Part shown: piece by piece, positions 1-64,000 of the stretch | How the letters are laid out: each line of letters opens with the position of its first letter | Position numbering within the stretch: position 1 is the stretch's first letter | DNA from: Peptococcaceae bacterium | GTDB taxonomy: Bacteria; Bacillota; Dehalobacteriia; UBA4068; JAAVYR01 | Direction of reading: 5' to 3' | DNA length: 64,000 bases | Assembly (NCBI GenBank): GCA_022791255.1 | Contig: JAAVYR010000004.1 | Location: 92,094 to 156,093 of the forward strand | Program-made: the position numbers and the translations under genes | Notes under the pieces: model-generated | What the model was told of the DNA's origin: nothing | Seen by the model: the letters and a program-made list of their open reading frames with translations, nothing else | The model's database searches: none

Positions 1-924
1 CTGAGGATGGGCCAAAACCCCATGCTGATGAATACCAGACTCATGACGAAAAGCATTATGCCCTACCACCGGCTTATTAGCTGCCATATCCACTGCCGTC
101 AGACTCTCCGTCAGCTTACTGGTCCGATAGATTTGCTTGGTATCCACGCCACAAGTAAAACCATAGTGGTCCTTGCGCACGGCAAGGCCCATGACTACTT
201 CTTCCAGGCTAGCGTTGCCTGCCCGCTCCCCGATACCATTCATGGTGCATTCTACTTGCCGTGCACCGGCCACAACGCCGGCTAGCGAGTTGGCGACTGC
301 AAGCCCTAAGTCATTATGGCAATGGACAGAAATCACCGCTTGATGAATATTGGGCACATGGTCCAGAATGCCGCGAATAAAATCTCCATATTCCTCAGGA
401 GTAGCATATCCTACCGTATCCGGCACATTGACAGTGGTAGCCCCTGCTGCTATCACTTGCTCCAACACTTGATAAAGGAAACCCCGCTCACTGCGGAAGG
501 CGTCCTCTGCCGAAAACTCAATATCCGAGCAAAACCGTTTCCCATACTTCACAGCAGATACTGCCGCCTCTAATACCTGTTCCGGTCGTTTCTTTAATTT
601 ATATTCCATATGCAGGGGAGAAGTAGCCAGGAAGATATGGATACGAGGAGACACCCCCTCTTTTACCGCTTGCCAACAAGCGTCAATATCTGCTGGCAAG
701 GCTCGACAAAGGCCACACACAGAAATATCCTTTAGTTCCCGAGCGATTTTCGTTACCGCTTCCCGGTCCCCCTTAGAGGCAGCAGGAAAGCCGGCCTCTA
801 TCACATCTACCCCCAACCGTTCCAGCTGACGACTAAGAGCCAGTTTTTCGGCAATATTTAAATTAATGCCCGGGGTTTGTTCCCCATCTCGCAAGGTCGT
901 ATCAAAAATCTTAATCTGCTCCAT
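1..924 (-). CDS. 2-isopropylmalate/citramalate synthase family protein (LeuA/CimA HMGL-like domain). N-terminal ~308 aa only; the gene continues past the left window edge.
   Basis: Reverse translation from complement of 924 gives [65 protein letters not shown], the typical LeuA/CimA N-terminus. Not in the ORF track because it runs off the window. Confidence 0.7.
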
Positions 925-939
925 TTACGCGCACCTCTC

Positions 940-1290
940 TTTCTTGGTTCATCAATAAAAAAGTCCTATGTCTTTTCAAAATGAAAAGACATAGGACGAA
1001 ATCACCTTCCGCGGTACCACCTATCTTCACTCTTTTGCAGATGAGTAAAAGCTATCTCACCACACAAAAAAGCACATCTCAAATGCCTGATTACGGAGGC
1101 TGCCGTCAGCAACTACCCAAAGCATAACTTGCTCCTTCCCTGCTGCCACTAAAAGGATGAGAAGAAATAACCAACCCCAAAGCCTTGCACCAACCGGCTT
1201 CTCTCTGCAAGGACCGATTATCTCCATTTCCCTATCATCGTGTTTCCCATATAAAAAACCTTAAATTTGGCTTTATGGTAGCACAGGAAC
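940..1290 (-). promoter_or_regulatory. T-box leader RNA upstream of the leuA/cimA-type gene, with T-box sequence and intrinsic terminator.
   Basis: Minus-sense AGGTGGTACCGCGGAAGG (plus 1006-1023) matches the T-box consensus AGGGUGGNACCGCG. It is followed by a terminator hairpin GTCCTATGTCTTTTC..GAAAAGACATAGGAC (plus 963-997) and a T-run, located 20-60 nt before the start codon. Specifier codon not resolved. Confidence 0.55.
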
Positions 1291-1308
1291 AGGCCTTTGT
1301 CAAGGCCG

Positions 1309-1833
1309 TCACTCTTTTATAGTCTGGTCGCAATCCGCCTGGGCTAGAAGCCCTCCCTTTTCTAATGCCAAGATAAACACTGTAGAAAGCACAGCACCGC
1401 CAACAGTCGACACCAAGAATGGAAACATATAAGCATAAAAAGCAATTTCCCCAGCACTTTTGCCTAGGAAGAAAATGGCAACAGGATAAGCACACAACCC
1501 ACCCAGCACTGCCGTGCCAAAAACTTCCGCTAGTAGGGTAAGGGGAATATTCCGCGTATAGCGGTAGATAAGGCCGCAAAGAAGCGCCCCCAGCATGCTG
1601 CCGGGGAAAGCCATCAAACTGCCAATGCCAAAAAGATTGCGGATGAGGCTCGCCGAAAAAGCAACCCCCACACCATACCAAGGCCCCAACAACACCGCAC
1701 ATAAAATATTCACCGTGTGCTGCACCGGCGCACACTTACTCCCCAGCACCGGGAAAGAAAAAAGACTGCCAATCACTGCCACAGCACAAAGAATGGCTGC
1801 CAAACATAGTTTCTTTGTTTGAGAAGATTTCAT
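1309..1833 (-). CDS. thiW: ECF-transporter S component, ThiW-like (thiamine-precursor transporter), small integral membrane protein.
   Basis: 174 aa with 5-6 TM segments and the GPWYG / FPGSM motifs typical of the ThiW family. Good RBS (AAAAAAGGAG). A TPP riboswitch lies upstream on the same strand. Confidence 0.55.
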   Translation of the reverse strand: MKSSQTKKLCLAAILCAVAVIGSLFSFPVLGSKCAPVQHTVNILCAVLLGPWYGVGVAFSASLIRNLFGIGSLMAFPGSMLGALLCGLIYRYTRNIPLTLLAEVFGTAVLGGLCAYPVAIFFLGKSAGEIAFYAYMFPFLVSTVGGAVLSTVFILALEKGGLLAQADCDQTIKE

Positions 1834-2029
1834 TATCTCAGCTCCTTTTTTATGAAAAGATACATCTTCAAGAACAACAGTTACAGCAAGGTTCTTAAAG
1901 AGCGGTCGAAGCTTATTGGCTTCCTCTCACGCCGGAACACGGCTTCCCATCGCTGTAAACACTAGATACAGGGCGCTCCCCCTCTATCCGCCTGGACTTA
2001 CCAGGAGTGCTGTTCTTCACATCCTTTCA

Positions 2030-2291
2030 TAAAAAAGTATCAACAAAAAACAAGGAGACACCCCCGCCTGATGAGGGTATCTCCGTAATACTTAACGAAA
2101 CAGGTCAAACAAAACATAAAGTAATCTTATCAAAAAATCTTGAGCTTCTGCTAACAGCTATTTTCAAATACTTTATCTTTTGTCACTGTTACTGTTACGA
2201 TTACCATGACTTCCTACGGCGGCATTACCCGCATCAGGTGTAAGGGTCGAAGTATCAGTACTTCCTCTCAGCCTGCAAGACAAGCTCCCCT
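2030..2291 (-). ncRNA. TPP (THI-box) riboswitch with terminator-type expression platform.
   Basis: Minus-sense aptamer AGGGGAGC..GGCUGAGAGG..ACCCUUACACCUGAUGCGGGUAAUGCCGCCGUAGGAAG (plus 2199-2291) matches the TPP consensus (CUGAGA, ACCUGAU.GG.UAAUGCC.GCGUAGGGAAG). Downstream hairpin GGAGAUACCCUCAUCAGGCGGGGGUGUCUCC (plus 2054-2084) is followed by a U-run. Confidence 0.8.
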
Positions 2292-2472
2292 GTATTTTGT
2301 TATGTTCATCATATCACAGCAGATTTCTTTCTGCAAGACAGGAAAAAGATAAACCATCGCGAATATCTTAAGAAACATCTTTTGTATTTTTTTATTCCAC
2401 AACACCCGCAGCATTATCTTAGACGCCTCGAAATAGCACTCTTCAGGGTGATAAGCAGAAAAGAGAGTTTAT

Positions 2473-3900
2473 ATGAAACTGATTTTCGGTGCAGAAAAAA
2501 CCATTTCTAATAAAATCAAGCTAACCTATAAAAAACGCTACATCCAAAACCCCAGTCTAACCATTATGGCAAGCTTTGCCGCCATTATTTTATGTGGGGC
2601 TTTTTTGTTATGCCTCTCCGCCACCAGCCGTACAGGTGAGGGCATGAACTTTCTAGACGCACTATTTACAGCCACTTCTTGCGTGTGTGTGACGGGCCTT
2701 TCTGTTGCAGACACCGGCACCACCTTTAATATCTGGGGCCAGCTTACCATGCTGCTTTTAATTCAAGCGGGAGGCTTAGGCTTTATGACCATTGCCACCG
2801 GGCTGATTTCCTTCCGCCGCAAAGGTATCTCCCTACGGCAAAGGATGCTCCTCAAGGAAACCTTTGGTAATGACGCCTTAACAGACGCCACAAACCTGAC
2901 CAAGCGAGTGCTGCTCTTTACCCTCACCTTTGAGCTGATTGGTGCGTTTTTCCTCTTCCTGGCCTTCTTACCTACTACTTCTTTGGAGGAAGCAGCTTGG
3001 TTTGGCCTCTTCCATTCTGTATCTGCTTTTAACAATGCAGGCTTTGATGTGCTGGGTAACGGCAACAGCCTTTATGCCCAGCAGCAAAATATACTTTTAA
3101 ATATCACCATGTATTTTCTCATTATCAGCGGAGGCTTAGGCTTCCTCACCCATAGCCAGCTGCTTTCTAGCTTTCAGCAGCGGCAACGTTACAAATCCCT
3201 TTCCTTATCCCTCAAGAAAAACCTTTCACTGCAAAGTAAAATCATCTTAAAAACAATGCTTTTCCTGGTATTCACCGGCGCGCTTACTTTCTTGTGTCTA
3301 GAGTATCACAACCCCACAACCATCGGAGATTTACCCCTGGGGCATAAAATCGCCACCTCCTTCTTTCAATCTATTACCTACCGCACCGCTGGCTTTAGCA
3401 CGGTAAATTTAGCAGAAGCATCTACTGCTAGTCAGTTCTTAGCCATTCTCTTCATGTTTATCGGGGCGTCGCCTGCCTCTACAGGCGGCGGCATCAAGAC
3501 CACCACGGTCTTTGTCCTTTGGCTGAAACTAAAAGCGACCCTGCAAGGAGACAGTGAGGTCCGCTATCGCAACCGCACCATCGGTACAAACACCCTTTCT
3601 AATGCTTTGACCATTATGGGACTCGCTGGCTCCTTAGTGCTTTTTACGACCCTGTTGTTGACCATCAGTGAGCCACGGCTGCCCTTTATGGCATTACTCT
3701 TTGAGGCAGTGTCCGCCTTCAGCACCACTGGGCTTAGCCTAGGCATTACCCCAGAGTTAAACAGCTTTAGCAAGGCACTACTTATCGCCTCTATGTTCAT
3801 TGGCAGAGTAGGGTTCCTGACGGTACTGTATGCCATCAGCGATAGAGACAACCCAGACAACTTACTCAGATACCCCACACAGGAGCTATCCGTGGGATAA
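2473..3900 (+). CDS. ktrB: TrkH/KtrB-family potassium uptake membrane subunit.
   Basis: 475 aa polytopic membrane protein with repeated selectivity-filter-like motifs (ATGLISF, NNAGFD, STGGGIKTTT). Followed directly by a KtrA/TrkA-type gene. Confidence 0.85.
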   Translation: MKLIFGAEKTISNKIKLTYKKRYIQNPSLTIMASFAAIILCGAFLLCLSATSRTGEGMNFLDALFTATSCVCVTGLSVADTGTTFNIWGQLTMLLLIQAGGLGFMTIATGLISFRRKGISLRQRMLLKETFGNDALTDATNLTKRVLLFTLTFELIGAFFLFLAFLPTTSLEEAAWFGLFHSVSAFNNAGFDVLGNGNSLYAQQQNILLNITMYFLIISGGLGFLTHSQLLSSFQQRQRYKSLSLSLKKNLSLQSKIILKTMLFLVFTGALTFLCLEYHNPTTIGDLPLGHKIATSFFQSITYRTAGFSTVNLAEASTASQFLAILFMFIGASPASTGGGIKTTTVFVLWLKLKATLQGDSEVRYRNRTIGTNTLSNALTIMGLAGSLVLFTTLLLTISEPRLPFMALLFEAVSAFSTTGLSLGITPELNSFSKALLIASMFIGRVGFLTVLYAISDRDNPDNLLRYPTQELSVG

Positions 3901-3940
3901 TTTTTCGTCACTTCCACTCCTCAGAAAGGCGGTTATTTTT

Positions 3941-4597
3941 ATGAAAAAGCAATATGCAGTCATCGGTATGGGTACCTTTGGCATGGCCCTGGCCGAAACC
4001 CTTATTTCCCATGGACAAGAGGTCCTCGCCATCGACTTAAAACACCAGCGGGTACAAGAGCTTTCTGATACCTTTGACCATGTAGTCCAGGCTGACGCCC
4101 GGGACCCAAAAGCATTAAAGGCCTTAGGTATTGATACCTTCGATGCGGTTATCGTTTCCATTGGCGACCGAGTAGCAGATACCATCTTTCTCACCCTCAC
4201 CCTAAAGGAACTGGGGGTAGAAACGGTCATCGTCACCACCAGTGACGACCAACAGGGGAAAGTACTGGAAAAGGTCGGCGCTACAAAAATCGTCTATCCT
4301 GTCCGAGACATGGGAGAACGGGTGGCGCTCAGCCTCCTTAATACCCGTCTGACCGACTATATGGAGCTGGCCCCTGGCTATATGCTGGTAGAGACGGCAC
4401 TGCCCGCAAAATTTGCCGGACAAACCTTAAAAGAGCTAAACCTGCGGGCAAAATACAAAGTAACCGTCATCGTTATCAAGCGGCAAGATACCATCATGAT
4501 TAACCCCGAACCGGATATAGCATTCCAGGCAGAGGATAATATCGTACTCCTAGGCGACAGCAAAAAAATCCAACAATGCGTCGAGGATTTTAGTTAA
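3941..4597 (+). CDS. ktrA: KtrA/TrkA-type K+ uptake regulatory subunit (RCK_N NAD-binding plus RCK_C).
   Basis: MKKQYAVIGMGTFG Rossmann motif followed by a TrkA-C domain. The ORF-track start at 3830 is in-frame upstream; 3941 is preferred from the N-terminal GxGxxG position. Confidence 0.85.
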   Translation: MKKQYAVIGMGTFGMALAETLISHGQEVLAIDLKHQRVQELSDTFDHVVQADARDPKALKALGIDTFDAVIVSIGDRVADTIFLTLTLKELGVETVIVTTSDDQQGKVLEKVGATKIVYPVRDMGERVALSLLNTRLTDYMELAPGYMLVETALPAKFAGQTLKELNLRAKYKVTVIVIKRQDTIMINPEPDIAFQAEDNIVLLGDSKKIQQCVEDFS

Positions 4598-4622
4598 ACA
4601 AAATAAGAGCAGCATAAGCTAA

Positions 4623-4722
4623 GATCCTTCACTAGCGTTCAGGATGACATTAGCATTCAGGATGATACGAGCGTTCAGGATGACATTAGCATTCAGGATG
4701 ATACGAGCGTTCAGGATGACAT
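4623..4722. repeat. Tandem array, ~5.5 copies of an alternating 18-bp unit (AGCGTTCAGGATGACATT / AGCATTCAGGATGATACG).
   Basis: Directly visible periodic TTCAGGATGA core every 18 bp. The core is shared with the dispersed hairpin repeat family (..CTCAGGATGACA). Confidence 0.85.
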
Positions 4723-4736
4723 TTAAGGGGACGGCA

Positions 4737-4766
4737 TTGACAGCCGCCCCCGGCTAAGAGTAAAAT
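4737..4766 (+). promoter_or_regulatory. Sigma-A type promoter for tRNA-Arg(CCU): TTGACA-18-TAAAAT.
   Basis: TTGACA at 4737-4742 and TAAAAT at 4761-4766 with a GC palindrome (GCCGCCCCCGGC) in the spacer, 27 nt upstream of the tRNA. Confidence 0.6.
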
Positions 4767-4793
4767 AAACAGGCTATCTATATTTGCGGTTAT

Positions 4794-4868
4794 GCTTCCG
4801 TAGTTAAATGGATATAACAGCCCCCTCCTAAGGGGCAGTTGTGGGTTCGATTCCCGCCGGGAGTACCA
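4794..4868 (+). tRNA. tRNA-Arg (anticodon CCU).
   Basis: Cloverleaf folds by hand. Acceptor GCTTCCG/CGGGAGT, D-stem GTTA/TAAC, anticodon stem GCCCC/GGGGC with loop CTCCTAA, T-arm GTGGG-TTCGATT-CCCGC, encoded 3' CCA. The minus-strand ORF (4686..4958) translating through it is an artefact. Confidence 0.8.
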
Positions 4869-4872
4869 AATA

Positions 4873-4907
4873 AAAAGCAAAACTGCTTTGAGCAGTTTTG
4901 CTTTTTC
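4873..4907 (+). terminator. Rho-independent terminator after tRNA-Arg.
   Basis: AAAAGCAAAACTGCTTTGAGCAGTTTTGCTTTTTC hairpin plus T-run. Confidence 0.7.
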
Positions 4908-4965
4908 TATAATTTTCCTAAATATAGATAGCCATAAAATTATGCTAAGGAACCGCAAAAGAACA

Positions 4966-5460
4966 ATGACTATCTATCAGCAGCAGCAATCATTAGAATT
5001 TTATATGCAGGAAGCATTATTAGAGGCAGAAAAAGCCCAGGCGCATGGAGATATCCCAGTAGGTGCCGTCATCGTGCGCCAAGGGGAAATCATTGCCCGG
5101 GGGCACAACCTACGGGAGCAGGAACAATCTGTCCTGCTCCATGCTGAAATGGTTGCCATTGCTGAAGCCTGCCAGGTTTTGGGTAGCTGGCGCCTCAAGG
5201 ACTGCGACCTCTATGTTACCTTAGAGCCCTGCCCTATGTGTGCAGGTGCCATCATCCAAGCCCAAATCAAAACAGTTATCTTTGGTGCAGATGACAGCAA
5301 ATGGGGCGCCGGCGGCAGCCTTTTCCAGCTGCTAGAGTCGCCCCTTTTAAACTATCAGGCAGAAGTTATCAGCGGCATTTGCGCCCCAGAGAGTAAAGCC
5401 TTGTTACAACAGTTTTTTCTCAACCGGCGAAATTCATCTAAGTCAGGTAATGACAGATAA
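4966..5460 (+). CDS. tadA: tRNA-specific adenosine deaminase (TadA; CMP/dCMP deaminase zinc-binding).
   Basis: HAEMVAI...PCPMCAGAI zinc-binding motifs. The ORF is open from 4888, but that would overlap the tRNA terminator; the start is placed at the in-frame ATG at 4966. Confidence 0.8.
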   Translation: MTIYQQQQSLEFYMQEALLEAEKAQAHGDIPVGAVIVRQGEIIARGHNLREQEQSVLLHAEMVAIAEACQVLGSWRLKDCDLYVTLEPCPMCAGAIIQAQIKTVIFGADDSKWGAGGSLFQLLESPLLNYQAEVISGICAPESKALLQQFFLNRRNSSKSGNDR

Positions 5461-5490
5461 AAGACCATACTGCTAGCAGTATGGTCTTTT
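5459..5490 (+). terminator. Terminator after tadA.
   Basis: AAGACCATACTGCTAGCAGTATGGTCTTTTGTTT perfect hairpin plus T-run. Confidence 0.7.
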
Positions 5491-5635
5491 GTTTACAAGA
5501 GGTAAGACTTTCTTCTTGATTACATGTCAGATGTCACATTTCCCATCACTTTGCATATGATGAAAAAAGAAAGAGGGCGCAATAGCTAATCCTTTTGTTT
5601 ACAAGCTATGGCACCTAGCGAAAGGAGAGACGGGA

Positions 5636-6814
5636 ATGACACAGGAACAACAAGACTTCACCGTAGAACAGCAACCTTCCGCTTCCTCTCCCCAAGATGA
5701 GATTGTCAAAGACGATAAAGTATACACTGCCTATCCCATGCCCAAAGAAGAAACAGAGGAAAAAGAACCCCCCACCTATGAACAAGGTCCTGGCTATTAT
5801 CAGACCAGAAGCGGCTATTACCGACAATATGAACGAACAGAACAGGCAGAACCTTGGACCAATACACAGCGCCAACAAGGAGGCCAAACCTATCAAAACC
5901 CCTCTGGTGGCCAAAGGCAACAATACACCAATCACAATACAAATTTCCAGCAAAACCAAGGACAAAACCAAAATCAGTATCAATATCAAAACCAATATCA
6001 AGGCAGACAAACCAACCAAAACAGACAATATCAAAACCAGCAACGCCAACAAAACCAGCAGTATCAGCAGTACCAATATCAACAGCAACAACAGCAATCC
6101 TATGGGCAAAATCAAAATCAACAAAACCAAAACCAGCAGCAGACGGCAAATGGTCAAGGCGCTCCATCTATGACGCAAATCGTCAATCAAATCCTACAAG
6201 CGCTGCAGCAAAACAGCAATGCAAACAGCAGCGGCGGAACTGCTGCCGCCAACAATACCAATAATACCAATAATGCTAACACTACAACAGCTGGCAACAA
6301 CAACGGCAACGGAAACACCAGCGCCAGTGCTGGATCTCTCCTGACCCAGCTGGCTCCAGTTATCAAATCTTTTATGAATAATGGCGGAGCTGCTGCCGGA
6401 CAAAACGGCAATACCATCCAGGCCATTACTAACTTCATCAACCAAAACGGCGGCATCGGCGCTGTGCTGAATATGCTAGGTGCAGCCGGCGGCGGACTGG
6501 GCAATACCTCAAGCGCCGCTAGTGCAGCCACCGGTGGCGGTTTACTGGGCAGCTTAGGCTCTTATCTGGGGAAAACGCTCCGAGGCAAACCCCTCAGAGG
6601 CAGTAATATGGGGCAGATGAACCAAATGGGGCAAATGGGTGCCATGGGACAAAGAGGCCCAAATGGTTCTGGGAATATGGGCGGCAGGGGCTACGGAGGC
6701 CCCGGTAATATGCCTGGCAGCTATGGCATGCCTACTTATGGCGGCGGGCCCCAAGGGCAAAACCTGCCGTCTTGGAATGAAGTCCAGCAAATGGTCAATA
6801 ACTGGAGAAAATAA
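5636..6814 (+). CDS. Q/N/Y/G-rich low-complexity (prion-like domain) protein of unknown function.
   Basis: 392 aa with strong RBS GAAAGGAGAGACGGGA-ATG. Long tracts of QNQ, QYQ, NNTNN, GGxG and MGQM repeats. The three other overlapping track ORFs (5615-6190 -, 5697-6173 +, 5706-6167 -) are frame artefacts of the repeats. Terminator at 6838-6872. Confidence 0.6.
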   Translation: MTQEQQDFTVEQQPSASSPQDEIVKDDKVYTAYPMPKEETEEKEPPTYEQGPGYYQTRSGYYRQYERTEQAEPWTNTQRQQGGQTYQNPSGGQRQQYTNHNTNFQQNQGQNQNQYQYQNQYQGRQTNQNRQYQNQQRQQNQQYQQYQYQQQQQQSYGQNQNQQNQNQQQTANGQGAPSMTQIVNQILQALQQNSNANSSGGTAAANNTNNTNNANTTTAGNNNGNGNTSASAGSLLTQLAPVIKSFMNNGGAAAGQNGNTIQAITNFINQNGGIGAVLNMLGAAGGGLGNTSSAASAATGGGLLGSLGSYLGKTLRGKPLRGSNMGQMNQMGQMGAMGQRGPNGSGNMGGRGYGGPGNMPGSYGMPTYGGGPQGQNLPSWNEVQQMVNNWRK

Positions 6815-6987
6815 TAAAAAACATGCTCTATAAAAATAAAAGAGAACTGTTATAGGTACAGTTCTCTTTTATTTTGAGAAACAGGTCGAAAGATGACAAA
6901 GATTTTTTCTCAGCGGGCATATTCCCTTCCCCTGGTGCATATGGTTATGTAACTGTAAATGTGAGAAAGCACACAGGAGGGATTGGT

Positions 6988-8436
6988 ATGGATAAGATTT
7001 ATTTTCCAATAGAAAAAACAGTGTTCCTACCACGGGAAAAAGCTCCCATTGGCAAAATGGAACAAGTAACGACAAAGGCAAAAATAGACGCCATCGAACC
7101 GGCACAAACAGGCTGGCTCTGCTATGGCAAGCTATTAATAGATTTAACATACACCCCCATGGGGACAGGACGGGAAAAACACCAAGAACAATGGAAACAA
7201 GTTTCCCAACAGCTGCTGGCTATGGGAAAAGATACGAAAGAAAGCTGCTCTATTATCGTGGATTTCATTCAGGAACTACCCGACAGAGACTTTACCTATG
7301 GTTGTGAATTTGATGCAGATGTACAGAAGAAGACCTGGCAGCAAATAGCCAGCAACGCCCTAGAAATCGGCGTCGACATCGCCCTCTCTGTACGAGAAAA
7401 GCAAAAAAAGGCCGTACAAGATATGGCTGAAGCCCAAGACCATTGCATGGTGTTAGAACAAGACAGCTTCTCCCTAGAGGAAAAAAAGGCAGACCCTTCC
7501 CGCACCAAAAAAGCCACAGCACAAGAACCAGAAGAACTTTACTACTATGCAGATGAAGAAGGCTGCGCCATGACGACCCTAGATAGCAATGAAGATACCC
7601 TTGTTTTCTGTCCGACTCCACCAGCAGAAGAAAAAACTGATAGTTGCCATTATCCGGTAGATTTCACCCAAAAAGAACTTTGCCCCACAGAAGAAGGTAC
7701 CGGCAGTAAAGGACAGCATCTTTTGGGGAAGCAACCGAAAGACCATTGCAAGCCAGAGGCAGAACTGGTATTAGAAGGAGACATGGCCTTCCAAGCGAAC
7801 TGCCCGGCAGAACCTGAAAAAGAAAAGAAAACAGAACCGAAGAAAACCGACCATGTAGATTGCTGTCTGGAAGAAAACGAAGAGGCTGCCCCCTGTCTTG
7901 CAGAAAGAAAAGCAGAAGTAACAGAAAAAATAATAGAAATGGAAACAGAAACCCGCATCATAACCAATACCAATGAAAACAATGCTGTCGCAGAAAAACC
8001 AACTGATACTGTAGATACGACAGATACGACGAATGAAACAGAAGAAGTTTGCATCAATGAAGAAATGGTATTAGAAACGGCCCCGCTCCCAGCAGAAGAC
8101 AACACCGATGAAGCCTGTGAAGTGGTACCACTACCCTTGCCTGGCAAAGAAAAACATCACTTCTGGAAAGGTAAAAGGGATAAAAAAGGAGATTTTTCAT
8201 TATCAGACATACCAGATATGTCAGATATGACGCCTCCCTTCTCTGCCACACCTGCTGAAAAACCAGCAGAGCCCAAAAAAGGCTACCGCTTAAAATTTTA
8301 TGTGGTGCAGGGCGGCGAAGACCTAGCTGCCATCGCCGAAAAGCATAGCGTCAGCCCAGACAGCATCCTAGCCGCCAATAAAAATATCAGCGAAGAAGAC
8401 ATCCGCACCGGCATGGTACTCTCCATCCCTATGTAA
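6988..8436 (+). CDS. spoVID: SpoVID/SipL-like sporulation protein: N-terminal domain, long acidic Glu/Asp-rich region and C-terminal LysM domain.
   Basis: RBS AGGAGGGATTGGT-ATG at 6988. C-terminal YRLKFYVVQGGEDLAAIAEKHSVSPDSILAANKNISEEDIRTGMVLSIP is a clear LysM. The acidic middle and the downstream ysxE-like CotS-family gene mirror the B. subtilis spoVID-ysxE operon. Confidence 0.5.
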   Translation: MDKIYFPIEKTVFLPREKAPIGKMEQVTTKAKIDAIEPAQTGWLCYGKLLIDLTYTPMGTGREKHQEQWKQVSQQLLAMGKDTKESCSIIVDFIQELPDRDFTYGCEFDADVQKKTWQQIASNALEIGVDIALSVREKQKKAVQDMAEAQDHCMVLEQDSFSLEEKKADPSRTKKATAQEPEELYYYADEEGCAMTTLDSNEDTLVFCPTPPAEEKTDSCHYPVDFTQKELCPTEEGTGSKGQHLLGKQPKDHCKPEAELVLEGDMAFQANCPAEPEKEKKTEPKKTDHVDCCLEENEEAAPCLAERKAEVTEKIIEMETETRIITNTNENNAVAEKPTDTVDTTDTTNETEEVCINEEMVLETAPLPAEDNTDEACEVVPLPLPGKEKHHFWKGKRDKKGDFSLSDIPDMSDMTPPFSATPAEKPAEPKKGYRLKFYVVQGGEDLAAIAEKHSVSPDSILAANKNISEEDIRTGMVLSIPM

Positions 8437-8480
8437 AAAGGTAAAAACACCGAGCATAACAGGGAAAAGGAGGGTCGGTC

Positions 8481-9467
8481 ATGGAACAACAAAACCAATT
8501 ATTAGCAGAAGCCCAGGACATTTTACGAGCCTGGACCGTCGTACCTATCTCCGTTGGCGCCAAAGGTAAAGATATCCTGGTGACAACAGAGGCAGGTACC
8601 AGACTGCTAAAATATTATCCCCAAGGTGCAAGACAAGGATTTCGTTGCCACATGGCTATGGAATACAGCATCGAGCGAGGCTTTTACAGCCTGCCACGCC
8701 ATATCTTAAATCGCAACGGCAAACCCCTTACCGTTTATGAGGAACGCTGCTATGGTCTAGCAGATATCTGGGCAGCAAAACCCATAGACTGGCAATGCAA
8801 CCAAGATATCTTCCGCTTAGGCCAGGCCATGGGCCAAGTGCACACAGCCATGGCAGGCTTCCACCAGGCATATCTGGAGCAACCAGAAAAAAATTGGCTC
8901 ACCCGTGCCATAGAAATGGCAGAAACTTGGCTGGCAGGAAAAGAAAAAATCCCCGTAAGCCTCCACCCCCAATGGGAACGGGTATGCTTATCCCTGGGCC
9001 ACCTAGTAGAAATATTAGGAGAACAAGAAGCAGTGCTTTTGGAAGTAGAAGCCGTCATGCCCTTTGTCCATAATGGCTTTACCGGCAAAGAAATCTTCCT
9101 CTTACCACAAGGAGAAGTATGGGTCGGTGGTTGGGAACAATGGCAAGGAGGAAATTCCCTAGCCGACCTCTGCGCCGTACTCCACAAAATCGCCTGGCAG
9201 CGCAACTGGGACGCCAAAGCCATGGAAGCCCTCTTTGCTGGCTATCGCTTAAAGGGTATCTTTCGTTCGGATATGGCGGCAGTGGTTTGCGCTTGGAGCG
9301 CCATGCCCTTTGCAGCACTAGACTTATTAGCCCGTTATAGCGAAGAAGACCGTCCCGGCACGGAAGAAGAATGGCAGCCTATCTTTAACCTGCAGCTGAA
9401 AAAAGAACAAGTCTATGAAGAGATTGCAGCCTGGACAAGAAATTACTGGCGAGGGGGCGATTTATAA
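8481..9467 (+). CDS. ysxE: CotS/YsxE-family spore-coat protein (aminoglycoside-phosphotransferase/kinase-like fold, degenerate catalytic motif).
   Basis: 328 aa, paralogous to the next two genes. Position immediately after the spoVID-like gene. Catalytic HxD..N region degenerate (FVHNGFTGKEI). Confidence 0.5.
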   Translation: MEQQNQLLAEAQDILRAWTVVPISVGAKGKDILVTTEAGTRLLKYYPQGARQGFRCHMAMEYSIERGFYSLPRHILNRNGKPLTVYEERCYGLADIWAAKPIDWQCNQDIFRLGQAMGQVHTAMAGFHQAYLEQPEKNWLTRAIEMAETWLAGKEKIPVSLHPQWERVCLSLGHLVEILGEQEAVLLEVEAVMPFVHNGFTGKEIFLLPQGEVWVGGWEQWQGGNSLADLCAVLHKIAWQRNWDAKAMEALFAGYRLKGIFRSDMAAVVCAWSAMPFAALDLLARYSEEDRPGTEEEWQPIFNLQLKKEQVYEEIAAWTRNYWRGGDL

Positions 9468-10693
9468 TGGAATGGGAACAATGGCAAAACCGCTCGATAC
9501 AACAAAAATACCCCTCTCTCACCCAGGTATTAGCTGCTTGGGAATTAGTCCCTACCTATGCGGCCATAGAAGGCACTCTTTGCCGCGTCAAGTGTCAGCA
9601 TGGAAAATGGTGGGTCCTCAAGCGCATAGACGGACGGGACCGAGCAGAGTTTATCGGCAATCTCCTGACCCAATTATCCCAATATCAACTAACACCGCCA
9701 GTGTTACGCACCAAATACGGGGACACCATTGCTTACTGGTTTGACGGCTATTATTATCTGATGCCCCTCATCCGCGGCAAGGAATGCTCTAATGAAAAAC
9801 TATCTGATGTCTCTTTATCGGCACAACGGCTGGCTCTGTTTCACCGCTATGCACAAGCACTAAATCTCCCTCGTTTCCAGGGAGATAACTTCCAGGAGCT
9901 AAGCAGCCGCCTGCCCCAATACCAAGAAATCTGCCACCCGGAAGTAGATAAAATAGAAAACACCCAGGTGCGGCTGGAAGCTGCTGATTTCCTCTATCAA
10001 GTTCAAAATAGATTAGCAAAATTCCCTCGCTACCAGCTGCAGGAACTAGAAGCAACAGCCATGGAAACCCAAACCATCCGCCATGGCCATTATCACTGTG
10101 GCCAAGTAATCAAAGAACACCGCAGCGCCTTTATTGTCCACTGGGAAGAAGCCGCTATCGGTGTACAGCTATTAGATTTATCAGACTTCTGTTATAAAGT
10201 CCTCTCCAAAAACAAATGGCAACCGGAATACTATCTGGCTATCTTAAATGGCTATCAAGATATCCTGCCCCTCAGCGACAGCGAGAAAGCTTTCTTAAGA
10301 GAAACGCTCCTACTGCCAATAGAACTAGAACGAGGCCTCATCGGCAGAAAACCCAAAGGCAAACGGCTGGAAAAATTATTCCGAGAGGCTATGGAAATAG
10401 ACCAACGAAAGCTAGCCTGCTTTGCAGCCCTACAAGGAGAAGCAGCCCCTAACCATCGAGACAAAAAAATGGAAAAAGCAGCAAAGGCGGAAAAAGAGAA
10501 AAAGGAAAAAGAGCGAAAGGCCAAAGAAAAGAAAAAGAAACAAGAAAAAAAAGCCAAGCAAAAAAAGAAACAGCAGCAAACACAAGCAGCAACTAGCACC
10601 AAAGGAAAACCGCAACCCCAATCCACACCCAAGCAAAACCAGCCAAAGAAAACCCCAGTCAAAGAAAACATAAAAGAAGACCCCGCGTCTTAA
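9467..10693 (+). CDS. CotS-family kinase-like spore-coat protein with ~80-aa Lys/Glu-rich C-terminal tail.
   Basis: Start overlaps previous stop (TAATG). HGHYHCGQV..LLDLSDF resembles the CotS/APH HGD..N..DFD region. Tail is KEKKEKERKAKEKKKKQEKKAKQKKKQ. Confidence 0.5.
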   Translation: MEWEQWQNRSIQQKYPSLTQVLAAWELVPTYAAIEGTLCRVKCQHGKWWVLKRIDGRDRAEFIGNLLTQLSQYQLTPPVLRTKYGDTIAYWFDGYYYLMPLIRGKECSNEKLSDVSLSAQRLALFHRYAQALNLPRFQGDNFQELSSRLPQYQEICHPEVDKIENTQVRLEAADFLYQVQNRLAKFPRYQLQELEATAMETQTIRHGHYHCGQVIKEHRSAFIVHWEEAAIGVQLLDLSDFCYKVLSKNKWQPEYYLAILNGYQDILPLSDSEKAFLRETLLLPIELERGLIGRKPKGKRLEKLFREAMEIDQRKLACFAALQGEAAPNHRDKKMEKAAKAEKEKKEKERKAKEKKKKQEKKAKQKKKQQQTQAATSTKGKPQPQSTPKQNQPKKTPVKENIKEDPAS

Positions 10694-10716
10694 AGAAGGG
10701 TAGGTGGCAAAAAACC

Positions 10717-11751
10717 ATGAGTGAGAAAACAAAAGAACAAAATCCCCCTACCCCACCAAACGCAGATATATTAACCGCCTTCGGCATAGAAAAACCCTAT
10801 GCTCTCTGGCCTATCCAAGAGAGCGTCTACAAAGTCAGCTGCATACAAGGTGACTTTTGTTTGAAATTTGTCCAGTATGACAAGGAAAAAATTGATTTCT
10901 TACACGATATTATGAACTATCTGCTAGACCAGGGGTTTTACCGCATTTCTCGGCCCATACCTACTTTATCTGGAGATAGCGCTGTAAAGACAGCAGGTGG
11001 CTTTTATACCTTAAACCGTTGGGTAGGCGGCATTGCCTGTGCATTGGATAACGATTTTCACCTGCTGGCAGCAGGTAGATGTCTAGCAGCCTTTAGCTGT
11101 GCCGCCTTAGGCGGTGAGCTGCTTCCCGGCGGCAAAGCAGGCTATCACGAGTGGCCAGAACGCTTTGCCCAGCGGACAGAAGACCTCATCACCTGGCAGC
11201 GACAAACAGCTGCTAAAAAACACCGCAATCCCTTTGAAAAGCTCTACTTAAAAGTCGCTCCGGAAATGATAGCAGACGGCATAGAAGCCCAGCGCTTACT
11301 GGCCCAGTCCGCCTATGGATATCTGGCAGACGAGGCCTTATATTATCGGGCCTTTGTCCACCGAGATGTGGCGGCAAGAAACTTTATCATCGGCCCAGAT
11401 GGAGAAGGCTGGCTCATCGATTTCGACTATTGCCGTTATGACTTGCCCCTGACCGATATTGTCCGCTTTGTAGAACGGGGCATGAAGGCAGTGGTCTACA
11501 CCCCCCAGCAATTAGATAGAATGCTGGGCGCCTATGAAACCATACGAAAGATTGACTCGGAGGAATACCGCGTCATTTCTGCCATGCTTTTATTTCCCCA
11601 GAAATTTTGGCGATTATGCAGCCGTTATTTCGCAGCCCCTGAGGACGCCTTAAAACAAGGGATTTATTATAAACTAATTAATGCCATGGGACAAATGAAA
11701 GCCCATAAAGATGTCTGGTTTTATTTCCATGGCAAATACGGCTGTCGCTAA
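10717..11751 (+). CDS. CotS-family kinase-like spore-coat protein (intact Brenner/APH motifs).
   Basis: FVHRDVAARNFIIGPDGEGWLIDFDY is the canonical H-x-D..N..D-F-D of the CotS/APH/choline-kinase fold. Confidence 0.65.
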   Translation: MSEKTKEQNPPTPPNADILTAFGIEKPYALWPIQESVYKVSCIQGDFCLKFVQYDKEKIDFLHDIMNYLLDQGFYRISRPIPTLSGDSAVKTAGGFYTLNRWVGGIACALDNDFHLLAAGRCLAAFSCAALGGELLPGGKAGYHEWPERFAQRTEDLITWQRQTAAKKHRNPFEKLYLKVAPEMIADGIEAQRLLAQSAYGYLADEALYYRAFVHRDVAARNFIIGPDGEGWLIDFDYCRYDLPLTDIVRFVERGMKAVVYTPQQLDRMLGAYETIRKIDSEEYRVISAMLLFPQKFWRLCSRYFAAPEDALKQGIYYKLINAMGQMKAHKDVWFYFHGKYGCR

Positions 11752-11793
11752 AGCCAGCCTCAACCAGCAACCAAAAAACAGAGGAGGAACAAT

Positions 11794-12918
11794 ATGTTAG
11801 TAGGGATAGACGGTAGAGGCGCCGTGTGGTACAGAGGGACCGGCATTGGCACCTATACCTATCAATTATTAAAACATTTGAAGGAACGGGAAGAAGGCCA
11901 AACTTACCGTATTTTTTGGCCGGGAGAAGAATATCTCTCCTTAAATATTTCCGACCAAGAAGACTTCCGTCAAGTAGAAGCAAAAGAAAATTACTGGGAA
12001 GAGGTGTTTCTGCCCAAAGCCATCCAGCGGGAAGCCATCGACATCTATCATGTACCCCAAAACGGCATCGGGCTGCCCCGGGAAAAAAAATGCCTTCAGG
12101 TCGTTACCATCCATGACCTAATCCCTTATGTCTACCCGGAAACAGTAGGCCGCAAATACCTGCAAAATTTCCTAGAAGAAATGCCCCGTATCATGGAGTC
12201 TAGCGACCATATTATTACGGTATCAGAGTGTTCTAAACGGGACATCCAATACATCTTTGACTACCCAGCTGAGAAAATCTCCGTCATTCCTGAGGCACCA
12301 GAACCCATGTACCGTATGCTTTCTTTAGACGCTGCAAAAGATTTTTTACGGCAAAAATACGGCATCAGCGGTAACTTCATTCTTTATCTGGGCGGCTTCG
12401 GCCCACGGAAAAATGTACGGGGTCTGATCGTCGCTTTTGCCCTAGCCTTAAAGGAAATGAAAGAACCCTGCCGGCTAGTGCTGCCTGGCCGCTGGCAAAA
12501 AGAGTCTGACCCGCTAGAGCATATGCTCCATGCCTTAAACATTGCAGATAAAGTTATCTTACCGGGGTATGTAGCAGTAGACCATTTGCCCTATTTCTAC
12601 CGAGCTGCTCAGCTATTTGTTTATCCTTCCTTTTATGAAGGGTTCGGCCTACCGCCCCTAGAGGCCATGGCCTGCGGCACACCAGTCATCGCCTCCAATA
12701 CCTCCTCCATTCCAGAAGTGGTAGGAGATGGCGCATGTCTTGTTAATCCTTTTGATACCGTATCAATGGCAGAACATATCTACCGCCTCTTAAATGATGA
12801 GGAAGCTCGCTTAGAATTAGCAGAAAAAGGCCGCAAACAAGTAAAGAAATATTCTTGGGCAAAAACAGCCGCATATACCGCTCGCGTCTATGAGAAAATG
12901 TTGAAAGCGAAAAAATAA
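11794..12918 (+). CDS. GT4-family glycosyltransferase, CotSA-like (spore-coat glycosylation candidate).
   Basis: [38 protein letters not shown] is the GT4 (EX7E) C-terminal signature. Good RBS. Located at the end of the cotS-like run. Bidirectional terminator at 12939-12968. Confidence 0.75.
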
Positions 12919-12997
12919 GAGAAAAAATAAATATAAAAAAGGAAGGCTAAAAAGCCTTCCTTTTTGCTGTTTCTCATTATTTGAATTATTATTTGAA

Positions 12998-13486
12998 TTA
13001 TTGCAGCACCATGGCACTGCACAGCCAGCCAATCAAGCTGCCGACAAATACATCCGAGGGAAAATGTAGTCCCAGATAAATGCGGGATACCGCTACCATC
13101 AACGCAATACCAAAGAAAACCGGCGCCAGCCACGGCACGCCCCAAGAAGCCATGGTCGCCATACAAAAAATAGTTGCCGAATGCCCCGAAGGAAAAGAAT
13201 AATCTGAAAGGGCAAAATTATGATCAAAATTCACATTAGGCAGGGCTTCATAAGGACGGGTACGGGAAACATGCTGCTTTAAAAACTGCACAATAATTTG
13301 AGTCAAAGCAAGAGCAATCAGCGTCCGCTGCAAGGGAAAAATATATAAAAAGGAAAAGACCACCAAGATACAAAAGGTAGCCATCGCCCCGCCTAAATTA
13401 GTAAAGTAGGGCATAATCCTATCTAAAAAAGGCGTTTTTAGATTATCATTAATCAGATTAAACAACTTAATATCCCATTTCAGCAT
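12998..13486 (-). CDS. PAP2-family membrane phosphatase (undecaprenyl-diphosphatase-like).
   Basis: KxxxxxxRP, SFPSGHS and SRIYLGLHFPSDV PAP2 motifs. Confidence 0.75.
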   Translation of the reverse strand: MLKWDIKLFNLINDNLKTPFLDRIMPYFTNLGGAMATFCILVVFSFLYIFPLQRTLIALALTQIIVQFLKQHVSRTRPYEALPNVNFDHNFALSDYSFPSGHSATIFCMATMASWGVPWLAPVFFGIALMVAVSRIYLGLHFPSDVFVGSLIGWLCSAMVLQ

Positions 13487-13799
13487 GATCCTTCCCGCCT
13501 TTCTTTTTTCTAGTAAGTTTATTATACACCTATTTTCCCCGTAAAATCTTAAGAAACCTTAATTTTTTCGAAATTTCCTCTTTTCTTTTGTAAAACACGC
13601 ATAGATTTCTGCCTTGCTTACCAATTTTTTGCTCATCATCGGGGAAAATCCTCGTAAACACTAGGAAATGGATGTAAAACATTGGCAGAAAAATTTATTA
13701 ACCAAATGGGGCAGGATATTTGTATTTTATCAAGAATTTAATAGCATATGCGTTTTTTTACAAAAATCAAATCCAAGCAAAGAAAGGAGCTTCGGCCTT

Positions 13800-14978
13800 A
13801 TGCAAACAGGTAAAAAGATATTGCTGGCTGGCGCAGTTTTTTGCAGCGCTTTTGGCATATTCAATATGAGCGAGCCCCCCTTGCAGGCCACAGGCGAGAT
13901 TAAAGTATATATTAACGGCACAGAAATGGTTACCGATGTGCCGCCTCTATTAAGTCAAGATAGGACTTTGGTGCCTATGCGCGCCATTGGCGAGCAATTA
14001 GGCTGCACGGTAAATTATGATGCCGCAAGCAAAAAAGTTACCATCAGTGGTAATGGACAAACAGTCACCCTAACGGTCAACCAAAAGCAAGCGTACATCA
14101 ATGGACAGGAACAGCTTTTAGATGTACCGGCTAAGGTAGTAAATGGTCGTACTTTAGTGCCGCTGCGTTTTGTAGGACAATCTTTCAATGCTACAGTCGA
14201 TTGGAATGGAGCTACCCAAACTGTTACCATTACTACTACTGGCAGCAACAACAACGGTAACAATAGTAATAATACTAATTCCAGTGGAAACGGGAATAAT
14301 AGCGCCAATTACCCACAAAGCTGGGCAAATTCCGCTACCTGGGAACAAGAATTGTTAACTTTAGTTAATAAAGCACGGACGGACTTGGGACTCAATGCAC
14401 TGGTAGCCATTGACGACCTTGCAGCACTTGCCCGCAGTCATAGCCGGGATATGGCAGTGAATAATTTCTTTGACCATACTTCCCCTGCAAAAGGCACAGC
14501 CGAACAACGCATGGCAGCAGCAGGGCTCCCCCCATGCCTGGAAAATATCGCCCACGGCTATATGAGTCCTACAGATACCTTTAATGCCTTGATGGCTTCT
14601 CCCAGCCATCGCAACAACCTCTTAAACCCAAATGGCGCCTTCTTTGGAGCCGGCGCCTATAGCATCCCAGTTGCAGAAGGCAAAACAGAAGATGTCTTTG
14701 TCACCATTGATATCGTCACAGGCGATAGCTTCTTTATGACCAATCGCAACCAATCTATAACAGACGAAACCCTAACTGTCAAAGGATATACCACACAGGA
14801 TAGCGTTAACGCCACAGCTTTCCTCTTGGTTTCTGGTAAAGATAATACCTATGCCGAAAAACAAACCTTCCCTATGACCGTAAAAGGCAATCAATTCAGC
14901 GGAGAAATCAAACTTTGGAAATCTGGGAAATATATCATCAATGTAGGCGGCGATAATCTGGTCATTACCAAACAATAA
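13800..14978 (+). CDS. Secreted protein: signal peptide, two copper-amine-oxidase-N-terminal-like (stalk) domains, N/S/G-rich linker, CAP/SCP (YkwD-like) domain.
   Basis: RBS AAAGGAGC-ATG at 13800. Two tandem copies of Y[IV]NG.E..DVP....GRTLVP.R..G. CAP motifs HSRDMAVNNFFDHTSP..HRNNLLNP. The ORF-track start at 13668 is an upstream in-frame extension. Confidence 0.6.
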   Translation: MQTGKKILLAGAVFCSAFGIFNMSEPPLQATGEIKVYINGTEMVTDVPPLLSQDRTLVPMRAIGEQLGCTVNYDAASKKVTISGNGQTVTLTVNQKQAYINGQEQLLDVPAKVVNGRTLVPLRFVGQSFNATVDWNGATQTVTITTTGSNNNGNNSNNTNSSGNGNNSANYPQSWANSATWEQELLTLVNKARTDLGLNALVAIDDLAALARSHSRDMAVNNFFDHTSPAKGTAEQRMAAAGLPPCLENIAHGYMSPTDTFNALMASPSHRNNLLNPNGAFFGAGAYSIPVAEGKTEDVFVTIDIVTGDSFFMTNRNQSITDETLTVKGYTTQDSVNATAFLLVSGKDNTYAEKQTFPMTVKGNQFSGEIKLWKSGKYIINVGGDNLVITKQ

Positions 14979-15207
14979 GCTACCGATATCAAGTACATCA
15001 TAAAAACCTGCTGCTTTTTATACAAACAGCAGATTTGAGAAAGAGAAGGAACTGTCCTACTGGACAGTTCCTTCTCTTTTGGGGAGGAAGTACCTATTGA
15101 TGGATTAGAAACAATGCTTGCTTTTCCCATATTCCGAAATATCTTTGCGAAAGAAATATTTTAGAAATGCACCTGTTTTTATTTCGGGAAAAGATTATCT
15201 TGCGACC

Positions 15208-15579
15208 TTATCCATTCTTTTTTCTTTCAGGAAATTTGAACCATGAGCTTAAGGTAGAGAGCAGAGCCATCAACAAAATCATCACAATCATATTGAAAAA
15301 CCCTGTCACTGTAAAGCCTTTAATGGTCATTTTTGCTACGATGAGCAAGATACCGTCTAACAGGCAGGAAAGCCCAAAGAAAATAGAGATATTTTCCATG
15401 GAATTTAACTGTCTTTTAGCCAGCAGGAAAAATGGTAACAGTAATCCATTCATCACCCCAAAAAGAAGCGCTGCCATAAACACACCGGCAAAATTCGCCG
15501 TATCTAACCCCGGCAACACACAAAAACCTAAGCCTATTCCAATGACATTGATTAAGAGTCTCCAGGCAAATGCACTCAT
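15208..15579 (-). CDS. DUF360/YvlD-type small membrane protein (holin-4-like).
   Basis: 123 aa, 3-4 TM segments, pattern LLINVIGIGL..LPG..FAGVFMAALLFGVMNGLL.PFF typical of the YvlD family. Confidence 0.5.
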   Translation of the reverse strand: MSAFAWRLLINVIGIGLGFCVLPGLDTANFAGVFMAALLFGVMNGLLLPFFLLAKRQLNSMENISIFFGLSCLLDGILLIVAKMTIKGFTVTGFFNMIVMILLMALLSTLSSWFKFPERKKNG

Positions 15580-15961
15580 GTTTTCTTCTCACTTCCTCTT
15601 TGCGTTTTACCACTTTTTCCTCTGAGTATATATATTTTACTTTTTCTCTCTTTTTCCTTTTCAAAACTACAATATCTTTTCGACAAAAAAAGCAGTCAAA
15701 TTTTGTCGTGCAATAAAATACCTGGTTAAGCTATGGATTGTCTGTCGAAAATTTATCTAATCAGGGGAAAAGTTTTTTTACCCAAACTGCAAAATTTCCC
15801 TAAATTTTACTTGTCCTTCTCTCTTACAGGAACAGCCCCAAACTGCAAAGTCGTAATCCGTCGAATTTTTATGGAAATTCCACTCTTTGGCCACTGCTTT
15901 TGCCATGCTAGAATAAAGATAAAGTAATACTTTATCATATTTTAACAAAGAGGATGACAGC

Positions 15962-16732
15962 ATGAATATCATAAAAAACACCGAAGAAGAAACAAACACC
16001 ACCGCCTTCTGGCACATGGACGACATTATCCCGGATATAGACTATCTTTATTTACAGCGGCTTCATGTCCGCCTGGGAGAAATGGTCTGGCATTTATATC
16101 ACAAACTACCCACGCTCTTGCGTCCAGCCGCTATCGGCACTTTCATTACCGAAGAGATTGCCAATGTCTATCAGGCCCTTGACCGCGCACATATATTTGC
16201 GCATTACCATGGCAGCAACAGTCAACGGCATGTAGAGGATATCTACTTTACCTGGCTCAAACAGCGAACCCTTACAAAGCTTTTTTTCCCTGCCATTGCT
16301 TACATCCTGCAGACACCGGCTACCGCTTTTTTCCCCTTAGAACCAGATATCTTCCTAAGCAAAGATTTTACTTTGCCGCAAAACCTACTTATTCATGTTC
16401 TAGACGGCACCCCGCTGCGGCTGGAAATCATCTATGATACAGAAAAAAGTTATCAAATACCGGAAGAACGCCTGGTAGCCGCAAAAAACTATTTAAAGAA
16501 AACCAGCTACAACACTCTTTTCTTATATCTGGATTTATTAGCAAATCAGGGCGCGCTACTGCCCCTGGAACAATTGACCTCAAGAGAAACAAAAGTCATT
16601 TCGCTGCAGACGGGACAGCAAAAGGCTACCGCTCTCTGTCAGGAAGATTTCATCTGGAACCTAGGAGAAATGCCCCCTATCTACCCAGAAGAAACCATGC
16701 AACTCCCCAAACTACAGCAAAAACAAGGATAG
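15962..16732 (+). CDS. Hypothetical protein.
   Basis: 256-aa ORF with RBS (AAAGAGGATGACAGC-ATG). No recognisable motif. Confidence 0.4.
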   Translation: MNIIKNTEEETNTTAFWHMDDIIPDIDYLYLQRLHVRLGEMVWHLYHKLPTLLRPAAIGTFITEEIANVYQALDRAHIFAHYHGSNSQRHVEDIYFTWLKQRTLTKLFFPAIAYILQTPATAFFPLEPDIFLSKDFTLPQNLLIHVLDGTPLRLEIIYDTEKSYQIPEERLVAAKNYLKKTSYNTLFLYLDLLANQGALLPLEQLTSRETKVISLQTGQQKATALCQEDFIWNLGEMPPIYPEETMQLPKLQQKQG

Positions 16733-16799
16733 ACCTCCCCCCTCCCACAGGAAACGGAAAAGCCAAGACGGGAAAAACCAAGAATTATGTAATTTTCTC

Positions 16800-16827
16800 T
16801 TGCCAATCCCGGGAAATGGATTATAAT
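16800..16827 (+). promoter_or_regulatory. Sigma-A promoter of pckA (TTGCCA-16-TATAAT).
   Basis: cTTGCCAatcccgggaaatggatTATAAT about 130 nt upstream of the pckA start. Confidence 0.5.
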
Positions 16828-16958
16828 TTAATTAGTAAGAAACTTTCTGCCTTACTGTGAAAAGAATAGTATTTTTCTCGGTGAGACAGATTTTTTCATA
16901 TACTTCTCTTTTATCAAAACACCAATAAAAATAAATTGTTTTGGAGGTAACATTTGTT

Positions 16959-18539
16959 ATGGTAACCAGAGAAAATTTAGCCCAATCCGGCATTGTCAAT
17001 GTAAAAAACATTTACAGCAACTTGTCTCCTACCCTTTTGGTAGAATACGCCCTTGCTCATGAAGACGCAGTGCTGTCCAGCACCGGGGCACTCAGGGTAG
17101 AAACAGGGAAATATTCCGGGCGTTCTCCTTTGGACCGTTTCATCGTAGATAGCCCTGCTATCCATGACAAGGTAGACTGGGGTGAAGTCAATCGTCCTAT
17201 CGACAAAGAAACCTATGAAAAATTATCCCACCGCTTAGAAGCATACTTAGCAGGGAAAGATGTTTTCGTATTTGATGGCTTTGTAGGCGCTGACGAAAAC
17301 CACCGCTTAAACATCCGCGTTATCAACGAATACGCTTGGCAAAACTTATTCGTACACCAAATGTTTATCCGTCCTACTGCAGAACAGTTGGCAGCTTTCG
17401 CACCAAACTTCACCGTCATTGCCTGCCCTGGCTTCCAAGGGGTACCGGAAGTAGACGGCACCCGTTCTGAAGTATTCGTAATCTTAAACTTCGACGAAAA
17501 GAAAATCATCATCGGCGGCAGCAGCTATCCTGGTGAAATCAAAAAATCTTGCTTCACCTTGATGAACTACTTCCTCCCAGAAAAAGGCGTATGCCCAATG
17601 CACTGCTCCGCCAATATGGGCGATGATAATGATACCGCCCTTTTCTTCGGTCTTTCCGGCACAGGGAAAACTACCCTCTCCGCAGACCCTAATCGTCATC
17701 TCATCGGTGACGATGAACACGGCTGGTCCCAAGACGGTATCTTCAACTTTGAAGGCGGCTGCTATGCCAAATGTTTAGACCTGACCCGGGAAGGAGAACC
17801 GCAAATCTTTGACGCCATCCGTTTTGGCAGTCTCTTAGAAAATGTTATCTTAGACCCAGAAACCAGAGTGGCCGATTACCATGATGATAAATTAAGCAAA
17901 AACACCCGGGCGGCTTACCCTATCGAATACATCCCAGGTGCTGTCATGTCTGGTAAAGGCACCCAACCAAATGCTATTTTCTTCTTAGCAGCGGACTCCC
18001 GAGGTGTATTGCCACCTATCTCTCGCTTAGACATTAACCAAGCTTGCTATCACTATCTTTCTGGCTACACCAGTAAAATGGCCGGCTTAGAACGAGGCAT
18101 CACTGAGTCCCAAGCTACCTTTTCCGCTGGCTTTGGTTCTCCATTCCTCGTGCGCCCTGCTGGAGTTTATGCTGACATCTTGAAAAAGAACATCGAAAAA
18201 TACGGTACCAAAGTATACTTAATCAATACTGGTTGGACTGGCGGCCCTTATGGAGTAGGGCATCGTATCCCACTGAAATACACTCGCTCCATGGTAACAG
18301 CAGCTCTTACCGGCGCCTTTGATAATATCGAATTTGTTAAGGACGAAGTATTTGGACTCTCTATGCCTACCAGCTGCCCAGATGTACCAGCTGATATCTT
18401 GAACCCAAGGAACACTTGGGATGACAAAGCAGCCTATGATGAAGCAGCTTACGCTCTCGCCGCCCTCTTCGTAGAAAACTTCAAAACATTAAAAGGTGTG
18501 GCACCGGAAATCATCGCGGCAGGTCCGAAAACCAAATAA
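16959..18539 (+). CDS. pckA: Phosphoenolpyruvate carboxykinase (ATP).
   Basis: GLSGTGKTTLS kinase-1a motif and full-length PEPCK-ATP architecture. RBS GGAGG-N8-ATG at 16959. Terminator at 18575-18617. Confidence 0.9.
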   Translation: MVTRENLAQSGIVNVKNIYSNLSPTLLVEYALAHEDAVLSSTGALRVETGKYSGRSPLDRFIVDSPAIHDKVDWGEVNRPIDKETYEKLSHRLEAYLAGKDVFVFDGFVGADENHRLNIRVINEYAWQNLFVHQMFIRPTAEQLAAFAPNFTVIACPGFQGVPEVDGTRSEVFVILNFDEKKIIIGGSSYPGEIKKSCFTLMNYFLPEKGVCPMHCSANMGDDNDTALFFGLSGTGKTTLSADPNRHLIGDDEHGWSQDGIFNFEGGCYAKCLDLTREGEPQIFDAIRFGSLLENVILDPETRVADYHDDKLSKNTRAAYPIEYIPGAVMSGKGTQPNAIFFLAADSRGVLPPISRLDINQACYHYLSGYTSKMAGLERGITESQATFSAGFGSPFLVRPAGVYADILKKNIEKYGTKVYLINTGWTGGPYGVGHRIPLKYTRSMVTAALTGAFDNIEFVKDEVFGLSMPTSCPDVPADILNPRNTWDDKAAYDEAAYALAALFVENFKTLKGVAPEIIAAGPKTK

Positions 18540-18716
18540 AAACTTACCACAAACTACATAAATTAAATAAAACCAACTACCTCTTACATATATTTCGTGT
18601 AAGAGGTAGTTTTTTTAGATCCTTCGCTTTCGCTCAGGATGACAGATGGTGCCACAAAGTACGAAAAAAATACGAACGACTTCTGACCGCCATACTTTTG
18701 CCTAAGCGGGAGTGGA

Positions 18717-18920
18717 TTATTTATATTTATCCATTTCCAGAATATGGTCTGTAGTAGTATGAAAAAACAGAGCCAGCTGCACCAAATGACAATTAGGAAG
18801 ATTTAACCTGCCAACTTCATAATTAGAATAAGTAGTCTGATGAATGCCTAAATAATCCGCTATTTGCTGTTGCGTAAGACCATGTTCTTTCCGTAGGGTA
18901 ACTAGCCGAGGATATGCCAT
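18717..18920 (-). CDS. Small XRE-family HTH transcriptional regulator (67 aa).
   Basis: MAYPRLVTLRKEHGLTQQQIADYLGIHQTTYSNYE is a Cro/C1-type HTH. Its start overlaps the stop of the upstream XRE gene by 19 nt (ATGGCATATCCTCGGCTAG). Confidence 0.6.
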   Translation of the reverse strand: MAYPRLVTLRKEHGLTQQQIADYLGIHQTTYSNYEVGRLNLPNCHLVQLALFFHTTTDHILEMDKYK

Positions 18921-19156
18921 AGGGGCTCGCCTTCTTTCTCCTCTGTAAAAAATTCGCTTAAGGAAATATTCAAAATCTGACAAAGTCTGACAATCGTCAG
19001 CATTTTAGGGTTACCGATGCCCTGCCGCATTCTCTTTAATGTGGTTTGAGACACACCAGAGAGGATGGATAGCTGAAACATCGTTAGATGTTGCTCTTTT
19101 CGTAAGGTCTCCACCCGTCTGCCGAGCCATAGGGTAAAATCATCAGTAGATATCAT
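18902..19156 (-). CDS. Small XRE-family HTH transcriptional regulator (84 aa).
   Basis: LRKEQHLTMFQLSILSGVSQTTLKRMRQG HTH. Divergent from the RHH gene. Confidence 0.7.
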   Translation of the reverse strand: MISTDDFTLWLGRRVETLRKEQHLTMFQLSILSGVSQTTLKRMRQGIGNPKMLTIVRLCQILNISLSEFFTEEKEGEPLWHILG

Positions 19157-19274
19157 AAAAATTCCTCCTAAAATATTACTCTAGTTGTGGAGCCAATTAG
19201 GAGCCATAACTACTTTTCAGTATAAGATAATGTCATAATGATGTCAAGATATCGCCAAAAAGGAGTCGATAAAA

Positions 19275-19451
19275 ATGAAAGACGATATGGTAAGATATTC
19301 ATTACGCATAGAAGGAGCTTTGTTAGATAAGTTAGGTTATGTGGCTGAATACGAAGGCAGGACAAAGAACAAAGAGATTGAACAGCTAATTAAGAAGAGA
19401 ATTGCCGACTTTGAAAAGAAATTTGGAGAGATAAAAGTAACAGAAGAATAA
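19275..19451 (+). CDS. Ribbon-helix-helix (CopG/Arc-like) small DNA-binding protein, 58 aa.
   Basis: RBS AAAGGAG-N9-ATG. RYSLRIEGALLDKLGYVAEYEGRTKNKEIEQLI is the typical RHH beta-strand/helix pattern. Below the 60-aa track cutoff. Confidence 0.55.
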   Translation: MKDDMVRYSLRIEGALLDKLGYVAEYEGRTKNKEIEQLIKKRIADFEKKFGEIKVTEE

Positions 19452-19857
19452 TATTCTGAGCGTTAGCGAAGAAAAGCTTTGATACTATTGCGGGGAGCCG
19501 CCGCCTGTTTGACGCGGGGAACGGCAAGTAGTGACGAGGCTGTTACTAGGTCAACCAGGCGGCAGTTTTGCTTCTTTTTCAAAAAGAAGTTAAAGACTTA
19601 CCAAAAGGAACTTACACCACTTGCCCAACTGTAAAAAGTACAATGTATATATTTAAGAGTTACTATCTACCTTTGACAACTGGGCAAATACGAATTATTT
19701 ACCTTGGGCTTGCTTTGCTTGTTCTTTTAAGAAAAGAACCAAAATCGCAATCTGGTTGCCTTTGCCTGGCAGCCTCGTCACTACCTAGTGCTCCCCGCGG
19801 CAAACAGATTGCCTTCCCCATTTACTAAAAGATCCTTCGCTTTCGCTCAGGATGACA
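19452..19857. repeat. ~400-bp structured repeat element, copy 1. It is bounded by imperfect inverted ~27-bp terminal repeats, an internal long stem and a central palindrome CTTCTTTTTCAAAAAGAAG. A ~130-bp associated tail runs to ~19990.
   Basis: Left end TATTCTGAGCGTTAGCGAAGAAAAGC; right end AAGATCCTTCGCTTTCGCTCAGGATGACA. About 85 % identical in inverted orientation to 30619-30927. The internal ORF (19568..19828) is not conserved as protein between copies. Confidence 0.7.
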
Positions 19858-20074
19858 GAAACCCTCCACTTGGTACAGAAGCAAAGCTCACTACTTCCTA
19901 GGCAAAAGTAACTGTTGGAAGTAGTATGTAGCCTTTTGTGCAGTGTAGCACCATCTGTGGCATCATCCGTGGCATTGTCTATCATCTATTGACAGTATAA
20001 TAGTTTAGCATTAAACTATTTATATCATAGGCAAATAACTCATATGATAGATTAATATGATAGGAGGCATTTTC

Positions 20075-20833
20075 ATGGGAAAATTAGACGGGAAAGTAGC
20101 CATCATTTCCGGTTCTGCCCAAGGGGTAGGCAAAGGGGTAGCAGAAGCCATGAGCCGTCATGGTGCAAAGGTGGTTATCTTAGATATTAACAAAGAAGGT
20201 GCAGAAAAAACTGCTGCTGAAATCGTAGCCGCTGGCGGAGAAGCCATCGGTCTGGGCTGTGACATTAGTCAAAAAGACCAAATCCAACAAGTCGTGGATA
20301 AAACAGTAGAAGTATTTGGTACCGTGGACATCATGGTGAATAACGCCCATGCGTCCAAGCAGAAGCCTTTTGAGACCTTGACGGAAGACGATTTTGCTCT
20401 TTCCTTTAACACCGGGTTCTGGGGCACCTACTATTTCATGCAAGCAGTATTTCCTATTTTCAAAGAAAAGAAAGCCGGCAAAATCATTAACTTCGGCTCT
20501 AACAGCAGCATCTTAGGCCACGCTTACCAAGGCGCCTATGCCGCTGCCAAAGAAGCCATCGGCGCCATCACCAAAGTAGCCGCTACCGAATGGGGCGTTT
20601 ACAATATCAATGTAAACATTCTCTGTCCTTTTGCCAATTCTCCCGGTATGGTAGCCTGGTCTCAAAACTTCCCGGAAGAATATGATAAGACCATCAGCCG
20701 TATCCCCCTGCGCCGAGTAGGCGATTGCAAGGACGATATTGGTGAAGTAGCTGCATGGTTAGGTTCTCATGAATCCGACTATGTGACAGGGCAAACCATC
20801 CTAGTAGACGGCGGCGCCCACTATGTCAGATAA
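20075..20833 (+). CDS. SDR-family short-chain dehydrogenase/reductase.
   Basis: GKVAIISGSAQGVGKG Rossmann motif, NNAH, YxxxK. RBS TAGGAGG-ATG at 20075. Confidence 0.8.
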   Translation: MGKLDGKVAIISGSAQGVGKGVAEAMSRHGAKVVILDINKEGAEKTAAEIVAAGGEAIGLGCDISQKDQIQQVVDKTVEVFGTVDIMVNNAHASKQKPFETLTEDDFALSFNTGFWGTYYFMQAVFPIFKEKKAGKIINFGSNSSILGHAYQGAYAAAKEAIGAITKVAATEWGVYNINVNILCPFANSPGMVAWSQNFPEEYDKTISRIPLRRVGDCKDDIGEVAAWLGSHESDYVTGQTILVDGGAHYVR

Positions 20834-21287
20834 GAGAAACAATCCCTCTGAAGAATTTGATGTTTTTGCCCTCATTCACAGCTATGAACAATTCTTCGGA
20901 AAATCTCATACCTATTGGCACAAACGATATAAAAACTACATCGGTACCAATCGAGTCCATGCTTTAGTGGAGCTAGACCGCACGCCACTTCTTAACCAAA
21001 AGGAGCTGGCAGAACGACTCTGCATCACGCCAGGGGCAGTTACCGCCATGACGGATGACTTAGAGAAAAAAGGCCTTATCGAGAAGGCATATAGCCCCAC
21101 CGACAAGCGAACCATTGAATTACGCATTACCTCAGAAGGGCAAGACCTGCTAGCAGAGACATTAGCAACGGCAAAAGTCTATGTAGAGGAAATCTGCAAT
21201 GTCCTTTCTCAAGAGGAAAAAAGGGCCCTTTTCGCTATCAATCAAAAGCTTTGTATGCATTTGGACCAATTTATTAAAAGCAAATAA
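20823..21287 (+). CDS. MarR-family transcriptional regulator.
   Basis: Winged-helix LNQKELAERLCITPGAVTAMTDDLEKKGLIEK..DKRTIELRITSEG. Overlaps the SDR stop. Terminator at 21293-21325. Confidence 0.75.
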   Translation: MSDKRNNPSEEFDVFALIHSYEQFFGKSHTYWHKRYKNYIGTNRVHALVELDRTPLLNQKELAERLCITPGAVTAMTDDLEKKGLIEKAYSPTDKRTIELRITSEGQDLLAETLATAKVYVEEICNVLSQEEKRALFAINQKLCMHLDQFIKSK

Positions 21288-21322
21288 ATAAAAAAGACAA
21301 CCGATTTGTTCGGTTGTCTTTT

Positions 21323-21841
21323 TTATTTACAGGTTATATGACACATAGACATGGCCGCAAGGGCACCTTTATGACTATCTGGCGTAACACCAGCACAACA
21401 GCTACTATCGACCGTAATTTCTGCTTCTGGCAATGCTGCTTTTAAGAGCATTACATTAGAGATAACGCAAATATCCGTACAAAGGCCTATCACTTCAATA
21501 TCATCAAACTGTTCCCCTAAGACATATTCCATCAGCGCTAAACTGCCAAAGGTAGGCTTATCAAAAATCTTCTTGTTTATGGTATATGCTTCCAGCTGGG
21601 GAATAATCTGCCAGCCTGTTGTTCCCCGAATGCAATGGGGAACAGGAAGCATTTTCCCCTCTTTCGTATCCAGATAGTTTTCCTCATGAGTATCGCGGGT
21701 AAAGACAACATTCACCCCTGCTTGAAGGGCTTGAGCTATCTTTTCTACCACGAGAGGAACGATAGCCTTTGCCTCCGCAGTACCTAGGGCACCGTCTACA
21801 AAATCATTTTGCATATCCACCACAACCAACAACTTCTTCAT
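21323..21841 (-). CDS. Isochorismatase-family cysteine hydrolase (nicotinamidase-like).
   Basis: MKKLLVVVDMQNDFV N-terminus and catalytic-Cys region. The 210-aa track ORF is truncated to the Met at 21841 because the upstream part is a tRNA. Confidence 0.7.
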   Translation of the reverse strand: MKKLLVVVDMQNDFVDGALGTAEAKAIVPLVVEKIAQALQAGVNVVFTRDTHEENYLDTKEGKMLPVPHCIRGTTGWQIIPQLEAYTINKKIFDKPTFGSLALMEYVLGEQFDDIEVIGLCTDICVISNVMLLKAALPEAEITVDSSCCAGVTPDSHKGALAAMSMCHITCK

Positions 21842-21906
21842 AAAGAACCCCGCCCTTCTCTTAGCAAGATAATAAAAAAACTCTGACAATGTTCTGTCAG
21901 AGTTTT

Positions 21907-21983
21907 TGGTGTGCCTGGAGGGATTCGAACCCCCGACCTCATGGTTCGTAGCCATGCGCTCTATCCAACTGAGCTACAAGCAC
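21907..21983 (-). tRNA. tRNA-Arg (anticodon ACG).
   Basis: GTGCTTGTAGCTCAGTTGGATAGAGCGCATGGCTACGAACCATGAGGTCGGGGGTTCGAATCCCTCCAGGCACACCA folds as a cloverleaf with anticodon loop CTACGAA. Confidence 0.85.
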
Positions 21984-22025
21984 ATAATCATACAGTATCT
22001 GCCCAAAGACAGATACTGCATTTTC

Positions 22026-22116
22026 TGGCGGAGAAAAAGGGATTCGAACCCTTGATACGGTTGCCCGTATACATGATTTCCAATCATGCGCCTTCGACCA
22101 ACTCGGCCATCTCTCC
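22026..22116 (-). tRNA. tRNA-Ser (anticodon GGA), long variable arm.
   Basis: GGAGAGATGGCCGAGTTGGTCGAAGGCGCATGATTGGAAATCATG..long arm..AAGGGTTCGAATCCCTTTTTCTCCGCCA. Upstream promoter TTGCCA-17-TATAAT at 22142-22170 (minus sense). Confidence 0.85.
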
Positions 22117-22210
22117 ACAACCATGTCAGCTTTATTATTATACCTATATTTTCTCTCCTTGGCAAGCTTTTTATGCAAAAATTTCACTTTTTCTCCAGGG
22201 ATTGGCTATT

Positions 22211-22576
22211 TTAAAGCATCACGATGGTGATACCGGGATTGGTGAAGACCAAGTCATGGTCTTTGCGGAGAAAAGGGCAACGATCTAGGGCATATAACAC
22301 ATTGGGGTTAAAGATATTCCATTCTTCCCCTGGTATGTAATCTGCAATCTTGCACTGGTAGCGCTGGTCATCCAGCCAGCGTCTGGCGGCGGCGCGGATA
22401 GCCCCCCCAGCCCCAGAAGAGCCATAGCCATGAATGACTTTGACGCCATCATAGCCTAAGGCCCGGGCATGAGCTAGGCCAGTAGCAAGACAGACTTTTG
22501 CCTCTTCCCATCGAGGCATACCTATCTTAATATTTAGCTGGTACAGCTCCTGCCTTTGATCAATACCTGCCATCAC
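22211..22576 (-). CDS. Smr-domain protein.
   Basis: [22 protein letters not shown] matches the Smr core (hGxGtG.L+..V..aL). Confidence 0.5.
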
Positions 22577-22587
22577 TATTCTCCCGT

Positions 22588-23988
22588 TTATTTTATCAGT
22601 TCATAAATAGCCTGGGCATAAATCTTTGTCATTAAAATCAAATCTGAAATGGGAATGCGCTCATTAGCTTGATGCACACAATCCGCTTGATGAGGAAACA
22701 TGGGCCCAAAAGCTACAAAGTTTTTCACAGCGCGGCAATAGGTACCACCGCCAATAACAAGGGGCTTGGTAAAGTCGCCGGTCATCTCCTGATAAACGCC
22801 ACACAATTTTTCTACCAGCGGATGGTCGGCTGGTACATATAACGGTGGTTTGTGCTCATTGATTTGTAAATCCATCTCTTTTGCCACTGCATGCTCATCT
22901 AACTCATGCCAAATCATAGCAAAATCTGCTGTAATCGGATAACGGATATCCATTTCACAAACAGCAATACCGTCCTTTGCACGAAACTCTCCCATATTCA
23001 TGGTAAGAGGACCAGAAAGCTCATCTGCACAGGCAACGCCTGCACCCTTACCATCATAACCCTCTAGAAACAGGGTATGGAATTTTTTCATCATGCGTTT
23101 TAAGTGTTGGTCCATACCGCTAACTGTCAAAAGAAAGGAAAGCAATAGACCAATGGCATTGACACCCATATCAGGGCGGGAGCCGTGGCAGGATTTGCCT
23201 TTTGCAGTAACGGTAATGGTCACGCCATCATCTGCAAGGGTAATAGCCTGTTTATCCGCAAGCTTTTTATAAGCTCGTTCTAGCTGATAACGACCTTCTG
23301 AACTCACAAAAAAGGTAGCCCTTGCCTCCCCTGGTACTACATTGGCGGCGGTGCCACCGGTAATCTCTTTTAACATTAAATCGACGCCTTTGCCGCTAGA
23401 ATAGTGGTCAGTAGCGCTAAACTGCAAGATACCCTTTTCCCCATGGATAACAGGAAAATCCCCATCGGGAGAAAATCCCATGACAGGAATTTCTTCATTA
23501 CGCAAATAATAATCAATACAGCCAAAGCCTTCTTCCTCATTTAAACCCATAATATGACGAACCCGCTTGGTAATAGGAAGACCGCTAAGCTTAATGACCC
23601 ACAAAGCAAAAAGTGCTGCAACAGTCGGGCCCTTATCATCCACAGCACCCCGCCCATAAATACAATCCCCCTGGATAAGCCCTCCAAAAGGCGGTAAATC
23701 CCAGCCAGCACCAGCCGGCACCACATCTAAATGGCTCAGCACACCAATTAATTCTTCCCCTTCCCCCAACTCTGCATACCCCACATAGCCTTGCATATTC
23801 TTATGGACAAGCCCCATCTGGTCTGCTATGGAAAGCATAAAGTCTAACGCTTCTGCCGGACCTTTGCCAAAAGGCTGATAGGGCAGTTTGCCATAACTAT
23901 AGACGCTTTCAATGGTCAAAAGCTTTTGTGTTGTCTCTACAATCTTTTGGGCATATTTATCTACTAAGTCATTTAAGATTTTTTCCAT
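22588..23988 (-). CDS. pepV: M20-family dipeptidase (PepV/Sapep-like).
   Basis: 466 aa with HLDVVPAG, GRGAVDDKGP and NEEEG metal-binding motifs of M20 peptidases. Confidence 0.8.
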   Translation of the reverse strand: MEKILNDLVDKYAQKIVETTQKLLTIESVYSYGKLPYQPFGKGPAEALDFMLSIADQMGLVHKNMQGYVGYAELGEGEELIGVLSHLDVVPAGAGWDLPPFGGLIQGDCIYGRGAVDDKGPTVAALFALWVIKLSGLPITKRVRHIMGLNEEEGFGCIDYYLRNEEIPVMGFSPDGDFPVIHGEKGILQFSATDHYSSGKGVDLMLKEITGGTAANVVPGEARATFFVSSEGRYQLERAYKKLADKQAITLADDGVTITVTAKGKSCHGSRPDMGVNAIGLLLSFLLTVSGMDQHLKRMMKKFHTLFLEGYDGKGAGVACADELSGPLTMNMGEFRAKDGIAVCEMDIRYPITADFAMIWHELDEHAVAKEMDLQINEHKPPLYVPADHPLVEKLCGVYQEMTGDFTKPLVIGGGTYCRAVKNFVAFGPMFPHQADCVHQANERIPISDLILMTKIYAQAIYELIK

Positions 23989-24161
23989 GTAAATGCTCCT
24001 TTAGGTCGTATCAAAATTATCCCCTATATTCTACCATAATTCGACAATTATGGAAATATGTCCCCGGTCATAAAAACCTTACTTATAATCTATCCAAAGG
24101 AAACAGTCCCTATACAAATAGAAAATTTCTTAGTATTATTTTAAGTATCACAAAAAATCTT

Positions 24162-24509
24162 TTAGGAATGTTTTAAGTTTCTTTCTAAAGTATCTTTTGT
24201 TGCTTTTAATACATCTACAAGAATGCGAATATCATGATTGGAACATTGGGAAAAAATCTCTTGAGCCTCTTTATTATAAACAGGGAAAGAATGTTGTACA
24301 TTATCACAAAGAAGTTCGTCTACAGAAACAGAAAGCGCATTGGCAATCTTAATGATAACCGCTAAACTCATTCTGGCATTTCCTGTTTCGATATTGCTAA
24401 TATAAACAGTAGAAAGTTTCACTTGATTGGCCAATGCCTCTTGCGTCATTTTTAATTTTAATCGTGCTATTTTTATTCTTAAGCCAATCGCTACATAATC
24501 TATTGCCAT
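24162..24509 (-). CDS. XRE-family HTH transcriptional regulator (115 aa).
   Basis: LKMTQEALANQVKLSTVYISNIETGNARMSLAVIIKIANAL HTH. AT-rich upstream region. Confidence 0.7.
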   Translation of the reverse strand: MAIDYVAIGLRIKIARLKLKMTQEALANQVKLSTVYISNIETGNARMSLAVIIKIANALSVSVDELLCDNVQHSFPVYNKEAQEIFSQCSNHDIRILVDVLKATKDTLERNLKHS

Positions 24510-24705
24510 ACTGTTGCCTCTTTATTTGAAATGCTAACAGTATTTATTGTAATTTATTATAAAATTTATTTTAATAAATGATAAAAAGTAATTAAAATAA
24601 ATAATTTATATTTTTAAACTATAAGAATATTTCCCTTTATAATTTATATTCTGCTGCAAATAAAAAAGAGGAAGCGATAAAATACCGCTTCCTCTTTTTT
24701 ATCTT

Positions 24706-26151
24706 TTATTTTTTCCGGTAAAACATGGGCAATACTAAGAGTAAAATGGGGAAAATCTCTAAGCGGCCTAACAGCATATAAAAGCTTAAGAGCAGTTTCG
24801 AAGCCCCTGAAAACTCCGCAAAACTGCCCATAGGCCCGACCACTCCAAAACCCGGCCCCACATTGCCCAGGCAAGCAATGACAGCGCTCAGATTTGTTTC
24901 AAAATCAAACCCATTTAAGGAAATAAAAAACACACCTACAAAAATGAGCAGCATATAACAGGTAAAAAATGTATTTACCCCATGGATGGTTTCTCGTTCT
25001 ACCGGTTTCCCATTCAGTTTGATAACATTGACCACCCGTGGATGGATGAGCCGCATGATTTCTACTGCAGTCTTCTTCATCAAGATGATAAAACGAGATA
25101 CCTTAATACCACCGCCAGTAGAACCGCCGCAGGCGCCAATAATCATCAAGAGAAACAATACTGTTTTTGCAAAGGTAGGCCACTGATTATAATCTGTAGT
25201 GCTAAAGCCAGTAGAAGAAATAATCGAGCACACCTGAAAATAGCTATGGGCAAGAGCTTCTTGCCAGCCAGGAAATAGGCCCGCTACATCCACAGTAATA
25301 CAAACAGTAGCAAAACCAATAATCAAGAGAAACCAACGTAGCTCTTCATTTTTCCAGATTTGTTTCCATTGCCCCACTAGGAGGAAATAATACAAGTTAA
25401 AATTCATGGCAAACAGCATCATGAAAATACCAATCACTGTAATGAGATAATAATTATCCCCATAGCTGCCAATACTTAGGTTCTTCATAGAAAAACCACC
25501 CGTACCGGCAGTAGACATGGCATGGACCACACTATCAAAAAGGGGCATTCCCCCTACCACTAAAAGACTAATCTCAACCACTGTCATTCCCAGATAAATA
25601 GCATATAAGATTTTTGCAGTGTTTTTCATCTTCGGGACGATTTTCCCCACATCAGGACCGGTCATCTCCGCCCGGATTAAGTGGATAGACCTGCCCTCTG
25701 CCAAGGATACCATGCTGAGCATAAACACCAGCACGCCCATGCCGCCTATCCAATGAATGAAACACCGCCAAAATAAAATACTAGGCGGCAACTGTTCCAC
25801 CGTAGGTAAAATACTAGCCCCAGTAGTAGTAAAACCAGAAACAGCCTCAAACAAACAATCTATAAAAGAAGGAAAGGTACCGCTAAACCAAAAAGGCAAC
25901 GCCCCGAAAAAGGAAATCAAAATCCAGGCAAGGGCTACCGTCATAAAGCCGTCTTTAGCATAAATCGTTTGGTCCTTCACCTTAATCCAAGAGAACAAGC
26001 TGCTACCAATGAGCAGCACTGCAATGCTCTCCAGGAAGGCCGCTGTCATGCCGTCTTGATAAGCAAGGGCGATAACCAGCGGCACTAGGAGCAGCACAGC
26101 CTCTAGGCGAAGAGCGCGGCTAGCCACCCAAAATATCATCTTATAGTTCAT
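24706..26151 (-). CDS. trkH: TrkH-family potassium uptake membrane protein.
   Basis: 481 aa with GGSTGGGIKVSRF and ATGF..NNAGF filter repeats. Terminator at 24662-24700. Confidence 0.85.
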   Translation of the reverse strand: MNYKMIFWVASRALRLEAVLLLVPLVIALAYQDGMTAAFLESIAVLLIGSSLFSWIKVKDQTIYAKDGFMTVALAWILISFFGALPFWFSGTFPSFIDCLFEAVSGFTTTGASILPTVEQLPPSILFWRCFIHWIGGMGVLVFMLSMVSLAEGRSIHLIRAEMTGPDVGKIVPKMKNTAKILYAIYLGMTVVEISLLVVGGMPLFDSVVHAMSTAGTGGFSMKNLSIGSYGDNYYLITVIGIFMMLFAMNFNLYYFLLVGQWKQIWKNEELRWFLLIIGFATVCITVDVAGLFPGWQEALAHSYFQVCSIISSTGFSTTDYNQWPTFAKTVLFLLMIIGACGGSTGGGIKVSRFIILMKKTAVEIMRLIHPRVVNVIKLNGKPVERETIHGVNTFFTCYMLLIFVGVFFISLNGFDFETNLSAVIACLGNVGPGFGVVGPMGSFAEFSGASKLLLSFYMLLGRLEIFPILLLVLPMFYRKK

Positions 26152-26268
26152 GGAAACTCCTCATAAACTGCATAATTCACCACTTAGTACAAAAGCAAAC
26201 TTACTGCCACCTAGGCAAGGTGTAATCATCAGAAGTAATTAGTTATTCCTTGGTACCTAGTGGATATT

Positions 26269-27636
26269 TTAAAAGTAGCTCTCGTTTAAAATATCGTTAA
26301 TCTCTAAAAAGCCACTTTCCTTGGTAATCACAATCACATTATCCCCCTGGCAAAGGATATCATTCCCATTGGGAATAATCAACTGACTACCCCGCAAAAT
26401 GCGGGCAATGAGCACATGGGGCTTTAAAGGGATATCCTTTAAGGGAACACCTAAAAAGGCACAGTCTTCACGAATGCGAAACTCCAATGCTTCCACCTGT
26501 TGATTAACGATTTTGGTCATGGCTTCTACACTACTGCCCCAGGAATTTTGCAAGGCCCGCACATAACGGACAATCTTATTGGCAGAAACCAGTCGAGGGG
26601 ATATCATACTATCCAAGCCGATATTCTCTAACACATCATTAAACGACTGACGATTAACCTTGGTAATCACCTTATCTACCTGGCGAGACACAGCAAACAT
26701 AGACATGATGACATTTTCTTCATCAAAATTTGTCAACGCTACAAAAGCGTCTACCTCATCGATGCCCTCTTCCATGAGGATATCTTGGTCAGAACCATCA
26801 CCATGAATAATAATAGCCTTTGGCAGTGACTCAGAAAGGGACAAGCACCGCTCTCGATCCATCTCAATAATCTTTACTTTAATGCCGCTGCCTAGAAGCA
26901 GCTTTGCCAGATAATAGCCAATCTTCCCGCCGCCAATGAGCATGGCAGTCTTGATGGTCTTCTTTAAAATACCAATTTGCTGGAAGAACGAAGCAATCTC
27001 TTGGGGAGACCCAGTAATACTTACTTTATCCCCTTCTGCTAAGGTAAAGTCCCCACCAGGAATAAACACTTCATTGCCCCGCTGCACCGCGCAAACTAAG
27101 AGCTTAACCCCATAAATCTTTGGCAATTCATAAAGAGGCATATCAATAAGACGACTATCTTTATTTACTTTAAACTCGACGATTTCCACGCGGCCTTTCG
27201 CGAAAAAGTCGATTTTCATAGCAGAGGGAAAACGGATAAGCCGGGACATAGCAGTAGCTGCTTCCAGCTCCGGATTTACCGAAAGGCTTAGTCCTAAATC
27301 ATCTTTGATAAAGTACAGGCTGTTGCTGTATTCTGGGTTACGTATTCTAGCCACAGTATACTGCGCTCCCAGCTTGCGGGCAAGAAGACAACAAATAATA
27401 TTGGTCTCATCTCCAGAAGTCACCGCAATGACCAAGTCTGCAGTGGCAATGCCAGCCTCGCGCAACACATCTACACTGACAGCATTCCCCTGCAGAGAAA
27501 TAATATCCAGGGCATTGGTAAATTTCGCCAGGGCCTCCGGCTTATTATCAATCACCACAATATTATGGTCTTCCTGGGCAAGCTGCTGCGTCAGGGTATA
27601 GCCCAGCTTCCCGCCGCCAATAATCACAATATTCAT
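26269..27636 (-). CDS. trkA: Trk system potassium uptake protein TrkA (two RCK_N plus two RCK_C domains).
   Basis: 455 aa with MNIVIIGGGKLGY and a second GGGKIGYYLAKLL Rossmann motif. Confidence 0.85.
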   Translation of the reverse strand: MNIVIIGGGKLGYTLTQQLAQEDHNIVVIDNKPEALAKFTNALDIISLQGNAVSVDVLREAGIATADLVIAVTSGDETNIICCLLARKLGAQYTVARIRNPEYSNSLYFIKDDLGLSLSVNPELEAATAMSRLIRFPSAMKIDFFAKGRVEIVEFKVNKDSRLIDMPLYELPKIYGVKLLVCAVQRGNEVFIPGGDFTLAEGDKVSITGSPQEIASFFQQIGILKKTIKTAMLIGGGKIGYYLAKLLLGSGIKVKIIEMDRERCLSLSESLPKAIIIHGDGSDQDILMEEGIDEVDAFVALTNFDEENVIMSMFAVSRQVDKVITKVNRQSFNDVLENIGLDSMISPRLVSANKIVRYVRALQNSWGSSVEAMTKIVNQQVEALEFRIREDCAFLGVPLKDIPLKPHVLIARILRGSQLIIPNGNDILCQGDNVIVITKESGFLEINDILNESYF

Positions 27637-27740
27637 AGACGCTATCCTCGTATCAATATCTCTTCAGCCTCTAAAGTAACCTTTTTCCCAGGGAAAGTCA
27701 ATATCAAAGCAGGATTTTCTCTCTGGCAGATAATGCTGAG

Positions 27741-28397
27741 CTACTGCAATTTATCTTTATCCGCCACCACACTAGGCCGATGAATATCCACTACATAAGA
27801 AACACCAGCCATAGCATCTAATAACGCTTCGGCATTATGGTCACATTTATAGTCCATTTCCCCGCGATACAAAGGCAGCACCTGATAAAAGTTTACTTCC
27901 TCACCATTTGGTAGCAAGCACACATCCCCCTCATCACCACAGATTTGCGGGTCAATAAGTAAAGCACCACACAACTCTGTATTCTCCGCAAAAGGTTCCT
28001 GATTATCCACGCTATGGCCCCAGCCCAGCCAAGTATCACAGGTAATGGGCATACGCGCTAAAGTCTTCAGCAAACGGATAGGCCAATACCAAACTTCCGC
28101 ATCATCCATCACTTGCCAATCTGGTGGTAGCGTAATGAGAAGTTCTGCACGCTCCAGCTTATACTCGGCAAGCTCTGTTGGTACATTCATACGGTGGGCC
28201 CCCATCCCCATAGTTATCAGTGTATAATAATTCCGCTCTGGGGTAGGCTCCAAAAGACAAATATCCACATGAATGTCGGGAGAGACGATTTCATGAAACA
28301 CATTTGCATAATCCCCAAAACAACTAGCAATATGCTCATCGATAGCCTCTAATTCTTCTTCCTCATAAAGTTCCGGAAACTGTTCTTCTTGCATCAT
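27741..28397 (-). CDS. SUFU-like (Suppressor-of-fused family) protein, immunity-protein-like.
   Basis: RBS AAAGGA-ATGATG at 28397. YYTLITMGMG..MNVP..ELLITLPPDW..WYWPIRLLKTLARMP..W.GWGH pattern matches bacterial SUFU-domain proteins. Its stop is only ~100 nt from the trkA start. Confidence 0.45.
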   Translation of the reverse strand: MMQEEQFPELYEEEELEAIDEHIASCFGDYANVFHEIVSPDIHVDICLLEPTPERNYYTLITMGMGAHRMNVPTELAEYKLERAELLITLPPDWQVMDDAEVWYWPIRLLKTLARMPITCDTWLGWGHSVDNQEPFAENTELCGALLIDPQICGDEGDVCLLPNGEEVNFYQVLPLYRGEMDYKCDHNAEALLDAMAGVSYVVDIHRPSVVADKDKLQ

Positions 28398-28487
28398 TAT
28401 CAATCCTTTCCCTATGCTACTAGCCAGATTAGCTAGATTAGCCAAATGCACAAAATAATAATTTGACTGTAAACTACATTTAATACA

Positions 28488-28754
28488 TTATACTTCTGGG
28501 TATTTATGATCCTTCCAATACCACCACTTGAGTTTTTCTTCCTCATAGACATCATTTTCAGCAAAGTAAACGGCACAGCAGAATACATACAATACGCAAC
28601 GATCGTCCCGATACCCCTTATAAAGGCACTCTTTTTCATAGAGTTCCTCCGGGTTTTGCCCTTGCAAATCTGCAATAGAAGTAATGCCCATGGCCTCTAA
28701 CACAGCCGCTATCTTTGGGCCAACACCAGGGATTTTTGTCAGTTCACTAGCCAT
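28488..28754 (-). CDS. TfoX C-terminal-domain-like helix-hairpin-helix protein.
   Basis: MASELTKIPGVGPKIAAVLEAMGITSIADLQGQNPEELY (HhH motif). The track ORF is trimmed to the Met at 28754 because rlmD ends at 28777. Confidence 0.45.
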   Translation of the reverse strand: MASELTKIPGVGPKIAAVLEAMGITSIADLQGQNPEELYEKECLYKGYRDDRCVLYVFCCAVYFAENDVYEEEKLKWWYWKDHKYPEV

Positions 28755-28776
28755 AAAGCCACACCTGCCTTCCTGA

Positions 28777-30153
28777 TTATTTGCGAGAAAAGAGACAAAC
28801 ATTTTCTACATGAGCTGTCTGAGGAAACAAGTCCACCGGCTGCACGCTTTCCAACCGATAGCCCAGCTCCTCTAGACGCTTTACATCTCGCGCCAGAGAA
28901 GCACCATGGCAAGAAATATAAACCAAATATGGAAAACCTGCTGCAGCAATAGCCGCAAGCACCGCTTCTTCACAACCGCTGCGAGGCGGATCTAACACTG
29001 CCACGCTTTTTGCAATCACCGCCTGATGGGCAAAGGCTCCTTCCTGCAGCAAAGAAGGCAGCACTTCTTCACACAGGCCGGCAAAGTAATGGCCCTCCAC
29101 CTGATTAAGCAGGGCATTTTCTTTGGCACTCTCTACGGCCTCTGGCACCACCTCGACACCTATCACTGTCTGCCCAGGAGAAGCAAGACAAATACCGATG
29201 GTACCGATGCCGCAATAAATATCCCAAAGGTAATCTACCTCTACAGGCAGCTGCGCCAACATCTCTCTGGCCACACCATAGAGGCGTTCCGTCTGACAGA
29301 AATTCACCTGGAGAAAATCCTTTGCCCCCCAGCGGAACTGCTTCCCCAAGAGAGATACGAGGAGCTTTTCCTGACCCCAAACCAACTGCCATTGGTCTGA
29401 AAAGTACCCATCCCAAGGAGTCTTTTGGCCATAATTATACCAAAGGCTCGCTATGGGTAAATCCTCTTGCCGCAGAAAATCAATATGTGCTTTGACATCC
29501 GGCTGATAAGTCCCCTCACAAAGAAAGGCGACTAGGCAACGGCCGTCAACATTGCTTTCTTTTATCAGCACATGGTGAAGACCCACAATCTCCCGAAGGT
29601 CCCCAATATGCTGCTGCAAAGAAGCAATCACTTGATTAATCTGTACTGAGGCTAAGGAACAGGCAGATATGGGAACTACTCTTTTGCTCCCCGGGGCAAA
29701 GAACCCTAAAGCGTGGCTTACCTCATCATAGTGGAGATAGACCCGATTGCGGTAGCCCCACACTGTATCAGCGCCGATGATAGGTAAGATTTCTACACCG
29801 GTCACGCCACCAATGCGAGATAGCTGCTGACGAACAAAGTCCTCTTTGGCAGCCAACTGACCGGCCTCATCCAGATGAGACAGCTGGCAGCCGCCGCACT
29901 GCATAGCAACTGGGCAACGAGGCATGACTCTCTGAGCGCTAGCAGTCACCATGTCTATGGCTTCCCCCCAGGCATAACGCCGCTTCTTCCCTAAGACACG
30001 CACCAGCACCCGCTCTCCCGGCAAAGCGCCAGCTACAAAAACAGCCATGCCCTCTACTCTGCCCACACCCTTGCCCTCGGTGGTAAGGCCGGTAATCTCC
30101 ATGGAATAGATTTCACCAACATTTACAGAATTATCTTTTGGTTGTTTTGTCAT
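28777..30153 (-). CDS. rlmD: 23S rRNA (uracil-C5)-methyltransferase RlmD/RumA family (TRAM domain, 4Fe-4S cysteines, SAM MTase).
   Basis: N-terminal TRAM (GEIYSMEITGLTTEGKGVGR), CPVAMQCGGCQ cluster, DIYCGIGTIG SAM motif, C-terminal ISCH catalytic Cys. Confidence 0.85.
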   Translation of the reverse strand: MTKQPKDNSVNVGEIYSMEITGLTTEGKGVGRVEGMAVFVAGALPGERVLVRVLGKKRRYAWGEAIDMVTASAQRVMPRCPVAMQCGGCQLSHLDEAGQLAAKEDFVRQQLSRIGGVTGVEILPIIGADTVWGYRNRVYLHYDEVSHALGFFAPGSKRVVPISACSLASVQINQVIASLQQHIGDLREIVGLHHVLIKESNVDGRCLVAFLCEGTYQPDVKAHIDFLRQEDLPIASLWYNYGQKTPWDGYFSDQWQLVWGQEKLLVSLLGKQFRWGAKDFLQVNFCQTERLYGVAREMLAQLPVEVDYLWDIYCGIGTIGICLASPGQTVIGVEVVPEAVESAKENALLNQVEGHYFAGLCEEVLPSLLQEGAFAHQAVIAKSVAVLDPPRSGCEEAVLAAIAAAGFPYLVYISCHGASLARDVKRLEELGYRLESVQPVDLFPQTAHVENVCLFSRK

Positions 30154-30182
30154 AAAAATATAATTCCTAACAAATTTTTTTA

Positions 30183-30422
30183 TTATAAATCCCTGAAAAA
30201 CTCATCAAAACTATCTACATGATAAAGTTCCTTTAATGCCAACAAGACGCTAACTTTAACACTATAACAACCTCGTTCCATTTGAGAAATTACTTCTCGA
30301 CTGATAGAAATATCTGCTAATTGCAACTTAGCAGCAACCTGTTCTTGAGATAAATTTGTTGCTTTCCGTAACCTTCTTAAATTATCACCAATAGAAATAT
30401 CTTGTTTAATGTTATTTGACAT
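30183..30422 (-). CDS. Small XRE-family HTH regulator (79 aa).
   Basis: RBS GGAG-N9-ATG at 30422. NLRRLRKATNLSQEQVAAKLQLADISISREVISQMERG HTH. C-terminal tail resembles that of the 18902-19156 XRE protein. Confidence 0.65.
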   Translation of the reverse strand: MSNNIKQDISIGDNLRRLRKATNLSQEQVAAKLQLADISISREVISQMERGCYSVKVSVLLALKELYHVDSFDEFFRDL

Positions 30423-30565
30423 AAAAATTTCTCCAATCTTTTTTTGGAATGTTTTCATTCCACTATTGATTTTAAACACTCACTCATGTTATTATTGGAA
30501 TGTATTAATTCCAATAATATTTTTTAGGAGAAATTTTTATCCAATGTCACCCTGAGGGAACCTTT

Positions 30566-31190
30566 AAGATCCTTCGCTTCGCTCAGGATGACAATCAGAA
30601 ACACCCACTACCTTTCCATGTCATCCTGAGGAACGCAGTGACAAAGGATCTTTTAGTATATGGGGAAGGCAATCTGTTTGCCGCGGGGAGCACTAGATGG
30701 TGACGAGGCTGCCAGGCAAAGGCAACCAGATTGCAAGTTTGGTTCTTTGCAGGCAAAGAACAGAAAAATGACCCAAAGTAAATAATTCGTACTTGCCCAA
30801 CTGTTAGAGGTAGATAGTATCTTTTAAATATATACATTGTACTTTTGACAGATAGGCAATTGCTACAAGTTTCTTTGAGTAAATCTTTAACTTCTTTTTG
30901 AAAAAGAAGCAAAACTACCGCCTGGTTATAATCTGCCACTTTTAAGGTAAGCAATGCTTAGTACTTCCAGACTGGGAAAAGTAAAATGTAGGCCAATATG
31001 TAAAAGTGGGGATATCTAGGCGGCAGGTCCCCGCCAATTAAAAGATCCTTCGCTTTCGCTCAGGATGACAGATAGTACCACTTTATACAAGGGAAACACT
31101 CACTGCTTCTAACAGAAGAGGAAAAGTAATTGCTAGTAGCTGTATGTAATTCTTTTGTAAAATGTGGCAGTATCTAGGATGAAAAAAACA
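30566..31190. repeat. Repeat element copy 2 (inverted relative to copy 1). Composite order: right-form hairpin repeat (30566-30593), inverted left-form (30619-30652), ~310-bp core homologous to copy 1 (30619-30927), second hairpin repeat (31042-31070), homologous tail (to ~31190).
   Basis: Reverse complement of 19568-19857 aligns at ~85 % to 30619-30927, including the CTTCTTTTTSAAAAAGAAG palindrome and TTGCCCAACTG blocks. The track ORF 30595..30954 lies inside it. Confidence 0.7.
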
Positions 31191-31221
31191 CACTATTTTT
31201 GCTTTAAGAGAGAGAAAAGTT

Positions 31222-31398
31222 ATGTCAGATTTTATCCCGAAAGGCTATACCAAACAGCAAATTACCATTCGGATAGATGAGCAAAAGCTGGAAAAGATAG
31301 ATAGAATAGCCGCTAAATTTAACCTAAGCCGCAGCGCCTTTGTAAATCAGTGTATCGACTATGCCCTCTCCATGATGGAGATAGGAAAGGAAAGTTGA
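31222..31398 (+). CDS. Ribbon-helix-helix (CopG-like) small protein, 58 aa.
   Basis: KQQITIRIDEQKLEKIDRIAAKFNLSRSAFVNQCIDYAL RHH pattern. Paralogous context to 19275-19451. Confidence 0.5.
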   Translation: MSDFIPKGYTKQQITIRIDEQKLEKIDRIAAKFNLSRSAFVNQCIDYALSMMEIGKES

Positions 31399-31478
31399 AT
31401 TGTCTCCTGTATAAGCAAAACGAACTAATCCCTAGGCCCAAAATAACTGCCGGAAGTAGTTCGTATTTCATATCCAGA

Positions 31479-32102
31479 TTATTCTTCTTCTGCACCTTCT
31501 CCATCTTCTGCAGGCACTGTCTGCTTTGGCGCTAGCTGGAAGGACTGAACAATCGCTGCAATATCATCCTCATAAGACTCCTTGCGGCTCTTTAAGGTCC
31601 AGGCCACTACCTGCACAAAATGGTCCGGACAATCAATGGTATACAGCCAATAATACACATTCAGGCCATCTACAGTACCGCTAACTTTGGCCAGGTAAGC
31701 CGCTCTATCGCCAACAGTAATGGCGACAGGTTCTGTCATCAGCGGGTTTTGCAGCTTGGCCATGGTTACATCGGCAACGATTTTCGTATAATCAGATAGC
31801 TCCATAGATAGGTCCGCTTTTAACTCTGGAATGATAATCAGATATTTATCTTTGGAGAGACTACCAATTTCCAACTCTGCCTCTGGGTGCAGCTGTCCTG
31901 TCATCATTTGCCAATCGGGGCCTACAGTTAGCTGAAACTCTCCGCCAGTGCTGGTAAAAGTAGTCTTACCATCCTTATTTGCAGCACCATTACCGTCTCC
32001 GGTATCCATACCGCAGGCAGAACACAACACCGACAAGGCGAGAAAAACACAGCAAAGAACCAAAATACTCTTTTTCTTGTTAGAGGTAAACACTCTCTTC
32101 AT
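31479..32102 (-). CDS. Hypothetical lipoprotein.
   Basis: Signal peptide plus lipobox (LSVLCSAC-G). No recognisable domain. Confidence 0.5.
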   Translation of the reverse strand: MKRVFTSNKKKSILVLCCVFLALSVLCSACGMDTGDGNGAANKDGKTTFTSTGGEFQLTVGPDWQMMTGQLHPEAELEIGSLSKDKYLIIIPELKADLSMELSDYTKIVADVTMAKLQNPLMTEPVAITVGDRAAYLAKVSGTVDGLNVYYWLYTIDCPDHFVQVVAWTLKSRKESYEDDIAAIVQSFQLAPKQTVPAEDGEGAEEE

Positions 32103-32123
32103 ACATTACATAAACCTTTCCGG

Positions 32124-32939
32124 TTATAAGATTTTATGAAAAATTGGCTGCATCTGCTGGAAGGTAGCCAGATAAGAAAAGCCTGCTTCTTTCAAAAAAG
32201 CGACTGCCGCCTGTTGCCCATAGCCCACATCCTGAGGCTTATGAGCGTCAGAGCCAATGGTAACAATCTCACCGCCTAAAGCGCGATACCGCTTCAGCCA
32301 TGTCATATCCAGGGTATCTTTACCTAGCGCGCGGAAAATAGAGGTATTGATTTCCAGCCCCTTGCCATGGTCGATAAGGTAACGAAACAAGGCATCTAAA
32401 ACATCCGGCGCATCTGTATAACGGAGCATCTTATCTTCATAGGGGCAGCCTTTGCTGGGAAAATCTATGTGGCCCACCACAGAAAAATCCTCCGGACCAA
32501 TGGTATGCTGTACCAAATGGTTAAGCTCTGTGAGATAGAGGGAAAAAGCTTCCCCTCTGGTCTTCCCCCCAAAGAAGCCTGGATAATAAGGGTCTTCCCC
32601 CTGGCAAAGATGACAGGAAGCGATAACAAAGTCCAGCTGGTTTTCTGCCACCAGCTGATGGATTTCCTCCTCATAACCCGGTAAGCTGAGAAGTCCCACT
32701 TCTGCCCCCTGACGAACCGTAATCCTCTCCTGCAGAGAGGCAAGAGCAGGACTTTTTAGGGCTTCTCTCCGCGCTGCTAAATCCACCTGCCACAAAGGCA
32801 ATCCTGGATAGGCTGGCTCATAGTGGTCGGTCAGACAGATTTCTTCTAAGCCATGGTCCAGAGCAGACTGGATTTGCACCCCAAGAGAAGCAGTGGAGTC
32901 AAAGGAAAACTCTGTATGCATATGGTAATCTGCCCGCAT
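32124..32939 (-). CDS. PHP-domain histidinol-phosphatase-family protein.
   Basis: MRADYHMHTEFSFDS N-terminal metal-binding His motif, ICLTDHYEP, GSDAHKP. Confidence 0.7.
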   Translation of the reverse strand: MRADYHMHTEFSFDSTASLGVQIQSALDHGLEEICLTDHYEPAYPGLPLWQVDLAARREALKSPALASLQERITVRQGAEVGLLSLPGYEEEIHQLVAENQLDFVIASCHLCQGEDPYYPGFFGGKTRGEAFSLYLTELNHLVQHTIGPEDFSVVGHIDFPSKGCPYEDKMLRYTDAPDVLDALFRYLIDHGKGLEINTSIFRALGKDTLDMTWLKRYRALGGEIVTIGSDAHKPQDVGYGQQAAVAFLKEAGFSYLATFQQMQPIFHKIL

Positions 32940-32957
32940 AAAATAGATACCTCTTTT

Positions 32958-33428
32958 TTAATCAAAATAGATTTTACAAGTTTCCGGAGTAAACCAAATA
33001 GCTGCTTCCTCCCGCACAGCTTGGGGACTATCGCTGGCATGGATGAGGTTTTCACACATTCTGTTTTCTGCCATAGAAGCCTCTAAGGAGTCACGGCCCA
33101 AGTCGCCGCGGATGGTGCCGGGAACTGCCTTTTTAGGGTCGGTAGCGCCCACCACAGTGCGGACAAAAGGCACAATGTCGGCCCGTTCTGCAGCAAGGAG
33201 CATGGGCAACACTGTCTTACCGTCAAAATACCGTTTAGCATTTTCTCGGAAGCCTTCGCCATATTTAGCAATAGGCTCTGCATAGTGATGGCAGATAATC
33301 TCCGGCGTGGCAGTGGTGCAATGAACATGGGCAATAGCAAGACCTGCATTTTTTAGTCTGGTGACGATTTCTTCCGTCAGGCCTTGGGCTACTGCGTCTG
33401 GCTTTAACATAATGAACGTATAATACAT
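32958..33428 (-). CDS. ndk: Nucleoside diphosphate kinase.
   Basis: TFIMLKPDAV..., catalytic His in NLIHASDS, 156 aa. Confidence 0.8.
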   Translation of the reverse strand: MYYTFIMLKPDAVAQGLTEEIVTRLKNAGLAIAHVHCTTATPEIICHHYAEPIAKYGEGFRENAKRYFDGKTVLPMLLAAERADIVPFVRTVVGATDPKKAVPGTIRGDLGRDSLEASMAENRMCENLIHASDSPQAVREEAAIWFTPETCKIYFD

Positions 33429-33475
33429 AAAAACATCCTTCTTTCTCTTTGCTGCATATTTTATTAATACTTGTT

Positions 33476-33991
33476 TTATTCGCTTATCTTTTCTATTGCC
33501 TGGGAGATAGCATCCTCTGCTTGTTCTGGGCTACCGCAAACAACAAAAATTAAATAATCATCTATCTCTTTTACCAAGGCATTATCTAGTTTGGCGGCCT
33601 CCTCTGGCAGATAAGAAGAGAAGCTTTCCTTTTGGGTCGCTACACGAGCCGTTATTTTTTCCTTTAGCAGCTTCTTACTGGCCTCATCTTTTGCCTTGAC
33701 GATGCAGATTTCATCGGCAGTAGCGCCAGTAGAAAGAAGCAACACTGCCTGCTCATAGTCTTCCCGCGTCACATCATAGACATAAGAAAATACTTCCTCC
33801 TCTACTGGAGAAAGCTCCGCCTCCAGGCCTAAGGCCTGCTGCAACTGGCTACTAAAGGCCGGCATATCAATGACAACAGGAGCAGCGTCATTTTTTCCTT
33901 CTTGGCCTCCTCCACAGGCGGAGGCAATCACTGCCAGTCCTAAAACTAAGCCAAAAGTAAGGAATAGGCGAAAATATTTTTTTCTTCCCAT
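33476..33991 (-). CDS. Hypothetical lipoprotein (DUF4358-like).
   Basis: Signal peptide plus IASAC-G lipobox, 171 aa. Confidence 0.45.
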   Translation of the reverse strand: MGRKKYFRLFLTFGLVLGLAVIASACGGGQEGKNDAAPVVIDMPAFSSQLQQALGLEAELSPVEEEVFSYVYDVTREDYEQAVLLLSTGATADEICIVKAKDEASKKLLKEKITARVATQKESFSSYLPEEAAKLDNALVKEIDDYLIFVVCGSPEQAEDAISQAIEKISE

Positions 33992-34082
33992 TAGAAAACT
34001 CCTTTACTATTTATCATTCACAACATCTATCACAACATCTATCACAACATTGATGATCAAAGTAGTTAGCTTTGCCTCTGTG

Positions 34083-35072
34083 TTAAGTGGCATTATTTAA
34101 GGCTACTTGTTCTTTTAGGTAGTCCATCCATAGGTTGCAATATTTCTTATTCAGGTGAATGCCATCTGTGCTGGCCTCTGCAAAAAGCGCACCCTCATCA
34201 TCCATAAAGCGAGCTGCAACATTAAAATAATCTACAGATTTTTCCCTGCACATTTGCTCTATCAATTGATTATAATGGACAATTTTTGGGTTATTATGAA
34301 TAGGATCGCTAGCAGACTTCTCCGCGCTCACTGGTAAGATAGACTGAACCACGATTTTACTATCAGGGTGATAACGGCGAATGGTATCGATGACCTGACC
34401 ATATTTGGCAATAAATGTCTTTTCGGAAGCCCAGCCAAGTTCATTCATGCCAAACATGATATAAAAAGTATCGTACTCCTGATTTTGGATGGCTTCTGCT
34501 ACAGTGATTTTCCCGCCGCTGCTATTGTTGATAGCTTCTTTTTGGAAGAAACCATCTACAGTGAGTGCCTTTACACCATAATTGCCTGCTCTAGTAAGAC
34601 CATTATACAAGAGAAAACCTTCTGTCCGGGAGTCGCCAATAAAAGCAGAATGATTAAAATAACTATTAGGGATGTCCTTCCCGCCCTGACGCAATAGACT
34701 AATCTTCCGTTCCCCAGATAAAGTACGACTAGCCAGCAACTCACTGCCTACACCGCCGCCACCGGCATAGGCCTTTACCGTGCCCATAGCAGGGTCTATG
34801 GCTGTCTCAGGTTGCTCCTCTTCTGCGGTACCAAAAAACTGACCTAATGACTCTAAAAAGCTGCTCCCTGTTTTCGCATCTAAAGCCGGTGCTGGGTAAG
34901 CATAACAGCCAATGACAGCTAGTACGCCCGAAACAAAAAAAAGCAATGGACGAAAAAAATGATGTTTTTTTACATCTACTTTTTTGATATTTGGATGGTC
35001 TTGGGTAGCGTCTTTTGTTTCTGTTTGCTGTTCCCGATTTTTTACATCATCCATTATCATATCCATGTCCAC
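34083..35072 (-). CDS. SGNH/GDSL-family hydrolase with N-terminal membrane anchor.
   Basis: FIGDSRTEGF (block I Ser), FGMNELG, DGIHLN (block V) motifs. Bidirectional terminator at 35213-35247. Confidence 0.7.
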   Translation of the reverse strand: MDMDMIMDDVKNREQQTETKDATQDHPNIKKVDVKKHHFFRPLLFFVSGVLAVIGCYAYPAPALDAKTGSSFLESLGQFFGTAEEEQPETAIDPAMGTVKAYAGGGGVGSELLASRTLSGERKISLLRQGGKDIPNSYFNHSAFIGDSRTEGFLLYNGLTRAGNYGVKALTVDGFFQKEAINNSSGGKITVAEAIQNQEYDTFYIMFGMNELGWASEKTFIAKYGQVIDTIRRYHPDSKIVVQSILPVSAEKSASDPIHNNPKIVHYNQLIEQMCREKSVDYFNVAARFMDDEGALFAEASTDGIHLNKKYCNLWMDYLKEQVALNNAT

Positions 35073-35326
35073 TGCTCCTTTCTGAAGTAATATTAACCAA
35101 AATTATGTTACCCTGGCTGTCTTATTCTATTTATAAAGACGGAAAAAAACAAAAAAAGTTCGTTATTTGTCGAAGGTTGTCAAAAAAACATACACTAAAA
35201 TTTTACACCAAGAAAAAAGTCTTTGCAACGCGTGCAAAGACTTTTTTAAAACAAAATCATCATAAAATTTGTAAAAAATCATTTTTTTAGATCCTTCACA
35301 TCCGTTCAGGATGACAATGCCATATC

Positions 35327-36240
35327 TTATTTTTGGCTCATTACTTCTTCTGCCATTTTTACCATACCGTCTTGGTCTAAAGCTAAGTCCTGACCGCACA
35401 AGTTATACTTCATACCGTCTTTTACCCAAGTCAGATTAGTCATATAGCAGTCTTCTACAGCGTCACTACCATAGCTGATAAAAAGTTCTCCAGCATCCAT
35501 TGCAGCCTGGTCTTCCGGCGTCACTTCATAGTTTACCGGTACGAATTTATAGTGGTCCTTTGCATAATGGTAATCGATACTTTCTCCGTTAGCCAGGGTA
35601 ATGGTACCGGAAACATCACCAAAATCTTGACCGGTAAAGACGCCACAAATAGAAAGAACAATCCATTGATTATCTGCATTACGATAATCTAAAGACAACT
35701 CCGGCATAGTTTCTAACTTTGCGCCGTTTTCATCATGAGTTGTGCTTTCTCCTACGCTATAGCTGGTAAATTTGAAGCCGTTGGAAAAGCTTTCTACTAC
35801 ATCAGGACGGGTATTTAATACCTATTCCATCTTGGTTACGGTAGGGAATGTTTCCCCGGCGCGGTGAGAATGCCCTTCATAGCTTGCAATTTTACCAAGA
35901 GCAAAGCAGGTAGCAGAGGTAAGACATAATGCAGCAGCAACAGCTGCTACTAACACTTTTTAGATTTCATTGGTTTATTCTCCTTTATTAGTTTCTGATT
36001 TTGAGATGCACTGCAATAAAGAGGAGTAACGATATCTTCTGGTTCTTTTTCCTGCAGCGGCATATTTTTTTCGGGGCCTTCTGCCATCATCTCTGCTTTG
36101 ATAACTTCCTCCATAATCCGGTCCGTAAAAGCAGCGGCTTCCTCCTTATTCGCAAAAAAGATATGGTCCTTCGCTGTATTTACAAACGCATCTTTTAAAA
36201 TTTCATCAAAGCATTGGGCTCGGTCTGTTTCTTTATTCAT
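35327..36240 (-). pseudogene. Anti-sigma factor gene (cytoplasmic N-domain, one TM helix, extracytoplasmic domain). Disrupted by a -1 frameshift in an A5 run (~35960-35966) and an in-frame TAG (35824-35826).
   Basis: Start ATG overlaps the sigma stop (ATGA at 36237-36240). Frame 1 ends MKSKKC* after 96 aa. The TM segment VLVAAVAAALCLTSATCFALG continues in the +2 frame and reaches TAG. The same frame then continues into the 126-aa ORF 35327-35707. Confidence 0.45.
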
Positions 36241-36839
36241 AAGGATACCTCCTCTTCATCAGTGGTTTTTCCGGAGTGAGTAAAAACAAAGGCAGATGTT
36301 TTGGCTTTTTGTAATAATTTTTCTTTTAACTTTTGCCTGCCATGATAAAGACGGGATTTTACAGTGCCTTCTCTGATATCCAACATCTGAGCAATTTCTC
36401 CCACAGAAAAATCATTAAAATAATACAAAGTGAGGACTGTACGATGGATATCCTCCAATTGATGAAGCATATCCAGCAATAACTCTTTATCTTCTGCTGT
36501 TTCCTCATCAGCTGCGGCTTGGCTTTTCTCTATTTCTTTTTCTTTGGCAGGAAAAATATCTGCAATAGGAATAGCTTTGCCATCTTTTTCCTTCTTCCGC
36601 CAAGCTATCCGCGTTAAGATACGGTAAAACCACCATTTGAATTGGGCGGGATTTCTTAGTTCTGATAAATGAAGATAACACTGAACAAAGGCCTCCTGCA
36701 CCACATCCTGAGCCGTATAATGATGTTGGGTGAGAAAGAAAGCCGTAGAGAGAGCATGGCTCTGATATGTCTCCACCAAAAAGCGGAAGCTGTCTTTATC
36801 TCCCCGTTGCGCTTGTAATACAGCAGTTACTTGGTCCAA
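36237..36839 (-). CDS. ECF-type RNA polymerase sigma-70 family factor.
   Basis: Region 2 (YQSHALSTAFFLT..DVVQEAFV) and region 4 HTH (FSVGEIAQMLDIREGTVKSRLYHGRQKL). TTG start at 36839 with RBS AAGGAG-N9; a GTG 24 nt upstream is the alternative. Confidence 0.75.
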   Translation of the reverse strand: MDQVTAVLQAQRGDKDSFRFLVETYQSHALSTAFFLTQHHYTAQDVVQEAFVQCYLHLSELRNPAQFKWWFYRILTRIAWRKKEKDGKAIPIADIFPAKEKEIEKSQAAADEETAEDKELLLDMLHQLEDIHRTVLTLYYFNDFSVGEIAQMLDIREGTVKSRLYHGRQKLKEKLLQKAKTSAFVFTHSGKTTDEEEVSL

Positions 36840-37047
36840 TATGATAATCTCCTTTCGGTGCACCTATCTATCAAGAGAACAAAACTTCTATATTGGTTCA
36901 AAAAATTGGTTCAAAAAATATATATTTTCTGTCATTCTGAGCAAAGTCGAAGAGTCTTAGGATTATTTAAGATAACCACATGGTACCACCGATATAAAAA
37001 GGGACTGCAAATTTTTGCAGTCCTTTAGCTATTTACCAAGTGGCAGA

Positions 37048-38115
37048 TTACGGCATGACGACAATATTGGTGGCAACTTTACGCTGGTTGCCGTCAGAAG
37101 GTTTATTGAGCAGCTTACCATTATACACCATAGCACTGGAGCCGCCACCATCTAAGGTAAAGGCTTCCATAACGCCTAGCCTTAACAGCAGTACTTGCAT
37201 TTCTTCTAAGGTAATGCCGGAACTCCAATCCTTTTGCCGTCCGTCTACGACGATGAAAAACACATCACCATTGGGGTATTGCCCTAGAACCGTACGAGGT
37301 TGCTTGGATTTTGCCCATTTGCTGGGGATAGTAATTTTTTCCCAGTCGCGGATAAGCACCGGCACAAAGCTAACGCCCTGCCAAGCGCCACTTTTCTTTA
37401 ACTCCTCTTCTGTATCATAAATGCCCCCTACCAATTTACCGCTTTTGGTAAAGCCAGCAAAGGCTAGGTCATTCCAAGAAGGAGTAAAATCACCAATCAG
37501 TTTTCCTTCTACCATCGCATTGCCTAGAGGCACAAGTTTGGTTACACCATCTTGGGTAGAAGAAGCAAAACCGCCTCCATTGACGCCAAAGATAGCTTTT
37601 GTTCGCTTGACAGCCTGAGCAGTGGTTTCTCCTTTAGGGCTATCATCTGGGTTCACTGTTACCCGCAGAGCTTTATCGGTCTTTAGCTTGATTTTCGCCA
37701 TATAGCCCCGCATATCTTCTTCAGCTAAAGTAAAAATCTGGATTTTAGAATTGGTGCCGTCATGGGTATAGACGGCTTTTCCCAAACGGTCCACAATCAT
37801 CTTTTCATAGGTGGCGTCTGTTAAATTTTTATTTTTAGAGCTATTCTGAGCTAGCTGATCCAGCTGACTAATAATATCCTTTTGCCGCTGGGCTTCTTCT
37901 TGGGCAGACTGTTGAAAGCCTGTCATCGCAGCAGAAAGCCTATCCAACCCACCTTGGAAATTCGTCAGATTACCATGGAAGGTCTCCCGGTTCCACACTT
38001 CCTTGCTCTCCTCTGCCAACACCATTGGCTTTTGCAACAAAGTTCCAGCCAATGCGCCTACGCTCATAGCAGCAACAAGACTGACTGCAAGCAGCAGATT
38101 ATTTCTTTCTCCCAT
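37048..38115 (-). CDS. Phosphodiester-glycosidase-family protein (DUF2233/NAGPA-like), secreted.
   Basis: Signal/TM N-terminus. FGVNGGGF and TLDGGGSSAMVYNGKLLNKPSDG motifs. Terminator at 36987-37018. Confidence 0.65.
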   Translation of the reverse strand: MGERNNLLLAVSLVAAMSVGALAGTLLQKPMVLAEESKEVWNRETFHGNLTNFQGGLDRLSAAMTGFQQSAQEEAQRQKDIISQLDQLAQNSSKNKNLTDATYEKMIVDRLGKAVYTHDGTNSKIQIFTLAEEDMRGYMAKIKLKTDKALRVTVNPDDSPKGETTAQAVKRTKAIFGVNGGGFASSTQDGVTKLVPLGNAMVEGKLIGDFTPSWNDLAFAGFTKSGKLVGGIYDTEEELKKSGAWQGVSFVPVLIRDWEKITIPSKWAKSKQPRTVLGQYPNGDVFFIVVDGRQKDWSSGITLEEMQVLLLRLGVMEAFTLDGGGSSAMVYNGKLLNKPSDGNQRKVATNIVVMP

Positions 38116-38851
38116 TGGCGTCCTCCTGTAAGATAGCTAAGCTCTTTTGCAGGGATTGCAATTGCTTATCCAGCTTTTCGATACGTTCGCTAATAGCAGC
38201 ACGGCTTTCTTGGCTGCTGGAGCCGATGGCAGCGCCTGTTTCTTCTAAGAGGCTGACGATTTCGTCAAAGTTAGTTTCCATACGACCCAGGGTCTCTCCC
38301 ATTTCGGCAATGGCTGCGTCGTTTTTGGCACGGATATCTGCCAGCTCTGTTTGGATATAGGTCATCATCTCCTGCTTATCAGCATTCAGCTTATAAAAAA
38401 TACCTAAAAAAGAACCAATGCAGATAACAGCTGCCCCTATCAGGGCAATCACCGTATGTTTATCCATAGATACAGATTTATCTTTTGTTCTTTCTGCAGC
38501 AAGTTTGCTGCCTGTTTCTCTTTCTTGCTGTCTACGAGAAGATTTTTTACGGTCTTTGGCAGCAGGCGTCCGCTCCTGCTTGCGAGGAGCAAACATATCT
38601 TCTTCAGATTTTCTTTGCTGTTGGATAGGGGCTTCTTCTCTGTACGAAAAATCAGTTTCATCTAGAGGGTTTTGCGTTAGCTGGCCCACGGCACGAAGGA
38701 GCTGATTTCTATCGATAGCAATACTACCGTCTGCTTTTTCTGCAGCTAAAGGAGAAGGAGTTTCTTCTTCTGTGGGAGTTTTACCATCTAATTGTTCCCA
38801 GAAGGAGTCTGTATCTGAAATTTTATTTTTATCTTGATGAAACTTATCCAA
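38099..38851 (-). CDS. Hypothetical membrane-anchored coiled-coil protein.
   Basis: 250 aa, basic/acidic N-region, one TM (VIALIGAAVICIGSFLGIF), C-terminal coiled coil. Confidence 0.45.
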   Translation of the reverse strand: MDKFHQDKNKISDTDSFWEQLDGKTPTEEETPSPLAAEKADGSIAIDRNQLLRAVGQLTQNPLDETDFSYREEAPIQQQRKSEEDMFAPRKQERTPAAKDRKKSSRRQQERETGSKLAAERTKDKSVSMDKHTVIALIGAAVICIGSFLGIFYKLNADKQEMMTYIQTELADIRAKNDAAIAEMGETLGRMETNFDEIVSLLEETGAAIGSSSQESRAAISERIEKLDKQLQSLQKSLAILQEDANGRKK

Positions 38852-38907
38852 TGTAACTACCTCTCTTTATCTTGGTCGGATTATCTCCATTATTTTCATT
38901 ATTCCCA

Positions 38908-39168
38908 TTATTCCCAATGAAAGGGATGTCGGTCGCTTCGCTTTTTTAATGTTTGGCTGGAAATAGGCGATAAATACAGTGCCTCTTCTGTCAGTATCAG
39001 AGATTTTATTTTATCTTGGTCCTTACAGGTAAAAATAGGCTTTTTTCTCTGTTGAAAACTTTTATAAAAAGATATATTGGCATTGCGCTCCTTATCAGTC
39101 TCCCAATTTAAGATGGCAATAATATCTTTTTTTGCTAATAATATATTATCCCCAATATGTAAAAACAT
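38908..39168 (-). CDS. remB: DUF370/RemB (YaaB)-like small protein.
   Basis: MFLHIGDNILLAKKDIIAIL N-terminus and the conserved position immediately downstream of recF, as B. subtilis yaaB. Confidence 0.55.
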   Translation of the reverse strand: MFLHIGDNILLAKKDIIAILNWETDKERNANISFYKSFQQRKKPIFTCKDQDKIKSLILTEEALYLSPISSQTLKKRSDRHPFHWE

Positions 39169-39242
39169 AATGCTACCTGCTTCCTAATTTTTGTAATTGT
39201 TTTCACAACTTCTTCACAAATACTAATTTATATTACTTTATA

Positions 39243-40415
39243 CTACTTTACTATGCCACCGTCTATAATGATGGTCTTACCATAATGAGAAAAAATATTC
39301 ATCTTTGTATCTGTAATCAAAGTCTGAGTTTTCTCCCCTACCAATTTTAATAGCTGTTGGCACCGCTTCTCATCTAATTCTGAGGCTACATCATCTAAAA
39401 GCAGCACTGGATATTGACCGCTCTTCTGATGAAACAAATCAATCTCTGCTAGCTTCAAAGCAAGGGCCGCTGTCCTCTGCTGCCCTTGAGAACCAAATTG
39501 ACGAGCAGAAATACCATTAATGGTAATGGCAATATCATCTCTATGGGGTCCTACACCTGTAGTGCCTTTATACAAATCTTCCCGCCGATTTCTTTCTAAT
39601 GCCAGTTTTAACTGCTCTTTTAAAAAATCCTGCTGGGTACTGGAAGAAGTATGGTCTTTTTTCATCCTAGCTAAGGTTTGCCAAACTTCATCGTTTTGTT
39701 CCTTTTGACGGAAAAGAGCTGCTTCATAAGAAAGATGGATATATTCTTTACCATCGCTCAACAACCGATGAATTTTTTCAGCAAAGGGAAGGATATCTTC
39801 TAGTAGCTGTTGTCTTTTCAGTAAAATAGCACTACCATGACGGCTAAGTTCCTCGTCCCACACGGCAAGCATCTCGGGATCTGTCTCACCATAGGATTGC
39901 TTTAAATATTTATTTCGTTGTTCCACACTTTGCCGGTAAGCACTGTAAACAGGATAAAACTCCCCATCAAGCTGCAGTAGTTCCCTATTTAAAAACTTCC
40001 GACGAATAGCAGGACCGTCCTTTACCAGTGATAAGTCCTCTGGAGAAAAAATAACTGTCTGAAAATGTCCCAGCACTTGGCTGGTCTTTTTCAGGGCTTT
40101 GCCATTGATTTTCCATAATTTTCTTTTTTCCCTAGTATATCCCACAGACATCTCCAGGGGCGTCTCCTCACCAGAAAAAGGGTCTCTGCCCCTGACCCCG
40201 GCACATAAAAAAAAGTAGGGTTCCTGCCAGCGAATTAAATCTACATCGCTGCTATCCCGGTAAGAGCTAGCCAACGAAAAATAACAGCAAGCCTCTATGA
40301 GATTAGACTTTCCTTGTCCGTTTAACCCCGTAATTAGGTTAATATTTGGGTGCCATTGGATGAATTGCTCCTGATAATTACGAAAATTCCGCAGTAATAA
40401 AGACTCAATACGCAC
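39243..40415 (-). CDS. recF: DNA replication and repair protein RecF.
   Basis: GLNGQGKSNLIEA Walker A, LLLDDVASELD Walker B, conserved dnaA-dnaN-recF order. Confidence 0.9.
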   Translation of the reverse strand: MRIESLLLRNFRNYQEQFIQWHPNINLITGLNGQGKSNLIEACCYFSLASSYRDSSDVDLIRWQEPYFFLCAGVRGRDPFSGEETPLEMSVGYTREKRKLWKINGKALKKTSQVLGHFQTVIFSPEDLSLVKDGPAIRRKFLNRELLQLDGEFYPVYSAYRQSVEQRNKYLKQSYGETDPEMLAVWDEELSRHGSAILLKRQQLLEDILPFAEKIHRLLSDGKEYIHLSYEAALFRQKEQNDEVWQTLARMKKDHTSSSTQQDFLKEQLKLALERNRREDLYKGTTGVGPHRDDIAITINGISARQFGSQGQQRTAALALKLAEIDLFHQKSGQYPVLLLDDVASELDEKRCQQLLKLVGEKTQTLITDTKMNIFSHYGKTIIIDGGIVK

Positions 40416-40476
40416 CCTTTTTCACCTACTCTTTCTTAGACGCTTTCTCTTTTAAAAAAGTTTCTTTTTATTTTTA

Positions 40477-40692
40477 TTATTCTGTTACAACTTCATATTG
40501 GATATCTTCTACTGTTACTTGATCACCAACAAATATTTTTTTGCCAGGGGAAGTTTCCATACTGCCATTTACCAGAACCATACCATCTCTAATCATTTCT
40601 TTTGCCATGCTGCCATTTTCAGCGATACCGCACCACTTCAACAACTGCTGCAGCTGAATATATTCTGTATGAATAAATACTTTTTCCATCAT
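40477..40692 (-). CDS. yaaA: S4-domain RNA-binding protein (YaaA/RlbA-like).
   Basis: 71 aa, IQLQQLLKWCGIAENGSMAKEMIRDGMVLVNG. Position between dnaN and recF. Confidence 0.7.
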   Translation of the reverse strand: MMEKVFIHTEYIQLQQLLKWCGIAENGSMAKEMIRDGMVLVNGSMETSPGKKIFVGDQVTVEDIQYEVVTE

Positions 40693-40835
40693 GATGCCTC
40701 TTTTATCTCATAAATTTATGTTCTAATTATCTTTATCATATGTTATCTATTATATCAAATATCTATCTTAAAAAAAACTACCTCTTATCCCATTGCTTTG
40801 CATAAGAGGTAGCTTATTTTACTTTTATTTAATTC

Positions 40836-41936
40836 TTATCCAATCCTTACAGGCAGGATTAAATAAAGAAAGTTTTCATCAGCGTCGCTGGTAATAATCC
40901 CCGGTGTTACAGGCCCGGTCAGCTCCATATAAAGAGAGTCGCCTTCTATATTTTTTAATACTTCTAAAATATACTTGCTATTATAAACGACTTCTATCTC
41001 TTCCCCTTGATGAAGGATAGACATATGACCATCAATGGTACCTAAATCCGGTGCGCTAGCATGGAAACCCAATAAATCTTGACCAAAATGAAGCTTAATC
41101 ACACCTGCCCCTTCTCTTGCTACCACAGAAGCCCGTTCCATTTCTTGTAAGAAACGGCTGCTTTGAATGACGCTTTTCGTAATAAAAGCCTCTTTTTTCG
41201 GAATTACTTGATTATAATCAGGATATTGTCCATTAATCACCCGGGAAATAAAGGCAACTTGTCCTGTCCGGAAATAAATCTGATTTTTAGAAATAATCAA
41301 ATCAATCTGTTGATCCTCCGCTGCAAAGCGAGCAATCTCTTGCATAGTCTTAGCAGGAACGATAACCTTGCCCACACCTTTTCCCTGCCAAGGAATGACT
41401 TGTTTTGCCAAACGGTGGGTATCTGTAGCCACCATGACCAACTGACCTTCTATAAAATCTAACAACACCCCAGTAAAAACAGGTCTTGCTTCATTGGTAG
41501 AAGCAGCAAAAGCAACTTGTCTTACAATTTTCTTAAAAAGAGGTGCCGGAATAGAGCCTTCAATATCCCCCTGTACTTCTGGAAAGGCTGGAAAATCCAC
41601 TGGGTCCATACCACGGAACACAGTCTCAGAATTTTCATAGCTGACTGTCAAATCAAATTCTCCTGTTTGAGCTAAAACAATAGTACCTTGGGGTAAAAAA
41701 CGCACTAAATCTAAAAAGTTTTTACCTGGAACCACTACTTTCCCAGAAGCTTCTACTTCTGCAGGAATACAACACTCGATAGCTAACTCTAAATTTGTAG
41801 ATTGTAAGAAAAGACGGTCATCCTCTGCCCACAATAAAATACCAGATAACACTGGCAAAGTATTTTTACCAGAAACAGCACGGCTTACTGTCTGTACGCC
41901 ATAAAGCAAATCTTCCATCTGACAAGAAACTTTCAT
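40836..41936 (-). CDS. dnaN: DNA polymerase III beta sliding clamp.
   Basis: 366 aa, three-domain beta-clamp pattern, immediately downstream of dnaA/oriC. Confidence 0.9.
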   Translation of the reverse strand: MKVSCQMEDLLYGVQTVSRAVSGKNTLPVLSGILLWAEDDRLFLQSTNLELAIECCIPAEVEASGKVVVPGKNFLDLVRFLPQGTIVLAQTGEFDLTVSYENSETVFRGMDPVDFPAFPEVQGDIEGSIPAPLFKKIVRQVAFAASTNEARPVFTGVLLDFIEGQLVMVATDTHRLAKQVIPWQGKGVGKVIVPAKTMQEIARFAAEDQQIDLIISKNQIYFRTGQVAFISRVINGQYPDYNQVIPKKEAFITKSVIQSSRFLQEMERASVVAREGAGVIKLHFGQDLLGFHASAPDLGTIDGHMSILHQGEEIEVVYNSKYILEVLKNIEGDSLYMELTGPVTPGIITSDADENFLYLILPVRIG

Positions 41937-42488
41937 ATTCTTAAAATCCTTTCTCTCTGATCCTCAAAACAACCCAAATATCTCTATATTCTATTTTACC
42001 TATTTTTAACAAGAAATAAAATACTTTTCTATTTTTTCTGTTTATTGTTTTTTTTCATAGGTTTTTTCTAACATATAATCATCCTCTTAATCACAATGTT
42101 ATCCACATTATCCACAATCTTTGTGTATAACTAAAAGCCCTTATAAACCAAGAATTTTTTTTGTTCTCATGAAAATGATTTTCAGAAAAAAACTGTCATA
42201 ACATGGTCTTTTAATTAGTTATCCACAGTATCTTTGTGAATAATCCAAGTGGATAGTGGAATATTTTGATAAGTAGGCGACCTAATAAAAAAACTGTGAA
42301 CAAATGTGGATAAATTGGTGATGATTTTAAGATTATCCACTGACAAAAAAATGTATAAATGACCTGCAACACACTATAATAAAGGGGTTATCCACAAAAA
42401 ATTGCTACCCTTATTATTAATACTATTTAAAATAATAATAAATATAATAATATGCACAATCATAACAAAATAGAAGAAAACAGAAAAA
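41937..42488. other. oriC segment between dnaA and dnaN: DnaA-box cluster plus AT-rich DNA-unwinding element.
   Basis: TTATCCACA or 1-mismatch boxes at ~42098, 42108, 42228, 42305 (TGTGGATAA), 42342 and 42388. 60-bp AT tract (AATAATAATAAATATAATAATATGCACAATCATAAC) at 42405-42480. Confidence 0.75.
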
Positions 42489-43892
42489 TTATTTGTTAAT
42501 TAAATCAATAAGTTCATTAATAGCTCTGTTTAAATTTTCGTCGGTTACTTTTTCTGCAGAGATTTTTTCATAAGCATGCAGCACAGTTGTGTGGTCTCTG
42601 CCGCCAAACTCTTGTCCTACTTTTTGCAAAGGTTCTTCTAAAATATCCCGACAAAGATACATAGCAATCTGACGAGGATAAGCGATGGCCCTATCCCGAC
42701 GTTTATTTTTAAAATCTTCTACTTTTAAATGATAATAGTCTGCCACTACTTCTTGAATGGTATCAATGGTAACGGGCTTTTTGGGTTCATCAGGTAAAAG
42801 GCCTTTTAAAGCTTCACCAGCAATGGCTGGTGTAATCGTATTCAAACAATTAATATGTGCATAATAAATCACTTTGTTTAAAGCGCCTTCTAATTCTCGA
42901 ATATTAGAGTGAATGCGGGAAGCAATGAAAAATAACACTTCATCGGAGACAATAATATTTTCCCGTTGGGCTTTATATTGTAAAATAGCAATTCTCGTTT
43001 CTACATCCGGTGGCTGGATATCGGTAATCAGACCCATTTCAAAACGGGAACGCAGCCGTTCTTCTAAGGTAGGAATATCCTTGGGTGGACGGTCGCTGCT
43101 TAAAATAATCTGTTTGCCAGACTCAAAAAGGCTGTTAAAAGTATGGAAAAATTCTTCCTGGGTACTTTCTTTTCCAGAAATAAATTGGATATCGTCGACT
43201 AAAAGCGCGTCAGCATTCCGATATCTATTTTTAAAACTATGGGCTTTACCTAAACGAACAGAGGCAATAAATTCATTGGTGAAAGTTTCGGTAGAAACAA
43301 ACACTACATTAAAACCTGGATTATGTTGAATAAGATAGTAGGCTATGGCTTGCATCAGGTGAGTTTTACCAAGGCCGGAGCCACCATAAATAAAAAGAGG
43401 ATTATATGCTCTGGCTGGGCGCTCTGCTACTGCGTGGGCTGCAGCATGGGCAAAACGGTTTGAGTTGCCTACTACGAAAGTATCAAAGGTATATCTAGGA
43501 TTTAATTTATAATTATTGCCAGCAGAGATAAAGGAGTCAGTTTGTATTTCCTCTTCCTCTTCTTTTGGTTGGGCAAAATGATTGCTAAAAGAATTGCTTT
43601 CTCCACCTGTAAAATCAGTAGGAGAAGGCGTTTCTTCCCATTGATTTTCATTTTGATGAAAGGATATAAATAAGGGGTCTAGTTCTTCTCCTGATACAGT
43701 ACAAAGGGCATTCTTTACAATATGAGACATATTTTCTTCCATCCAGTCGCGGGCTACTTCTGTAGGCATGGCAATAATAAATTGATTTTTTTGCCGTGTG
43801 ACAGATAGAATAGAACGAAACCACCGTTCGTAACGGTCTTCTGGTATTTGTTGTCTAATAATGGTTTGGGCCTTTTGCCAAATATTGCTCAT
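42489..43892 (-). CDS. dnaA: Chromosomal replication initiator DnaA.
   Basis: 467 aa with AAA+ Walker A (GGSGLGKTHL), sensor motifs and C-terminal DNA-binding domain. Confidence 0.95.
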   Translation of the reverse strand: MSNIWQKAQTIIRQQIPEDRYERWFRSILSVTRQKNQFIIAMPTEVARDWMEENMSHIVKNALCTVSGEELDPLFISFHQNENQWEETPSPTDFTGGESNSFSNHFAQPKEEEEEIQTDSFISAGNNYKLNPRYTFDTFVVGNSNRFAHAAAHAVAERPARAYNPLFIYGGSGLGKTHLMQAIAYYLIQHNPGFNVVFVSTETFTNEFIASVRLGKAHSFKNRYRNADALLVDDIQFISGKESTQEEFFHTFNSLFESGKQIILSSDRPPKDIPTLEERLRSRFEMGLITDIQPPDVETRIAILQYKAQRENIIVSDEVLFFIASRIHSNIRELEGALNKVIYYAHINCLNTITPAIAGEALKGLLPDEPKKPVTIDTIQEVVADYYHLKVEDFKNKRRDRAIAYPRQIAMYLCRDILEEPLQKVGQEFGGRDHTTVLHAYEKISAEKVTDENLNRAINELIDLINK

Positions 43893-44200
43893 AGGTAGGA
43901 CGCCTCTTTCTAATTGTTGAACTGACTATTTTTTTATAGTTTTTGAAATAATTGCTGAAATGTAGGATGTAATGCTTATTTATGACGATATAGATACATG
44001 AAAAAAAATTTTGTTATAACTAAAGAAATTTGTTAAAAAAAGAAAAATGGGATTTTTTGGATAATTTGGATAATGTGTATAAGTTGTGTATAAAATAAAA
44101 AATTGCCCACTAAAAGTAAGAAAAGTACCTTGTAGATAATAAAATTTATTGGAAATAAAATTTATCCACAATTTGTGGATAAATTTTTAAATTTATAAAT
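43893..44200. other. Upstream oriC DnaA-box cluster (dnaA promoter region).
   Basis: Inverted perfect pair TTATCCACAattTGTGGATAA at 44162-44182 plus TGGATAAT repeats at 44058-44075. Confidence 0.7.
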
Positions 44201-44491
44201 GCAGTTTCATAATAACAGAGAGACTTGTCAAATTCAAGTAGATATTTTTTCCTACTATTACGATTATAATAGGGATAATCCAAAGATAATGGAACAATAA
44301 AAGGAAAAAAGTCTATAAAAGATATCTTACATATTTTCCAGGGAATGGCTTGACATTTCTACTTAAAAAAGATATACTTTTTTCGTTATACTGGGAGTAG
44401 ACCAGGGGGTTGTCTACAGCTTGCCGGCAGATGGATAGCTGTAAGGGCCCTTGTGGTAACAAATAAGAAAAAAGAGAGGAGAGATTGAAAA

Positions 44492-44626
44492 GTGAAACGC
44501 ACTTATCAACCAAAAAGAAGAGTTCATAAAAGAGTTCATGGCTTCTTGTCCAGAATGAGCAGCAAATCCGGTAGAAACGTATTAAAAAGAAGAAGAGCTA
44601 AAGGCAGAAAAGTTCTTTCTGCTTAG
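44492..44626 (+). CDS. rpmH: 50S ribosomal protein L34.
   Basis: GTG start with [56 protein letters not shown]. Below the track size cutoff. Confidence 0.9.
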
Positions 44627-44755
44627 CCAGATGACGAAGGCCGCCTTCCGCGGTCTTTCTTTCTATTTATTATAAATTTATATTTTAAAGCCAATAGAAA
44701 GAAACATCTATAAAAAGTAATCATAAAAAAGTAATGATATGATAAGGTTCTATTT

Positions 44756-45112
44756 ATGTTAAAAAAAACATACCGTTTAACCAGAAGAAATGACTTTCGC
44801 CGCGTCTATGGCCGGGGAAAGTCAGTGGCGAATTACAGTATGGTATTGTATGTGGCTCCCAGCAGAAACCAATCTATGCGAATTGGTTTTTCTGTTTCTA
44901 AGAAAATAGGCAAAGCGGTTGTTCGCAATCGAGTAAAAAGATTGATGAGAGAGGCTTCTTTTCATTTGCTTCCCTCCTTTTCTCCTTATAAAGATTATGT
45001 CTTTATTGCGCGCAATGGCATCAAAGAACAAAGCTTGTTAGAAATAGAAAAACAAATGGCGTCTTTGTTAAAGAAAATCAAAGAAAACAAGAAAATAGAA
45101 CAAAGTAGATAA
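44756..45112 (+). CDS. rnpA: Ribonuclease P protein component.
   Basis: KTYRLTRRNDFRRVY..GKAVVRNRVKRLMRE. Conserved rpmH-rnpA order. Confidence 0.85.
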   Translation: MLKKTYRLTRRNDFRRVYGRGKSVANYSMVLYVAPSRNQSMRIGFSVSKKIGKAVVRNRVKRLMREASFHLLPSFSPYKDYVFIARNGIKEQSLLEIEKQMASLLKKIKENKKIEQSR

Positions 45113-45146
45113 AGTAGATAAAATGGGTATGTTTTTTTAAGAGGGT

Positions 45147-45365
45147 TTGATATTTGTGAAAAAATTGTGTATGGGTTTGATTTTGTTTTATCAAAAAGCC
45201 ATTTCGCCTTTATTGCCTGCACGGTGCAGATTTTATCCTACTTGTTCTCAATATGCTTTAGAAGCAGTGGAAAAATATGGGGTATGGAAGGGCGGTTGGA
45301 TGAGTGTGAAGCGCATTTGCCGTTGTCATCCATGGTCGCGCGGCGGCTATGACCCTGTAAAATAA
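45147..45365 (+). CDS. yidD: Membrane protein insertion efficiency factor YidD.
   Basis: [32 protein letters not shown] signature. Confidence 0.85.
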
Positions 45366-45397
45366 GTGAGGTGAACCGCATTTTTTGCGGAAAATAA

Positions 45398-46255
45398 TTG
45401 AGTAGTTTCATCAATCTAATTCAACAATTTGTTGAATATTTATTTGGTTTGACCCAATCTTTTGGGTTTCCCAGCTATGCGCTGGCTATTATTTTGCTTA
45501 CCATCATTGTAAAGGTATTATTATATCCTCTGATGCGGAAGCAAATGCAGTCTATGGCTACTTTGAATAAGTTACAGCCAAAGATTGCTGCTATTGACAG
45601 AAAATATGGTAAAAATCCCGCTAAGAAAAATGAAGCTTTAGTAAAGCTTTATCAACAAAACAATATTAATCCTATGGCAGGATGCTTGCCTTTACTTATT
45701 CAATTGCCTATTTTTGTTTGTTTATATCGCGCATTATTAAACTTTGAATACACTGGCGGGTTTGATAGCTTCTATTGGATTGAACATATAGGAAACCCAG
45801 ACCCTACAGGGATATATCTGCCTGTTTTAGTAGGGCTTAGCACCTATGCACAGCAGAAAATCATGATAACTAATAAAAATGACCGTATGCAAAACACGAT
45901 GCTCTATGTAATGCCAATTATGTTGGGTTTTATGGCAATTCGTTTTCCAGCTGGTCTTTGTCTCTACTGGATTACCTACAGCATTATCGGTACCTTGCAG
46001 CAGTTGGCAGTTAATCATGGCAGCTTATTTGGTGCTGTAAAGCATTATATGGATAAGAATAACGGGAATGCAGAAGCAGAAAAGGAAGACGCTGAAACTG
46101 ACAAAACTAATAAAGCAGATAAGACCAATAAGACTGGCAATCAAAAGAAAACTGAGAAAAAACAAGGCAAACAAAATAAGTCTGTTGAGAAACAGGAAGA
46201 GCCTGCTCAACAGCCAGAAGAGCTGGAACATCCTGACCAGCAGGATGAAGCGTAA
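45398..46255 (+). CDS. yidC: YidC/Oxa1-family membrane protein insertase (short Gram-positive form with K-rich tail).
   Basis: Conserved TM core (PLMRKQMQSM..LQP; NPMAGCLP..IQLPIF). C-terminal lysine-rich ribosome-binding tail. Confidence 0.85.
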   Translation: MSSFINLIQQFVEYLFGLTQSFGFPSYALAIILLTIIVKVLLYPLMRKQMQSMATLNKLQPKIAAIDRKYGKNPAKKNEALVKLYQQNNINPMAGCLPLLIQLPIFVCLYRALLNFEYTGGFDSFYWIEHIGNPDPTGIYLPVLVGLSTYAQQKIMITNKNDRMQNTMLYVMPIMLGFMAIRFPAGLCLYWITYSIIGTLQQLAVNHGSLFGAVKHYMDKNNGNAEAEKEDAETDKTNKADKTNKTGNQKKTEKKQGKQNKSVEKQEEPAQQPEELEHPDQQDEA

Positions 46256-46282
46256 GACATTGGTAAAGAAAGAGGGAAAAAG

Positions 46283-47017
46283 ATGTCTATTACAATAGAA
46301 AAAACAGCGAAAACTGTAGATGAAGCCATTGATAAAGCATTAAGCGAATTAAATGTTTCTATGGATGAAGCTGATGTAGAAATATTAGAAACTGGTAGCA
46401 AAGGTATTTTTGGCTTAGGTGGAAAGGACGCAAAGGTGCGGGTAACTGTAAAAGGGAAAGAAGAACCATTATCCTTTGCTGTTGCTGACCAACGAAAAGA
46501 GACTGAAAGTGTACCAGCTCCTGTTAAAAAGGCTGCTGTTCCTACAGATGATGGCGAAGTTGAAAAAATCGCTTTAAACTTCTTACAAGGTATTTTTGAT
46601 TATTTGAAGGTAACACCTGATATCGCTATAGAACGAAAGGAAGAGTCCTTGTGGTTGACAATGACAGGTGCTAACCTAGGCGTTATCATCGGTAGACGGG
46701 GAGAAACACTAGACTCTTTGCAATATCTGACTAATTTGGTGGTAAACCGTAAGGTGGCAGAAAAACAAAGAATTATCCTAGATGTAGAAGGATACCGCAA
46801 AACGAGAGAAGAAACGCTGCGGGATTTAGCGGAAAAAATGGCGGGTAAAGCTTTGAAAATGAATGGGCCATTGCGCCTAGAACCGATGAACCCCCATGAA
46901 CGGAGAATTATTCATATGACGCTGCAGGGAGACGAACGAGTAGAAACCTACAGCGAAGGGGAAGAACCTTTCCGTCGGGTCGTTATCAAGAAAAAGCGTC
47001 ATTTCCAAGATAAATAA
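46283..47017 (+). CDS. jag: Jag/KhpB (EloR) RNA-binding protein: Jag_N, KH and R3H domains.
   Basis: Jag_N at the start, KH GxxG (IIGRRGETLDSLQYL), C-terminal R3H. Terminator at 47024-47065. Confidence 0.85.
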   Translation: MSITIEKTAKTVDEAIDKALSELNVSMDEADVEILETGSKGIFGLGGKDAKVRVTVKGKEEPLSFAVADQRKETESVPAPVKKAAVPTDDGEVEKIALNFLQGIFDYLKVTPDIAIERKEESLWLTMTGANLGVIIGRRGETLDSLQYLTNLVVNRKVAEKQRIILDVEGYRKTREETLRDLAEKMAGKALKMNGPLRLEPMNPHERRIIHMTLQGDERVETYSEGEEPFRRVVIKKKRHFQDK

Positions 47018-47055
47018 ATAAAAAAAACTGCAACTTATGTTGCAGTTTTTTTTAT

Positions 47056-48174
47056 TTATTTTAAGTTTTCAGGATTTAATGGTTCTAGTTCAGGTAAAAC
47101 AAATCGTCCGTCTTTACGGATAAGCACATTGTCAAAGTAAATCTCTCCGCCGCCATATTCCGGACGATGAATAGCAACCAAATCCCAATGTACAGCGCTT
47201 TGGTTGCCATTATAGGCGTCGTCATAACAAGCACCAGGCGTAAAGTGAATACTGCCGCAAATCTTTTCATCAAACAAAATATCATAGAGCGGAGATAAGA
47301 CATAAGGGTTGACGCCAATGGCAAATTCCCCTACAAATCTAGCGCCTTCATCTGTGTCAAAAATGGCGTTTAATTCTTCTACATGGTCTGCAGCTGTAGC
47401 GTCGATGATTTTACCATCTTTGAAAGTCAGCTTGATATCTCGGAACACGATGCCTTGGTTTGGAGAAGCAACATTATAAGAAATGGTACCATTGACGCTA
47501 TTCTTTACTGGGGCGGTGTATACTTCCCCATCTGGAATATTACAGTTACCGGCGCATTTAATGGCGCCAATTCCTTTGATAGAGAAGGTTAAATCGGTAC
47601 CCGGCGCTATGATATGGACTTTATCTGTGTTATTCATTAAGAGCTGCAAAGCGTCCATGGCTTTATCCATCTTGCCATAATCTAGGTTACAAACGTCAAA
47701 GAAGAAATCTTCAAAGTCATCGGTAGTCATTTCTGCAGATTGAGCCATGCTATCGTTAGGGTAACGGAGAATGACCCATTTCGTTTTTGCTACGCGGATA
47801 TCGTGATGAACTGGTTTTTGATAAAGGCTGGCATAGGCTTGCATTTTTTCTGCTGGTATGCCAGACATTTCAAAAGCATTGGCTTTAGCGCGAATGCCAA
47901 TATAAGCGTCCATTTGGGCCATGCGAGCACAGTCCCACTCTGCCATGGCGGTGAGCTGAGCGTCTGTAATATCCATCAAAAGCTCCCTGAGAACGGGGCT
48001 ATTATTCATGGACACAAAAGGTTGACCGCCCTTTTGATATGCTAAACGAACTAACTCTTTGGTTAATTCATTGGTTTGACTGTCTGTTTCGATGAGCAGT
48101 TTTTCTCCTGGTTGGAGATTGACTGAATAATCTATAAGCTGATGAGCAAGCTTAGTAATTCTTGGGTCTTTCAT
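47056..48174 (-). CDS. M29-family aminopeptidase (AmpS/PepS-like).
   Basis: MKDPRITKLAHQLIDYSVNLQPGEKLLIE N-terminus typical of aminopeptidase T/II. RBS AAGGAAGG before the ATG at 48174. Confidence 0.7.
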   Translation of the reverse strand: MKDPRITKLAHQLIDYSVNLQPGEKLLIETDSQTNELTKELVRLAYQKGGQPFVSMNNSPVLRELLMDITDAQLTAMAEWDCARMAQMDAYIGIRAKANAFEMSGIPAEKMQAYASLYQKPVHHDIRVAKTKWVILRYPNDSMAQSAEMTTDDFEDFFFDVCNLDYGKMDKAMDALQLLMNNTDKVHIIAPGTDLTFSIKGIGAIKCAGNCNIPDGEVYTAPVKNSVNGTISYNVASPNQGIVFRDIKLTFKDGKIIDATAADHVEELNAIFDTDEGARFVGEFAIGVNPYVLSPLYDILFDEKICGSIHFTPGACYDDAYNGNQSAVHWDLVAIHRPEYGGGEIYFDNVLIRKDGRFVLPELEPLNPENLK

Positions 48175-48486
48175 AGCAATTCCTTCCTTTTTCAGTAATA
48201 TGGTTAGCAATATATTTCTGTAGAATTATTATAGCACTGTTCTCAAAAAATATACAATAAATACCATTATTTTTCTAGGATTTAAAATTTTTTTATTTTT
48301 TTATAAATTTTACTTGCAATTTTTGTTGACATGGTGTATTTTTATAATGAGGCGTTACCCAGCGATAAGACAACTTAATTTGGGGCACACCCCACACAGG
48401 TTTTTTAGTTTATTTGCGTTTATCTACATCTGTTCAGTTTTAGCTTTGCTTTGATTGATAAACAATTTTTTTAGGGGGTGCTTCAT

Positions 48487-49857
48487 ATGTTAGCCAGTCA
48501 AATTGTCTCCGGGATTATTTTCCTTATCATGTTTATCGTGATTATTTCTGATAAATGGGAACGGCACATTCCAGCTCTCATTGGCGGCGCTGTTATGATT
48601 GTGGTGGTATTCTTGGGTATGCTCCACAGTGTGGACGCTGTTATGGAAACCTTAAACTTAGCTAGTATTTTTACACCACATTTTTGGTATCCGGGGCCTG
48701 GGGCGTCTGAGTCTTTTATGGGGATTAACTGGACTACTATTTTCTTCATTGCTGGTATGATGGTTATGGTAGAAGGCATGGCAAAGTCCGGCTTTTTCCG
48801 TTGGCTTTGTCTTTTGGTAGCAGAATGGGTACATTATCGCATTGTGCCACTGCTTGTTGTTTTTATGCTCATGTCTGGCTTTTTGGCCATGTTTATTGAT
48901 AGTATTACAGTCATTCTTTTCTTGGCTGCGGTTACTGTAGAGCTAGCACGGCTCTTAAAGTTTAACCCGGTACCGGTTATCTTAGCGGAAATTTTCTGTG
49001 CTAATTTAGGGGGTTCTGCTACCATGTGCGGTGACCCGCCTAATATTATCATCGGTACTTCTTTAGGCTATAGCTTCCATGACTTTATTACCAATACGGG
49101 GGTTGTGGCTTGGATTGCTATGATTGTTTCTGTTTTCTTTTTCGTGGCCATGTTTGCCAAACGCATCCGTGCTGTGGAAAAACAACAGGATCCTCATCTG
49201 AGGGATAATGTGCCTCATCCGAAAACGGCTATTACTAACATGAGTCTTTTCGTAAAAAGTACAGCTATTTTCCTGCTCTCGGTAGTACTCTTGATTACCC
49301 ATGCGACGACGGGTCTTTCTGTAGCCTCTATTGGAGCGTTGGCTGCTATCCTGACGCTCATTGCTTCTGGCTCTATGAAAGAAGCCAAACATATTATGAA
49401 GCTGGTAGACTGGAAAACACTAGGCTTTTTTGTAGGTCTCTTTATCGTTGTAGGCGGTTTGGAGCAGACTCATGTATTAGAGGTCGTAGCTTCTTATATC
49501 GAAAAAATCAGCGGCGGTAACTTAACAGCTATTCTCTTGATTGTATTATGGCTCTCTGCTATTTGCAGTGCTATTGTGGATAATATTCCTTTTGCAGCTA
49601 CTATGGTACCGGTCATCAAGAATATTGCGCTTTCTACAGGGCTTGACTTAGACTCTATGGCTTGGGCGCTGGCACTTGGTACTGACATCGGCGGCAACGG
49701 CACGCCCATTGGCGCTTCTGCCAATGTAGTAGGGGTATCTGTTGCGGAAAAAGAAGGATATAAGGTAACTTGGGGCGAATATTGTAAATACGCAATTCCT
49801 GCTACGGTTTTGGTATTAGTCATCTGCTCTGCATATTTGATTATCCGCTACTGCTAA
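48487..49857 (+). CDS. ArsB/NhaD-superfamily anion permease (YbiR/citrate-transporter-like).
   Basis: 457 aa, ~12 TM segments, internal duplication. RBS GGGGG-N8-ATG at 48487. Terminator at 49949-49990. Confidence 0.6.
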   Translation: MLASQIVSGIIFLIMFIVIISDKWERHIPALIGGAVMIVVVFLGMLHSVDAVMETLNLASIFTPHFWYPGPGASESFMGINWTTIFFIAGMMVMVEGMAKSGFFRWLCLLVAEWVHYRIVPLLVVFMLMSGFLAMFIDSITVILFLAAVTVELARLLKFNPVPVILAEIFCANLGGSATMCGDPPNIIIGTSLGYSFHDFITNTGVVAWIAMIVSVFFFVAMFAKRIRAVEKQQDPHLRDNVPHPKTAITNMSLFVKSTAIFLLSVVLLITHATTGLSVASIGALAAILTLIASGSMKEAKHIMKLVDWKTLGFFVGLFIVVGGLEQTHVLEVVASYIEKISGGNLTAILLIVLWLSAICSAIVDNIPFAATMVPVIKNIALSTGLDLDSMAWALALGTDIGGNGTPIGASANVVGVSVAEKEGYKVTWGEYCKYAIPATVLVLVICSAYLIIRYC

Positions 49858-50056
49858 TTTTAATAAAAGGGATTATTCTAAGATTTAATACGATTTTTTA
49901 TATAGTATTTTATAGATATTTACAAATCATTCCTCATATAATATTCTCCCAGAAAAAGAGAGATGTAAAAAACATCTCTCTTTTTCTTTTATTTCTTTTT
50001 CTTACTTCTTTTTTTCTTTTTTCTGCATAAATTAGAGTGCGGAAAGGAGAAAATCG

Positions 50057-51067
50057 ATGCCTATTTTTTTTCAGGTTTGTTTTTGTTATCTGGGCGCGCT
50101 CATTGGTGCTGGTTTTGCTTCGGGGAAGGAAATCCAGTTGTTCTTTGGCAGATTTTCTATTGCGGCCTATCCTTCTCTTCTCTTTGCTGGACTTCTCTTT
50201 GCATTTTTTGCTTATGCTGCTATAGAGATTGTCAGAAAGCATAACCTATCCTCTTCTACTGAATTTTTTATTTTTTGTTTAGGTAAAAGATTAGGTCCCT
50301 TTTTGCTCCACTTTTTACAGGTGTTTTTATTTTTTTCGGTGACGGTCATGATTGCTGCCGGGGATAGTCTGTATCAGATTTTCTTTCTGGGTCGTCCCGG
50401 AGTAGGCGGTATTTTACTTTGCTGCTGCCTTTACCTTTTTTTAATTCGCCCGCAGAAGGGCATGGTAATGATTAATACCATTCTTGTGCCGGTGTTATTG
50501 GTTATGTTATTTTCCTTATGGCATAAATCTATAGATTTTCAGGTGATTAATCAGTGTTGGCAAAGTGCAGATTGCTTTACAATCGGCAACTATCTAGTAG
50601 CTCTTTTCTGGTCGCTGCTTTATGTATCTTATAATTTCTTTGGTATTAGTACGATTTTAATACCTTTTGGTATAGGTAGCAGAAAAAAAACGCCTGCATA
50701 TGGTGGCTTTTTAGCGGGTATTTTATTAGGAGCGTTACTCTTCTTTGGGGCGCTGGCGCTGCTTTCAGACCCTATTCTTGCAGAGGGGTCGCCTATGCCT
50801 TTTCTTGCTTTGGCTATGAAGCAAGGCGTGGGCATTGTATTTTATGGTGTGGCGCTTTTTGCGGCTATTGTTACCACTGCTCTTGCTAATAGCTTTACCC
50901 TTCTACAGAATATTGCGCCTTTAGGACGGATACTCTTTCTCACAGTTGCTTTTTTGATTGCTTACCGTTGGGATTTTTCTGGTCTGGTATCCTTCCTTTA
51001 CCCCTTTACTGGTCTCTTGGGATTATTGCTTATCTTTGCTATTTGTTATCGATTTTTTACTTCTTAA
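50057..51067 (+). CDS. YkvI-family membrane protein (spore-germination/amino-acid-permease-like fold).
   Basis: YLGALIGAGFASGKEIQLFF matches the YkvI N-terminal signature. 336 aa polytopic. Confidence 0.55.
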   Translation: MPIFFQVCFCYLGALIGAGFASGKEIQLFFGRFSIAAYPSLLFAGLLFAFFAYAAIEIVRKHNLSSSTEFFIFCLGKRLGPFLLHFLQVFLFFSVTVMIAAGDSLYQIFFLGRPGVGGILLCCCLYLFLIRPQKGMVMINTILVPVLLVMLFSLWHKSIDFQVINQCWQSADCFTIGNYLVALFWSLLYVSYNFFGISTILIPFGIGSRKKTPAYGGFLAGILLGALLFFGALALLSDPILAEGSPMPFLALAMKQGVGIVFYGVALFAAIVTTALANSFTLLQNIAPLGRILFLTVAFLIAYRWDFSGLVSFLYPFTGLLGLLLIFAICYRFFTS

Positions 51068-51146
51068 ACTTCAATCGTTTCACTTATATAAGCTGAATAA
51101 GAAAAACCGTCTAACCTTTCTGTCAAAAGTATAGACGGTTTCTTTG

Positions 51147-52283
51147 TTATTTTGCTAATTTCTGGATGGCAGCGACACATTTTTCCACTTCCCAGGGTTG
51201 ATTATAAATACCAAAGCTTATTCTCACAGCGCCTTGTTCCAGAGTTCCCATGGTTTTATGGGCAAGGGGCGCACAATGATATCCTGCTCTGACAGATATA
51301 TCATAGTCCTGGCCCAGGGCCCAGCCTACTTCATTACTATCTTTACCAACAATATTAAAAGATACTACTGGCAGTCTCTTTTCATCACCTTCTGGACCAT
51401 ATAATATTACATTAGGTATTTGAGATAGTTTTTCATAAAGATATTTGGTCAACATTTGTTCATGGCAGAGGATTTCTTCTAAGCCAATGGCATTCAAAAA
51501 TTCAATGCCGGCGCCTAACCCTGCTATACCCGGTGTATTGACGGTGCCACTTTCCAGCCGGTCCGGCATCATTTCCGGCTGTTCTGGTTCTAAGGAATTG
51601 CTGCCGGTGCCGCCCTCCTGCAGGGTGGCAAGAGGGAGCCCTTCTCTCACATAAAGGCCGCCTATCCCCATAGGACCGTATAACCCCTTATGTCCGGGGA
51701 AGGCAAGAAGGTCGATACCCATCTTTTCTGGGTAGATAGGTAAAGCTCCTGCAGTTTGTGCTGCGTCTACCAAGAAGCAAATATTATGTTCTTTAGCAAT
51801 AGCACCGATGGCAGCGATATCTAAGATACAGCCCAGCACATTGCTGCCGTGGATACAGACGATTAATTTTGTATTTGCTCTAATCTTTGTTTTTAAATCA
51901 TCTAAGTCTATTTTCCCCGTTGCACTTACTTTGAAACTATCGCAGGACACACCTTTTTTTCTTAAAGCATTGATGGGGCGCCAAACGGCATTATGCTCCA
52001 AAGAGGAATAAAGTACATGGTCGCCAGGGCGTAAAATTCCTTTGATTGCCAAATTGACGCTTTCTGTGGTATTGCGGGTGAAAACAATATTGCGGCAGTC
52101 GGAAATACCGAAAAAAGAGGCAATGGTCTCCCTGGTTTTATAAATCAAACGAGAAGTATCCATTGCCATTTTATATGCGCCGCGGCCAGGGTTTGCGCCA
52201 TAATCTGTAAAAGAACGGGCAATAGCCTCCAATACTTCAGGGGGCTTTGGCCAGGTAGTGGCGGCATTATCAAAATATATCAT
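51147..52283 (-). CDS. Class-V aminotransferase / cysteine-desulfurase-family PLP enzyme.
   Basis: MIYFDNAATTWPKPPEV.. N-terminus, PLP-lysine region (AFPGHKGLYGPMGIGGLYV). Confidence 0.75.
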   Translation of the reverse strand: MIYFDNAATTWPKPPEVLEAIARSFTDYGANPGRGAYKMAMDTSRLIYKTRETIASFFGISDCRNIVFTRNTTESVNLAIKGILRPGDHVLYSSLEHNAVWRPINALRKKGVSCDSFKVSATGKIDLDDLKTKIRANTKLIVCIHGSNVLGCILDIAAIGAIAKEHNICFLVDAAQTAGALPIYPEKMGIDLLAFPGHKGLYGPMGIGGLYVREGLPLATLQEGGTGSNSLEPEQPEMMPDRLESGTVNTPGIAGLGAGIEFLNAIGLEEILCHEQMLTKYLYEKLSQIPNVILYGPEGDEKRLPVVSFNIVGKDSNEVGWALGQDYDISVRAGYHCAPLAHKTMGTLEQGAVRISFGIYNQPWEVEKCVAAIQKLAK

Positions 52284-52307
52284 GGTATTGGTATGCTCCT
52301 TTTTTTT

Positions 52308-52323
52308 TGTTTCACATGAAACA
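52308..52323. promoter_or_regulatory. parS-like centromere site TGTTTCACATGAAACA (one central mismatch to TGTTNCACGTGAAACA).
   Basis: About 80 nt downstream of the parB stop. Identical copy at 54164. Confidence 0.5.
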
Positions 52324-52401
52324 TTTTCTTTAGAAGACTACATACCCTGATATCTTTTTTCGCTTGTCTCTCCTCTTCCCTTCTCTCTTCTCCTAAAAGA
52401 A

Positions 52402-53301
52402 TTAAAATTCTTCTCCTGGTAATAACAAATCTACCAGGCGGGTCAAATCCTCCGTATTAAAATATTTGATGCAGATTTGTCCCCCTTGCTCTTTCTCGGC
52501 AATGGTGATTTTAGTGCCGTATTTTTCTTCCATCCGTTTTAAGACGGCGCTATAGCTGGATTTACCGGATGTTTTTTTATTTACCTTTTTCTTTTCTGCT
52601 TGTTTTTTCTCTTTAGCGTCTTTTGCCCACTGTTCCGCTTGTCTCACGGAAAGATGATGTTTGACGATAGCTTCTGCCAGCTGTTTTTGTTCTTTTGCAG
52701 AGGTGAGGCTGAGGATGGCTCTTGCGTGGCCTGGGGATAAAACCCCATCTCGTATCATCTTTTGATATGGGGGGGCAAGAGAGAGCAGCCGTAAAGAGTT
52801 GGCGATATAAGGGCGACTCTTCCCCATTTTCCCAGCAAGTTGTTCTTGGGTATAACCAAATTCATCTATGAGGGCACGGTAACTGATGGCTTCTTCCAGA
52901 CCATTTAAATTTTCCCGTTGGATATTTTCGATTAGCGCCAGCTCTAAAATATCTTCTTTTTCTGTATTGCGGACAAAGGCTGGGATTTCAGTAAGACCTG
53001 CAAGAGTTGCTGCTCGCCAGCGCCGTTCCCCGGCAATAATCAGATAGAGGTCTTTTTTTGCTTCTGTGACAACGATAGGCTGTAAGATGCCATATGTTTT
53101 GATAGATGCGGCTAGTTCTTCTAGGGCGTTTTTATCAAAGTCTTTTCTTGGTTGATTAGGGTTTGGTGAAATATGAGAGATTGGCAGGAGTAATGGTTTA
53201 CCTGCTAATTCTTTTTCTTGTTTTGGTTCGATAGCGGCGCTTAAATCCATATCTTCTGGGATAAGGGCCGCTAGTCCCTTGCCTAGTCCTTTTTTATTCA
53301 T
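52402..53301 (-). CDS. parB: ParB/Spo0J chromosome partitioning protein.
   Basis: GERRWRAA box II motif, HTH, 299 aa. Overlaps the parA stop. Confidence 0.9.
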   Translation of the reverse strand: MNKKGLGKGLAALIPEDMDLSAAIEPKQEKELAGKPLLLPISHISPNPNQPRKDFDKNALEELAASIKTYGILQPIVVTEAKKDLYLIIAGERRWRAATLAGLTEIPAFVRNTEKEDILELALIENIQRENLNGLEEAISYRALIDEFGYTQEQLAGKMGKSRPYIANSLRLLSLAPPYQKMIRDGVLSPGHARAILSLTSAKEQKQLAEAIVKHHLSVRQAEQWAKDAKEKKQAEKKKVNKKTSGKSSYSAVLKRMEEKYGTKITIAEKEQGGQICIKYFNTEDLTRLVDLLLPGEEF

Positions 53302-54055
53302 GTTCCATTACCTCCATTGCCAGTTGTTCGTATACTTCTGCACCGCGGGATTTTGGGTCGTATAGGGAGATAGGCTTGCCATGGCTGGGTGCTTCAGATA
53401 GCCGCACATTCCGCGGAATAATGGCGCCAAAAACTTTGCCTTTGAAAAATTCCTTTACCTCATCTACTACTTGGATAGCAAGATTGGTACGGGCGTCAAA
53501 CATGGTGAGAAGCACTCCTTCTATTTCTAAGCCAGGGTTTAAGTGCTTTTTCACCAGTTGGAAAGTATTCATCAGCTGGCCTAATCCTTCTAAAGCGTAA
53601 TATTCGCACTGGATGGGAATGATGAGACTATCGGCGGCAGTGAGAGCATTTAATGTGAGGAGCCCCAGAGATGGTGGGCAATCAATGATAATATAATCAA
53701 AGTGTTCCTTTTCTTCTTCCATGGCATTTTTTAGCTTTTGTTCTCGATTGGCGCTGGATACTAATTCGATTTCAGCGCCGGCCAGAGAGATAGTTGCCGG
53801 CAGCACGGAAAGACCCTCTACCTCAGTGGGCTGGATAACGCCTGCCATGGGAATATCGTTGATTAATACATCATAAATGCAAAGCTCTAAATGGTCTCGG
53901 TCGACTCCTAAGCCGCTGGTAGCATTGCCTTGGGGGTCAATGTCGATGACCAATACCTTCTTCCCTGCTTTTGCCAGATAGGCGCTTAAGTTTACCACGG
54001 TGGTCGTTTTTGCTACGCCGCCTTTTTGATTCACAATTGCTATTGTTTTTGCCAT
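53294..54055 (-). CDS. parA: ParA/Soj chromosome partitioning ATPase.
   Basis: MAKTIAIVNQKGGVAKTTT deviant Walker A, 253 aa. Confidence 0.9.
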   Translation of the reverse strand: MAKTIAIVNQKGGVAKTTTVVNLSAYLAKAGKKVLVIDIDPQGNATSGLGVDRDHLELCIYDVLINDIPMAGVIQPTEVEGLSVLPATISLAGAEIELVSSANREQKLKNAMEEEKEHFDYIIIDCPPSLGLLTLNALTAADSLIIPIQCEYYALEGLGQLMNTFQLVKKHLNPGLEIEGVLLTMFDARTNLAIQVVDEVKEFFKGKVFGAIIPRNVRLSEAPSHGKPISLYDPKSRGAEVYEQLAMEVMEHE

Positions 54056-54157
54056 GTTTTCACCATCCGCTATTCATTGCTTTTGTTATCATTATCATTA
54101 CGATGATTTTCACGATTATATTTATTATATACGATACTGCACGGAGAAACAAGAGAA

Positions 54158-54186
54158 GGGTAATGTTTCACATGAAACATTACCCT
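54158..54186. promoter_or_regulatory. parS-like site inside an extended palindrome GGGTAATGTTTCACATGAAACATTACCC.
   Basis: Located between parA and rsmG. Same 16-mer as at 52308. Confidence 0.5.
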
Positions 54187-54251
54187 ATATTTTATGCAGA
54201 AGTACGATTTTTCGTGTTTTTTCCCTAAGAGAATGACAGAAAAGTGTGATT

Positions 54252-54971
54252 TTATAAAGGCTTCTTTTCCGGCACTCCTACCCGGCGCGGGTACTTTTCT
54301 GCAGTGGGAGATATTTTCTCTATGACGGTAATGCACCGTTCTCCCGGTTCTAATAATGCATAAGGATATTGGCCTTTTACCCGGCCGCCTAGTGTTATGA
54401 TAGCGTTTTGTGCCTCTGCCAGCTCTTCCTCTGCTTTTGCCCCCTTGAAGGCACAAAAGACGCCGCTTGTCTTCAGGAGTGGCAGAGCGTATTCGCAAAG
54501 GATAGAGAGTCTGGCTACTGCACGGGCAGTGACCATGTCATAGTTGCTCCTACCCTCTCCTCTGCCCCAGGTCTCTGCTCGGTCGCAAACGATAGTGACA
54601 TTTTCCAGGGAGAGTGCCTCAACTACTTGCCGCAAAAAATTGCAGCGTTTTTCCATAGACTCTAGCAGTGTTATGGACAACTCTGGCAGGAAGATAGCCA
54701 GAGGTATGGCTGGAAAGCCGGCACCGCTGCCGATATCTATTAACTTCTTCCCTGCTAGGTCTTTGATAAACAAACTTTCTAATACGGGAAGCAGCTGCCA
54801 AGCGTCTAAAAAGTGCTTCTCTGCTATCTGGTCTTTTTCAGTGATAGCGGTCAGGTTCATGGTAGCATTGGTTTCCAGCACCATCTCGCCGTAAAGAGCC
54901 AGTTTATCCAGCTGTTCGGCAGGCAAGTGAATGCCTTGTTTTGTAAAAATATCTATGATGGCTTGTTTCAT
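54252..54971 (-). CDS. rsmG: 16S rRNA (guanine527-N7)-methyltransferase RsmG (GidB).
   Basis: IDIGSGAGFPAIPLAI SAM motif. Conserved rsmG-parA-parB order. Confidence 0.85.
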   Translation of the reverse strand: MKQAIIDIFTKQGIHLPAEQLDKLALYGEMVLETNATMNLTAITEKDQIAEKHFLDAWQLLPVLESLFIKDLAGKKLIDIGSGAGFPAIPLAIFLPELSITLLESMEKRCNFLRQVVEALSLENVTIVCDRAETWGRGEGRSNYDMVTARAVARLSILCEYALPLLKTSGVFCAFKGAKAEEELAEAQNAIITLGGRVKGQYPYALLEPGERCITVIEKISPTAEKYPRRVGVPEKKPL

Positions 54972-55050
54972 CGTGTTACTTCCTTTATGATATGAGGTCT
55001 ATTACCATAAGTTTACTATAGCATAGCATAAAAGAGAATTTTTGGGAATA

Positions 55051-55365
55051 TCAGTCGGCAAATTCTGTATAATCCTTTTGATAAATGTCGATCATGATTT
55101 TGGCGCCGAGACGAAAGCCGTCGATATAGCTCTGAGCAGGTTGCCAATAGATTTCCTCCAGTTGTTCGGACTGGAGCCGTTCAAATTCTTCCTTTAGTTT
55201 GGGGTCTATTTCTTTTAATTTTTGTCCGAAGCTATCTTCGCGCAAATGGATGATTTTTAGTAGGCGGCGGTATTCAGCGATGTCCTCTTGGTAATCCTCT
55301 AAAGGGGCCAGCTCTCCTTCATAAAGCTGCAAAAGAGGGCTTTTCATCTTATCACTTCGTTCCAT
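55051..55365 (-). CDS. Hypothetical protein.
   Basis: 104-aa acidic ORF, no motif recognised. Confidence 0.35.
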   Translation of the reverse strand: MERSDKMKSPLLQLYEGELAPLEDYQEDIAEYRRLLKIIHLREDSFGQKLKEIDPKLKEEFERLQSEQLEEIYWQPAQSYIDGFRLGAKIMIDIYQKDYTEFAD

Positions 55366-55404
55366 AATTTATTCTCCTTTCTATTTTTTAGTTGTGGTTA
55401 TGGA

Positions 55405-55491
55405 TTTCTGAGTGTTAGCGAAGAAAAGCTTTGATACTATTGCGGGGACTCCCCGCAGACTAAAAAGATCCTTCGCTTCGCTCAGGATGAC
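55405..55491. repeat. Miniature derivative of the ~400-bp element: left-form terminal repeat, GCGGGGA/TCCCCGC stem and right-form terminal hairpin repeat, with no core.
   Basis: TTTCTGAGTGTTAGCGAAGAAAAGCTTTGATACTATTGCGGGGACTCCCCGCAG..AAGATCCTTCGCTTCGCTCAGGATGAC. The left 45 nt are nearly identical to 19452-19497. Confidence 0.65.
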
Positions 55492-55612
55492 CATAGAAAT
55501 AATGCCAGCAACTTCATTGTAGTTCTTTCTGTAAATAAGCAAAAGTGCCATAATCGGACACTGTAAAAAAGAACCACTATCTATAGATAGCGGTTCTTTT
55601 TTTGTATATGGC

Positions 55613-56290
55613 TTAGAGATACATGTTCCAAAGATAAGAAATAGGAATGACCAGTGCTAAAGCAGGAATTAGGTCCGTTACTGGTACCTCTTTGATTTTT
55701 GCTAAGCGTAATGTGCTCAAAAGCAATATCATGCCGCCGCAACCGGAAAAATCACCAATCAGTGCCGGCGTCATAATAGGCATCAAAACCCCTGCTAACC
55801 CATAAAATCCGAATAGTACCATGGCTAGGGGAAGCGTAATCGCCAGCAGTGACCAGCCGCATCCTGCAGCGAAGAATACGGCGGCTAGTGCGTCCATGAT
55901 GGCTTTGGTAATCAGCAGCTCTTTGCTGCCGGAAAATGCTAAATCCATGGCGCCTAAAATACCGGAAGTGCTGATGCAAAAGGCTGTAAATGCCGCTACC
56001 AAAAGCAGGGCATTGTTATTGTTTTCTTTAGCAGGGATTTTCCCTGATAAGGACTGTAAGCGGCGGTCAATCTTTAAGATATGTCCTACGACACCGCCTA
56101 GCAGGAAGGCAGTGACTACTGCAGAAAAATTATCTATCCTATCTATCAGGCGAATGCTGAGCACTGCTGTGACAATGGCAAAATAGACCATAGAGTTATC
56201 CTGCAAATCCCGGCTGATATATTTCCGTAGCAGGCAACCAATGATGGTCCCTAGCACGATGGCGCTCAGATTTACTAGTAAAATCCACAT
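55613..56290 (-). CDS. DUF554-family membrane protein.
   Basis: Start set at MWILLVNLSAIVLGTIIG with RBS AAAGGAG. ~6 TM segments. Confidence 0.5.
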   Translation of the reverse strand: MWILLVNLSAIVLGTIIGCLLRKYISRDLQDNSMVYFAIVTAVLSIRLIDRIDNFSAVVTAFLLGGVVGHILKIDRRLQSLSGKIPAKENNNNALLLVAAFTAFCISTSGILGAMDLAFSGSKELLITKAIMDALAAVFFAAGCGWSLLAITLPLAMVLFGFYGLAGVLMPIMTPALIGDFSGCGGMILLLSTLRLAKIKEVPVTDLIPALALVIPISYLWNMYL

Positions 56291-56497
56291 AAATATTTTC
56301 TCCTTTGACAGGTGGTATAGATATAGAAAGTTATATGTTCTAACAAACTTGTGGGTTGGTAATCTTTGTTTTAAGATCCTTCGCTCGCTCAGGATGACAA
56401 GCATATGTCTCTTGGTGGTAAAAAATACCTAGTACCTCTTTACGTTATAATTTTGTTTAAGAGGTACTAGGTATTGCTTTTGTTATAAGTGGAGTAT

Positions 56498-57106
56498 CTA
56501 GTTTTTTTTCATTGTGCGCATTTCGATGGTACCAGAAATCTTCGCACCGCGAGAAACAGACAAGGTGTCAACTTTAATATTACCGTCGATTTGGGCGCAA
56601 GCGTCAAGGGAAAGATTACCCTGGATGTCTAAATCCCCAATAATCCGGCCGGAGCAAGCCATATTTTCTGCATGGATATTCCCTTGGATGGTGGAGTTTT
56701 CGTTTAAGGTGACATCGCCAGTGACTTTCACATTCCCCCGCAAGTTGCAGTCTACCAGCAGCAGGCCTACTGCTGTAATATTGCTGGTGATGTTAGAATG
56801 GATGACTACCTTTCCTTTGGAAATGATATCCCCTTCAAACTCGCCGGCGATTTCTACATCACCTTTGGTTTGCAGGGTCCCTTTCATCATGGTGCCTTCT
56901 GCAAGATAAGTAGCGCCATAAGATTTGGTGGAGATGGAAGTGCCTACGGTAAAATCTGCAAAATTACCTTTGCTCTTGCCTTCCTCTTTGATTTGGTCCA
57001 TGGGTACAATTTCAGCAGCAGCGCTCGCACCAGCAGCAGCGCCTGGTTCTTTGCCGACGCCAAACATTTCGTGCATAGCCTGTCCGAAATTTTCCTTTTT
57101 ACTCAT
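56498..57106 (-). CDS. Bactofilin-family polymer-forming cytoskeletal protein.
   Basis: Repeated beta-helix units (G.V.I.G...G.I.S.G.V.I) across ~120 aa with a Gly/Ala-rich N-terminus. Confidence 0.7.
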   Translation of the reverse strand: MSKKENFGQAMHEMFGVGKEPGAAAGASAAAEIVPMDQIKEEGKSKGNFADFTVGTSISTKSYGATYLAEGTMMKGTLQTKGDVEIAGEFEGDIISKGKVVIHSNITSNITAVGLLLVDCNLRGNVKVTGDVTLNENSTIQGNIHAENMACSGRIIGDLDIQGNLSLDACAQIDGNIKVDTLSVSRGAKISGTIEMRTMKKN

Positions 57107-57171
57107 GTTAACACCTCTCGTTTCTTTTTCGTTGCGTATCGTTATTTTAATATTATTTTATTTTTTGTTCG

Positions 57172-58056
57172 TTAATCTTTATAAGGAAACATGATTGGCT
57201 TTAGTTCCGGGGTGATTTTATCTAAGGTAAAGCCCATGGTTTTTAGCTCTTTGATAATATTCTTTATCGCGCCGGCAGTAGCAGTTTTGGCAGCGCTATC
57301 GTGCATGAGGACCACGCCTCGGTTGACCTTTGCAGCTTTTCCGGTAACATTGGCAGTGATTTGTGCAGAGGTTACTTTTTTTGCGGTGGCGTCTTGAGCA
57401 GAAATATTCCAGTCCCAAGGTACAAACCCACGCCGTATCATCTCAGCGATGATTTCCTGGTAAATGTCGCCGTTGTAGGCATTAATACTGCCGCCGGGAA
57501 ACCGGAAAATAACTGGCGTCTCTCCTGTTGTTTCCTTAATTTGTACAAAGATAGGATACATGTCGTCTAAAAAGGCTTCTACGGAACTATATATTTTAGT
57601 GTAATTATGGGAATAGGAGTGCATGCCAATAGTGTGTCCTTCGGCGACGATGCGTTTCATCCGTTCTAAATCAGCGTTGCTTGTTCTGCCAGTGACGAAA
57701 AAGGTAGCCTTGACTTCTTCTTGCTTTAAGACATCCAAAATTCGGTCCGTATTAGCAGATGGTCCATCGTCAAAGGTAAGGTAAATGACGCCGTTTTTAC
57801 TTTCTGAGGCATGATAACCTTGGGGTGCATAAAAATCAGGATACAAGTCTTGATAAGGCAAATCCTCTTCATGCTTGGTAAAAACTTCTGCTAATTTTTC
57901 TTTTTCTGCCAATTGTTCTTGGAGAGAAGCAATCAGCTCTTTTTGTTCTTGCAAATCAAAATAGAAAGAAAAAGCGAAAGCAGTAGGCACTGCAATGAGT
58001 ACCAACACCGTTAATAATATTAAATTTTTGAAAAATCGGACGCTGCCGAAATACAT
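57172..58056 (-). CDS. Polysaccharide deacetylase (NodB/CE4) family protein with N-terminal TM anchor.
   Basis: YLTFDDGPS (motif 1) and HSYSH (motif 2). Start at MYFGS with RBS AGAGGG. Confidence 0.75.
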   Translation of the reverse strand: MYFGSVRFFKNLILLTVLVLIAVPTAFAFSFYFDLQEQKELIASLQEQLAEKEKLAEVFTKHEEDLPYQDLYPDFYAPQGYHASESKNGVIYLTFDDGPSANTDRILDVLKQEEVKATFFVTGRTSNADLERMKRIVAEGHTIGMHSYSHNYTKIYSSVEAFLDDMYPIFVQIKETTGETPVIFRFPGGSINAYNGDIYQEIIAEMIRRGFVPWDWNISAQDATAKKVTSAQITANVTGKAAKVNRGVVLMHDSAAKTATAGAIKNIIKELKTMGFTLDKITPELKPIMFPYKD

Positions 58057-58219
58057 AATCACAAAACCCTCTTTTTCTGTGGGTATAACAGATAAATTAT
58101 ACTGAATTTCTCTGTCATCGTCAACAGAAATCGACAAGAACCGAAAGGCTTTGCTACTTTATAATGTGGTATTATTGGAAAAGCCTACCAAGAAGGAATT
58201 CCCTCTGGTAGGCTTTCTC

Positions 58220-58295
58220 TGGTGGAGATAAGCGGGATCGAACCGCTGACCTCTTGACTGCCAGTCAAGCGCTCTCCCAGCTGAGCTATACCCCC
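58220..58295 (-). tRNA. tRNA-Ala (anticodon GGC).
   Basis: GGGGGTATAGCTCAGCTGGGAGAGCGCTTGACTGGCAGTCAAGAGGTCAGCGGTTCGATCCCGCTTATCTCCACCA with G3:U70 and anticodon loop CTGGCAG. Confidence 0.8.
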
Positions 58296-58609
58296 ATATT
58301 GATAAAATCATTCTAGCATATGCAAAATAGAAAGTCAATAAAGATCCTTCGTCGTTTCGCTCCTCAAGATGATAGAAATCCGGAGGCTAGGAATAGGAAT
58401 GTAAATAAAAGTAATTATATATGGTTTTTTGCATAGGTAAAAATAGATATGGTATACTAAAAGATATTTTTAATAAAGATATTTTAAGATATTTTCTTAA
58501 CTTTCGAACATATCAAAGTTGATATTTGCATATATTGAGTCAGCCGAAAAAAGAAAAGAAAAAGAAACAGTAAAATCGGTAAAATCAAAGGGAAGAAAGG
58601 GCGTTTATA

Positions 58610-59458
58610 TTGGCATATCTCAAAGAAATAGAATTAAATATCCTCATGTGGGTGCAGTCCTTTGCCACGCCGTCTTTAGATGTCATCTGGCAGTGCATTA
58701 CCATGCTGGGGGAAGAGACTTGGATGGTGTTAGCCTTTTCCTATATTTATTGGTGCTATCGTAAGGATATGGCATTGTATCTTAGCTTTTCCCTCTTTAG
58801 CGGTCTTGCGGTGAATAGTGTATTGAAGAATATGTTTCATCTGGCCCGTCCTATGGGAGAGCCTGGTATCCGTGTGCTCCGTGAACAGACCGCTACTGGT
58901 TACTCCTTCCCTAGCGGCCATAGTCAGTTGGGTTCTGCGGCCTTTTCTTCCCTTTATTTTTGGTGGAAAAAGAAAAGACTGCTGTTTTTTGCCATCCTGG
59001 CTTCTTTACTGATTGCTTACTCTCGTCTTTATTTGGGTGTTCACTATCCCAAAGATGTTATTGTTGGCCTTGCTTTGGGCTGGGGCGTTAGCTTTCTTTG
59101 TTATTATGGTTTTACCCATGTGCGAAAGCGCTACCTGCTATTTTTAGTGGTGGGTAGTGTGGCGGTAGCTGGGATGTTTTGCTTTCCGGGGAAAACTGCT
59201 TATCAATCAGCAGGGTTATTTGCTGGTTTCTTCCTGGGTAGTTGGGTGGAAGATCGTTTTATCACCTTCCAGCCTTATCAGGGCAGTAAATTGCGGCGGT
59301 TTTACCGTTGGATTTTAGGGGTTTGCGGTATTTTTGCCATTAAACTGGTGCTGTCCTATTTTACGCCTTCTCCTCTGCTCTGGGTGGGGGGCTATGGGTT
59401 CCTTGCCTTTTACATCTATGCGCTTTATCCCCTTGTCTTCACGAAGCTAAAGCTATAA
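58610..59458 (+). CDS. PAP2-family phosphatase with extended C-terminal TM region.
   Basis: KxxxxxxRP (LKNMFHLARP), YSFPSGHS and SRLYLGVHYPKDV motifs. Confidence 0.75.
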   Translation: MAYLKEIELNILMWVQSFATPSLDVIWQCITMLGEETWMVLAFSYIYWCYRKDMALYLSFSLFSGLAVNSVLKNMFHLARPMGEPGIRVLREQTATGYSFPSGHSQLGSAAFSSLYFWWKKKRLLFFAILASLLIAYSRLYLGVHYPKDVIVGLALGWGVSFLCYYGFTHVRKRYLLFLVVGSVAVAGMFCFPGKTAYQSAGLFAGFFLGSWVEDRFITFQPYQGSKLRRFYRWILGVCGIFAIKLVLSYFTPSPLLWVGGYGFLAFYIYALYPLVFTKLKL

Positions 59459-59935
59459 GAAGATACCATATAATATAATAAAATAATATAGAAAAACACC
59501 CTGTGGTCCCAACCATACCACAGGGTGTTTCTCTGAGTATATATTTGCAAGAAATACTTGCAACCGAGCAATATCACAAAATAAAAAAGTGATTTTGTTC
59601 TCTCTCGGTCTCATATATTCTCCCTTTTTTAGGAAAACCCTTTTTTATTTTTTCGGAAAATAAGAGAAATTTTCTTTTTACCACTGCCATTTTCTGGGAA
59701 AGAGAAAAGAAAGGTCTTTCCTGGCTAATGGATTAAGCCTCTTCCTTGCTTGTAGCAAGTGGTGGGGTAGCCTGTTTTGGTTCGGCCTCGGTGAGGATGG
59801 CGGCGGTCTTGGCTGCAGCTACGGTAATAGCGGACATGCCGGCAGCAAAGCAGGCTTGTTTTAAATTTTGCCATGTATTCATAAAATAAAATCTCCTTTT
59901 AAATATTTCTTTTTTCTTTCTATTTTTCTGAAAAT

Positions 59936-60805
59936 TTAACGGGAATGAGAAGAAATTTTTTTCTGCCAAGCGGTAACCACATGGGATAATAGCACGGCTG
60001 TAGTAATGGAGCCTACGCCTGCCGGTACGGGGGTGATTTTGGCGCAAATCGGTTCTATAGCGGCAAAATCCACATCGCCGCAGATTTTCCCTGGTTGGTC
60101 AGGGTCTGCATTAATCCCTACATCAATGATGACTTGTTGGGGGTGGGTAAATTCTTCTGTTACCATCCGGGCTTTGCCGACGGCAGCGACGAGAATATCT
60201 GCTCCGCGGCAAACTTCTGCTAAATGCTCTGTACGGGAGTGACAAATGGTAACGGTGGCGTGTTTTTCTAAAAGCAGCATAGCCGCAGGCTTACCTACCA
60301 CTAAAGAACGGCCTAACACGACCACCTTTTTCCCCTGGAGCGGAATGCCATAATAGTCCAGCGTTTCCATAACGGCAACAGGGGTGCAGGGTGCGAAAGC
60401 GTCCTTTGCCCCGGTGAAGACGCCGCCTAGGCTGGCAGTGGTCAGACCGTCAATATCTTTTTCTGGTGCAAGGGCTGCAAAGATGGCTTTTTCATCGATG
60501 GTTTTTGGTAGGGGTGCGAAAATCAGCACGCCGTCTATGGTCTCGTCTTGGTTTACGGCGGCTACTGCAGCCAGAAGTGTTTCTTGGGTTACGGTAAGGG
60601 GATATGCCTTTATCTCTAAATCAATCCCCCAAAGGGCACAATTTTTCTTAACGCCCCCTTCATAGAAAAGGTCGTCGGGTCGCTCTCCTACTCGGATAAT
60701 GGCAAGTTTTGGCGCACGAAAATTTGCTGCTCCTTGTTGAATAAGGGCAATGGCTTGTTCTTTTAGTCGGTCGGCGACGGGTTTCCCTTTTAATAATTCT
60801 GCCAT
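59936..60805 (-). CDS. folD: Bifunctional methylenetetrahydrofolate dehydrogenase/cyclohydrolase.
   Basis: MAELLKGKPVADRL start with RBS AAGGAG. Conserved FolD core (GRSLVVGKP, PGGVGP-like). Confidence 0.85.
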   Translation of the reverse strand: MAELLKGKPVADRLKEQAIALIQQGAANFRAPKLAIIRVGERPDDLFYEGGVKKNCALWGIDLEIKAYPLTVTQETLLAAVAAVNQDETIDGVLIFAPLPKTIDEKAIFAALAPEKDIDGLTTASLGGVFTGAKDAFAPCTPVAVMETLDYYGIPLQGKKVVVLGRSLVVGKPAAMLLLEKHATVTICHSRTEHLAEVCRGADILVAAVGKARMVTEEFTHPQQVIIDVGINADPDQPGKICGDVDFAAIEPICAKITPVPAGVGSITTAVLLSHVVTAWQKKISSHSR

Positions 60806-60834
60806 GTGATTACTCCTTTTATATTTTTTCATAT

Positions 60835-60909
60835 TGTCATTCTGCGCGTAGCGAAGAAGCCAAAAGATCCTTCGTTACTTTCGTCACTTTGTTCCTCAGG
60901 ATGACAAAG
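60835..60909. repeat. Paired left-form/right-form terminal hairpin repeats with no core (minimal element).
   Basis: TGTCATTCTGCGCGTAGCGAAGAAGCC + AAAAGATCCTTCGTTACTTTCGTCACTTTGTTCCTCAGGATGACAAAG. The right half supplies the last codons and TGA stop of the 60896-61648 gene. Confidence 0.6.
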
Positions 60910-61648
60910 GGTTATATTTTTCTGTGAGCGCTTTTAAGTTTGCAGCAATCAGCGGAAACACTTTTTGGGTGAAATCGGCCATAGCGGTTTGCTGTTCTTC
61001 TCGGATTTGTTGAATTAAGGCGGCGATTTGCGGAATACTAGCAGTGGTAATCTGGTGGCGAATACGCAGTTGGATTTCATACTTTTCTGCTAGCTCTTGG
61101 GGGGTGCCTTTGTCGATGCCAAAGATAACGGGGATTTTCTCCAGGGAGGCGGCAGCCTTTGCTGGGGGGATGCCGGCAAAAGCAGCGAAAGCCTCTGCTA
61201 CAAAATTTACAGCAGCGGTATCCTCAGCGGCAGCCATCATTTCCTGGCAAAGCTCGGGGGCTTTTTCGACGATATCGGCTTCGAAGGCCATCTCTACCAG
61301 ATTGTGACCTTTCCACTGGGCCCATTTTTCTGGGATGGCGCAAGCCTTGATGACTTGCGGTAAGTATTGATTTGCGTATTGAAAACAAAAGCCGCGCTCC
61401 TCACCGGGCCAATATTCATCAGAATAATAATCCAGCCCTTGGGGAGAAACGCCGTGGGTGGCAAAGAGAAAAGCCACTTCCTTGGCGGCTGGGCAGTTTG
61501 CCTGGGCCCAGCGATAAAAGGCTTCTCCTTGGGTGTGGCCAAAGGCGCGCTCTAGTCCCATATTCACACATAGGTCTGGTAGAACTGCGGCTAGCGCGAT
61601 GACGCTGCTATTAGAGGCGGCAAGATTTTTGCCGATATAATGGTGCAT
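60896..61648 (-). CDS. Hypothetical protein.
   Basis: ~250 aa. Start ambiguous (ATG at 61648 or TTG at 61660, 7 nt after a GGGGGG run). No recognised domain. Confidence 0.4.
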   Translation of the reverse strand: MHHYIGKNLAASNSSVIALAAVLPDLCVNMGLERAFGHTQGEAFYRWAQANCPAAKEVAFLFATHGVSPQGLDYYSDEYWPGEERGFCFQYANQYLPQVIKACAIPEKWAQWKGHNLVEMAFEADIVEKAPELCQEMMAAAEDTAAVNFVAEAFAAFAGIPPAKAAASLEKIPVIFGIDKGTPQELAEKYEIQLRIRHQITTASIPQIAALIQQIREEQQTAMADFTQKVFPLIAANLKALTEKYNPLSS

Positions 61649-61915
61649 CAGCGGAAACAAATAAAATCCCCCCTTTTTGCTGAAAATATATTGATTTTCC
61701 TTGTGGTTTTTATTATCATAAGGAAGCTGTAAAACAGCAAGCTTATTTATCTGAAGAGAGTTACTTTTTATTATTATAGTCAAAATGCTGTAAAAATGGC
61801 AAGCAAAGAAAAAATATAGTGAGATTTATTTTTCAGATTTTTCCTAAAAAAGAACGATAATATTGTCAATATGATTGGTTATGTTGGATTTACGAGAGAA
61901 AGGATTTTTCCTGTT

Positions 61916-62773
61916 ATGAAGAAACATCTTCTTCCCCTGGTTTTGATGACCATTGCTTCCTTTACAGGAGCGGCAAGCTTAGGGATTTATACCAATCCAA
62001 ACTCCTTTTTAGCTGGGGGCGTTTCTGGGATATCGGCCCTCACCCATCATTTTTTGCCCTTTATTTCTATTGCGGCTTTTTTGGTGATTTACAATATTCC
62101 CTTGCTCATTTGGGCTTATAAAGAACTGGATAAAGAGTTTGTCCTCTACTCTATCTATGGAGTTGGCTTAGAGGCGGTGCTCTTATCCCTTCTAGAAACT
62201 CATTTCCCGCAGCTGGTATATACAGAGGATCCATTGCTTGCGGCCATCTTTGGTGGGATTTTGATGGGATTTAGCACAGGGCTATCCATTAAAAGCCATG
62301 GTTCCTTCGGTGGCACAGATATCATCGGCGTCATCCTCTCTCGGCGCTATGGTCTTTCGGTAGGCTCTGTCTCTATTTGCTTCAATTTCTTTATCATTAT
62401 TGGAGCGGGCTTTGTCTTCGGTTTTGATAAAGCGATGTATACCTTGGTGAATATGTATGCTTCTGCCCAGACCACCGATAAAATTATCGAAGGTCTTTCT
62501 AAAAAACGGACGGCCACCATCATCTCCTCTTGCGGGGAAGAAATCGCGGCTCAGATTACTCAGAAAATCCATCGGGGCATTACCATGATGAAAGGCCACG
62601 GCGGCTATAGCAAGCAGGAAAAAGATGTGCTTATCTGCGTGGTCAGCCGGTTTGAGCTGCAGCGGTTAAAGCAAATCGTCCGAGAATGCGACAAACACGC
62701 TTTCGTCACGGTGACGGACACCTATGATGTGGTAGGTAATTACTTCCGCAATATGCCGGTATTAGACGATTAA
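61916..62773 (+). CDS. yitT: YitT-family membrane protein (DUF161 plus DUF2179).
   Basis: Start MKKHLLPLVL. TM N-domain and C-terminal DUF2179-like soluble domain. Terminator at 62776-62810. Confidence 0.65.
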   Translation: MKKHLLPLVLMTIASFTGAASLGIYTNPNSFLAGGVSGISALTHHFLPFISIAAFLVIYNIPLLIWAYKELDKEFVLYSIYGVGLEAVLLSLLETHFPQLVYTEDPLLAAIFGGILMGFSTGLSIKSHGSFGGTDIIGVILSRRYGLSVGSVSICFNFFIIIGAGFVFGFDKAMYTLVNMYASAQTTDKIIEGLSKKRTATIISSCGEEIAAQITQKIHRGITMMKGHGGYSKQEKDVLICVVSRFELQRLKQIVRECDKHAFVTVTDTYDVVGNYFRNMPVLDD

Positions 62774-62912
62774 AAAAGGACTGCCTTTATTTTGGCAGTC
62801 CTTTTGATTGTATCTGTTGTATTTTTGACAATGGGGTTGAAAGGTTTTTCTGTAATTATCTCGAATATCTACTTACTTATCTGGATAAAATAACCAAAAA
62901 GGAGGCTACCTT

Positions 62913-64000
62913 ATGACGGAAACAAAAACCAACACCCTGCCAAAGCGGGAAGAAATCCCGGCAAAATACTATTGGCAGCTGGAAAAAATATATGCGACTG
63001 ACGACGCCTGGGAACAGGAACTGGCTGCCATTAAGGCCATGCTGCCCAAAGCGGCTGATTACCAAAAAGACTTTAGTGCTGATGCAAACCAGCTCTTGGC
63101 AACCCTCACCTATAAAGAAGAGCTGGAACAAAAACTGGATAAATGCTACACCTATGCGGCCATGCGCAAAGACCAGGACAATGCCAACAGCAAATATCAA
63201 GATATGAAAAACCGTATCCACAGTGTGGCAGTAGAAGCCGGTACTGCCTTTTCTTGGTTTGCACCGGCCGTACTTGCTCTGGACCCGGCTGCCCTGGAAG
63301 CGGCCCTTGCCACGCCTGCTCTTGCCGGTTATCGGCGCTATCTGGAGGAAATCACTCGTCTGCGTCCTCATACTCGCCCAGCAGCCGAGGAAGAAATCTT
63401 AGCCATGACGGGAGAAATCAGCTCCGCCACCAATGAAATTTTCGGTATGGCCAATAATGCGGACATTAAATTTCCCTTTGTGAAAAATGCCCAAGGGGAA
63501 GAAATCGAGCTGACCCACGGCAACTACATCAACTTTATGGAGTCCTCTGATAGAACAGTACGGAAGAATGCCTTTACGGCGCTCTATGATACCTATGGTA
63601 AGCAAAAGAACACCTGGGCGGCGCTGCTCTCTAACAGTGTGAAACGGGATGTATTCTATGCGAAAGTAAGGAACTACCCCAGCGCTCTAGAGGCAGCGCT
63701 CTTTGATGAGAAAATCCCTTTCCAGGTATATGACCAGCTTATCGCTACGGTAAGGAAAAATCTGCCGGCCTTCTTTGACTATTTGAAAATCCGCAAAGAG
63801 TGCCTAGGTGTAGAAAAACTTCATATGTATGATGTCTATGCGCCTATCCTTCCGGAAAGCCGGGCTCATATCCCCTATGAAGAAGCGGTAGAAATGGTCA
63901 AAGCAGGCCTCCATCCCCTAGGGAAAGATTATGTAGATATCTTAAGCGATGGGGTGGCAAATGGCTGGGTAGATGTGATGGAGTCTGCCGGAAAGACCAG
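62913..64000 (+). CDS. pepF: Oligoendopeptidase F (M3B family). N-terminal 362 aa; continues past the right window edge.
   Basis: Perfect RBS AAAAAGGAGG-N7-ATG at 62913. MTETKTNTLPKREEIPAKYYWQLEKIYATDDAWEQE is a typical PepF N-terminus. Absent from the ORF track because it is unterminated; the antisense track ORF 62877-63371 is spurious. Confidence 0.75.
   Translation, partial: MTETKTNTLPKREEIPAKYYWQLEKIYATDDAWEQELAAIKAMLPKAADYQKDFSADANQLLATLTYKEELEQKLDKCYTYAAMRKDQDNANSKYQDMKNRIHSVAVEAGTAFSWFAPAVLALDPAALEAALATPALAGYRRYLEEITRLRPHTRPAAEEEILAMTGEISSATNEIFGMANNADIKFPFVKNAQGEEIELTHGNYINFMESSDRTVRKNAFTALYDTYGKQKNTWAALLSNSVKRDVFYAKVRNYPSALEAALFDEKIPFQVYDQLIATVRKNLPAFFDYLKIRKECLGVEKLHMYDVYAPILPESRAHIPYEEAVEMVKAGLHPLGKDYVDILSDGVANGWVDVMESAGKT

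Follow-up and report, generated by a model that had tools for sequence, protein, structure and literature searches.

A probable, very recent double loss-of-function allele of a transmembrane anti-sigma-type gene in an ECF sigma operon

Does an ECF sigma factor whose presumed partner has lost its membrane-bound part escape control, or does the remaining part still hold it? The question is raised by a locus of the MAG 'Peptococcaceae bacterium', in which an ECF sigma gene is followed by short ORFs. The original prediction had read these ORFs as pieces of one broken anti-sigma gene, resulting from decay with constitutive sigma activity, from a phase-variable poly-A switch or from sequencing errors. 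Our analysis of the window (the whole 64,000-nucleotide stretch of DNA that was analysed) points, with high probability, to a genuine and very recent double loss-of-function allele of a transmembrane anti-sigma-type gene in a two-gene ECF sigma operon.

Organization of the sigma operon

The operon is chromosomal, approximately 6 kb from dnaA, and all features described below lie on the minus strand. The first gene (36237..36839) encodes a 200-residue product that matches Pfam Sigma70_r2 and Sigma70_r4_2 and the TIGR02937 sigma70-ECF model (78.8 bits; cutoff, 42.9), while the NCBIfam search returned no equivalog-level model at cutoff. Judged by these matches, the product is an ECF (group 4) sigma-70 factor of approximately 200 residues, predicted to consist of regions 2 and 4 only. 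Translation probably starts at the TTG at 36839, the same choice being made by gene callers on identical contigs. The gene is intact, and alignment with six orthologues revealed that the family-invariant residues are all kept. Its last codons are GTA TCC TTA TGA, the stop codon sharing the sequence ATGA with the start codon of the following ORF.

Upstream of the operon, an ORF matching Pfam NAGPA (phosphodiester glycosidase; 38115..37048) is followed at its 3' side by a terminator-like hairpin (37002..37023; terminator scan), which probably shields the sigma operon from transcription coming from upstream. A candidate ECF promoter, TGAACC-N16-TCTCTT, is located at 36873..36900. The motif TGAACC-N16-(T/G)CTCTT is kept 5' of the sigma gene in all orthologous loci examined, including that of a relative of 56% identity (L004), and is followed by the conserved sequence ATAGATAGG. 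Its single match in the 64-kb window, where 0.09 are expected, is the site upstream of the sigma gene, and the regulon search found no further sites in the window; the conservation suggests an autoregulatory sigma promoter with an AAC-type -35 element. Pairwise alignment revealed that the candidate -35 element is doubled by a 13-bp tandem duplication, ATTTTTTGAACCA x2 (36894..36919), which is present as a single copy in a conspecific contig (L014) and as a diverged double in L015, where the anti-sigma gene is intact. At the other end, a predicted intrinsic terminator (35213..35247; 15-bp stem, -17.2 kcal/mol by RNA folding, then a U-rich tail) would close the two-gene sigma/anti-sigma operon.

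Two lesions in the partner gene

The second gene begins with a 96-aa ORF (35950..36240), which corresponds to the surviving N-terminal cytoplasmic part. It has a GGAGG Shine-Dalgarno sequence within the sigma tail and ends at ...KPMKSKKC*, because 1 bp has been deleted from a run of A residues; the ATGA overlap and this ending are both as first described. The run (A5, 35957..35961) falls at codons 94-95, at the cytoplasm/membrane boundary. One extra A, with the effect of a -1 shift, opens the frame MKSKKVLVAAVAAALCLTSATCFALGK... and restores a transmembrane helix, as had been claimed for a run placed at about 35962. The out-of-frame remnant that follows (35825..35956) encodes a transmembrane, signal-peptide-like segment, VLVAAVAAALCLTSATCFA followed by LGK, and a juxtamembrane stretch; an 8-bp RNA hairpin of -14.6 kcal/mol is predicted by folding 6 nt past AAAAAG.

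The second lesion is a C-to-T nonsense change producing TAG at codon 140. The in-frame TAG was correctly recognized, but it occupies 35824..35822 and not 35824-35826, an offset of 2 nt that arose from a mis-stated strand direction. Beyond it the same frame runs on through codons 141-304 (35327..35821), the remnant of the extracytoplasmic sensor domain according to the ORF map and the structure model, and thus into the mechanical ORF 35707..35327, which is the NCBI hypothetical protein HFI72_01990.

Comparison with intact relatives

With both lesions repaired, the 304-aa reconstruction aligns over 100% of the length of intact 304-aa proteins (E = 7.2e-168, 84% identity; 76%, 76% and 73% for others), a match far above chance. 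This full-length alignment supports the view that the three ORF pieces derive from one ancestral gene, the partner of the ECF sigma gene, and that precisely these two lesions broke it. Where the window has TAG, all aligned homologues have Q, and at the tract they read KK-V. A comparison of orthologous loci had been proposed as a check, and the intact orthologues indeed carry the undamaged sequences: the tract is A6 in 11 related loci (L001-L004, L014-L017 and L019-L021 among them), save for A7 in L004, and codon 140 is CAA or CAG in each related locus checked there. The closest comparison is provided by the conspecific contig L014, which is intact with CAG at codon 140, shows 97.4% nucleotide identity, and encodes a protein differing from the reconstruction by 3 residues plus the Q. 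The frame is disrupted in the window and intact in orthologues at the syntenic locus, as in a pseudogene or disrupted gene.

The ATGA-coupled pair of sigma and 304-aa genes is kept in all close relatives, and two distant family members also lie directly 3' of, and overlap, an ECF sigma gene. The scan of genome contigs, which covered species representatives other than the window's own genome, contributed two related loci only (L003 and L004). Two homologues of 214-215 aa starting with MKSKK (P0005 and P0007) were considered as recurrent splits and rejected, as their contigs begin inside the gene and carry A6 and CAG.

Predicted domains of the partner

The intact ancestral form is predicted, from sequence and structure models, to have its N-terminal domain in the cytoplasm, to cross the membrane with one helix and to carry an extracytoplasmic domain. 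A hydrophobic segment of 21 residues follows KSKK and does not vary among the aligned homologues, and a site between CFA and LG in the membrane segment fits the -3/-1 rule by sequence inspection. The AF2 model of the intact conspecific protein shows helices at residues 7-25 and 32-53 and disorder at residues 56-99. The C-terminal extracytoplasmic domain is modelled with pLDDT >95, its fold being closest to RseB and MucB, and a Foldseek search against the PDB gave no significant match. A single-sequence AF2 model of a fusion of the sigma factor with the 96-aa ORF was uninformative (pLDDT 40). In the window allele, the membrane helix and the extracytoplasmic domain are lost.

Distant homologues match Pfam DUF4179 (7/86) or DUF4367 (12/86), and the protein and its close orthologues fall below every Pfam and NCBIfam threshold. 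DUF4179 is a mark of RsiV-type anti-sigma factors (PMC6066255), and anti-sigma factors with this domain occur almost only in Firmicutes (PMC7826278; PMC6066255). For recognisable anti-sigma domains (for instance zf-HC2/ZAS, RskA_N, RsgI_N or the class I four-helix ASD), Pfam and NCBIfam had no match at E <= 1, and neither the family profile nor the 96-aa ORF matched a sequence in the PDB. The 304-aa gene may be described, from its context, as encoding a single-pass transmembrane anti-sigma-type partner of the ECF sigma factor. Sigma binding is putative and is proposed from the context, because the N-terminal 96 residues carry no anti-sigma domain signature and only two helices are predicted there (residues 1-55, AF2). 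Gene context and topology thus agree with the earlier reading of the 96-aa ORF as an anti-sigma N-domain, but a known domain signature was not detected in it.

The broken allele is real and recent

Contigs from seven other runs or samples (SRR29764159, JGI 3300051405, SRR11195282, SRR11195284, SRR11195287, SRR27304069 and SRR35275447) match the window at 100.000% identity across both lesions, over as much as 7.4 kb; the independence of the samples was judged by their differing accessions, assemblers and contig ends. The broken allele is real, biological rather than technical. Some sequencing technologies often misread the length of homopolymers, and the window comes from a MAG, so an artefact hiding a true genome with A6, CAG and an intact gene had to be considered. 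It is exceedingly improbable: the seven assemblies (Logan and JGI, from other runs and centres and with other contig ends) agree with the window at both sites, one of the two lesions is a substitution and hence no homopolymer error, and no further broken genes were noticed in the inspected parts of the window. Two candidates for such genes were rejected, as the ORF overlap at 54070-54971 involves a spurious ORF and an rsmG-like gene that is intact, and the ORF-poor stretch at 18.5-20 kb contains small HTH genes.

The JGI contig with the exact sequence was found by protein look-up. Two DNA scans of metagenomes, for the tract and for the TAG/CAG site, gave 0 matches, the scanned collection evidently being without the sample of this contig.

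Against the intact conspecific L014, dN/dS is 0.075, rather than the value near 1 that marks relaxed selection, and, apart from the two lesions, approximately 3-5 synonymous changes and approximately 1 missense change fall on the window branch. Because of this low ratio, the lesions are considered very recent, too recent for decay to be visible. All broken contigs represent one clone, from which selection on the remaining fragment cannot be read. In public data, this clone is the commonest form of the species, occurring in 7 samples, versus 1 for the intact form.

Switching and recoding

Two explanations would preserve a function for the broken frame. In the first, a phase-variable contingency switch, changes in poly-A length would turn the anti-sigma gene on and off; the indel does lie in a homopolymer, and homopolymer hot spots are known in anti-sigma genes (rsiP, PMC3923885). 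The tract is merely A5/A6, however, and shows no length variation within the clone: it is A5 in all seven other assemblies, the contigs of which are unbroken through the site. Longer runs of the same gene, A7 at codon 57 and T6 at codon 28, are unchanged. Moreover, the TAG lies 44 codons 3' of the tract, so that an A6 revertant would still be truncated and reversion would be useless. The predicted products of the A6+TAG and A5+CAG forms, as well as the clone's own intact ancestor, were absent from 15 billion proteins searched by exact look-up. A switch, as first envisaged, is therefore very improbable.

In programmed recoding, a -1 frameshift at U AAA AAG, stimulated by the hairpin, and UAG read-through or pyrrolysine insertion would together yield the full-length protein. 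Slippage of tRNA-Lys from AAG to AAA is a known -1 mechanism, the -14.6 kcal/mol hairpin begins 6 nt after AAAAAG, and TAG is rare as a stop here (4/45 long ORFs). Recoding is nevertheless excluded for practical purposes, because one frame suffices in the relatives: the two-frame layout is not conserved, the tract being A6 or A7 and codon 140 specifying Gln in the conspecific and in every other relative. The hairpin arises as a by-product of GCN codons for Ala, and intact alleles have it too; the heptamer is without its first A, no suppressor tRNA is present within the window, and leaky slippage would at best yield a 139-aa stub. Reassignment of TAG was rejected as well, since TAG terminates genuine ORFs of the window and Gln occupies codon 140 in all aligned orthologues.

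Consequences for sigma activity

In the explanation that we consider highly probable, the ancestral 304-aa gene of one clone underwent A6 -> A5 at codons 94-95 and CAG -> TAG at codon 140, leaving as the translatable remainder a 96-aa cytoplasmic part, which the ATGA overlap still couples to the sigma gene. Lost are the membrane anchor and the extracytoplasmic sensor domain, modelled as RseB/MucB-like. The two lesions and the loss of anchor and sensor are read directly from the sequence, and envelope signals therefore cannot control the sigma factor through regulated proteolysis of this partner.

The direction of the effect is a closer matter. We lean slightly towards signal-blind inhibition, in which the soluble N-domain would still sequester the sigma factor and the regulon would be locked low or damped. 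This outcome is at least as likely as constitutive activity, because the coupled cytoplasmic domain survives without the Ala-rich membrane segment (VLVAAVAAA). Partial or full derepression would follow if the 96-aa fragment were unstable or a poor binder, and is slightly less favoured. Constitutive sigma activity after anti-sigma loss, which the original prediction had attached to a decaying gene, is not established, but it is a serious contender, somewhat short of an even chance. In B. anthracis, natural anti-sigma frameshifts, some of them in homopolymers, raise expression constitutively by 400-800-fold (PMC3923885). In the window, neither the sigma gene nor its candidate promoter is damaged, and residues 56-96 of the N-fragment are predicted to form a long disordered tail that might make it unstable. 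On the other hand, the lesions sit 3' of the cytoplasmic domain, and its ORF, Shine-Dalgarno sequence and ATGA coupling are all untouched. In tested systems, isolated cytoplasmic domains inhibit their sigma factor, and soluble domains are often enough; for instance, an engineered RskA 1-86, the cytoplasmic part alone, inhibits SigK (PMC7509140). Also missing from the fragment is the XAA-rich membrane segment, which in other systems acts as a degron for ClpXP once site-2 cleavage has occurred; in released RsgI fragments, the XAA sites that ClpXP recognises are located in the membrane helix (PMC12203970). Finally, the sigma gene is without a visible counteracting change, though constitutive ECF activity is often costly (PMC3923885).

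Both states might have been passed through in turn, which we consider an unlikely history. The TAG would have come first, leaving the N-domain, the transmembrane segment and a stub as a mimic of a site-1-cleaved protein that would be degraded constitutively, with the sigma regulon on. The 1-bp deletion would then have been selected as a suppressor: once the helix had gone, and with it the XAA degrons for ClpXP, the product would be a soluble and stable inhibitor, blind to the signal, that would re-silence or damp a costly constitutive response, and low-level -1 slippage at U-AAA-AAG with the hairpin could maintain a small membrane-anchored pool. Such a path would account for two disabling lesions on a branch with approximately 1 other missense change, given that only 4.3% of random substitutions create stops, and for an indel at the A6 on the exact cytoplasm/membrane boundary instead of the longer A7 within the N-domain; counteracting mutations following anti-sigma loss are documented (PMC3923885). 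The counts are tiny, however, and drift would fit; the reverse order, a frameshift followed by a neutral TAG, fits the data equally well, and no single-lesion intermediate was found in the look-up described above.

Comparison with known systems

Truncated anti-sigma genes are well known from nature (mucA, rsiP and rskA), and the present allele reveals no new mechanism. The rsiP alleles of B. anthracis and the B. cereus group (sigma-P/RsiP) are similar in that a natural 1-bp homopolymer indel affects a single-pass anti-sigma gene that is co-transcribed with an ECF sigma gene in a Firmicute (PMC3923885). Lesions in rsiP, however, fall at residue 6 (null) or 163 (sensor domain), whereas the break described here falls exactly before the membrane helix and therefore leaves a complete soluble cytoplasmic domain. 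Sequence homology to RsiP is not detectable. The membrane segment resembles a signal peptide with its CFA-LG site, and site-1 cleavage by signal peptidase is described for RsiP and RsiV (details for RsiV in PMC6066255).

In the mucA22 allele of P. aeruginosa (AlgU/MucA/MucB), a 1-bp homopolymer deletion truncates the anti-sigma factor in a host-associated clone (see bioRxiv 10.1101/2024.05.28.596254). The sensor domain lost here is, according to the model, structurally most similar to RseB and MucB, but it is fused to the anti-sigma-type protein, whereas MucB and RseB are separate periplasmic partners. In addition, MucA22 retains the membrane helix and is broken down even when no signal is present, whereas here the helix is lost; and there is one lesion in mucA22 but two here. 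In the best-known natural cases, mucA22 and the rsiP frameshifts (PMC3923885), the outcome is constitutive sigma activity, an observation that runs against the lean towards signal-blind inhibition.

A natural stop in RskA (1-81) of Nocardia spp. leaves the cytoplasmic sigma-binding part beside an intact ECF sigma gene (PMC7509140), as does the present allele with its cytoplasmic part, in a different family and phylum. The Nocardia truncation is common to several species, hence old, and is accompanied by changes in SigK; in contrast, the present one is found in one clone with an unchanged sigma gene. RsiV-type DUF4179 factors (ECF30 and related groups) are likewise Firmicute single-pass anti-sigma factors with a short cytoplasmic domain, and it is to DUF4179 and DUF4367 that distant homologues of the protein are matched, although the protein itself and its close orthologues stay below the Pfam and NCBIfam thresholds. 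The sensor domains also differ, the one here being modelled as RseB-like and that of RsiV being a lysozyme-binding DUF3298 domain.

For annotation, the NCBI "hypothetical proteins" HFI72_01995 and HFI72_01990 can be recognized as fragments of one anti-sigma-type gene. The intact conspecific and the clone retaining the cytoplasmic domain only form a natural allele series in an uncharacterised Firmicute sigma/anti-sigma family with a putatively RseB-like sensor, a series that could help to decide between inhibition and release of the sigma factor by the soluble domain.

Structure of the disrupted sigma/anti-sigma locus

The truncation of the anti-sigma-type gene is real, recent and clone-specific, and adds to an already well known type of event a fresh example from a Firmicute sigma/anti-sigma family that is so far uncharacterised. 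As the original prediction had described, the sigma ORF, which encodes regions 2 and 4 of sigma-70, ends (GTA TCC TTA TGA, 36237, minus strand) in an ATGA containing the start codon of a 96-aa ORF (36240..35950, minus) with the C-terminus KPMKSKKC*. A script located the A5 run (35961..35957, minus) and reproduced the rest of that description: with one A added the frame reads on as MKSKKVLVAAVAAALCLTSATCFALGK, reaches an in-frame TAG (35824..35822, minus), and is then stop-free into ORF 35707..35327 (minus) of the mechanical ORF listing, in the same restored frame. The predicted coordinates were correct within 1-2 nt, with small offsets at the A5 run and the TAG. The most probable sigma start codon is a TTG (36839), giving a 200-aa product; AAGGAG lies 9 nt before this codon, which was also picked by gene callers on identical contigs. 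In the NCBI record, a MAG named 'Peptococcaceae bacterium' that contains the window, the two fragments carry the annotation hypothetical protein (HFI72_01995 and HFI72_01990).

The sigma C-terminal tail TTDEEEVSL is conserved past region 4 (36237-36300, minus). Its codons, GAA GAG GAG GTA TCC TTA TGA, hold a GGAGG Shine-Dalgarno sequence and the downstream gene start; the tail may be conserved for translational coupling rather than for a role in the protein.

Orthologous loci

Searches with the 304-aa reconstruction retrieved intact proteins of 304-308 residues that align to it from end to end (100% coverage); the best has 84% identity (E = 7.2e-168), and further ones have 76%, 76% and 73%. 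In the alignment, Q occupies the TAG position in all homologues (KMEQVL); neither the KK-V junction nor the hydrophobic segment varies. Comparison with orthologous loci, as originally proposed, found the gene intact in relatives: the tract reads TCT AAA AAA GT (A6) in the related loci (n=11 compared), with A7 in the most distant, L004, and codon 140 is CAA or CAG at each related locus checked there. Three shorter homologues beginning with MKSKK were rejected as independent splits, since their contigs start within the gene and A6 and CAG are present. Syntenic relatives share the order RemA-like, 250-aa gene, NAGPA phosphodiester glycosidase, sigma, 304-aa gene, GDSL hydrolase, DUF4358, NDK and PHP, and preserve the ATGA overlap of the sigma and 304-aa genes.

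The most informative relative is L014 (Logan SRR34289300), which carries an intact gene and is conspecific with the window, given 97.4% DNA identity over 2.35 kb. Between its protein, P0126, and the reconstruction there are three residue differences in addition to the Q. Seven of the ~20 window/L014 substitutions are packed into 19 nt (35576-35594, minus; codons 216-222; TL-A/N-NG-E/K-SI), a cluster that points to either a variable loop on the surface of the sensor domain or a small patch of recombination within it.

Nature and age of the lesions

Exact-sequence look-ups with the 96-aa and 126-aa ORFs gave contigs of seven other runs or samples (SRR29764159, JGI 3300051405, SRR11195282, SRR11195284, SRR11195287, SRR27304069 and SRR35275447), the independence of which was judged from accessions and assemblies. 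These contigs, which differ in length and ends, match the window at 100.000% identity across as much as 7.4 kb, both lesions included. The broken allele therefore truly exists, in a single clone that has been sampled widely; this disposes of the sequencing errors originally offered as one option. The same assemblies speak against a phase-variable poly-A switch, another of the options: A5 is uniform in all seven, contigs cross the tract unbroken, the tract is short, and the TAG downstream would make reversion futile.

Programmed recoding of the A5 run and the TAG could draw on an 8-bp RNA hairpin (35931-35950, minus; -14.6 kcal/mol, z = -2.9) that begins 6 nt past AAAAAG. However, the hairpin is a by-product of GCN Ala codons that intact alleles have too, and relatives encode the protein in a single frame. 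TAG also ends real genes here, as the 45 long non-overlapping window ORFs, although strongly skewed towards TAA (38), include 4 ending in TAG and 3 in TGA, and no suppressor tRNA was found within the window. Leaky -1 slippage at AAAAAG is conceivable, but would yield merely a 139-aa stub.

Relative to L014, dN/dS is 0.075 for the reconstruction (Nei-Gojobori; 14.5 synonymous and 4.5 non-synonymous differences) and 0.26 for sigma, the latter resting on 8 differences. With outgroups to polarise the changes, the window branch shows, besides the deletion and the nonsense codon, ~3-5 synonymous substitutions and a single missense one, D217A. Purifying selection thus acted on the 304-aa gene until very recently; the gene originally proposed to be decaying is genuinely broken, its lesions being too young for decay to be visible in dN/dS. 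A random substitution in this gene has only a 4.3% chance of creating a stop, and its longer A7 (codon 57) and T6 (codon 28) runs are unaltered. Two disabling changes amid so little other change hint at selection, the counts being too small to claim it. Neither a single-lesion intermediate nor an intact version of the clone's own allele was found among 15 billion proteins.

Identity of the sigma factor and its partner

The sigma factor is ECF-type (TIGR02937, over its cutoff); the profile search attained no equivalog-level assignment. Its gene is intact and all family-invariant residues are present. The partner protein matches no Pfam or NCBIfam entry, while 12 of 86 family members match DUF4367 and 7 of 86 match DUF4179, a membrane/juxtamembrane module with signal-peptidase site-1 in RsiV-type Firmicute anti-sigma factors (PMC6066255; PMC7826278). 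In an AF2 model built from an 86-sequence alignment for the intact protein of the conspecific (mean pLDDT 81), two helices span residues 7-25 and 32-53 at the N-terminus, residues 56-99 form a disordered acidic linker, the hydrophobic segment comes next, and residues 120-304 make up a beta-rich domain (pLDDT >95). Distant family members in Romboutsia weinsteinii and on a 259-kb metagenome contig lie directly downstream of, and overlap, an ECF sigma gene. Context and topology thus provide good support for an anti-sigma protein without a recognised anti-sigma domain signature. A model of sigma fused to the 96-aa product was unusable (pLDDT 40).

An internal ATG, M91, is preceded at 9 nt by a conserved AAGGAG (35898-35990, minus; codons 85-115 of the ancestral gene). 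From M91, MKSKK, VLVAAVAAALCL and TSATCFA/LGK resemble a Sec signal peptide, the slash marking a -3/-1 cleavage site. This segment could hold a signal-peptidase site-1 like that of RsiV and RsiP; alternatively, translation could start internally at M91 to give a secreted sensor domain.

Consequences for sigma control

The broken allele cannot produce the membrane helix and sensor domain, and its 96-aa cytoplasmic part remains translationally coupled to sigma; we infer that its extracytoplasmic signal no longer controls the system. We lean slightly towards signal-blind inhibition of sigma by the 96-aa part. Isolated cytoplasmic domains such as RskA 1-86 and Yersinia RskA 1-85 inhibit their cognate sigma, and RskA 1-81 occurs naturally in Nocardia species (PMC7509140). 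Sigma release normally requires ClpXP; the XAA motifs that this protease recognises lie exposed in the membrane helix after cleavage (PMC12203970). The broken product lacks that helix, as VLVAAVAAA falls past the new stop. Derepression, partial or up to the originally proposed constitutive sigma activity, has a little under an even chance: among natural lesions of anti-sigma genes, the best known (rsiP, mucA) cause constitutive activity, later counteracted by sigma mutations (PMC3923885), and the 96-aa fragment has a long disordered tail.

Operon and surrounding region

The operon lies ~6 kb from dnaA, dnaN and recF, and thus belongs to the core chromosome. A terminator-like hairpin (37023..37002, minus) is found 3' of the upstream NAGPA gene, and a strong terminator (35247..35213, minus; -17.2 kcal/mol) closes the operon. 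TGAACC-N16-(T/G)CTCTT followed by ATAGATAGG, plausibly an autoregulated ECF promoter, precedes sigma in all orthologous loci examined, and the TGAACC-N16-(T/G)CTCTT motif occurs once in the 64-kb window. A 13-bp tandem duplication (ATTTTTTGAACCA x2; 36894-36919, minus) doubles the candidate -35 element TGAACC. The unit is single in L014; the duplication is not tied to the lesions, since in the related locus L015, where the anti-sigma gene is intact, the unit is likewise doubled, in diverged form and at an identical 13-bp spacing.

The window includes the chromosomal replication origin region (39243-48210), with recF, dnaN and dnaA (39243..43892, minus), rnpA, yidC and jag (44756..47017, plus), an AT-rich gap at 42-46 kb (GC 0.34) and a cumulative GC skew minimum near 41-42 kb. 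Genes resembling rsmG and parA/soj, named from reading translations, lie at 53.3-55.0 kb. Two small, overlapping XRE-type HTH-like ORFs (84 and 88 aa, different frames; 18717-19156, minus) occupy an ORF-poor 1.5-kb stretch flanked by a 532-aa gene and a 258-aa gene, by eye PEP carboxykinase-like and short-chain dehydrogenase-like, respectively.
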